Source: Candidatus Baldrarchaeota archaeon (lineage in GTDB: Archaea > Asgardarchaeota > Baldrarchaeia > Baldrarchaeales > DXJG01). From it: a DNA stretch of 32,000 nt. Each line of letters begins with the position of its first letter. Positions within the stretch are counted from its first letter, which is position 1. The stretch spans positions 60,001 to 92,000 of the forward strand of contig DXJG01000007.1 in assembly GCA_019056805.1 (NCBI GenBank). The letters are read 5' to 3'. Under the pieces are notes generated by a model. That model was not told the origin of the DNA. It saw only the letters and a list, made by a program, of their open reading frames with translations, and ran no database searches. A program made the position numbers and the translations under genes. This document shows positions 1-32,000 of the stretch, in pieces.

Positions 1-51
1 ATGAGAACTAAATTCTCTCCACTTATAGAATAGAGAGGATGTTGAAGTGCA

Positions 52-972
52 ATGTCCAAAATTGAATTTGATCCTCGTTTTTGGCATAATATTCAAGGTC
101 CCTTCGAAATGGATGTTTCAAGAAGATTTGAATACGATGAGGATTCTTTAGAATTGATTAGACGATGGTTGAGACTTCATGATTCCCAAGTTGAGGTAAT
201 AGTGGAAGTTGGTTCTGGAAGTGGATATTTTACCGAGAAACTTGTTGAAATGACTCATGGACAAGCAAAAATAGTTTGTGTTGAGCCAGATGATGTACTA
301 AGACGATATGCTGAAACTAAACTAGCTGGAAAAGCTGAATTTTTAAGTGGTTATGTTGAAGATCTTCCTTTGCCAAGTGATTACGCTGATTTAACAGTTT
401 GCCACATCCTTCTACATAACCTTCCTGATATTTACAAAGCAGTAAGAGAAATGGTACGCGTAACGAGAAAAGGTGGCATAGTTGCAGCAATAGAACCTGC
501 TATAGGAAGTTTCCATTATTATCCTGACGAAACGCTTAACAAACTTATTGAAAAAGTTCAAAAAGCTTTTGGCAAGAGTGTTTGGGAATTAAGAACTAAA
601 TTAATGAAATATCCAAGGGAGAAGCCTTGGATATACAAACCAGCTTATTATGTCAAGGTTTTTCACGAATGCGGGCTTACGGAGATAGAAATTCATGGAA
701 TCTTGTCTGTGTTCCTTTTAAGCGATCCACGTAGGTCTAGAAATCAGATAATAGAATGGCTCAAAGATAGATTAAAAGTATTAAAGGAAACCGAAAAACA
801 GGATTATGTTATTTTAAAGCGTGGTGGATTGAGTAAACAAGAGATAACCAGGTATCGTCAAAAATATAGACAGTACTTAGAAAAATTGATAAAGAAACCT
901 GAACTCATCTCTGAAACTCATGAAATGGAAATAACTTCGAGAATATTAATTTTAGGCCTAAAAAGAGAGTGA
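52..972 (+). CDS. Class I SAM-dependent methyltransferase (UbiE/Methyltransf_11-like); substrate unknown
   Basis: 306 aa ORF with motif I VEVGSGSG, an acidic residue at the end of beta2 (VCVEP), DLPLPSDYADLTVC and REMVRVTRKGG motifs. Confidence 0.85.
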   Translation: MSKIEFDPRFWHNIQGPFEMDVSRRFEYDEDSLELIRRWLRLHDSQVEVIVEVGSGSGYFTEKLVEMTHGQAKIVCVEPDDVLRRYAETKLAGKAEFLSGYVEDLPLPSDYADLTVCHILLHNLPDIYKAVREMVRVTRKGGIVAAIEPAIGSFHYYPDETLNKLIEKVQKAFGKSVWELRTKLMKYPREKPWIYKPAYYVKVFHECGLTEIEIHGILSVFLLSDPRRSRNQIIEWLKDRLKVLKETEKQDYVILKRGGLSKQEITRYRQKYRQYLEKLIKKPELISETHEMEITSRILILGLKRE

Positions 973-1118
973 AATCTGTTATTTAAGATGAATAATGTTA
1001 TGTCATTTATGATGTATATTGTAGTAGTATTTGTAGCAACATTTATATTGTAATGATATTATAATATGTTTGTAAAAAGCTTTTTTATAGATTCGGCAAA
1101 ACAACTGGGGTTCTTGGA

Positions 1119-1835
1119 TTGGGTAGGAAAGCTCTCGCAGTATACATTGGAGCATGTATGTCTCGTAACTCTATGCCTAGAATGCGGGGATATATTTTCC
1201 CTGATGGAAAATATGTATTTATACCTCAGGTAAGTAGTAATCAACATGCTCCAGGTCCAACCTATAGAGATCTAGGCCTTGACGAGTATGTACACCCCAG
1301 TTATTATGGATTAAAGGTACATTACGACCCTGAATTTGAAACTTTCACATATGGTGAATACGTAGGGAAAGCAGATCCATGTACTAAGAATTTGTTGCAG
1401 TTAAAACCTGGCGATTATTTGTTTTTTGTTACGTCTCTCCAGTTTAGCCCTGGTTCCTATAGACGCGAGTGGTGGGTTAAGCTAGAATGGGCTTATTACA
1501 TCATTGGTTATTTTGAAATAGAAGAGATATTTAATCACAAGGACCTTAACGTGGCTGCTGTTCAACATAAGTTGCGTAATAATGCTCATATTATTGCAGG
1601 AGACACAAGGCCTGACCTTGTAATATGGAAAGGTAGTGAACGCTCCGCAAAATTAGAATACGCTGTTCCAATAAGTGATAAAAATATTCCAACCTCTCTA
1701 GCTTGTGAAATTTTCAAAGTAGATTTAAGGAAGAGAATAAGGCCTAGATGGTGGCAAACCTATTTAATAAATGAAAATAGACTTGAGAAACTATGGAGAC
1801 TCATTAAATCAATCAATATTATTCACATTTTCTGA
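1119..1835 (+). CDS. Nmad3-like (nucleotide modification associated domain 3) protein
   Basis: 238 aa, TTG start. N-terminal RGYIFPDGKYVFIP, central VHYDPEFETFTYGE, LKPGDYLFF and YIIGYF, then NAH, match the pattern I recall for the Nmad3 family; not verified by HMM. Confidence 0.6.
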   Translation: MGRKALAVYIGACMSRNSMPRMRGYIFPDGKYVFIPQVSSNQHAPGPTYRDLGLDEYVHPSYYGLKVHYDPEFETFTYGEYVGKADPCTKNLLQLKPGDYLFFVTSLQFSPGSYRREWWVKLEWAYYIIGYFEIEEIFNHKDLNVAAVQHKLRNNAHIIAGDTRPDLVIWKGSERSAKLEYAVPISDKNIPTSLACEIFKVDLRKRIRPRWWQTYLINENRLEKLWRLIKSINIIHIF

Positions 1836-1867
1836 TTTTACTATTTTTGTTGTAAAATGTTAATTTA

Positions 1868-2758
1868 TCATGTTATTGCGAGTATATAGATTCCAAGGAT
1901 AATAGTTGCTATACCTATTGTACGTGGTTTATCGAGTTTTTCTTTAAGTATTGCAACTCCGAAAATTGTTGAAAAGAGTGGAGAACTTGAGGTTATTATT
2001 GTAGATTTCGCTGCACCTATCAAATTTATTGAGAAAAGAAATAATAGTGCTCCGAGACCTATTCCAAGAATACCACCAGCTAACAGAACAGTTAAACTTA
2101 ATCTCCTCAAATTCTTAATTTCTTTCCTCTTACTTCTTTTGGGTAGTATTAGTAGCCATACAATTATATTAAGAACAATTAACCTTACAAAGTTAAGGAA
2201 GAGAGGCTCTATGTTTAGAAGAAGAACTTTGAGAATGGGTATGCTTGTACCCCAGCAAAAAGCAGCTAACAATGCTGCAATTAATCCTTTAACCATATGA
2301 TTATTTTGATTTCTCTCCGCTTTGAAAAATAATAGAAATATTCCTGAAACGACGAGTATAGCGCTTATGAAGGTCCATATGTTGACGGTTTCTTGTAGGA
2401 GGAAGTATGCAAAGATTGTGACAAAAAGAGAGTACGTATATGATACTGGGTATCCTATTGCTACACCAGCATCTCTTAAAGCTATGAAAAACAAGCAATC
2501 ACCAAGTAAAATACCTAGGGAAACATTTACTACTATAAGGAAGAGAAGCCATGAGGTTAGTTTGTTAACTTCGCTTAATTTTCCCATGATTATTGTTACG
2601 AGAAATATAAAGATTAAAGCTGAAACGGCTCTAACACCATTTGCAACTATTACATCTGAATGTTCTTCTTTCAACCCAACCTTGTAGAGCACCGCTGCCA
2701 GTGACCATGAAATCGCTGTTAATATGCTTAACAGTATTCCAATTTCTTCTGCAAGCAA
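1868..2758 (-). CDS. EamA/DMT family transporter (about 10 TM, two EamA repeats)
   Basis: 296 aa hydrophobic protein with internal duplication (AISWSLAAVLYK / AFCWGTSIPILK; FAYFLLQE / FGVAILKE). TTG start with AGGTG upstream. Confidence 0.9.
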   Translation of the reverse strand: MLAEEIGILLSILTAISWSLAAVLYKVGLKEEHSDVIVANGVRAVSALIFIFLVTIIMGKLSEVNKLTSWLLFLIVVNVSLGILLGDCLFFIALRDAGVAIGYPVSYTYSLFVTIFAYFLLQETVNIWTFISAILVVSGIFLLFFKAERNQNNHMVKGLIAALLAAFCWGTSIPILKVLLLNIEPLFLNFVRLIVLNIIVWLLILPKRSKRKEIKNLRRLSLTVLLAGGILGIGLGALLFLFSINLIGAAKSTIITSSSPLFSTIFGVAILKEKLDKPRTIGIATIILGIYILAIT

Positions 2759-2931
2759 GACTTACACCTGATAATTTTAGTTGATATTTGGAATTTGAAA
2801 CAGCAGAATACAATATCAACTTAACATAAAATTTTCTCTCTTAATTACTGGTACAGTTTTAATATCTTATGTAATCGTTGGGAACATGTTTCACATTGTT
2901 ATAAATTACTGTTATAAGATATAATGGGTTG

Positions 2932-3765
2932 TCAACGTTTTAGTATACCTATTGCCATTATTATGAGAGCTTCCATCAGTTTATACGCTTCTACGATATC
3001 TTGAGCTGTGTAGCCTACGATGTTTCCTTGTATTCTTTTAACATTGGGAATAAGTTCAGCTACATCTGCCATTGTTGAATCTGTAAACTCTAACTCAACG
3101 TTAAAGGGTGGTTGAGGCTTAAATGAAGCAACTTGTTTCTTCTTTACTTTTTCAATCGCCTTGGGAACAGCTTTTCTTATTTCTTTTTCTATGGTTTTTG
3201 GATGTTTTGTTAATGCTGCTCTACGTCCCAAAGCATACTTAGTAACTATTGTCTCGATATTTGGTACGGTGTTTTTAGCATGTTCAATAAGTTTATCATC
3301 TCCAGTAACAAGTGATATTGGCACATTGTAGTATCCTGCTACTGCAGCATTTAGCCAAAATTCGCTTACTTCAAATCCATTGATTTTGATTCTTTGTATT
3401 GTTGACCCGCTTATTGTATGATCTAAGATAGAGTGAATGGTCCCCTTCTTTGAATGATAACCTAGAAATAGAGCTGTATCAAATCCTTTGTCTATGTAAG
3501 CAACCATGCATGTGGCTCTTGGAAACCCTGTTACTACGTCAACATATTCTGGTAATTCTTCTATTAGAAGATTTATCATACTGCCATGGGAATCTGCGAC
3601 AACAATCTTCTCTGCACCAGTTTCTTGTAGCGCTTCAACTGCTGCTTTAACTTCTAGTGTCATCCATTTTCTAGCCCTTTCATACTCTTTTGAGTCAGAT
3701 ATGACATGTTTTAAAGAAACAACACCAACAATACCCTCCATATCGACTGAAATAAAAACTCTCAA
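2932..3765 (-). CDS. dppA: D-aminopeptidase, peptidase M55 (DppA family)
   Basis: ISVDMEGIVG, VADSHG, LGYHSK and LDHT metal-ligand motifs. TTG start 6 nt after a GGAGGTG ribosome-binding site (3772-3778, minus strand). Confidence 0.92.
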   Translation of the reverse strand: MRVFISVDMEGIVGVVSLKHVISDSKEYERARKWMTLEVKAAVEALQETGAEKIVVADSHGSMINLLIEELPEYVDVVTGFPRATCMVAYIDKGFDTALFLGYHSKKGTIHSILDHTISGSTIQRIKINGFEVSEFWLNAAVAGYYNVPISLVTGDDKLIEHAKNTVPNIETIVTKYALGRRAALTKHPKTIEKEIRKAVPKAIEKVKKKQVASFKPQPPFNVELEFTDSTMADVAELIPNVKRIQGNIVGYTAQDIVEAYKLMEALIIMAIGILKR

Positions 3766-4221
3766 ACATTACACCTCCACTGGTAACATAAATCATCTTC
3801 TATTTGTTAATTCGTTTTAGTAAACTTTCTTCACTACTGATTTCTCTCTAATTTAATTAATCTTATTTTAACAAGATAGCGGAAGATACGATTTTATCAC
3901 ATAAGTTTAATAATTTAAAGGATAGCTTGATTTGATAGAATTAAAGGTTATCATTATTGAATTATTTAATAATATAATGAAGGTTACTAAGTTTATTTTT
4001 GAAAGACTATTAATTATATGATACTATTAGAAAATTAAATAGTTTAGAATATAGATTAAATAAAATTTTATGTTAAACTGTCAAATTGTTTTAAAGTTCT
4101 TGAGATAAATTTTTAAATATTCAAATTCTCTTATTTTAGCAAAAAATTACCTTCTAGCTTACTTTCTCGATCAAAGCAAAAAGCAAGATGCTCTTAAAAA
4201 TGGGATAAGAGGTGTATAAAA

Positions 4222-6315
4222 GTGGATATCGCAGTTGAGCCAGAATGGTGGTACCTATGGATTCCTTTGCTAGCTAGCCTCATAGCTATTGGTGTGATTG
4301 CATATCTTATATCATACATTAAAAAGAAACCCGTTGGAACAGAGAAAATGAAAGAAATCGCCGAGGCTATCAGAATAGGCGCTAAGGCCTATCTAAAACG
4401 TCAAAACACCACGATCGCCATGGTCGCCCTGATTATAGCTGTCGGTCTATACATATATGACTTTGTCAGTCACGGTGGAATCCCATTCTATTCCCTTGCA
4501 TTCGTTCTAGGAGCAGCAGCATCTACCTTAGCCGGGTACATAGGTATGAACATCTCCACAATTGCTCATGTAAGAACCACCGAAGCCGCTAGGAACCATA
4601 ATCTTCCCGAAGCAACAAAAATCGCATTTCGTGGCGGTGCAGTCACAGGTTTAGGTATTACAAGTATAAGTATTCTCAGCCTCACCATCTTATACTATGT
4701 TTATTCAATGATTGCCGGTGTTCCAAACCCAGAACTAGTAGTTAGCTTCGGTTTCGGTGCCAGCTTAGTAGGTCTTTTTGCCCAGCTTGGAGGCGGCATC
4801 TACACTAAGGGTGCAGATGTTGGTGCAGATATAAGTGGAAAGGTTGAAGAAGGAATTCCTGAAGATGATCCAAGAAACCCAGCAGTAATAGCTGACCTAG
4901 TTGGAGACAACGTAGGCGACTGCGCTGGCAGAGGAGCTGACCTATTTGAATCTTTCACCGATAACAATATTGGTGCTATGATTCTTGGAATAGCACTCGT
5001 AGCATACTTTGGCTTCGCTGGCGTAGTATTTCCATTAATTGCAGGTGCCATCGGCATCGTAGCCTCAATTATCGGTATCTTAACCGTAGGTAAAATTAAG
5101 AAAGATGACCCAATGATGTCAATAAATGCAGGATACATTCTAATGGGTATCACGGCAGCGATTTTGTTCTATATCTCCATAGTATTAATGTTAGGAGGAA
5201 AAATTGTCTTTTTCATCGATATTGTTATTGGCATAATCACCGCTGTTTTAGTTGGCCTCTTAATACAATATTACACCAGCTATCAATACAAGCCAGTTAA
5301 GACCATAGCTGAGGCAGCAAAAACAGGGCCTGCAACAAACGTTATCACAGGACTAGCAGTCGGAATGAAGAGCACTGGAATACCACTCATCGTATTATCT
5401 GCTGCGATAATTATCTCGTACATAATCTCTGGCGGATTAGTCGACCATAAGATGGGCTTTTACGGAATCGCCATGGCTACACTGGGCATGTTATCTATGA
5501 CCAGTATAATCATGTCCTCTGACACATTTGGCCCAATAACCGATAATGCCGGTGGAATTGCAGAAATGTCTGGCCTTGGCGAAGACGTTAGAAAAATCAC
5601 TGACATGCTAGACTCTATTGGTAACACTACAAAAGCTATAACTAAAGGATATGCCATGGGCTGTGCAACACTTTCAGCATTCGTCCTCTTTGCATCATAC
5701 CTTGAAATAGTATCCGCAAGGATCCCAGATTTCACCATTAGCCTAACATCGCCTGTAACGATTCTAGGACTGTTTCTTGGAGGAATTGTTCCATTCCTAT
5801 TCTCAGCATACGCAATAGAGGCTGTTGGAAAAGCAGCATTCAAGATTGTAGAGGAAGTAAGAAGACAATTCAGAGAAATACCTGGATTAAGAGAAGGAAA
5901 AGCAAAGCCGAGATACGATGTGGCTGTTGACATTGCGACAAAGGCAGGTATAAAGGGTATGCTTATCCCTGGTGCCATAGGTATTATAAGTCCGATAGTT
6001 GTTGGAGTACTCTTTGGTACTGAGACACTTGCTGCATTTCTTCTTTCAGCCACTGTGACTGGTGTTATCTTAGCTATCTTTATGTTCAATGCTGGTGGTG
6101 CTTGGGACAACGCTAAGAAGTATATAGAGACTGGTGCTTTTGGAGGTAAGGGAAGCGATACTCATAAAGCAGCTGTTGTAGGAGACACAGTTGGAGATCC
6201 ATTAAAGGATACTAGTGGGCCTTCACTTCACATACTGGTTAAACTGCTTAACATCATTGCACTAACGTTGACCGTGCTGTTCTTGAATCCCATAATACTG
6301 CTTTTATTAGGCTAA
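4222..6315 (+). CDS. hppA: Membrane-integral ion-pumping pyrophosphatase, paralog 1 (K+-independent signature)
   Basis: 697 aa. Motifs DVGADISGKVE, EDDPRN, DNVGD, DNAGG, GNTTKA (Lys form), WDNAKK and GDTVGDPLKD are present. GTG start with GAGGTG at 4209-4214. Confidence 0.95.
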   Translation: MDIAVEPEWWYLWIPLLASLIAIGVIAYLISYIKKKPVGTEKMKEIAEAIRIGAKAYLKRQNTTIAMVALIIAVGLYIYDFVSHGGIPFYSLAFVLGAAASTLAGYIGMNISTIAHVRTTEAARNHNLPEATKIAFRGGAVTGLGITSISILSLTILYYVYSMIAGVPNPELVVSFGFGASLVGLFAQLGGGIYTKGADVGADISGKVEEGIPEDDPRNPAVIADLVGDNVGDCAGRGADLFESFTDNNIGAMILGIALVAYFGFAGVVFPLIAGAIGIVASIIGILTVGKIKKDDPMMSINAGYILMGITAAILFYISIVLMLGGKIVFFIDIVIGIITAVLVGLLIQYYTSYQYKPVKTIAEAAKTGPATNVITGLAVGMKSTGIPLIVLSAAIIISYIISGGLVDHKMGFYGIAMATLGMLSMTSIIMSSDTFGPITDNAGGIAEMSGLGEDVRKITDMLDSIGNTTKAITKGYAMGCATLSAFVLFASYLEIVSARIPDFTISLTSPVTILGLFLGGIVPFLFSAYAIEAVGKAAFKIVEEVRRQFREIPGLREGKAKPRYDVAVDIATKAGIKGMLIPGAIGIISPIVVGVLFGTETLAAFLLSATVTGVILAIFMFNAGGAWDNAKKYIETGAFGGKGSDTHKAAVVGDTVGDPLKDTSGPSLHILVKLLNIIALTLTVLFLNPIILLLLG
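4852..4952 (+). repeat. 101-nt tract shared with 7178-7278 (3 mismatches)
   Basis: Direct comparison of the two hppA genes over GIPEDDPRNPAVIAD-x-VGDNVGDCAGRGADLFES. Confidence 0.95.
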
Positions 6316-6324
6316 AACTCATTC

Positions 6325-6331
6325 TTTTTTT
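6325..6331 (+). terminator. Possible archaeal oligo-T terminator after hppA paralog 1
   Basis: T7 run 10 nt after the stop codon. Confidence 0.45.
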
Positions 6332-6562
6332 ATTTAAAGAATTTTATATAATTTCTCATTTATATTAAAGCTAATAGATAGTTATATTTAGGTGTATTTT
6401 AAAATCGTTAGTGTTCTCTATGTATTCAAAAGCGTTTATTGGAAAACCGGATCTTAATGAGACACATATTTTGCCCTGTCTGGGAGTTACCAATTATTAG
6501 AACAGTCAAAAAAGCCAACAAAAATGCAAAATGATGAATAAAGATGAAATGAGGGAAAAGTA

Positions 6563-8746
6563 ATGATAGGTGTCACCATACTCATACTAGTTACGGCTAT
6601 TGTTGGGGTTATTGGCGCAATTGGATTTCTTTTCCTTGTAAGCAAATACGAGACCGGAACAGAAGAAATGCAAAACGTGTGGCTAGCGATAAGACAAGGT
6701 TCCAATACTTATCTCAGTAGACAATTTAAATCGATTTTATCAATAGCAGTTATACTTGCAATACTCATAGCAATACTAGGATACATATTCCCCGTAGAAA
6801 CAGAAATAGGGCCAGATTATCTTTATGGAGCTAAAATTGCAGGGGCATTCATTCTAGGTTCGTTATTCTCATTACTCGCCGCTTATATCAGCATGGATGC
6901 GTCGACGAGAGCAAATGTAAGAACAACTGCAGCCGCGGTAAAAAGTTCACGTGAAGCACTTACCGTAGCAACCTACGGAGGAGCAGTACTTGGATTATCA
7001 GTTATCAGTATAAGTCTTCTAGGCTTAACAGCCCTTTACATCTTATTTAGGGATCCAGGGATACTTGCGGGCTTCGGTTTCGGTGCCAGTTTGGCAGCTC
7101 TTTTCGCTCAGCTTGGAGGCGGTATTTATACGAAGGCAGCTGACATAGGTGCTGACCTTGTAGGCAAAGTTGAAATGGGAATTCCTGAAGATGATCCAAG
7201 AAACCCAGCAGTAATAGCTGATCAAGTTGGAGACAACGTAGGCGACTGCGCTGGCAGAGGAGCTGACCTGTTTGAATCAGTAACCGCGGAAAATATTGGT
7301 GGTATGATAATTGGACTCATAGTATACTTCATCTTCTATTACACCACGGGTTTACGCGTCGAGTTGTTCATCATATTGCCGTTGTTAGTGAGAGGAATAG
7401 GAGTCTTTGCAACATACATTGGTGTGGGAATATCTCTTAAGAAAGAAGAATTCACCGATCCGATGACGCCGCTCAGAATAGGTTTCTTTACAAGTGTTGC
7501 AGCATGTGCAATTCTACTATATGTTGCTCTAACGATATTTCTACCACATGCGACATATCTTTACATAGCTTCTCTTCTCGGTATCTTGGCGAGTCTTTTC
7601 ATAGTACTTGAAACAGAAATTTATACAGCGAGCGGATCAAAATATGTTAAAGGGACAGCTGAGGCGGCGAAGACAGGCCCAGCAATAAATATATTATCAG
7701 GTCTTGCTGCTGGAATGGAATCCACCGCACTACCAATTATAACAATAGTTGCAGCTCTTGTAGGCTCCTTTTACCTCGGATCGCAATGGGCAGTTGTAAG
7801 TGGTTTAGGAGATGTTTTTATTGGAGGAGTTTATGGCACGACTTTAGCAACAATGGGAATGCTTTCAGTTTGTGGAATGGTTTTAACAATGGACGGTATT
7901 GGACCTATAGTTGACAATGCCGGTGGAATTGCTGAGTTAAGTGGAGCTGAAAAAGAATTAAGAGATAGATTAGAGCCTCTCGACGCTCTAGGAAACACTA
8001 CAAAAGCATTAACAAAAGGATACGCTATGGCTTCTGCAGCTTTAGCAGCGCTTCTACTATTTCAAGCATTTATTCTTGAAGTTGCAAGATACGAGGCAGG
8101 TATTTGGGACATTGTAAATCCGAGTCCGGAAGCTTTAACAGCACTACTTCAAACAATAGAATCATTCGTTAGCCAAATGGCATTAAACAAGATAACTGTA
8201 GTCATTGGAGCTTTCGTTGGAGGGATGATTCCATTCTTGTTCTCCTCTGCAGCTATAAAGGCTGTTGGAGACGCTGCTCACGTAATGGTTGAAGAGGTAA
8301 GAAGACAATTCCGAGAAATACCTGGACTAAGAGAAGGAAAAGCAAGACCAGATTACTCTCGATGCGTTGACATAAGCACAAAATACGCGCTTAAAAAGAT
8401 GATTATACCTGGGTTGATAGCAATTATTTCACCGCTAGTTATTGGATATGTTTTTGGCTGGGTAGCAGTGGGTGCATTGGTAATTGGTGCAACGGTAACA
8501 GGAGTTCCATTGGCAATAATGATGATGTGGGGAGGATGTATCTGGGACAATGCAAAAAAATACGTCGAATCTGGAAAATTTGGAGGTAAAGGCTCCTCAA
8601 CACATGCAGCAGCTGTTGTAGGAGACACAGTTGGAGATCCATTGAAAGATACAGCAGGTCCAAGTCTCCACATACTAATAAAACTACTAAACACAGTGTC
8701 TCTCGTTTTCATACCAGTATTTCTCGCATCGCTACTTATAATCTAA
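6563..8746 (+). CDS. hppA: Membrane-integral ion-pumping pyrophosphatase, paralog 2 (K+-independent signature)
   Basis: 727 aa. Motifs DIGADLVGKVE, EDDPRN, DNVGD, DNAGG, GNTTKA, WDNAKK and GDTVGDPLKD are all intact. Confidence 0.95.
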   Translation: MIGVTILILVTAIVGVIGAIGFLFLVSKYETGTEEMQNVWLAIRQGSNTYLSRQFKSILSIAVILAILIAILGYIFPVETEIGPDYLYGAKIAGAFILGSLFSLLAAYISMDASTRANVRTTAAAVKSSREALTVATYGGAVLGLSVISISLLGLTALYILFRDPGILAGFGFGASLAALFAQLGGGIYTKAADIGADLVGKVEMGIPEDDPRNPAVIADQVGDNVGDCAGRGADLFESVTAENIGGMIIGLIVYFIFYYTTGLRVELFIILPLLVRGIGVFATYIGVGISLKKEEFTDPMTPLRIGFFTSVAACAILLYVALTIFLPHATYLYIASLLGILASLFIVLETEIYTASGSKYVKGTAEAAKTGPAINILSGLAAGMESTALPIITIVAALVGSFYLGSQWAVVSGLGDVFIGGVYGTTLATMGMLSVCGMVLTMDGIGPIVDNAGGIAELSGAEKELRDRLEPLDALGNTTKALTKGYAMASAALAALLLFQAFILEVARYEAGIWDIVNPSPEALTALLQTIESFVSQMALNKITVVIGAFVGGMIPFLFSSAAIKAVGDAAHVMVEEVRRQFREIPGLREGKARPDYSRCVDISTKYALKKMIIPGLIAIISPLVIGYVFGWVAVGALVIGATVTGVPLAIMMMWGGCIWDNAKKYVESGKFGGKGSSTHAAAVVGDTVGDPLKDTAGPSLHILIKLLNTVSLVFIPVFLASLLII
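7178..7278 (+). repeat. Second copy of the 101-nt tract (cf. 4852-4952)
   Basis: 44 nt identical, 2 mismatches within 3 nt, 45 nt identical, 1 mismatch, 8 nt identical. Confidence 0.95.
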
Positions 8747-8859
8747 TTTCTCATTTTTTGTTAAAAAGCCATAGACCTTTTTATTTGTTAAGAAATAAGT
8801 TAGAAATATGTTGTTTGTTCTTATGGCGCATGATCATATACTTGATATCAGCAACATAA

Positions 8860-9009
8860 AATGACATTTAAAAACGGTCAAAATCTTTGTTTTCCGTCAA
8901 TAACATATTTTTGGAAAGAGTTCTTCAGACCAGATATCGATGAATGATAATATATAAAAAATATTGGCAGAATAATTGGTAAAAAGCTGAAATTAACTTC
9001 CTTATTAGT
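8860..9009 (-). pseudogene. Possible decayed DUF262 (ParB-like/GmrSD) fragment
   Basis: Minus-strand open stretch reads ...LPIILPIFFIYY...KYVIDGKQRF*. Removing 2 T from a T-run restores QRLTVF. Motif resemblance only. Confidence 0.3.
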
Positions 9010-9058
9010 TCATAGGTATTATTTGTTGCGATTGGACGAATTGCAGAGGTGAAAACTT

Positions 9059-10189
9059 CTGGCTAATAGCGATTCCAAATATATAACATATGAAGATTTG
9101 ATTGGAAAAGAAGGATGGGAATTGGTAAAAAGACATGGGAAAAGTCCAGTAAAACTTATTAAAATAGCCGGAAAGGAAAAGGTAAAGGAAATATTTAGGG
9201 AACTAAGCAAATTTGTAGGAACTGTGGTTATAGGAAGAATATTCGGAATTTCTCCCCGATATGTTCGTGATCTCTTTGAGAAACTTGAAATACCCCGACC
9301 AAAGGAAAGGGAAAAGAAATGGTTCGCACCCTATTCTGAAAACGTTGACAAACCTTTATATTTTGCAAATATAAAAAATCGTAGGCTTGCAATATACGGA
9401 ACAAAATTATCTCCATTGGACGCACATTTAATAGGATTAATTCATGCGGATGGAAACATAGTAACCAATAGAAGAGATTGGTACTACCGTGTCAATATTA
9501 TACAAACATCTCTGGAACGATTTCCATACATTTGTGAGTTATATTTCCGATATTTTGATGAACAAAGAATACAAAGACATCAAACTATTTATGTAGAATT
9601 TCATAAGAGTAAAGTGATAAAGGAAAGTAATAAACTTAGACGTGCCAAAGTAAACGTGGCAACAAAAACAATACATAATTATGAAGACATGAGACTAGTA
9701 CTGAATCTTGGATACAAGTTATATAAAGAAAAAAAGGCAAATAGTTATAAATTGGGTATATCAAATAGAAGATTAATTTCTCTTTCAATAAAGCGCAGAC
9801 CTTATCTGGATTACGTTTTGAAATGGATAAGTAAGGATAAAGGGCTTTTTCTCCAATGGTTTAGTGGATTTCTTGAAGGAGACGGATATATTAACTTGTA
9901 TTGGATAGAAGTCAAAAACACCGAAAAAATTTTCATTGACTATATCAAGAAACAATGGAAGAAATATGGCATAATATGGAAACCTCCATACGTTCGCAAG
10001 CCTCAATCACTTTCAAATTCTTACGGAATAGAAAGCAAGAAAATTAATTATGTAATACGTGTCTTTAATAGCAAAGATAGAATTCCCCTTCTCCAAGAAA
10101 TTTTACCTCACATAATATTTCCAGATCTTATAGCCAAAGTAAGTTCCATTTTGGAAAGAAAAACGATCAAGAAACTGAATGGTTGTTGA
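9059..10189 (+). CDS. Free-standing two-motif LAGLIDADG homing-endonuclease-like protein with N-terminal HTH-like segment
   Basis: Motifs AHLIGLIHADG and WFSGFLEGDG; HTH-like VIGRIFGISPRYVRDLF; very basic protein. The frame is open back to a CTG at 9059, 6 nt after GAGGTGA (9046-9052). The ORF track starts at TTG 9098. Confidence 0.8.
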   Translation: MANSDSKYITYEDLIGKEGWELVKRHGKSPVKLIKIAGKEKVKEIFRELSKFVGTVVIGRIFGISPRYVRDLFEKLEIPRPKEREKKWFAPYSENVDKPLYFANIKNRRLAIYGTKLSPLDAHLIGLIHADGNIVTNRRDWYYRVNIIQTSLERFPYICELYFRYFDEQRIQRHQTIYVEFHKSKVIKESNKLRRAKVNVATKTIHNYEDMRLVLNLGYKLYKEKKANSYKLGISNRRLISLSIKRRPYLDYVLKWISKDKGLFLQWFSGFLEGDGYINLYWIEVKNTEKIFIDYIKKQWKKYGIIWKPPYVRKPQSLSNSYGIESKKINYVIRVFNSKDRIPLLQEILPHIIFPDLIAKVSSILERKTIKKLNGC

Positions 10190-10446
10190 TCGTTCGAAAT
10201 TTTGTGTTTAAGGAGAGGACTAAGCATTGGATTGGAAACGTGGTCATGTTTATATTATGTGCACCTTTAGCGTATTTCCTTGGATTTGGAATTATCGGGG
10301 TAATAGCGGCATTAATCGCTAGTATGGTTGAACACATTGAAAAAATAGGTGGTAAATTTATAGATGACAATATAACGGTTCCAATAAGTAGTTTCATAGT
10401 GTTAAGCATTTTTACATTGATGGGTGTTCCATATATATCGCTATGA
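10183..10446 (+). pseudogene. 5'-truncated dolichol/polyprenol kinase (CTP_transf_1/SEC59-like); C-terminal part only
   Basis: IVRNFVFKERTKHWIGNVVM...IASMVEH...IDDNITVP is the C-terminal signature of the family. The in-frame upstream sequence (stop at 10078-10080) is not kinase-like. Confidence 0.7.
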
Positions 10447-10458
10447 TCAAATTGGGGG

Positions 10459-10481
10459 AAACCGTGATTAAATCACGGTTT
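10459..10481. repeat. Perfect 11-bp inverted repeat with 1-nt spacer (AAACCGTGATT-A-AATCACGGTTT) between convergent genes; possible bidirectional terminator
   Basis: Read directly; it overlaps the stop codon of the 10473-11762 gene. Confidence 0.8.
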
Positions 10482-11762
10482 TCCTACTAGTTTCAGGAAT
10501 CCCTTTGTCCCATCTGCTTTATCTACAGCACTCATATGTTGGATAGCTCTTATGGCATATACTAAGGCTGTAAGAGATGAATGTGCCAGCATTGCGTATA
10601 AGGCATATAATGGTGTCTGTAGCCAAGGTAGCCAAGAGAATATGATCATGTATAGGACATATACGTTTCTTCTTCCATCTATTCTAGCGAAAGCTCTGTC
10701 GAATCTCGTATATGCTGTTAGAGCTTTTCCCATTGTTTGTCTAAATTGCATGTAACAATGTCTAACGAAGCTGTCCATGATAAGCATGGATAAGCCTAAT
10801 ATGAGGGGCAGATAGCCATATCCTAGTAGGTATAGGCTTATGGCGAAGCATACATACCATACTTGTTCATATAGCATATCGAATGTGTGTTCAATATATC
10901 CCAGTTTTGTTAATATTCCTCTTGCTCTAGCTAATTTCCCGTCTAGTCCATCTATTATTCCAACCACGTAAGCTAGGATCACTGCTATTTTCAAATATCC
11001 TAGTAAAAACAATGCCGCTACGAAAAACGCTGCTAAGTTTGCAAAGATCGTTATTCTGTTTGGAGTAATCCATGAGATATCCGCTATATGGTATACAAGG
11101 TGGTCTTCTATTGGCTTATTTATGTAAGATGTGAAGTGAAGACCTTTTTGAGTTCTGAAAATCAACTTTTTCTTAGCAAGTTTAATAGATTTCTTATCTT
11201 CTATTTTAACACATAATGGGAGAACTTTGCGTTTTAATTCTACGTGTTCCGTTTGTATCTTAGAAACATCAAGCTTAATCACATTTAGCGATTTTTCCAT
11301 GATTTCTACTAGTTTGTCTAAGCTTTTCCTCGCTTCTTCATTCTCCAATATGTTTAGAGATTCTTTACTTATTTTGCATACTCCTACAAAATCGTCATTT
11401 GAATAACAGACAACATTTCCATGTATTTTTACAATTTCATTTGCAAATTCAGCGTCCATAACGATGTTTGATCGAATTATCAGCAAATCATCATTTAAAA
11501 ATTCTTGTGGAAGATTAGGGATCTCATATTCTTCTGTTTGAATATAAGAAATTTTCATGTTAATTTCTTCACCGTTTTTAAGTAAATTTGATATCTGTTC
11601 CCCTTCGAACCCTAATACAATAAGAACCTCTTTAATTCCTGCAACTCTAAGTGAATTTAAAATCCTTGCTATTAATGAAACACCACATACCCTTATTAAA
11701 GCAAGAGGCCTATCCTTGTCAAATATATAGTCCCTATGCATGGCTAGTATAACTGCTTTCAT
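10473..11762 (-). CDS. Nucleotidyltransferase-like plus CDP-alcohol phosphatidyltransferase fusion (IPCT/DIPPS-like architecture)
   Basis: N-terminal MKAVILA...RPLALIRVCGVSLI...GIKEVLIVLG; C-terminal TPNRIT and DGLDGKLARARG...G...EHTFD. Confidence 0.8.
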   Translation of the reverse strand: MKAVILAMHRDYIFDKDRPLALIRVCGVSLIARILNSLRVAGIKEVLIVLGFEGEQISNLLKNGEEINMKISYIQTEEYEIPNLPQEFLNDDLLIIRSNIVMDAEFANEIVKIHGNVVCYSNDDFVGVCKISKESLNILENEEARKSLDKLVEIMEKSLNVIKLDVSKIQTEHVELKRKVLPLCVKIEDKKSIKLAKKKLIFRTQKGLHFTSYINKPIEDHLVYHIADISWITPNRITIFANLAAFFVAALFLLGYLKIAVILAYVVGIIDGLDGKLARARGILTKLGYIEHTFDMLYEQVWYVCFAISLYLLGYGYLPLILGLSMLIMDSFVRHCYMQFRQTMGKALTAYTRFDRAFARIDGRRNVYVLYMIIFSWLPWLQTPLYALYAMLAHSSLTALVYAIRAIQHMSAVDKADGTKGFLKLVGKP

Positions 11763-11992
11763 CCCTCATCACCAAACATGAAATTACAAAACAAGTGAGT
11801 AAGAACACTTACTTAAGATCCCCCATATAAGTATTTTTGTTCCTTACCTCATTCTAAAACCTTAAAAATCCTCCTCACACCAAGAACAGCATAAAAAATT
11901 ATTTTAATAAAAAATTAAGACAGCAAATTTAAGAAAAACAAAAGAACTATTAAGGAAATTAGAGCGAGGATTAGTGGGGGGGGAAGCCATAC

Positions 11993-13518
11993 ATGTTTCG
12001 TAGAATCACTATAACTTTGCTTATTGTAATGCTATTATTTCTAAGTGTATCTCCGCTTACCGGTTATTGTTCGAGTGCAGATAGAAATGTTTGGGCACGT
12101 GAAATGCCTTTTTGGAAAACAATGGAACCTAGACTAAAAAATACGAAGAAACAAGTAATTATACTTGGAAAATCCACCCATTAGACCTAGAATACCTTAA
12201 TAAATTAGAGTTAAACTCAACGGTATACGTAGAAATTTACACCTTAAATCCCGTGGAAACCACAATCCGCTCCAATAAACTAAGCGAAAAAGACCTAACA
12301 ACCACGTACTACGTTTATCAAGCAAAGGAAGAACATGTAAGGACGCTTGAGAAAATACCCCACACATACTTCTACAAAAGCATATTTCAACCATGCATAT
12401 GCATGAAAACCCAGAAAAAACACATCACCAACATAGCTACACTACCCTTCGTATACTGCATCAGAGTTATTCCACCGGCAAAAGTATGTGATGTAAAAGT
12501 GAGTGAAGCTAGGGAAATAGATGATATAGCTTATGTTCAGCAAAATGAGGATAGCAGCGTTGATAGTTGGATCGACATAGCTGTAATCGACACTGGATAC
12601 GACTACTATGAAGATGATTTAACTCCCACGATCCGTGAAGCAGAAGATAACATAGAATACACACATGATTTCACAGATGGAGATAGTGATGTCACTGATG
12701 GTGATAATCACCACGGTACTACAGTGTTAGACATATTAGCTAGAGCTTTAGGAGACACAGGTGACGACGATTGGACGTACGAAGACCCAAAAATATATTA
12801 TGTTCTCAAGGCTGGAGAAGGTGATACCATCGATCAAACTGCTGCTAGAAGAGCAATGGAATGGTGTCTCCAAAATGCGGTGGAAATTATTTGCATAAGC
12901 TGGGCTATCGAAGGGAGTGAGGACAGCGATAGATGCGATGGTTATTGGTGTGGTTTGTTTAAGAATGGCGCTGAAGCAGGTAAGTTCTGGGTAGGTGCCG
13001 CAGGAAACGAATATAAAACCGATGCAGTTGGATACCCAGCAAAAAGCTTCTACGTGATAGCAGTTGGAGGATACGACGAGGTAGACTACTCAAACAAAAT
13101 AGTTCACCGCGCAGACTTCTCAAACCACGGATGGATAAAGTATGAGTGGACAGTTTGGTGGTTCTGGAAAGGTGAGTGTGAGGTTTGTAATGAGGCGGAA
13201 TCCATATATAGTAATGGAGATCACAAAGAGTTTAAGCCTCAAATATATGATGCTGGAGTTATACTGCCTCCTCCTCTAAGTCCTCCAGACTTCAGTAGAA
13301 AAGATTTTGTTGAGGGGACAAGCTACACAGTACCGCTTGTCGCCGCAGCTATAGCCATCGGTGCTCTAAGTTCATATATAGATTATAATTTTCCAACACT
13401 TCGCATAGTTCTTTCCGACTGCCATGAGTGGAATGTTGCATCCCCCTGGGCTTCAGCTCAATGGGGAGATGTGGTTGACGCCCACACCCTATGGCATGGA
13501 CACCACGTATCTGAATAA
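11993..13518 (+). CDS. Secreted subtilisin-like S8 serine peptidase, split by a -1 frameshift near 12136-12142 (about 508 aa if joined)
   Basis: ORF 11993-12184 carries a signal-peptide-like N-terminus. The -1 frame is open from 12133 to 13518 with triad motifs AVIDTG, HHGT and GTSYTVP, plus oxyanion AAGN. Confidence 0.85.
12136..12167 (+). promoter_or_regulatory. Candidate -1 frameshift signal: A-AAA-AAT heptamer, 9-nt spacer, CAAGTA-atta-TACTTG hairpin
   Basis: The heptamer is phased correctly in the upstream ORF (cta aaa aat). Hairpin at 12152-12167. Confidence 0.45.
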
Positions 13519-13520
13519 CC
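13471..13520 (+). repeat. 50-nt direct repeat, copy 1 (3' end of the subtilase including its stop)
   Basis: Identical to 14402-14451. Confidence 0.97.
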
Positions 13521-13564
13521 TATTTCACCCATTTTATTTTATGGAAATTTGTGGGGGATACGTA

Positions 13565-14359
13565 ATGATTGGTAAATTTGTAATGTTTATTAAGCCGACT
13601 AGGTTGAAAATTGTAGTTACAGCTGTAATTGCTTTGGTTGCGTCTCTTCTTTTTTGTGGATATTATACTCATAGTATACCTGAGGTTGAAACTATTTGGG
13701 TAAGTCCTCTCCTATTTCCAACAATTAAATTTTACAAGATTCCGGAAAGAATTGAGTGGGAGGAGCCTGAAAACATTCCTATTCCCCTGCCCTCCTGGGT
13801 GAAACATTTCATAGTAAATTTCAAAATAACTCTGCTTCCTCCTAGTTTCCCCAGATATTGGCTTCCATTTTACTGGCTGTTTCAAAAAGTCCCAAAACTC
13901 TTTGTTCTATTATTTTTCACAAACCTCCCCTACTGGTACTTCATGGCTTGCATATTAGAGCCGTTTCTAAGTCGTTTTTTGAAGCCACTTGAAGCTAAGC
14001 TTAAACCTGAGGGCCCAGTTACTAAGGCTCGGTTGGTTACCTTTGCGTCAATATTTCACTTGCTTGGCGGAATTTTCATCCTCTTCCATATAATTGTTAC
14101 CGATGCTCATAAAATAGTTCCATTCGATTTTTATATGGTTCCGCTTTCTATGCTTTTTATTGTGAATTTTTTGGCTGCAATCTTCATGTGGTATTGTTTA
14201 AAACACAAAGGTAAATTATCGATTTTAGTTTTTACCGCAGCGTTTTTCATGCTCGGCTTACCATGGGAATATTCCATGCCGTTTGTGAGAGTTAGCACTG
14301 TAATCAGCATGATACCACTAATCCTCCTCACAATAAACCGCCTGTATTATAAGAAGTAA
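13565..14359 (+). CDS. Multi-pass membrane protein of unknown function, paralog 1
   Basis: ATG 13565 follows GGGGGA and aligns with the paralog start (MIGKFVMFIKPTR / MISRFVMFIKPTR). Several hydrophobic segments. The longer track ORF overlaps the subtilase. Confidence 0.8.
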   Translation: MIGKFVMFIKPTRLKIVVTAVIALVASLLFCGYYTHSIPEVETIWVSPLLFPTIKFYKIPERIEWEEPENIPIPLPSWVKHFIVNFKITLLPPSFPRYWLPFYWLFQKVPKLFVLLFFTNLPYWYFMACILEPFLSRFLKPLEAKLKPEGPVTKARLVTFASIFHLLGGIFILFHIIVTDAHKIVPFDFYMVPLSMLFIVNFLAAIFMWYCLKHKGKLSILVFTAAFFMLGLPWEYSMPFVRVSTVISMIPLILLTINRLYYKK

Positions 14360-14374
14360 GGGTGGATTATAGTT

Positions 14375-14451
14375 CCCTATGCTTCAAGCCAGTGGGGGCA
14401 CGTGGTTGACGCCCACACCCTATGGCATGGACACCACGTATCTGAATAACC
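14375..14451 (+). pseudogene. Orphan subtilase C-terminal tail, containing copy 2 of the 50-nt repeat (14402-14451)
   Basis: Reads PYASSQWGHVVDAHTLWHGHHVSE* versus PWASAQWGDVVDAHTLWHGHHVSE* in the full gene. Confidence 0.85.
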
Positions 14452-14496
14452 CTATTCATTTATTTTATTTAAATGAGAATTAATGAGGGTTATACA

Positions 14497-15384
14497 ATGA
14501 TTAGTAGATTTGTAATGTTTATTAAGCCAACCAGAATAAAAATTACAACTACAATTATAATTGTATCAATAGCATCATTTTTCTTCTGCGGAATCTATAA
14601 ACCTCCTCAGGTAGCCATAATACCTGGACTTCTAGTTATTTGGATAAGTCCTCTCTTATTCCCGGCAGCTCTGTTATATAATTTTCCAACACTTATAAGA
14701 GTGGAGGACGGGGTTCCAAAGAACATTTCCATTCTTTTACCGTCTTGGATGGTGGAACGTTTTGATATACGCTTTGAGATATCTATTTTCCCCTCAAAAA
14801 ATACAAGATGGAGCGGAATATACCTATTTCTGTTTCAAGGAGCCCCAAAACTCTTTGTTCTATTATTTTTCACAAATCTCCCCTACTGGTACTTCATGGC
14901 CTGCATATTAGAACCGGTTGTGAGGCCTTTTCTGAAGTCACTTGAAGCTAAACTTCAATCTGAGGTTCCAGTTTTCAGGTCTCGACCAATTACATTTGCA
15001 GCAATACTTCATCTACTTGGTGGAATTCTTATGTTTCTTTACATAGTTATTACTGATGCTTACGCTATACTTCCTGATTTCTTCCGTATTTACAAAACAG
15101 TTCACAAAATATGTTACCTCATCTTCATACTAGTTTTTTCAATACTTTTCGTGGTGAACTTTGTTGCTGCGATTTTTCTATGGCGTTGTTTAAAGCATGG
15201 AAATAAACTAACAATTCTAGTTTTTGTCTCAGCACTTTACATTCTTCTGCCATGGGTGTATCCCATGGTGATTGCAAGGATAAGTGCAGCAGTCAGCATA
15301 ATTCCACTAATTCTCATAATAATAAACCGCTTTTACCATAAAAAAGTAAGAGTGAATTGTAGTTCCACTTACCCTTATAGTTGA
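14497..15384 (+). CDS. Multi-pass membrane protein of unknown function, paralog 2
   Basis: ATG 14497 follows GAGGG. Shares the identical peptide PKLFVLLFFTNLPYWYFMACILEP with paralog 1. Confidence 0.8.
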   Translation: MISRFVMFIKPTRIKITTTIIIVSIASFFFCGIYKPPQVAIIPGLLVIWISPLLFPAALLYNFPTLIRVEDGVPKNISILLPSWMVERFDIRFEISIFPSKNTRWSGIYLFLFQGAPKLFVLLFFTNLPYWYFMACILEPVVRPFLKSLEAKLQSEVPVFRSRPITFAAILHLLGGILMFLYIVITDAYAILPDFFRIYKTVHKICYLIFILVFSILFVVNFVAAIFLWRCLKHGNKLTILVFVSALYILLPWVYPMVIARISAAVSIIPLILIIINRFYHKKVRVNCSSTYPYS

Positions 15385-15794
15385 AAATCAAAATGTCAAG
15401 AAATAATTGAGGAGATGTAGAGATAAAATATCGATGATGTGTAATCAGTAAAAGCTTAACTTGCGATCAGAATACTTGTTAAATAGTTTTCAGACATATG
15501 AGAAGACTTTTGGGTTAATATGCAGTAGGTTAAGAATTTTGGGTTCAAAAGGTATTCTTAGGTTTAAGATAGTGGAATATAAGGTTACACTTAGCTACGG
15601 TCCTTGTTACGAGCTTCAAGTCGAGGAACCCGTTGACAAATTTAATTACAAAGTTTTGTTTGTCTAAAAGCTGAAAAGTATCTTAATATGGAAGGGGGAG
15701 AATAAATGTAGAGAACACATTTTAAATGAAAAACTAGTAAATTTGTGTATGGATACCAAAAATATATCATCGAGAGAGGAACTATAACTTATAA

Positions 15795-17606
15795 ATGGTG
15801 ATGGCTTTGCTAAGTTCAATTTTAGGCAGGAGTAAGTTAGAAGATATACTTGATTCTTTAATAGATACAGCTTTAGGAAAGAAAAAAGCCGACTTAGTTT
15901 TAAAAAACTGTTCAATAATCGATGTATATAGCGGCGAGATTATAGAAAAGAGCAATATAGCTGTAAAGGATGACAGAATTGTTCTTATTGGAAATGTAGA
16001 ACAATGTGTAGGTGAAAATACTTTAACATTCGATTTAAATGGGAAATATGTAGCTCCAGGTTTTATTGATGCACATGTCCATATTGAAAGTAGTATGTTA
16101 ACGCCTTCTCAGTTTGCTAGTGCTGTTTTACCTAGGGGAACTACTTGTATTTTTGCAGATCCACATGAAATAGCAAATGTCCTGGGAGTAAAAGGTGTAA
16201 AACTATTTTTAGAAGAAGCAAAAAATCTACCATTAAAAGTTCTTATATGTGCTCCGTCTTGTGTTCCAGCGGTCGGTGGAGAATTTGAGACAGCAGGAGC
16301 ATATATTGGTCCAAAAGAGATTGAAGAGCTTCTTTTAATGGATGGAGTAGTTGCATTGGCGGAAATGATGAATTATCCAGGGGTTTTATTCCGTGACAAA
16401 GAGGTTTTGGAGAAGATACGTATATCGCATAGACTTGGTAAGCCTGTAGATGGTCATGCACCTGGATTACTGGATGAGAATTTGTGTGCATATATGTCTG
16501 CTGGAATAACTTCGTGTCACGAGTCTACTACTGAATTGGAGGGTGTTCAAAAACTTAGGTTAGGAATGTATCTAATGATAAGAGAAGGGTCGGCATGGAA
16601 GGATTTAGCTGAAGTTATAAAAGCAGTAACGAAACAGGGTCTAAATCATAGAAGAGCGGTTCTAGTTACTGATGATAGGCATCCCTCTGATCTAATTCGT
16701 GAAGGTCACATGGATCATGTGGTTAGGAGGGGTATAGAGGAGGGTTTGGATCCGGTAGCAGCTATACAAATGGCTACTTTAAATCCAGCTGAGAGATACG
16801 GTTTAGATCTACATATTGGTGGTATTGCTCCTCCAAGATATGCGGACTTGATTGTTTTAAGCGATTTAGAAAAGGTACATGTGGATATGGTTTTTGCTGA
16901 TGGGAAACTAGTGGCTAAGGATGGAAAGCTTATAGTGGATGTTCCTAGGTTTGAATATCCTGATTGGGCTAAAAAGACTGTGAAAATAAAGGAATCGATT
17001 AGTGCTGATATGTTTGTAATAAAAGCTCCTATTGAAGAGGGAGTTGTGAAAACTAGGGTGATAGGTGTAATTAAGGGAAAAGCAACAACTAAACATCTTA
17101 TAGTAGATGTAAATGTTAAAGATTGGAAAATAAATGTAAGTACAGATGAAGATTTGGTTAAGATTGCGGTTATAGATAGGCACAAGGCAAGTGGAAGTAT
17201 GGGACTAGGGTTAGTTAAGGGATTTGGAATAAAACAGGGTGGAGTTGCATCGACGATAGCTCATGATAGTCATAATTTGATAGTTTTAGGTGTTGATGAA
17301 AATGATATGGCTTTGGCAGCTAACAAAGTTGTAGATTCAAATGGAGGCATGGCTATAGCTAAAGATGGAAAAATCGTTGTGTCTGTTGAACTTCCGATTG
17401 CTGGCATAATTACTGATGAAAACTTTGAAAACCTCTGCATAAAGGTTGAAAAATTTGAGGAAGCATGGAAAGAAATTGGATGCACCATAAGTGCTCCATT
17501 TATGACGATGTCACTCCTAGCTTTACCAGTAATACCTGAGCTTAGAATAACTGATAAAGGCCTAATAGATGTAGTAAAATTCCAGAAAGTAAGCTTATTT
17601 GCTTAA
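15795..17606 (+). CDS. ade: Adenine deaminase
   Basis: PGFIDAHVHIESS, DPHEIANV, LAEMMNYPG, DGHAPG, CHES, TDDRH and STIAHDSHN motifs. Confidence 0.95.
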   Translation: MVMALLSSILGRSKLEDILDSLIDTALGKKKADLVLKNCSIIDVYSGEIIEKSNIAVKDDRIVLIGNVEQCVGENTLTFDLNGKYVAPGFIDAHVHIESSMLTPSQFASAVLPRGTTCIFADPHEIANVLGVKGVKLFLEEAKNLPLKVLICAPSCVPAVGGEFETAGAYIGPKEIEELLLMDGVVALAEMMNYPGVLFRDKEVLEKIRISHRLGKPVDGHAPGLLDENLCAYMSAGITSCHESTTELEGVQKLRLGMYLMIREGSAWKDLAEVIKAVTKQGLNHRRAVLVTDDRHPSDLIREGHMDHVVRRGIEEGLDPVAAIQMATLNPAERYGLDLHIGGIAPPRYADLIVLSDLEKVHVDMVFADGKLVAKDGKLIVDVPRFEYPDWAKKTVKIKESISADMFVIKAPIEEGVVKTRVIGVIKGKATTKHLIVDVNVKDWKINVSTDEDLVKIAVIDRHKASGSMGLGLVKGFGIKQGGVASTIAHDSHNLIVLGVDENDMALAANKVVDSNGGMAIAKDGKIVVSVELPIAGIITDENFENLCIKVEKFEEAWKEIGCTISAPFMTMSLLALPVIPELRITDKGLIDVVKFQKVSLFA

Positions 17607-17700
17607 GATAACTTAGGAAACGATAGAAGCAATATAATTAAAAAATGAGAAGGGATATTATTAGATTTCCTCTTCTTTTTGCTTAGGATATTTTTGTAGA

Positions 17701-18177
17701 TTAACCTCCTGGTGATCCGTGCGATACGGAATACTTCCATATCCAGTCCCAGAACTCTTCTTCTTTCAACATTTCAGGTTCAACAATGATTTTGTCTATT
17801 TTTAATAGCAGTTCATGATGTCGTTTTTCATCATCCACGATGTATTGCAGTATCATTTTAATTTTCTTGTCATCTATTTTTTCTAGGAGTTCTGAATATG
17901 TTTTAATTGCTTTCTTTTCGAGTTCTATATGTTCTTTGATTTGATTACCGATACGTTCTCTCTCTTCTTCGGATATGAATGGAGTTTCATGTTTTAAGCG
18001 TGCTACTATGGCTCGAAGCATATCGGCATGTTTTTGAGAATCTAGTCCGATACTTTGAAGCAAACTTTTTATTAATATGTTTTTTACGTTTTCTGTAACC
18101 TCTTTAACAAGTTTAACTATTTTTTCTTCAAGCTCTACTTGTTTATTAAGAACATCTTCAAATTCTTCTTTTTTCAT
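17701..18177 (-). CDS. Ferritin/rubrerythrin-like four-helix-bundle protein
   Basis: Two repeats with E...DSQKH and E...DEKRH di-iron-type motifs. Start placed at ATG 18177 (track start 18201). Confidence 0.75.
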   Translation of the reverse strand: MKKEEFEDVLNKQVELEEKIVKLVKEVTENVKNILIKSLLQSIGLDSQKHADMLRAIVARLKHETPFISEEERERIGNQIKEHIELEKKAIKTYSELLEKIDDKKIKMILQYIVDDEKRHHELLLKIDKIIVEPEMLKEEEFWDWIWKYSVSHGSPGG

Positions 18178-18260
18178 AATATTGTCCCCCTTCCTATACA
18201 CTATTAATTTATTTATTAGTTAAATTAAAGTTTATTATCATAGAAAACGAATCATGCTCT

Positions 18261-18923
18261 TTACTTCTTTACTTTTCCGGTTTTTACTTCAATTTTAGGG
18301 CAGAACTTTTCTATGGGACACGTGTTGCATAATGGTTTTACTGGTTTGCATATGTGTTGTCCAAATGACACTAGTAGTTCGTTTATTTCTTTCCAATGTT
18401 TTATTGGTAGCTTTTTTCGCAGTTCCATTTCTGTTTCTTCCGGAGTTTTTGTTTTTACGTAGCCCCATCTATTTGTTATTCTATGCACATGAGTATCAAC
18501 ACAAATACCTAATTTATCAAATCCCAAAACTAAGACCAGGTTTGCAGTTTTTCTCCCGACGTCTTTGAGCTTTAATAATTCTTCCATGGAATCTGGAACT
18601 TTACCATTGTATTTTTCTATTAGTTCTTTGCAGACTTGAATAATTGCTTTTGCCTTGTTTCTGTAAAATCCTACGGGATAAATTAGCTCAGAAATTTTCT
18701 CCTCTCCCAGTTTTAACATGTCATATGGATTATCAGCCGCGCTAAACAGTTTTCGAGAAGCTACGATCGTTACTTCGTCCTTTGTTCTTGCACTTAGAAT
18801 TGTGGCAATAAGAACTTTGAAGGGATCTCTGTCTGCAACGACGGATACGGCTGGTTTTTCAAATTTAGAAACGGTTTTACTAATAATATTCAATACTTCT
18901 GATATATTTGAGTTGTCAATCAA
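18261..18923 (-). CDS. nth: Endonuclease III (HhH-GPD glycosylase with 4Fe-4S cluster)
   Basis: [12 protein letters not shown], Hh[18 protein letters not shown] and C-x6-C-x2-C-x5-C. Confidence 0.95.
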
Positions 18924-18953
18924 AACAAATCACCAAGACGGTTAATTTGTAAA

Positions 18954-21491
18954 TTATTGTGGTTTTTCGATAAGCTTTACATATTGTTCAGCTATTTCTG
19001 CGGCTTCTTTGAAGTTCCAGACTCTTGCTAATCTAACTATACCTCTAAGTTTGTGTATTAAGGAATCTAACCATCGGAAGAGATCTCCTGGATAAACGTA
19101 TAGTTCATATTCTTTTTGAAGGCGTGATGCTATTTCTCGTAACTTTAGTTTTTCTTCTAATCTTAGTTTTACTATCTTTTTGCAGAGGTTTATTATTCCG
19201 TGTTCGCAGAACGGACTTTCTTTACATTTGCAGTTGAAGAATTCAAGTGACCATTTCGCAAATAGTTCGAGAATCCACTTAGGTAACTTAGGCATGCTTT
19301 CTCTCGTAGAGACGTCCATTATGTCGAGGATAGCGTCTGAGAAAAGTTTTGACGAGAAACGTATGTTAAATGCTGTTTCAAGTTCTCTTTGCACCTTTGA
19401 AGAAACGTAGATTTGAGTAAACGGTTCTAGGAGAATTGCTACTTCAAGAACATCTATACCATCCTTAAGATATTTTCTCGTTATTTTTACCTCAGATAGT
19501 TTGTAGAAGGATGTTGCAGTAGCTCTTCCCAAGGGAGTTATCATAATTTTACCATTATTTATCGCTATCATTTCAGCTTTGACTAGAGTTTCGAGGACAT
19601 GATCTAAATTTTCAGATGCTCCTAGTAACATGTTATAATAATGTTTTAAATCATCGAAAAGTACTTCTCCTTCTGCTGATATGTAAGCAAGAACTTGGTC
19701 AGCGCATCCTTCAATATCGTAGGAAACTTCAACTGGTTCTAAATTTCCTTCAAGCAGTTTTATTGCTACCGAATCTTCTGTTTCCTCGACAGTTCCTCCA
19801 TATTTCTTTCCAGGTTCAACTAGGATAACTACACGTCCTCTATCATGTTTTCCTAAGCGTCCTGCTCTTCCAGCCATGTTTTCAAACATGCTTTTAGTGA
19901 TGAAATTAATACCTTGAGCTAGAGATTCAAAGACAACCATGCTTGCAGGTGCATCAAAACCTGCGCCTAGAGCATAAGTTGTAGTGACTGCTTGATAAAA
20001 ACCGTTTTCGAAACCTAGTTCTATCATCTTTCTTCTCGGATAGGTGAGTCCAGCGTGATAAGTAGCTACTCTTAGGCCTCTTTTGTTTAGCCAACTGCTA
20101 ATTTGATGAGCTCTTCTCCTAGAGTTAGTGAAAATTATTGTTTGTCCTCTGAATCCATGGCTGCTTATTGTTTCCCATTCTTGTTTTATTATGTTCTCTA
20201 TTGCTCTAAGCTTATCTTTCTCGGATAAGCAGATGACTAGGTGTCGTTCAAGGGGCACAGGTCGTTCAGAATATTTTACAAGTTCTAAGTTAAGGTTTTT
20301 AGCAAGTTCTTCGGGGTTTCCAACACTTGCTGATAAAGCAATTATTTGACATTTTGGAAATAGGGATCGAATTCTTGTGATGAGACCGTCTAGTTCTGGT
20401 CCTCTTTCCTCGTCTCCAAGGCTTTGAATTTCATCTACTATAACTACACCTATGTCTCCTAGGTCGCTGTATCGACCTGATCTTATGAGGAAATCTAATC
20501 CTTCGTATGTTCCAACGATGATATCTGCGTTTTTAACGTCTTCATCAACTATTACTAGTTCTTCGTCACCTACATCTATTCTACTCATTCCAACTCTTAT
20601 TGCTACTCTTAATCCAAGTTTTGAATATCTTGCTTTGAATGTTTCATATTTTTGATTTGCAAGAGCTACAAGATTGCATAGGTACAGCATTTTCCTGCCA
20701 TTTAGTGCAGCAAGGACGCCTGGAAGTTCACCTATAAGTGTTTTACCTGTGGAAGTTGCAGAAGCAACGAGAATACTTTTCCCTTTCAATAATCCGCTTC
20801 TTATTGCCTTAACCTGTATTGGTAATAGTTCATGTATTCCATGTTCTTTCAAAACCTTTTTCAGGATCCCCGGTATTTCAAGGTCATCTACCGTTAATCG
20901 TTCTGTAACTTCGTATTTAGCTTCTTTTTTGTCGAAAAGTGTAAGTTCTGGATTTACGTAAATGTTCATTCCAGTCGCTAAATGTCCCAGAAGTTTATCA
21001 ACACTTCTAACTTTTCGAAGTAGTGCAAAAAGTCTCTCGGAAATTACATCAGAAACATATATGCCCCTGAATTTTAATTCTCGTATCAATTCATCCTTTG
21101 CACATTTGAAACAAACATTTTTTTCCTGAGCTTCAAAGAGTTCGGATTCAGCTTCGAGAACTGTAACTTTTCCTTCTATTTCACAAAATGGGCAAAGTCT
21201 CACTACATGAATCTTATTGTCGCGTATGTTATATGCTTTGAACATGTCATAAAGCATGTTTCTTATCGAATTTTGAATGTTTTCAGAAATCAAAACTTTG
21301 CTTGAATATCGTAAAATTTTTATGAAATCTTCTGGGGGATAGGCTTCTAATCTCCCCTTAACTTCTAATAAGAGTCTTCGTGGCCGAAGAAATTTATCAT
21401 TTTTAAAATATATTTGAAGCCTGCCCCTGTAATCAGGTCTATTATATTTTGCCTTTTTACCACTAACAAAAACACCTATCGTAAATTCCAT
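18954..21491 (-). CDS. Archaeal DEAD/DEAH-box (Ski2-like, DUF5814-type) helicase
   Basis: ATSTGKT, IVDEIQ, ALSAS, YHAGL and MAGRAGR motifs; Cys clusters at both ends. ATG 21491 follows AGGAG (track start 21539). Confidence 0.9.
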   Translation of the reverse strand: MEFTIGVFVSGKKAKYNRPDYRGRLQIYFKNDKFLRPRRLLLEVKGRLEAYPPEDFIKILRYSSKVLISENIQNSIRNMLYDMFKAYNIRDNKIHVVRLCPFCEIEGKVTVLEAESELFEAQEKNVCFKCAKDELIRELKFRGIYVSDVISERLFALLRKVRSVDKLLGHLATGMNIYVNPELTLFDKKEAKYEVTERLTVDDLEIPGILKKVLKEHGIHELLPIQVKAIRSGLLKGKSILVASATSTGKTLIGELPGVLAALNGRKMLYLCNLVALANQKYETFKARYSKLGLRVAIRVGMSRIDVGDEELVIVDEDVKNADIIVGTYEGLDFLIRSGRYSDLGDIGVVIVDEIQSLGDEERGPELDGLITRIRSLFPKCQIIALSASVGNPEELAKNLNLELVKYSERPVPLERHLVICLSEKDKLRAIENIIKQEWETISSHGFRGQTIIFTNSRRRAHQISSWLNKRGLRVATYHAGLTYPRRKMIELGFENGFYQAVTTTYALGAGFDAPASMVVFESLAQGINFITKSMFENMAGRAGRLGKHDRGRVVILVEPGKKYGGTVEETEDSVAIKLLEGNLEPVEVSYDIEGCADQVLAYISAEGEVLFDDLKHYYNMLLGASENLDHVLETLVKAEMIAINNGKIMITPLGRATATSFYKLSEVKITRKYLKDGIDVLEVAILLEPFTQIYVSSKVQRELETAFNIRFSSKLFSDAILDIMDVSTRESMPKLPKWILELFAKWSLEFFNCKCKESPFCEHGIINLCKKIVKLRLEEKLKLREIASRLQKEYELYVYPGDLFRWLDSLIHKLRGIVRLARVWNFKEAAEIAEQYVKLIEKPQ

Positions 21492-21749
21492 TTTCTTCTC
21501 CTTGTAATTCCAGAATAACAAAGTACAGTTGCTAAACATCCCTATACCTACCTTTTATTGAAATAAACGATTACACTAAAAGGGTTTATGAATTTTCTCA
21601 TTATAAATGTCGCTGGAAATTTCTAGGAACCAAAACCATTATAATTAAAATTAACAAAACCCAGATAACCTATATAAAAAATAAAGGGTAGTTTAGGGGG
21701 GATTTCTGCAACACTTGCAACTTAGACATAACTTACATTTATGTAAGCA

Positions 21750-24700
21750 TTATTGAAGTTTACACCTTTCTCTTCCTTTAAAGACCACGATCAATAAACC
21801 TATAATTGCAACTGTTGCTACTCCTGCGCATAGTATGATTGTAAGTATTGGTCTTTCCGGTGCAAGTTTAATCTTTATTGTTTTTGTTCCATTTAGGTAG
21901 AAGACTTCAGTGGTGGCTATCTTATAGCCACTTGCATTCACTTTCACATAGTATTCACCTTCGTGTAAAAAGAATGTTACACAGCCTGTTGCGTTTGTTT
22001 TACCGGTTTGTGCAAGTGTACCGTCGGAAAAATAGACTTCTACCGTTGCATTTTCAATTACACTGCCATAGACGTAAACATTCAGCTGATAAAGAGTTTT
22101 GAATTCCCCTGAAAGCGTGGTATTGTATAAAATTGTACCCGAATGAACTTCTTCGAAAATCATTTCACCCTTACTTAGCACTGTGATTGTAAGCGTGTAA
22201 TTGGTTTCATATTCTTCTTCTGTTAAAATCCCTGCATCCACTACCCAAGTGAAATTTTTAACCTCCGCCGGGAAGTATATCAAAATTGTATTGTTCCCCA
22301 ATTCCACATAACTTGCATTCGGGATACCGACTTCTATGGGAGGCTTTAAAGACGCATTATAACCTATGTGATTACCAGAAGAATCGTAAACATGTAGATA
22401 AAGCGGTAGAAGCGATTGCAACCGAACAATCATAATATTAGTTCTCAGAATCGCAGGAGTTAAATAAGCACATACAAAATCGTCCCACAAGGTATTACGC
22501 GCAAAACTAGTATCATTGTACCTTCCGTCATAAGCGTGTTGAATTTTCTCGAAATAAATAGTTAAACCATGAAAATCTGACCGTGTCCAAGGTTCGCCAG
22601 CCTGTGGCGAAATATCATTCCAATTTATTACTATAGCGCTAATATTGGTCATTACATTCATAGCACAGTCTCTAATATCTGCATCAGTAATCCTATTGTG
22701 AATTTGGTTTGCAAAGCTATAGAGATCGATGTATTCAGGTCTAAGATAAGCTTCTTGTGTATTTAATCTTGCATTTATTATCTCAGTTTCGTAGGTATCA
22801 AGGTTTGCTAATAGTTCGAAAACAAGTGCATCCAGAGCATTAACTAAGTTGTCTATTTGAGAAAGATCAATTCCTGCAAGCGTCTCAGGATACATACGAG
22901 GTCTATTATCATAGTATAGTCTATAATTATCTATAATTGTTTCAACTAGTTCTCGCTTAGTCATGAGAGGATTGTCTGTCAAATCTGAAAGTATCCAACC
23001 GTAGGGCCAACTGTCAAGTGGAATAGGTTGTTCAGAAGCAACAAGGTATTCCGCGTAATCTTTTACCACATAAGCAACTTCAAGCATTGCCATTAAACAT
23101 GCATCAAACCCAATAATGTCAAGTTTTTGACTTTGCAAACCCGCATCCGAAAGCGCGCTATCTAATTCGTCTAAAGTTAATATGTCAAGTGTTCGCCATG
23201 TACCATTGATGTTATCACGTTCTGACATACTTCCCTTATAGCCGCCACCATGATTATCTAAAACAAGTATGTAATGTCCTGCAGGGTATTCCTCCATAGT
23301 CCACTTAATAAACATCTCTAAAGTTTCGTCGTCAGCTAGATTCAACTCTGCAGGTATCCAGCCCTCCACAGTTCTTTCAACTACTTCGTTCTCTCTTACA
23401 TAATATAGATTTGTGACTGTTGTCGAATTTCTATCAGTCAGGGTAACTACATTTATTAAAGCTGTCGAACCTATCGACTTTATCTCATTAAGATTATTTT
23501 CTGCAATAGCCTCCTCTAAATCGTTGTCTGCTTGTTGGTAGGCGAAGAATGTCCATTCTGCAAGTGGTAGGGTTGGGCTACCTGTCTTAGCTGCAACTGC
23601 TACCTCGCCGATATAATATCCTGTAACGTCTGGAATTTCGCTAGGAGAGCTCCAAGCGGTGCCGTTAAATACTGAAAATTTTACTGTTGTGTTAATCCAG
23701 CATGCAAGTGTTAGATTATGAGCTAAATATGCAACACTTGGATAATCACCTTGCGCTATGTATGTACATGTTGACCAATTACCATTTTCTTCTAGATTGT
23801 AGTAAATGCCTTCAGTTGCTACATCATGTACCATAATTCCTCCATTACTTTCATTAAATGCTATCCTAGCTCTATGCACAGCATCTGTATGCGTACATAC
23901 CGAAGTAGTTGTCCAATCACTTCCATTCCACTTCGCAGAATATACTAGTCCATTGAGACCCCAAACAACCTTTGTGTTCCCTAATTTATCTGAAGAAAGA
24001 TCAGCAGCCCCAACACTATAAGTTGTTGAATAAGAACCGGGAACCGTATCTTGAGCACTAAAACTGCTACCATCCCATATCGCATAACGAATTTCCCCTT
24101 CATAAGTGCCGGTGGCGGAGTCAACATGAGTATAGGTCCAAACAAGTATTGCTTTGTGCCTTGTTAAAGGTGAAGTCGCGTTAGATTCATGTGTAGTAAA
24201 TGTAAGTTCGGGCTCAGATGCGGAATAATCGTTATCTGTAACAAGTGGGGCATCATAGAGACAAATTGGTTCACTCCAAGTAGTGCCGTCCCAAGTTGAG
24301 TAGTATAAGTCTGTACCAGAGTAATACTCTGTTTCTGTTGAGTAGTACCAGTTTGCTTGCCAAGCAGCAATTGCTTTGCCGTTTACGTCAATTGCAATTG
24401 TAGGGCATTGAAGCCCTGTAAGGACTTTTGGAGAAGGTAAACCGTGTTCTGGTAATGTACCAATGCTCCAACTATGGGTGTTGCTGTCCCATTTTGCGTA
24501 CATGATTCTGAAGGGGCCTTCTGGTCCACCTATATAACTCCAAACTACGATAATTCCTCCGGCTCTTCCGAAAGCAACGTCGGGATGTGAGTTTTTGTCA
24601 TGAATGAAGAGTGGGGAAGCAGGTATATCGGGGTCTGTGCCGTTCCACCATTTCCATGTCAGTTGTTCGTTGCGTGCGGGTATGCTTGGCTCATGGCCAT

Positions 24701-24950
24701 ACATGGAGTACCATATTTCGTAGTTTTCGCTCGTTGAGCTTTCTCTTCTGACCCATACTGCGATTGCATCTATGCTTGGCTTATCTACTGCTTGTTTACT
24801 AGGTATATTAGACACTGTCACTGTGGATTCGTTTGGTTTAGAACTAGTTTTTACTGTTGTGGGAAGTGATGCCATTTGCGCTAGAAACAGTATAATTAAG
24901 AGCGTGGCAACACATTTACTATATCGTGTTAACTTTTTCAAGTTAATCAC
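21750..24950 (-). CDS. Large surface-anchored clostripain-family (C11) cysteine peptidase
   Basis: Signal peptide; about 400 aa beta-rich N-terminal region; LVLDNHGGG and IIGFDACLMA catalytic His/Cys motifs; C-terminal carboxypeptidase-regulatory-like segment and TM anchor. Confidence 0.85.
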   Translation of the reverse strand: MINLKKLTRYSKCVATLLIILFLAQMASLPTTVKTSSKPNESTVTVSNIPSKQAVDKPSIDAIAVWVRRESSTSENYEIWYSMYGHEPSIPARNEQLTWKWWNGTDPDIPASPLFIHDKNSHPDVAFGRAGGIIVVWSYIGGPEGPFRIMYAKWDSNTHSWSIGTLPEHGLPSPKVLTGLQCPTIAIDVNGKAIAAWQANWYYSTETEYYSGTDLYYSTWDGTTWSEPICLYDAPLVTDNDYSASEPELTFTTHESNATSPLTRHKAILVWTYTHVDSATGTYEGEIRYAIWDGSSFSAQDTVPGSYSTTYSVGAADLSSDKLGNTKVVWGLNGLVYSAKWNGSDWTTTSVCTHTDAVHRARIAFNESNGGIMVHDVATEGIYYNLEENGNWSTCTYIAQGDYPSVAYLAHNLTLACWINTTVKFSVFNGTAWSSPSEIPDVTGYYIGEVAVAAKTGSPTLPLAEWTFFAYQQADNDLEEAIAENNLNEIKSIGSTALINVVTLTDRNSTTVTNLYYVRENEVVERTVEGWIPAELNLADDETLEMFIKWTMEEYPAGHYILVLDNHGGGYKGSMSERDNINGTWRTLDILTLDELDSALSDAGLQSQKLDIIGFDACLMAMLEVAYVVKDYAEYLVASEQPIPLDSWPYGWILSDLTDNPLMTKRELVETIIDNYRLYYDNRPRMYPETLAGIDLSQIDNLVNALDALVFELLANLDTYETEIINARLNTQEAYLRPEYIDLYSFANQIHNRITDADIRDCAMNVMTNISAIVINWNDISPQAGEPWTRSDFHGLTIYFEKIQHAYDGRYNDTSFARNTLWDDFVCAYLTPAILRTNIMIVRLQSLLPLYLHVYDSSGNHIGYNASLKPPIEVGIPNASYVELGNNTILIYFPAEVKNFTWVVDAGILTEEEYETNYTLTITVLSKGEMIFEEVHSGTILYNTTLSGEFKTLYQLNVYVYGSVIENATVEVYFSDGTLAQTGKTNATGCVTFFLHEGEYYVKVNASGYKIATTEVFYLNGTKTIKIKLAPERPILTIILCAGVATVAIIGLLIVVFKGRERCKLQ

Positions 24951-25064
24951 GAGTTTTTATCAATATATTCGGTATATTTTGTATATATAATTTTTGAATA
25001 TTATCGAGAATCATATATATTATATTTATGTTATGTTGTATTTTTCACTGTAAACTTGTTAGAT

Positions 25065-26129
25065 TTAGGTTATTCTTGTTGGAATATAGTTTTTGATTGG
25101 ACATTTATGTTTCATGTTACATATTCCGCAGTTTCTTGGATGTGTTTTACATCCAGTTTTTAAAGCATAGGCAGCTGCTTTTAAAGCCCATTCATGTTCA
25201 TAATATTTTGAGACTTTAGTTTTTAGCTTTTCAAAGTCTTTTGGCTCATATCCAGGTATATTTGGTCTACCTGACCAATTTACTCTTACCAGTCCGGTTT
25301 TATGGGCTATTTCAACCGTTTTGTCCATTAGTTTCCATGTTGCACCCATATATTGGTCTAATACAAAATTTGGTCTAAAAACAAGGAAGCAAACTGGCAA
25401 TGTGGGATCTATAGATGCCATGAATTCGCATATTGCTTTTATTTCTTCTACATCTACTATTCCAGGTATTACTAGGATTCTATATTCCCATAGTTTATCT
25501 CTAGCATGTTTGGCGATGTATTCAGCATTTCTTAGAACTGGTTCTGAAGGAGCTCCTGTTAATGCTTTATGGACATCGTCATTGTAAGCTTTTATATCGA
25601 AAGTTATGGAAGTTGTAAATTTTAATACTCTTTTTAAGGATTTCATGGTTAGGAAGCCGTTGGTGTCGAAATTTATTTTTGTTTCTGGGTCTATTTTTCT
25701 AGCTTCCTCTACTATTTTCTCTATGTAGGGTAAATGTATGGTAGGTTCTCCGCCGCTGAAAAATATGCGATCTGCACCTATGAATTGCCCCATAGATGAG
25801 TTTATTGCGTTAATTGATTCTTTTGCAAGTTCTTTCGGGTTTACGTAGCCTCTTATCACGGTTTTTGTGTCTGGGTAGTGTGCTATGGAATAGTTTTGGC
25901 AGTTTAGACATTTAAAGTTGCATCCTGCCATGAATATTGTGTAGCTTTGTGGTGGTGCTGGATGAAGTTGACAACTTGCGACGTGCGGAATGCTTATTCT
26001 ACATACTCCAAGTTCTCCAGTTATTCTATTTACACCGCATTGCCATTCACATAACTTGCAATTTTCAAGTTCAGTTAGAAACTTTTGTGTTTCAATGTTC
26101 AGTAAATATACCTCCCTGTGTTTAAACAA
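25065..26129 (-). CDS. Radical SAM protein (PflX / glycyl-radical-activase-like group)
   Basis: GCNFKCLNCQN (CxxxCxxC), SGGEPT, FDTNG; N-terminal CKLCEWQC...C. Confidence 0.9.
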   Translation of the reverse strand: MFKHREVYLLNIETQKFLTELENCKLCEWQCGVNRITGELGVCRISIPHVASCQLHPAPPQSYTIFMAGCNFKCLNCQNYSIAHYPDTKTVIRGYVNPKELAKESINAINSSMGQFIGADRIFFSGGEPTIHLPYIEKIVEEARKIDPETKINFDTNGFLTMKSLKRVLKFTTSITFDIKAYNDDVHKALTGAPSEPVLRNAEYIAKHARDKLWEYRILVIPGIVDVEEIKAICEFMASIDPTLPVCFLVFRPNFVLDQYMGATWKLMDKTVEIAHKTGLVRVNWSGRPNIPGYEPKDFEKLKTKVSKYYEHEWALKAAAYALKTGCKTHPRNCGICNMKHKCPIKNYIPTRIT

Positions 26130-26323
26130 TTCATCTAGTTTTCTGGTTTATGGCTTAGTTAAATTTTGTCTTAGTTATATTTCATGTTTAGATTTTACGT
26201 TATTAAAGTTAGTTGACAAATTAATATGTTGTTTCATTACCCGATTTTATGCATAGTTTATTTGTTTTAAGTCGAAAAATTAAAAAGAATTTGTGATCCT
26301 CGTATTTTGCTAAAAATGGATGG

Positions 26324-32000: not shown

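Follow-up and report, generated by a model that had tools for sequence, protein, structure and literature searches.

In bacteria, tufA/tufB and the rRNA operons show concerted evolution, in which non-reciprocal transfer within one chromosome leaves paralogs closer to each other than to their orthologs and whole genes near-identical over the long term. In archaea, Archibald and Roger reportedly described gene conversion between chaperonin (thermosome) paralogs in 2002; there, one portion of the gene has been homogenised within a genome, the rest keeps the paralog signal, and the case was detected through conflicting phylogenetic signal along the gene. Multiple conversion has also been found between the bacterial release factor genes RF1 and RF2, which are anciently diverged, functionally distinct paralogs converted in part, as seen by phylogenetic conflict (PMC4530459, Sci Rep 2015).

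Gene conversion between paralogs is already known, and the tracts described here, in two membrane pyrophosphatase genes (A and B) of an Asgard archaeon, are a fresh example. They share with tufA/tufB and the rRNA operons the non-reciprocal transfer that makes paralogs closer than orthologs, and with the other two systems the partial conversion seen as conflicting phylogenetic signal. They differ from tufA/tufB and the rRNA operons in that only ~9% of the gene is affected by the patches, episodically and in one lineage. Compared to the thermosome paralogs, A and B are far more diverged (51% amino acid identity, saturated silent sites), and their tracts, at 36-101 nt, are considerably shorter. 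The RF1/RF2 genes are not in tandem, and conversion there involved larger segments and altered the protein sequence, whereas the patches in A and B are almost silent and lie only in motifs that were identical beforehand. The two genes were found in a window of 32,000 nt from a Candidatus Baldrarchaeota archaeon, in tandem and in direct orientation, 2.3 kb apart:

4222-6315, plus strand: gene A, membrane pyrophosphatase of 697 aa (P0001), PF03030 over its full length (E 3e-245)
6563-8746, plus strand: gene B, second membrane pyrophosphatase, 727 aa (P0002), PF03030 (E 2e-237)

The PF03030 profile matched A and B with 816 and 790 bits over profile positions 1-645, and the pairwise DNA identity of the two genes is 57.6%. 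The best solved relative of A is the K+-insensitive H+-PPase of Pyrobaculum aerophilum (PaPPase, PDB 8b37; PMC10897367), which likewise matches PF03030 over its full length, and the conserved Asp-rich motifs are visible when the sequences are aligned to it. The motif GNTTKAITKGYA of A aligns to GNTTKATTKGYA in 8b37, and B carries the corresponding motif GNTTKALTKGYA. Lys at position 12.46 and Thr at 12.49 mark K+-independent H+-PPases (PMC10897367), and A and B, as 8b37, have both residues in the GNTTKAxTKGYA motif. A and B are hence predicted to be of the K+-independent type and to pump H+, although, in comparison with PaPPase, their ion specificity and K+ independence are predictions from sequence. 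A tandem pair of such genes is a trait of this small clade and a difference from PaPPase. Database entries name both proteins sodium-translocating, a name assigned by a generic rule.

Close loci were obtained by a homologous-protein search, followed by retrieval of the contigs encoding those proteins. Orthologs of A were found in G001, L117-L126, G008 and L121, and orthologs of B in G001, G002, G004 and L117-L126. In the tree of the regions outside the tracts, ~2.8 substitutions per site lie on either side of the split between the A clade and the B clade, and the copies are anciently diverged. A metagenome scan with protein A returned only relatives of at most 54% identity, and conserved motif patterns dominated the matches.

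A first-pass annotation of the window had proposed that gene conversion between A and B is ongoing, is confined to tracts at catalytic motifs and homogenises the active-site loops. On recount, its coordinates and mismatch counts were exact for all four tracts, and so was its control peptide with diverged codons:

4852-4952, plus strand: tract 1, A copy (motif GIPEDDPRNPAVIADLVGDNVGDCAGRGADLFES), 3/101 mismatches against 7178-7278, with orthologs differing at 14-18/102 sites
7178-7278, plus strand: tract 1, B copy, in which the B-specific Gln codon CAA (7223-7225) is retained
5857-5905, plus strand: tract 2, A copy (motif VRRQFREIPGLREGKA), 2/49 mismatches against the B copy, both synonymous
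8297-8345, plus strand: tract 2, B copy, paired with 5857-5905
6168-6203, plus strand: tract 3, A copy (motif AAVVGDTVGDP), 36 nt without mismatch to the B copy
8608-8643, plus strand: tract 3, B copy, paired with 6168-6203
4745-4763 and 7071-7089, plus strand: 19-nt identity (motif FGFGAS), 0 mismatches
5308-5340 and 7658-7690, plus strand: control peptide AEAAKTGPA-x-N, 7/33 mismatches, 6 of them synonymous

Every tract is in frame in both A and B. Tract 1 consists of two identical runs of 44 nt and 45 nt on either side of the paralog-specific Leu codon of A.

The tracts were compared with a codon-usage null, in which identical codons were counted at shared degenerate residues and corrected for scanning. 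Outside the tracts, the same codon was used at 107 of 272 such residues (99-102 expected), and silent sites there are saturated. In tract 1, 30 of the 32 codons were identical against 13.5 expected (raw P 4e-10; scan-corrected P<5e-5), far above the null. Tract 3 had 11-12 identical codons out of 12 (scan segment 6163-6201; scan-corrected P about 0.001). Against the same null, tract 2 alone was not significant (scan-corrected P 0.47), and the 19-nt tract, with five of six codons identical (raw P 0.02), lost its significance after scanning and probably does not exceed the level of chance. Only tracts 1 and 3 of the four originally listed are therefore significant individually. The codons in common include rare ones, namely GGC twice (usage 0.14), GAC four times (0.34) and CTA (0.19), and for this reason the identity is not due to a preference for optimal codons. 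A GENECONV-style permutation over 301-308 silent polymorphic sites, the kind of check that had been suggested, detected the fragment 4843-4944 (31 sites, 1 mismatch, P=1e-4). Since A_L121 and B_L123, paired across genomes as a control, gave P=0.002, this permutation test is somewhat anti-conservative. A longer tract 1, reaching as far as about 5007, was considered and rejected, as the scattered identical codons (ACC, AAT ATT GGT) are inseparable from chance; they are interspersed with retained paralog-specific residues and are suggestive of patchy conversion.

The identity is specific to this genome. In tract 1, its A and B copies differ at 4/102 sites, compared to 14-20/102 between these copies and their orthologs and 15-30/102 in cross-genome A/B pairs. 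In tract 3, the within-genome difference is at most 1/36, and orthologs differ at 5-8/36. Tract 2 differs at 2/48, below every cross-genome A/B comparison (5-16/48). The tract tree joined A and B of this genome (A_G000 and B_G000) with support of 90/93, and the AU test on it rejected a clade of the tandem-lineage A genes (p=0.006), with monophyly of all A genes reaching p=0.064 only; because the tracts were picked after inspection of the sequence, these tests are somewhat favourable. The non-tract tree gave the A and B clades 100/100 support and rejected the grouping of the two copies of this genome (p=3e-90). Thus the tracts group by genome and the remainder by paralog, as the first-pass annotation had expected. 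Silent divergence in tract 1 is ~1/10 of that to the next species in the genus, and the events are therefore young. A second conversion in G001 was considered from a first quartet (G000 vs G001), which had 9 genome-type and 0 cross-type sites in tract 1, but this count was discarded because cross-type sites are impossible where the two copies of G000 are equal.

The species occurs at about 97-100% identity in runs X3, X4, X6 and others. The assembly was checked with Logan contigs (k=31) from the likely source run and three other studies (four runs, four studies). The contigs break exactly at the tract edges, and those that come from each of the four unique flanks extend 30 nt into the tract. 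The flank-to-tract junctions of both genes were reproduced with 0 differences, and the source-run contigs nowhere diverge from the assembly. The collapsed tract pieces have about double depth, and the collapsed 36-nt contig of tract 3 has a depth of 20, with flanks at about 8. Separate contigs were recovered for the centre of tract 1 specific to B (7178-7269; depth 13.8, with flanks at 5.7-8.0) and for the one specific to A (4853-4943). Contigs of k=31 are too short to phase the 44-45-nt runs, and phasing was based on ortholog collinearity and the Leu/Gln codon. In run X6, a ~97% identical strain has an A at 8312, as in copy A, and its contigs break at tract 2; the contig breaks of this ~3% diverged strain are the same as those of the source run.

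An assembly or polishing artefact, with the tract of one copy pasted over the other or a contig chimeric at the repeats, would be conceivable in a MAG of 18 contigs (91% complete, 3.6% contamination), and short-read graphs are ambiguous where repeats exceed k. However, both copies carry the tracts in independent assemblies, with all junctions reproduced in four runs and about double depth in the collapsed pieces, and to the left and right of each tract both A and B align collinearly with their orthologs; the collapse or chimera that had been named as a possible refutation is very improbable. Constraint at the nucleotide level (codon optimisation at catalytic residues, a structure in the RNA, or a regulatory RNA target common to both genes) would need no transfer of DNA, and the motifs in which the tracts fall are indeed the most conserved ones. 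About 40% identity is expected from overall codon bias, and tract 2 is compatible with codon bias alone. Yet the orthologs in two sister lineages do not retain the same synonymous codons, the other outcome that had been named as counting against conversion, and because they differ at 14-20 of the 102 main-tract sites, codon or RNA constraint was discarded; their 5-8/36 differences in tract 3 point the same way. The shared rare codons and the mixed synonymous choices for the same residue also argue against it, as do the motifs AEAAKTGPA, GNTTKA and AQLGGGIYTK, which are equally conserved but have no excess of identity in this genome. We consider this explanation scarcely credible.

Sustained concerted evolution, with recurrent conversion in all tandem-pair lineages kept for a benefit at the active site, is less easily dismissed but still unlikely. 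The within-genome pairs of the sister lineages peak at the motif block 4651-4797 (P 0.001-0.005), where the L123 pair has lineage-specific CTC and TTT codons in common, and in all three tandem lineages the A-B distance in tract 1 is about equal to the ortholog distance. However, a quartet of the two sister lineages, without G000, had 21 genome-type and 15 cross-type sites (p=0.2), intermixed within tract 1, and the within-genome tract distances of these lineages (16-18/102) equal the cross-genome ones. The different-genome control pair reached a similar permutation P, and with essentially no residue changes no selective benefit is evident. The codon excess, the trees and the independent assemblies uphold the proposal of gene conversion between the paralogs, but "ongoing concerted evolution" is overstated, as there is no clear signal in the sister lineages. 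The claim that active-site loops are homogenised did not hold: the patches are close to silent, the Leu/Gln difference between the paralogs in tract 1 persists, and there is thus no functional homogenisation.

The identity, in excess of codon usage, specific to this genome and physically present in both copies, is very probably the result of short-patch ectopic (interlocus) gene conversion between A and B in the lineage of this genome. Short DNA patches would have been copied between the tandem, anciently diverged genes at least twice, once or more for tract 1 (a single stretch of about 100 nt or a pair of ~45-nt runs) and for tract 3 (36 nt or more), and tract 2 is a probable third patch. The patches lie where the DNA of A and B was already most alike (about 75-83% identical), at islands where purifying selection holds the cytoplasmic Mg-PPi-binding motifs constant; elsewhere, at about 52% identity, the genes are too diverged for pairing. 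In comparisons without this genome, the baseline A/B identity at the tract islands is 0.74-0.83 against a mean of 0.54. Because the tracts lie on these top islands of baseline identity, their confinement to motifs is better explained by the homology that recombination needs, and the patches alter hardly any residue, since all orthologs already have the same motif sequences. The Leu/Gln difference in the middle of tract 1 could survive through two flanking patches, patchy repair or selection. We infer the number of events and the route, which may be the repair of heteroduplex DNA following a break, or a template switch at a fork. In tracts 1 and 2, the few diagnostic sites (five A-like, one B-like), together with two A-like codons immediately 3' of tract 1, would point to transfer from A into B. 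One B-like site is present in tract 3 and another in the 19-nt tract. For classical homologous recombination, DNA of <100 nt at ~80% identity makes a weak substrate.

Just downstream of B lies a 1.7-kb insertion (8760-10476), which contains one ORF:

9098-10189, plus strand: LAGLIDADG-like ORF (Pfam LAGLIDADG_3, 25.3 bits, cut-off 22.5)

The same-genus locus L117 is without the insertion, and the same two genes are 230 nt apart there. A link between the LAGLIDADG-like element and the conversions is speculative. It is improbable, but conceivable, that recombination in this clade tolerates poor substrates (islands of <100 nt and ~80% identity within genes otherwise ~52% identical) and that double-strand breaks linked to the lineage-specific LAGLIDADG-type element triggered a burst of patches in this lineage alone. 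If true, this locus would naturally document, for an uncultured relative of eukaryotes, how long the tracts are and how much homology recombination requires. A genome-wide self-comparison revealed other tandem paralogs with raised DNA identity, from either conversion or recent duplication; a proteasome alpha pair and a small GTPase pair are among the tandem paralogs of this genome.

Short-patch conversion between A and B leaves knowledge of the enzyme mechanism unaffected, as the patches are nearly silent and paralog-specific residues are preserved, one of them inside tract 1. Such patches can mislead phylogenies of membrane pyrophosphatases and their subfamily assignment, and they make k-mer repeats, so that short-read assemblies fragment at exactly these motifs. 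The locus is a clean, well-controlled case of very short patches (36-101 nt) in paralogs that are otherwise saturated at silent sites, and it gives an indirect view of the minimal homology for recombination in an uncultured Asgard archaeon (Baldrarchaeia-like).

The genome under study (G000; 1.9 Mb, 18 contigs) carries two tandem membrane pyrophosphatase genes, A and B, and both matched the Pfam family PF03030 along the full length of its profile. The window is C15:60001-92000 in this genome.

4222-6315, + strand: gene A, complete, 697 aa, PF03030 over the whole profile
6563-8746, + strand: gene B, complete, 727 aa, PF03030 over the whole profile

Identity between the two copies is 51% at the protein level and 57.6% at the DNA level. 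Among solved structures the best relative of both is 8b37, the Pyrobaculum K+-insensitive proton pump, and both contain GNTTKAxTKGYA, i.e., Lys 12.46 and Thr 12.49, a pair which marks K+-independent H+-PPases (PMC10897367). Gene A starts with GTG at 4222. B orthologs at three related loci (L119, L124 and L126) were annotated with 11 to 44 extra N-terminal residues (738-771 aa), which do not align with the start of B at 6563, and an internal Met is probably their true start. Close homologs came from hydrothermal and subsurface sediments and were labelled as Baldrarchaeota/Asgard archaea.

The first-pass annotation had reported near-identical DNA between A and B at tract 1 (4852-4952 / 7178-7278), tract 2 (5857-5905 / 8297-8345), tract 3 (6168-6203 / 8608-8643) and a 19-nt tract (4745-4763 / 7071-7089), with the peptide AEAAKTGPA-x-N (5308-5340 / 7658-7690) as a control. 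On recheck, the coordinates and mismatch counts were exact for all five pairs, including the 6 synonymous differences of the control. The expected identity was calculated from codon usage, with either A and B themselves or 18 long ORFs in the window as its source. Outside the four tracts the same codon was used at 107 of 272 shared degenerate residues, close to the expected 99-102, and therefore the silent sites of A and B are fully saturated. In tract 1, 30 of 32 codons were identical where 13.5 were expected (raw P 4e-10), and its score was far above all 20,000 null draws of a whole-gene scan simulation (scan-corrected P<5e-5). The same simulation gave P 0.001 for tract 3, and neither tract 2 (P 0.47) nor the 19-nt tract was by itself distinct from chance. 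The codons common to both copies are not simply the preferred ones: uncommon GGC (0.14), GAC (0.34) and CTA (0.19) occurred two, four and one times, respectively, and Pro, Ala, Ile, Asp and Gly each used two codons, matched position by position. A GENECONV-style permutation test on 301-308 silent polymorphic sites also returned a fragment between the G000 copies (A0 and B0) at 4843-4944, with 31 sites and 1 mismatch (P=1e-4).

Sixteen public sequencing runs contain all or part of the stretch, and Logan contigs (k=31) were examined from the likely source run and from three runs of other studies. Contigs from all four unique flanks entered the tracts by exactly 30 nt and then ended (at 4881, 4914, 7207, 7240, 6174/6197 and 8608-8643), as is typical of a repeat that two loci truly have in common. 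The centres of tract 1 were recovered without differences for both B (7178-7269) and A (4853-4943), and the collapsed pieces had depths of 13.8 and 20 compared with 5.7-8 in the flanks, about twofold. Among the Logan contigs of the likely source run, none departed from the assembly. Contigs of k=31 cannot phase identical runs of 44-45 nt; the phase follows from the flanks, which are collinear with the orthologs at either end, and from two codons at the centre of tract 1, Leu in A and Gln in B, each of them specific to its paralog in all orthologs. In the run X6, which contains a strain about 3% diverged, contigs broke at the same places, and an A at 8312 left tract 2 with one mismatch in place of two.

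The tandem pair is known in three species-level lineages: G000, the G001 group (L117, L119, L124 and L126) and the L123/L125 group, to which a G002 fragment belongs. Other relatives have only A (G008 and L121) or only B (G004). Orthologs of G000 and each of the other two tandem lineages differ by about 18% in DNA. In tract 1, A0 and B0 differ at 4 of 102 sites, compared with 14-20 of 102 between the G000 copies and their own orthologs and 15-30 of 102 between A and B across genomes. Tracts 2 and 3, in which A0 and B0 differ at 2 of 48 and 1 of 36 sites, showed the same pattern. Since the ortholog distances exceed the A0/B0 distance, the synonymous codons are not kept among orthologs, which favors conversion over codon or RNA constraint. 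As the first-pass annotation had anticipated, a maximum likelihood tree of the three joined tracts (186 nt) placed A0 with B0 (support 90/93), whereas the remaining 2,046 columns grouped them by paralog (A and B clades 100/100; A0+B0 rejected, p=3e-90). On the tracts, monophyly of the A genes from the tandem lineages was rejected by the AU test (p=0.006); for a clade of all A genes the test gave p=0.064. The tracts had been picked after inspection, which flatters their tree; the codon-usage scan is free of that weakness. Gene conversion between A and B in the G000 lineage is thus very probable.

The tracts had originally been read as ongoing concerted evolution of the active-site loops. Conversion in the G000 lineage held up, but the ongoing part goes beyond the data, as the sister lineages gave no clear sign of it: in a quartet test without G000, 21 genome-type and 15 cross-type sites were found (p=0.2), the two types being intermixed in tract 1, and the A/B tract distances within the G001 and L123 lineages equal those across genomes. 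A sustained process would agree with the best silent-site fragments of these two lineages, which lie in the adjoining block 4651-4797 (P 0.001-0.005), where A and B of L123 have CTC and TTT codons in common. A control pair taken from two different genomes, however, also reached P 0.002, so these fragments count only as a hint. Sustained concerted evolution with a functional meaning is unlikely.

For the conversion in G000, silent differences between A0 and B0 numbered 2 in tract 1, where orthologs have 18 in these columns (Leu/Gln site excluded), and 0 in tract 3, where orthologs have 7. These low values would date the events to roughly one tenth of the time since the split of the G000 and G001 lineages, an age similar to the 3% strain divergence in X6. 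Over 900 nt of DNA that cannot be aligned separates the tracts, which are hence most simply separate events. Diagnostic sites, too few overall to settle the direction, suggest that A was the donor and B the recipient in tracts 1 and 2; tract 3 has one B-like site.

Baseline A/B identity was calculated as the mean of eight comparisons without G000 in 45-nt windows. Its gene-wide mean is 0.54, and the highest windows start at 4906 (0.825), 5845 (0.819) and 4852 (0.786), followed by 5614 (0.772), 4774 (0.767) and 6169 (0.744). Four of the six islands, the three highest among them, coincide with tracts 1, 2 and 3. On the simplest reading, A and B would be able to pair only at sites where purifying selection acting on the motifs has preserved similar DNA, which would confine the tracts to motifs without the need for any benefit. 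The patches are almost silent at the protein level: all orthologs have the same motifs there, and the sole paralog-specific residue inside tract 1 was kept together with the adjoining silent site (GAC CTA and GAT CAA).

An insertion was observed next to the pair.

8760-10476: 1.7-kb insertion immediately 3' of gene B, carrying the ORF at 9098-10189
9098-10189, + strand: single-copy ORF in which two motifs are LAGLIDADG-like (Pfam LAGLIDADG_3, 25 bits)

Among the three tandem-pair lineages, only G000 has both the insertion and clear conversion tracts. At the same-genus locus L117, which lacks the insertion, 230 nt separate gene B from a CDP-alcohol phosphatidyltransferase gene. This gene lies downstream of B in G000 and G001/L117, and a radical-SAM activase and a pyruvate formate-lyase-like gene are found there in L123-L126. 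In the pyrophosphatase genes, L124 and L126 share 96-97% identity with G001 despite the other downstream gene order. A point of rearrangement seems to lie on the 3' side of the pair. At the DNA level, L119 and L033 (the G001 locus) are 99.1% identical in gene A but only 96.1% in gene B, and such unequal divergence of neighbouring genes is suggestive of recombination among strains inside the locus. Two other tandem pairs were seen on contig C9. The proteasome alpha-subunit genes at 257298-258918 (252 and 253 aa), with 91.5% DNA identity over 484 nt, reflect a recent duplication or else a further conversion; the small GTPase genes at 519764-521091 on the minus strand (193 and 188 aa) are 83% identical in DNA across 209 nt at the end with the G1 motif.

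Full concerted evolution is known for tuf and rRNA operons in bacteria. Partial gene conversion between paralogs is already established in archaea and bacteria; Archibald and Roger, as cited in PMC4530459, reportedly described it in 2002 for archaeal thermosome subunits. Among deeply diverged bacterial paralogs, it was found for RF1/RF2 (PMC4530459). Our literature search found no report of gene conversion in membrane pyrophosphatases. The A/B case is unusually clean, and it is notable because its partners are so deeply diverged and its tracts so short.

Follow-up and report, generated by a model that had tools for sequence, protein, structure and literature searches.

A probable decaying module of a secreted S8 subtilase and a polytopic membrane protein in an Asgard archaeal genome

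The 32,000-nucleotide stretch of Candidatus Baldrarchaeota DNA analysed here (the window) carries an S8 protease gene, a membrane protein gene (mem1), an orphan protease tail and a second membrane gene (mem2), in the order that the first-pass annotation had reported. Our best explanation, to which we give a probability of roughly 60%, is that this locus holds a horizontally acquired, decaying two-component module in which an S8 subtilase secreted by the Sec route is paired with its cognate partner, a polytopic membrane protein from a family not yet described. The orphan tail is a recombination scar and the locus a decaying copy. Since both the pairing of protease and membrane gene and the tail scar recur in related archaeal DNA, the two genes probably work together, and we infer from these sequence patterns that their products act together at the cell surface. 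Between a protective role for the membrane protein, which would shield the cell from such a protease, and an anchoring or maturation role, the former appears somewhat more likely, since membrane genes persist where the protease gene is lost and their diverged copies build up into arrays. The module in the window may itself have no present function, given that the protease is broken in every locus that carries the mem1 family (family A).

The usual interpretation of peptidases secreted by sediment and vent archaea is that they are simply feeding enzymes. At each locus examined, the rare S8 clade described here is coupled to a membrane protein that belongs to no known family, and the pair evolves in the manner of conflict genes: its distribution is patchy, the protease has repeatedly been lost while the partner was kept, diverged copies are stacked and alleles are mosaic. 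Should the partner be a shield or inhibitor, the pair would represent a novel type of antagonism and immunity system in archaea and would exemplify gene flow between Bathyarchaeia and Asgard archaea; should it be an anchor or maturation factor, the pair would illustrate a way for archaea that lack a cell wall to retain a secreted protease at their surface. Intact pairs exist at four loci (L015, L024, L027 and L028) and are open to expression and testing under either reading.

Table 1. Features of the protease and membrane gene locus (positions refer to the window)
Feature	Position	Strand	Remarks
5' S8 ORF (Sec-type signal peptide, first part of propeptide)	11993..12184	+	63 aa; ends in TAG
Main S8 ORF (remaining propeptide and catalytic domain)	12133..13518	+	461 open codons; 421 aa from GTG 12253
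A6 run, S8 frame break	12136..12141	+	-1 shift or A7 ancestor restores ...RLKKYEET...
Asp motif of S8	12586-12603	+	
His motif of S8	12709-12723	+	
Asn motif of S8	12997-13011	+	
Hypervariable loop just before the catalytic Ser	13261..13330	+	versus L004: 10/20 codons nonsynonymous, plus an indel
Ser motif of S8	13315-13329	+	
S8 tail copy 1, left end of repeat unit 1	13424..13520	+	exact 50 nt = 13471-13520
Family-wide C-terminal motif GDVxDxHTLWH	within 13465-13515	+	family alignment
mem1, polytopic membrane protein, family A	13565..14359	+	264 aa; ~6 TM; no Pfam, NCBIfam or PADLOC match
Recombination junction (putative)	14356..14377	+	~21 nt after mem1 stop versus after mem2 stop, 18/21
Orphan S8 tail relic, allele S8b	14359..14451	+	~30 codons; exact 50 nt = 14402-14451
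mem2, paralog of mem1	14497..15384	+	295 aa

The protease matches Pfam PF00082 (E 8.6e-20; score 71.6 bits, cutoff 21.8), and the S8 triad Asp-His-Ser together with the oxyanion Asn occurs in the order of the family (IDTGYD, HHGTT, AAGNE, GTSYT) and is invariant in the clade alignment. More specific identities as IetS (E 0.003) or as a mycosin (25 bits against a cutoff of 279) were rejected, both matches reflecting generic S8 similarity. The gene had been annotated as a single ORF, a description that has to be revised: the two S8 ORFs of Table 1 differ in frame and can be joined only by a -1 shift at the A6 run, such that a single uninterrupted frame from signal peptide to stop is absent. In intact homologs the whole protein is read from one ORF of 502-509 aa. 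The short 5' ORF aligns with the N-termini of the intact homologs P0007, P0009 and P0011, and alignment places the sequence restored by the -1 shift in the homologs as well. In addition to the loop next to the catalytic Ser, a second hypervariable patch precedes the tail of the protease; beyond the identical 16 codons of the tails, the sole variable stretch is ~9-14 residues.

Ahead of mem2, the end of the protease gene recurs with 50/50 nt identity. The exact match extends on neither side, and its two copies are the only ones in the 1.92 Mb assembly. The 27 nt preceding copy 2 are homologous to their counterpart in the protease but diverged (19/27 identical; PYASSQWGH versus PWASAQWGD). The relic, which was recovered by a tblastn-type match (E 9.6e-10), lies in frame with mem1 directly after its stop codon and comprises the conserved end of the catalytic domain, the last 16 codons being identical to those of the resident protease. 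Both the exact recurrence and the diverged 27 nt had been noticed by the first-pass annotation, and its proposal that copy 2 came from a different protease allele is supported by the near-conspecific contig L004. Flanked by the same genes as in the window, L004 has a single mem gene and ~430 nt of that allele (S8b), and it agrees with copy 2 across the 27 nt. Identity between L004 and the window is 94% over the upstream flank and ~97% over the tail together with the N-terminal half of mem. mem2 is 95.5% identical to its L004 counterpart in the N-half and 53% in the C-half, which marks a mosaic membrane gene. Conserved segments of the resident allele (S8a) and S8b diverge by ~10%, for the most part through synonymous changes, which indicates that each was a working gene before truncation. 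Identity of 50/50 would arise by chance with P ~0.005 at ~10% divergence and with P ~0.03 at ~20% third-position divergence over 16 codons; it is only moderately unusual, and gene conversion between the two copies can therefore only be inferred.

These observations can be accommodated by a scheme in which two diverged modules, S8a-mem1 and S8b-mem2, were fused head to tail in the genome of the window, the starting state having been either an ancestral tandem of two full modules or an S8b-mem2 locus into which S8a-mem1 had been inserted. A microhomology of ~20 nt would have been the site of a deletion, or of a recombination event of the unequal or illegitimate kind, that took away S8b save for its last ~30 codons, and these would be the orphan tail. 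We place the join in this microhomology because the ~21-nt stretch follows both mem stop codons and also resembles the S8 codons EW(I/N)V.P. The 50-nt identity would then combine the family's most conserved peptide motif with probable gene conversion between the copies. More generally, the membrane gene may multiply through unequal recombination, the unit beginning within the protease 3' end. As that end borders on or overlaps the region in which mem starts and is controlled, only duplicated or surviving units carrying the piece can be expressed, which would account for the recurrence of tail scars. Unequal recombination in tandem paralog arrays is known for comparable marks, including short-microhomology junctions, fragments of the upstream gene between copies, mosaics and homogenised tracts, but here the same scar (the S8 3' end) recurs in separate lineages, which points to a constraint from the start region of the downstream gene and not to chance breakpoints.

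mem1 and mem2 are 52-56% identical to each other. The start of mem1 had been assigned to an upstream ATG at 13424; we place it at 13565 instead. In mem2, an A6 run at 15340-15345 (A5 in L004) abolishes the ancestral stop and adds 12 residues. Alignments define an N-terminal module in family A that consists of TM1, an extracytoplasmic loop rich in Pro and aromatic residues, and a TM helix with the motif [HN][IL]PYW. Family A is undescribed: a profile search recovered only 12 representatives among 1.84 billion, and Pfam, NCBIfam and PADLOC returned nothing for it or for family B, the membrane proteins found beside the protease at other loci. The ESM Atlas gave only low-scoring, unnamed clusters (best score 0.81-0.85). 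An AlphaFold2 model of full-length mem1 from 6 sequences (pLDDT 53.7) was too poor for a fold search; the N-terminal module, with 16 sequences, was modelled at pLDDT 77 and pTM 0.68, and a Foldseek search with this model of residues 1-150 yielded nothing at E < 0.27 in the PDB or AFDB clusters. CPBP/Abi-like immunity motifs, considered by eye for mem1, were set aside, there being no supporting profile match. Comparison of families A and B by hhalign gave a probability of 0.5%, that is, no detectable homology, and for this reason what appears to be one conserved partner may be two unrelated ones.

The S8 clade was sampled at ~12 independent loci from Bathyarchaeia and the Asgard genus of the window. 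In every one of these, S8 has as its immediate neighbour a polytopic membrane gene that matches no known family, in 1-3 copies, either downstream (L014, L015/16/17, L024, L027, L028, L018/19, G001/L013) or upstream (L020, L022/23). The linkage to S8, variable copy number and recurring tail remnants anticipated for the membrane genes were thus all encountered. Homologs of family A stand directly behind S8 or its remnant in the window, L004, G001/L013, L018/19+L033 and L030-32; a remnant was not seen only at L005 and L029, which are short contigs with ~200 nt of upstream sequence. In independent loci, S8 relics separate membrane genes or precede them. The second locus with relics between tandem mem genes comprises L018/L019 and L033, the latter continuing L019 through a 141-nt overlap of 100% identity; the relic copies are at 4824-4907 of L018 and 167-194 of L033, and in this lineage the S8 tail contains the start codon of mem.

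In all family-A loci seen, S8 is disrupted or only a 3' piece of it remains, while the membrane gene is often intact. The lesions are diverse: an A-run frameshift in the window, a 5' deletion in L004, a 653-bp internal deletion in G001, at least two frameshifts in L013, a frameshift identical in two samples in L018/19, and a fusion of the signal peptide to the last ~60 aa in L030-32. Intact membrane genes accompany lost proteases in L004 and, in three samples, in L030-32, and some family-A membrane genes are themselves broken, by a TAG in G001 and by frameshifts in L013 and L005. The pairs of family-B loci are all intact. Counts of synonymous and nonsynonymous changes (1 and 0 for the orphan membrane genes of L030-32; 6 and 6 for mem2 versus L004) rest on too few differences to speak to selection.

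The first-pass annotation had cast the protease as a weapon of competition, each membrane protein as its cognate immunity factor and the array as the product of captured foreign cassettes of tail plus immunity gene, a reading that we consider unlikely. What it predicted of the gene neighbourhood (linkage, copy number, tails) was found, and its analogy to polymorphic toxins was partly contradicted by the conserved tail and the broken protease. The resemblance to such toxins (CDI, Rhs; Zhang et al. 2012, PMC3482391) extends to the secreted-protein gene followed by a small cognate gene, to tandem diverged downstream genes that each follow a 3' fragment of the upstream gene, and to mosaic alleles (mem2 and L004), patchy distribution and retention of the downstream gene when the upstream one is lost, as in L004 and L030-32, where the intact membrane genes are reminiscent of orphan immunity genes. 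Strict linkage, arrays of 1-3 diverged copies, hypervariable patches beside the active-site Ser and before the tail, and the swap of partner family (A versus B) around a conserved protease also speak for it. The protease of the window, however, ends in a conserved catalytic motif and has no exchanged variable toxin domain, and subtilisin domains in the described systems act as processing proteases and not as the toxin (PMC3482391). Its downstream genes, furthermore, encode polytopic membrane proteins of no known family, and none of the family-A loci seen keeps an unbroken protease. An adjacent gene, which may confer immunity, is present at every clade locus examined and lies upstream in L020 and L022/23. 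The window and L018/19+L033 do show the formal pattern of an orphan cassette, but the fragment is without a toxin domain and explicable by overlap with the mem start; because any working mem duplicate carries the protease 3' piece, tail relics have a simpler cause than toxin cassettes. No tail relic was found between the family-B tandem genes of L015/16, and neither PADLOC nor any other conflict-system signature marks the locus. Haloarchaeal halolysin antagonism (HlyR4 with HalH4 or HmHapP; PMC12893001) likewise deploys an archaeal secreted S8 protease in cell competition, but HlyR4 does not itself inhibit other cells directly; it cleaves secreted precursors into antimicrobial peptides. The text searched mentions neither a membrane immunity gene next to the protease nor an array of cassettes, and the protease of the window comes from an Asgard host and a different S8 clade. 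In the Thermococcales hypervariable gene module, going by its title and abstract, a gene for a large secreted or surface protein is also followed by variable genes and a role in conflict or self/non-self recognition is proposed (PMC8416519); that module is centred on an Ig-domain protein and not on a protease. A broader version, tentative and unlikely, would join the S8 clade and two unrelated or unrecognisably diverged membrane families in a protease-based competition system, in which the membrane protein shields the producer and the module moves between Bathyarchaeia and Asgard archaea; the costly protease would often be lost and the diverged shields kept and stacked, resulting in orphan arrays with protease-tail scars.

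It is quite doubtful that the membrane protein serves for docking or maturation, holding the protease at the surface or aiding its folding or activation so that peptide products stay near the cell, with the duplicates as ordinary paralogs. Adjacency is conserved in either gene order across the ~12 loci, the family-B pairs are all intact, the protease has a signal peptide and no membrane anchor of its own, and its family-wide C-terminal motif could be a docking site; an anchor, however, should decay with its protease, and the persistence of intact membrane genes, the strongly diverged arrays and the mosaic alleles would be unexpected for a housekeeping anchor. A precedent exists in lactococcal PrtP, whose dedicated maturation partner PrtM is a lipoprotein PPIase; the subtilisin PopC with its operon-encoded cytoplasmic inhibitor PopD is a comparable pair. 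In both, an S8 gene is coupled to one adjacent gene that controls activity or maturation, but the partners are not polytopic membrane proteins and are not known to form arrays or leave tail relics. Two other alternatives are very unlikely. One holds that a DNA- or RNA-level function (an operator, leader or recombination site for mem) keeps the 50-nt block identical, and not coding or gene conversion. The block does lie ~45-95 nt upstream of each mem start codon and is the sole 100%-identical stretch within units otherwise 70-80% identical, and S8 3' ends are kept ahead of mem genes in several lineages; yet the 50-mer (z = +0.25) and both upstream regions fold no better than shuffles, the orthologous copy in L004 differs at 2/50 positions, about the rate of its surroundings, the AT-rich TATA-like sequence is downstream of the block with none inside it, and no motif in the protein family is as conserved as the encoded peptide, which is present also in long members that continue beyond it. 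A Sigma-70 promoter and terminator scan, a model unsuited to archaea, gave chance-level results. The other makes the protease no pseudogene but a product of programmed -1 ribosomal frameshifting or slippage, with the locus fully functional. A canonical slippery heptamer (A AAA AAT, of the form X XXY YYZ, at 12136-12142) sits exactly at the required frame join, and the -1 product matches homologs across it, but the site is not conserved: intact homologs are uninterrupted there, and other relatives are broken at non-homologous positions and through deletions. Changes in A-run length elsewhere, at the mem2 stop and in the S8 tail of L013, look like plain slippage mutations.

Returning to the favoured reading of an acquired and decaying module, the distribution of the S8 clade is sparse, with 2 of 301 sampled genomes in the phylum of the window, both from its own genus, and 2 of 350 sampled Bathyarchaeia genomes. 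A haloarchaeal origin of the locus was considered and rejected, the flanking helicase having only Asgard relatives. The same chromosomal slot is occupied by an ABC transporter in G001 and G002.

Judged by comparison with its relatives, the subtilase locus of the window is a decaying copy of what appears to be a previously undescribed module that pairs a secreted protease with a membrane partner. The gene order given in the first-pass annotation (subtilase, membrane gene mem1, orphan subtilase tail, membrane gene mem2) is correct. Its subtilase gene stands in so far as the main open reading frame (ORF) matches Peptidase_S8 (E 8.6e-20) and carries the Asp, His, Asn and Ser motifs, but the gene is split, with the signal-peptide ORF in a different frame. 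The closest relatives of this S8 protease form a small clade, 9 proteins in 5.8 billion, mostly from Bathyarchaeia metagenome-assembled genomes (MAGs) and sediment or vent metagenomes; uninterrupted members, 502-509 aa long, contain a signal peptide and a propeptide as well as a number of invariant Cys.

Positions of features in the window and in compared loci (L numbers)
Feature	Sequence	Positions	Remark
LAGLIDADG-type ORF with adjoining membrane ORF	window	9098-10446	PF14528, E 1.9e-5
Signal-peptide ORF	window	11993-12184	
Main S8 ORF	window	12133-13518	
A6 run with frame break	window	12136-12141	
Loop just before catalytic Ser	window	13261-13330	
50-nt block, copy 1	window	13471-13520	
mem1	window	13565-14359	
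Stretch after mem1 stop	window	14356-14376	21 nt
Tail relic	window	~14359-14451	
50-nt block, copy 2	window	14402-14451	
mem2	window	14497-15384	
A6 run at mem2 end	window	15340-15345	A5 in L004
Membrane gene	L004	932-1747	
Deletion-derived ORF	L030	4784-5035	83 aa; also in L031, L032
Stretch compared at S8-membrane array	L019	409-1353	
Stretch compared at S8-membrane array	L018	1395-2387	
ABC-transporter slot	L036 (G001:C77)	2600-6300	
ABC-transporter slot	L034 (G002:C154)	1-767	

A polytopic membrane gene without family match adjoins S8 in every inspected locus of the clade. The partner lies downstream in L014 (one gene), L015/L016 (two genes, 42% identical to each other), L017 (where the contig ends inside the first partner gene), L018/L019 (two or more genes), L024, L027, L028 and G001/L013 (G001 being another genome of the window's genus), and upstream in L020 and L022/L023. 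Both the linkage and the variable copy number that had been predicted are thus borne out. Since the adjacency survives changes in gene order and in partner family, there is good evidence that the two genes are functionally coupled in some way. This conserved pairing, with its conflict-like evolution, is of general interest, and the intact Bathyarchaeial pairs make it testable by experiment. Two separate intact loci (L014 and L015) occur in one Bathyarchaeial MAG, M10_bin139, one with a single partner gene and the other with two, the second of which is 55% identical to the lone partner gene of the first locus vs 42% to its own neighbour.

The partners fall into two families with no detectable relationship to each other: family A, that of the window, and family B, found in L014, L015, L020, L022, L024, L027 and L028. 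About six transmembrane (TM) helices are predicted for each of mem1 and mem2, and their charge distribution suggests an N-in topology in which TM1 is followed by an outside loop of ~70 residues; neither has a match in Pfam, NCBIfam or PADLOC. Family A is tiny: 4 of its proteins came up in a word-indexed search, and 12 representatives among 1.84 billion in a profile search. Their common part is an N-terminal module of ~140 residues (TM1, a loop rich in Pro and aromatic residues, then a helix bearing [HN][IL]PYW), which makes up the whole of the short members and is present twice, fused, in one protein; a search with its predicted model (pLDDT 77) found no fold relatives.

Alignment to uninterrupted clade members places the frame break of the window protease in a run of six A, at which either a -1 shift or an A7 in the ancestor yields ...RLKKYEET..., as in homologs. 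The slippery heptamer at this site is real; a programmed -1 frameshift is nevertheless improbable, as homologs show no interruption here and the breaks of relatives sit at other places, and for these reasons we read the break as a slippage mutation. The protease is broken in all family-A loci: by the A-run frameshift in the window, a 5' deletion in L004, a clean internal deletion in G001 (653 bp relative to L013), at least two A-run frameshifts in L013, a frameshift identical in two samples in L018/L019, and, in three samples (L030-32), a join of the signal peptide to the final ~60 residues. Both membrane genes of the window and those of L004 and L030-32 are intact; those of G001, L013 and L005 are broken. 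In L030-32 the in-frame internal deletion leaves a short ORF overlapping the membrane-gene start, which could be a secreted mini-protein or a mere scar. A-runs that house breaks at these loci (window S8; L013 S8, twice) have a counterpart at the end of mem2, where one A more than in the ortholog abolishes an HKK-stop and adds 12 residues.

The exact 50-nt recurrence 931 nt downstream is confirmed. It can be extended exactly on neither side, and the block has only two copies in the entire 1.92 Mb assembly (91% complete), of which the window is contig 15, 60001-92000. It comprises the last 16 S8 codons, encoding GDVxDxHTLWH, which is the family's best-conserved motif and marks the end of the catalytic domain, also in longer members with extra domains after it. 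At the same offset, identity is 70% over the preceding 27 nt and 65-70%, with indels, over the intergenic stretch behind the block, while mem1 and mem2 share 70-80% of their DNA and 52-56% of their protein sequence. A GGGGG/GAGGG motif precedes each membrane-gene start, and the tail relic shares the frame of mem1, immediately behind its TAA stop.

That the second tail derives from a different allele is supported by L004, a vent-metagenome contig of a near-conspecific relative with the window's flanks (94% identity upstream, an adenine deaminase gene downstream). It holds a ~430-nt 3' protease remnant and one membrane gene; the tail and the N-terminal half of that gene are ~97% identical to the second tail-plus-membrane-gene unit of the window, and the relic's diverged codons are also present. 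The relic is thus a leftover of a second allele, S8b, which differs from the resident S8a by ~10% in conserved segments, mainly at synonymous sites. Two patches, ahead of the catalytic Ser and immediately ahead of the tail, are hypervariable. Each allele evidently functioned as a gene before it was truncated. The loop before the catalytic Ser, hypervariable between alleles and with a Pro-rich insertion only in the window's protein, may determine specificity or contact the partner. The L004 membrane protein shares 95.5% identity with mem2 in its N-terminal half and 53% in its C-terminal half, the latter being 75% identical to mem1; therefore, the membrane genes are mosaic.

Behind the mem1 stop, a 21-nt stretch agrees with its counterpart behind the mem2 stop at 18 positions and is also similar to the S8 codons EW(I/N)V.P preceding the tail, which places the join within a short microhomology, as would be expected of unequal or illegitimate recombination. 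The locus may descend from an old tandem array of two full modules, with S8b lost in the window and S8a-mem1 lost in L004, or S8a-mem1 may have been inserted into an S8b-mem2 locus. Between alleles ~10% diverged, the chance of zero differences in 50 nt is near 0.005 (about 0.03 for third positions alone). Retention of the block for a DNA-level function is improbable, given that the L004 ortholog differs at two positions from both window copies and that RNA folding shows nothing notable for the block; the identity is most economically explained by strong protein constraint together with gene conversion inside this genome.

Tail remnants recur, as had been predicted. L033 extends L019 through a 141-nt perfect overlap, giving the order frameshifted protease, d1, d2, tail relic, d3, with another relic at the d1/d2 junction. 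In this lineage the membrane-gene start codon lies ~35 nt inside the protease tail, so that a duplicate or survivor without the protease 3' end would lack its own start region; this placement offers a simple explanation for the recurring scars. Tandem pairs of family B lack both a spacer and a tail relic.

Because the membrane genes outlast the protease, diverged copies are stacked and alleles are mosaic, a protective role would fit better than anchoring. The interpretation in the first-pass annotation is partly supported: its comparative predictions (linkage, copy number, tails) hold, while a toxin/immunity mechanism and a history of acquisitions from competitors are no more than possibilities. 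Its analogy to polymorphic toxins fails: these are defined by a variable C-terminal toxin domain, which the window locus lacks, and their subtilisin domains are processing proteases (PMC3482391). The haloarchaeal precedent for antagonism is weaker than assumed, HlyR4 having no direct inhibitory effect and acting by cleaving precursor proteins (PMC12893001). A haloarchaeal frame of reference is inapplicable, since the flanking DUF5814 helicase has Asgard relatives only (42-48% identity to named lineages).

The S8 clade occurs in only 2/301 genomes sampled from the window's phylum, both belonging to its genus, and in 2/350 sampled Bathyarchaeia. In G001 and G002, another genome of the genus, a MacB/FtsX-type ABC transporter replaces the module beside the CDP-alcohol phosphatidyltransferase gene, and the GC content of the protease gene is 41.5% vs 36.5% in its surroundings. 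On these grounds the module is an accessory element, probably transferred. The same slot in the window holds S8-mem1-mem2-adenine deaminase, a variable chromosomal region. The L018 and L019 arrays share 99.65% identity, beginning ~520 nt before the S8 start; further upstream, one sample has a tyrosine integrase gene and another a zinc-ribbon protein gene, and this module may lie on or beside a mobile element. Elsewhere in the window, the LAGLIDADG-type ORF lies directly next to a short membrane ORF of 87 aa, which has 86% identity to a G002 sequence.
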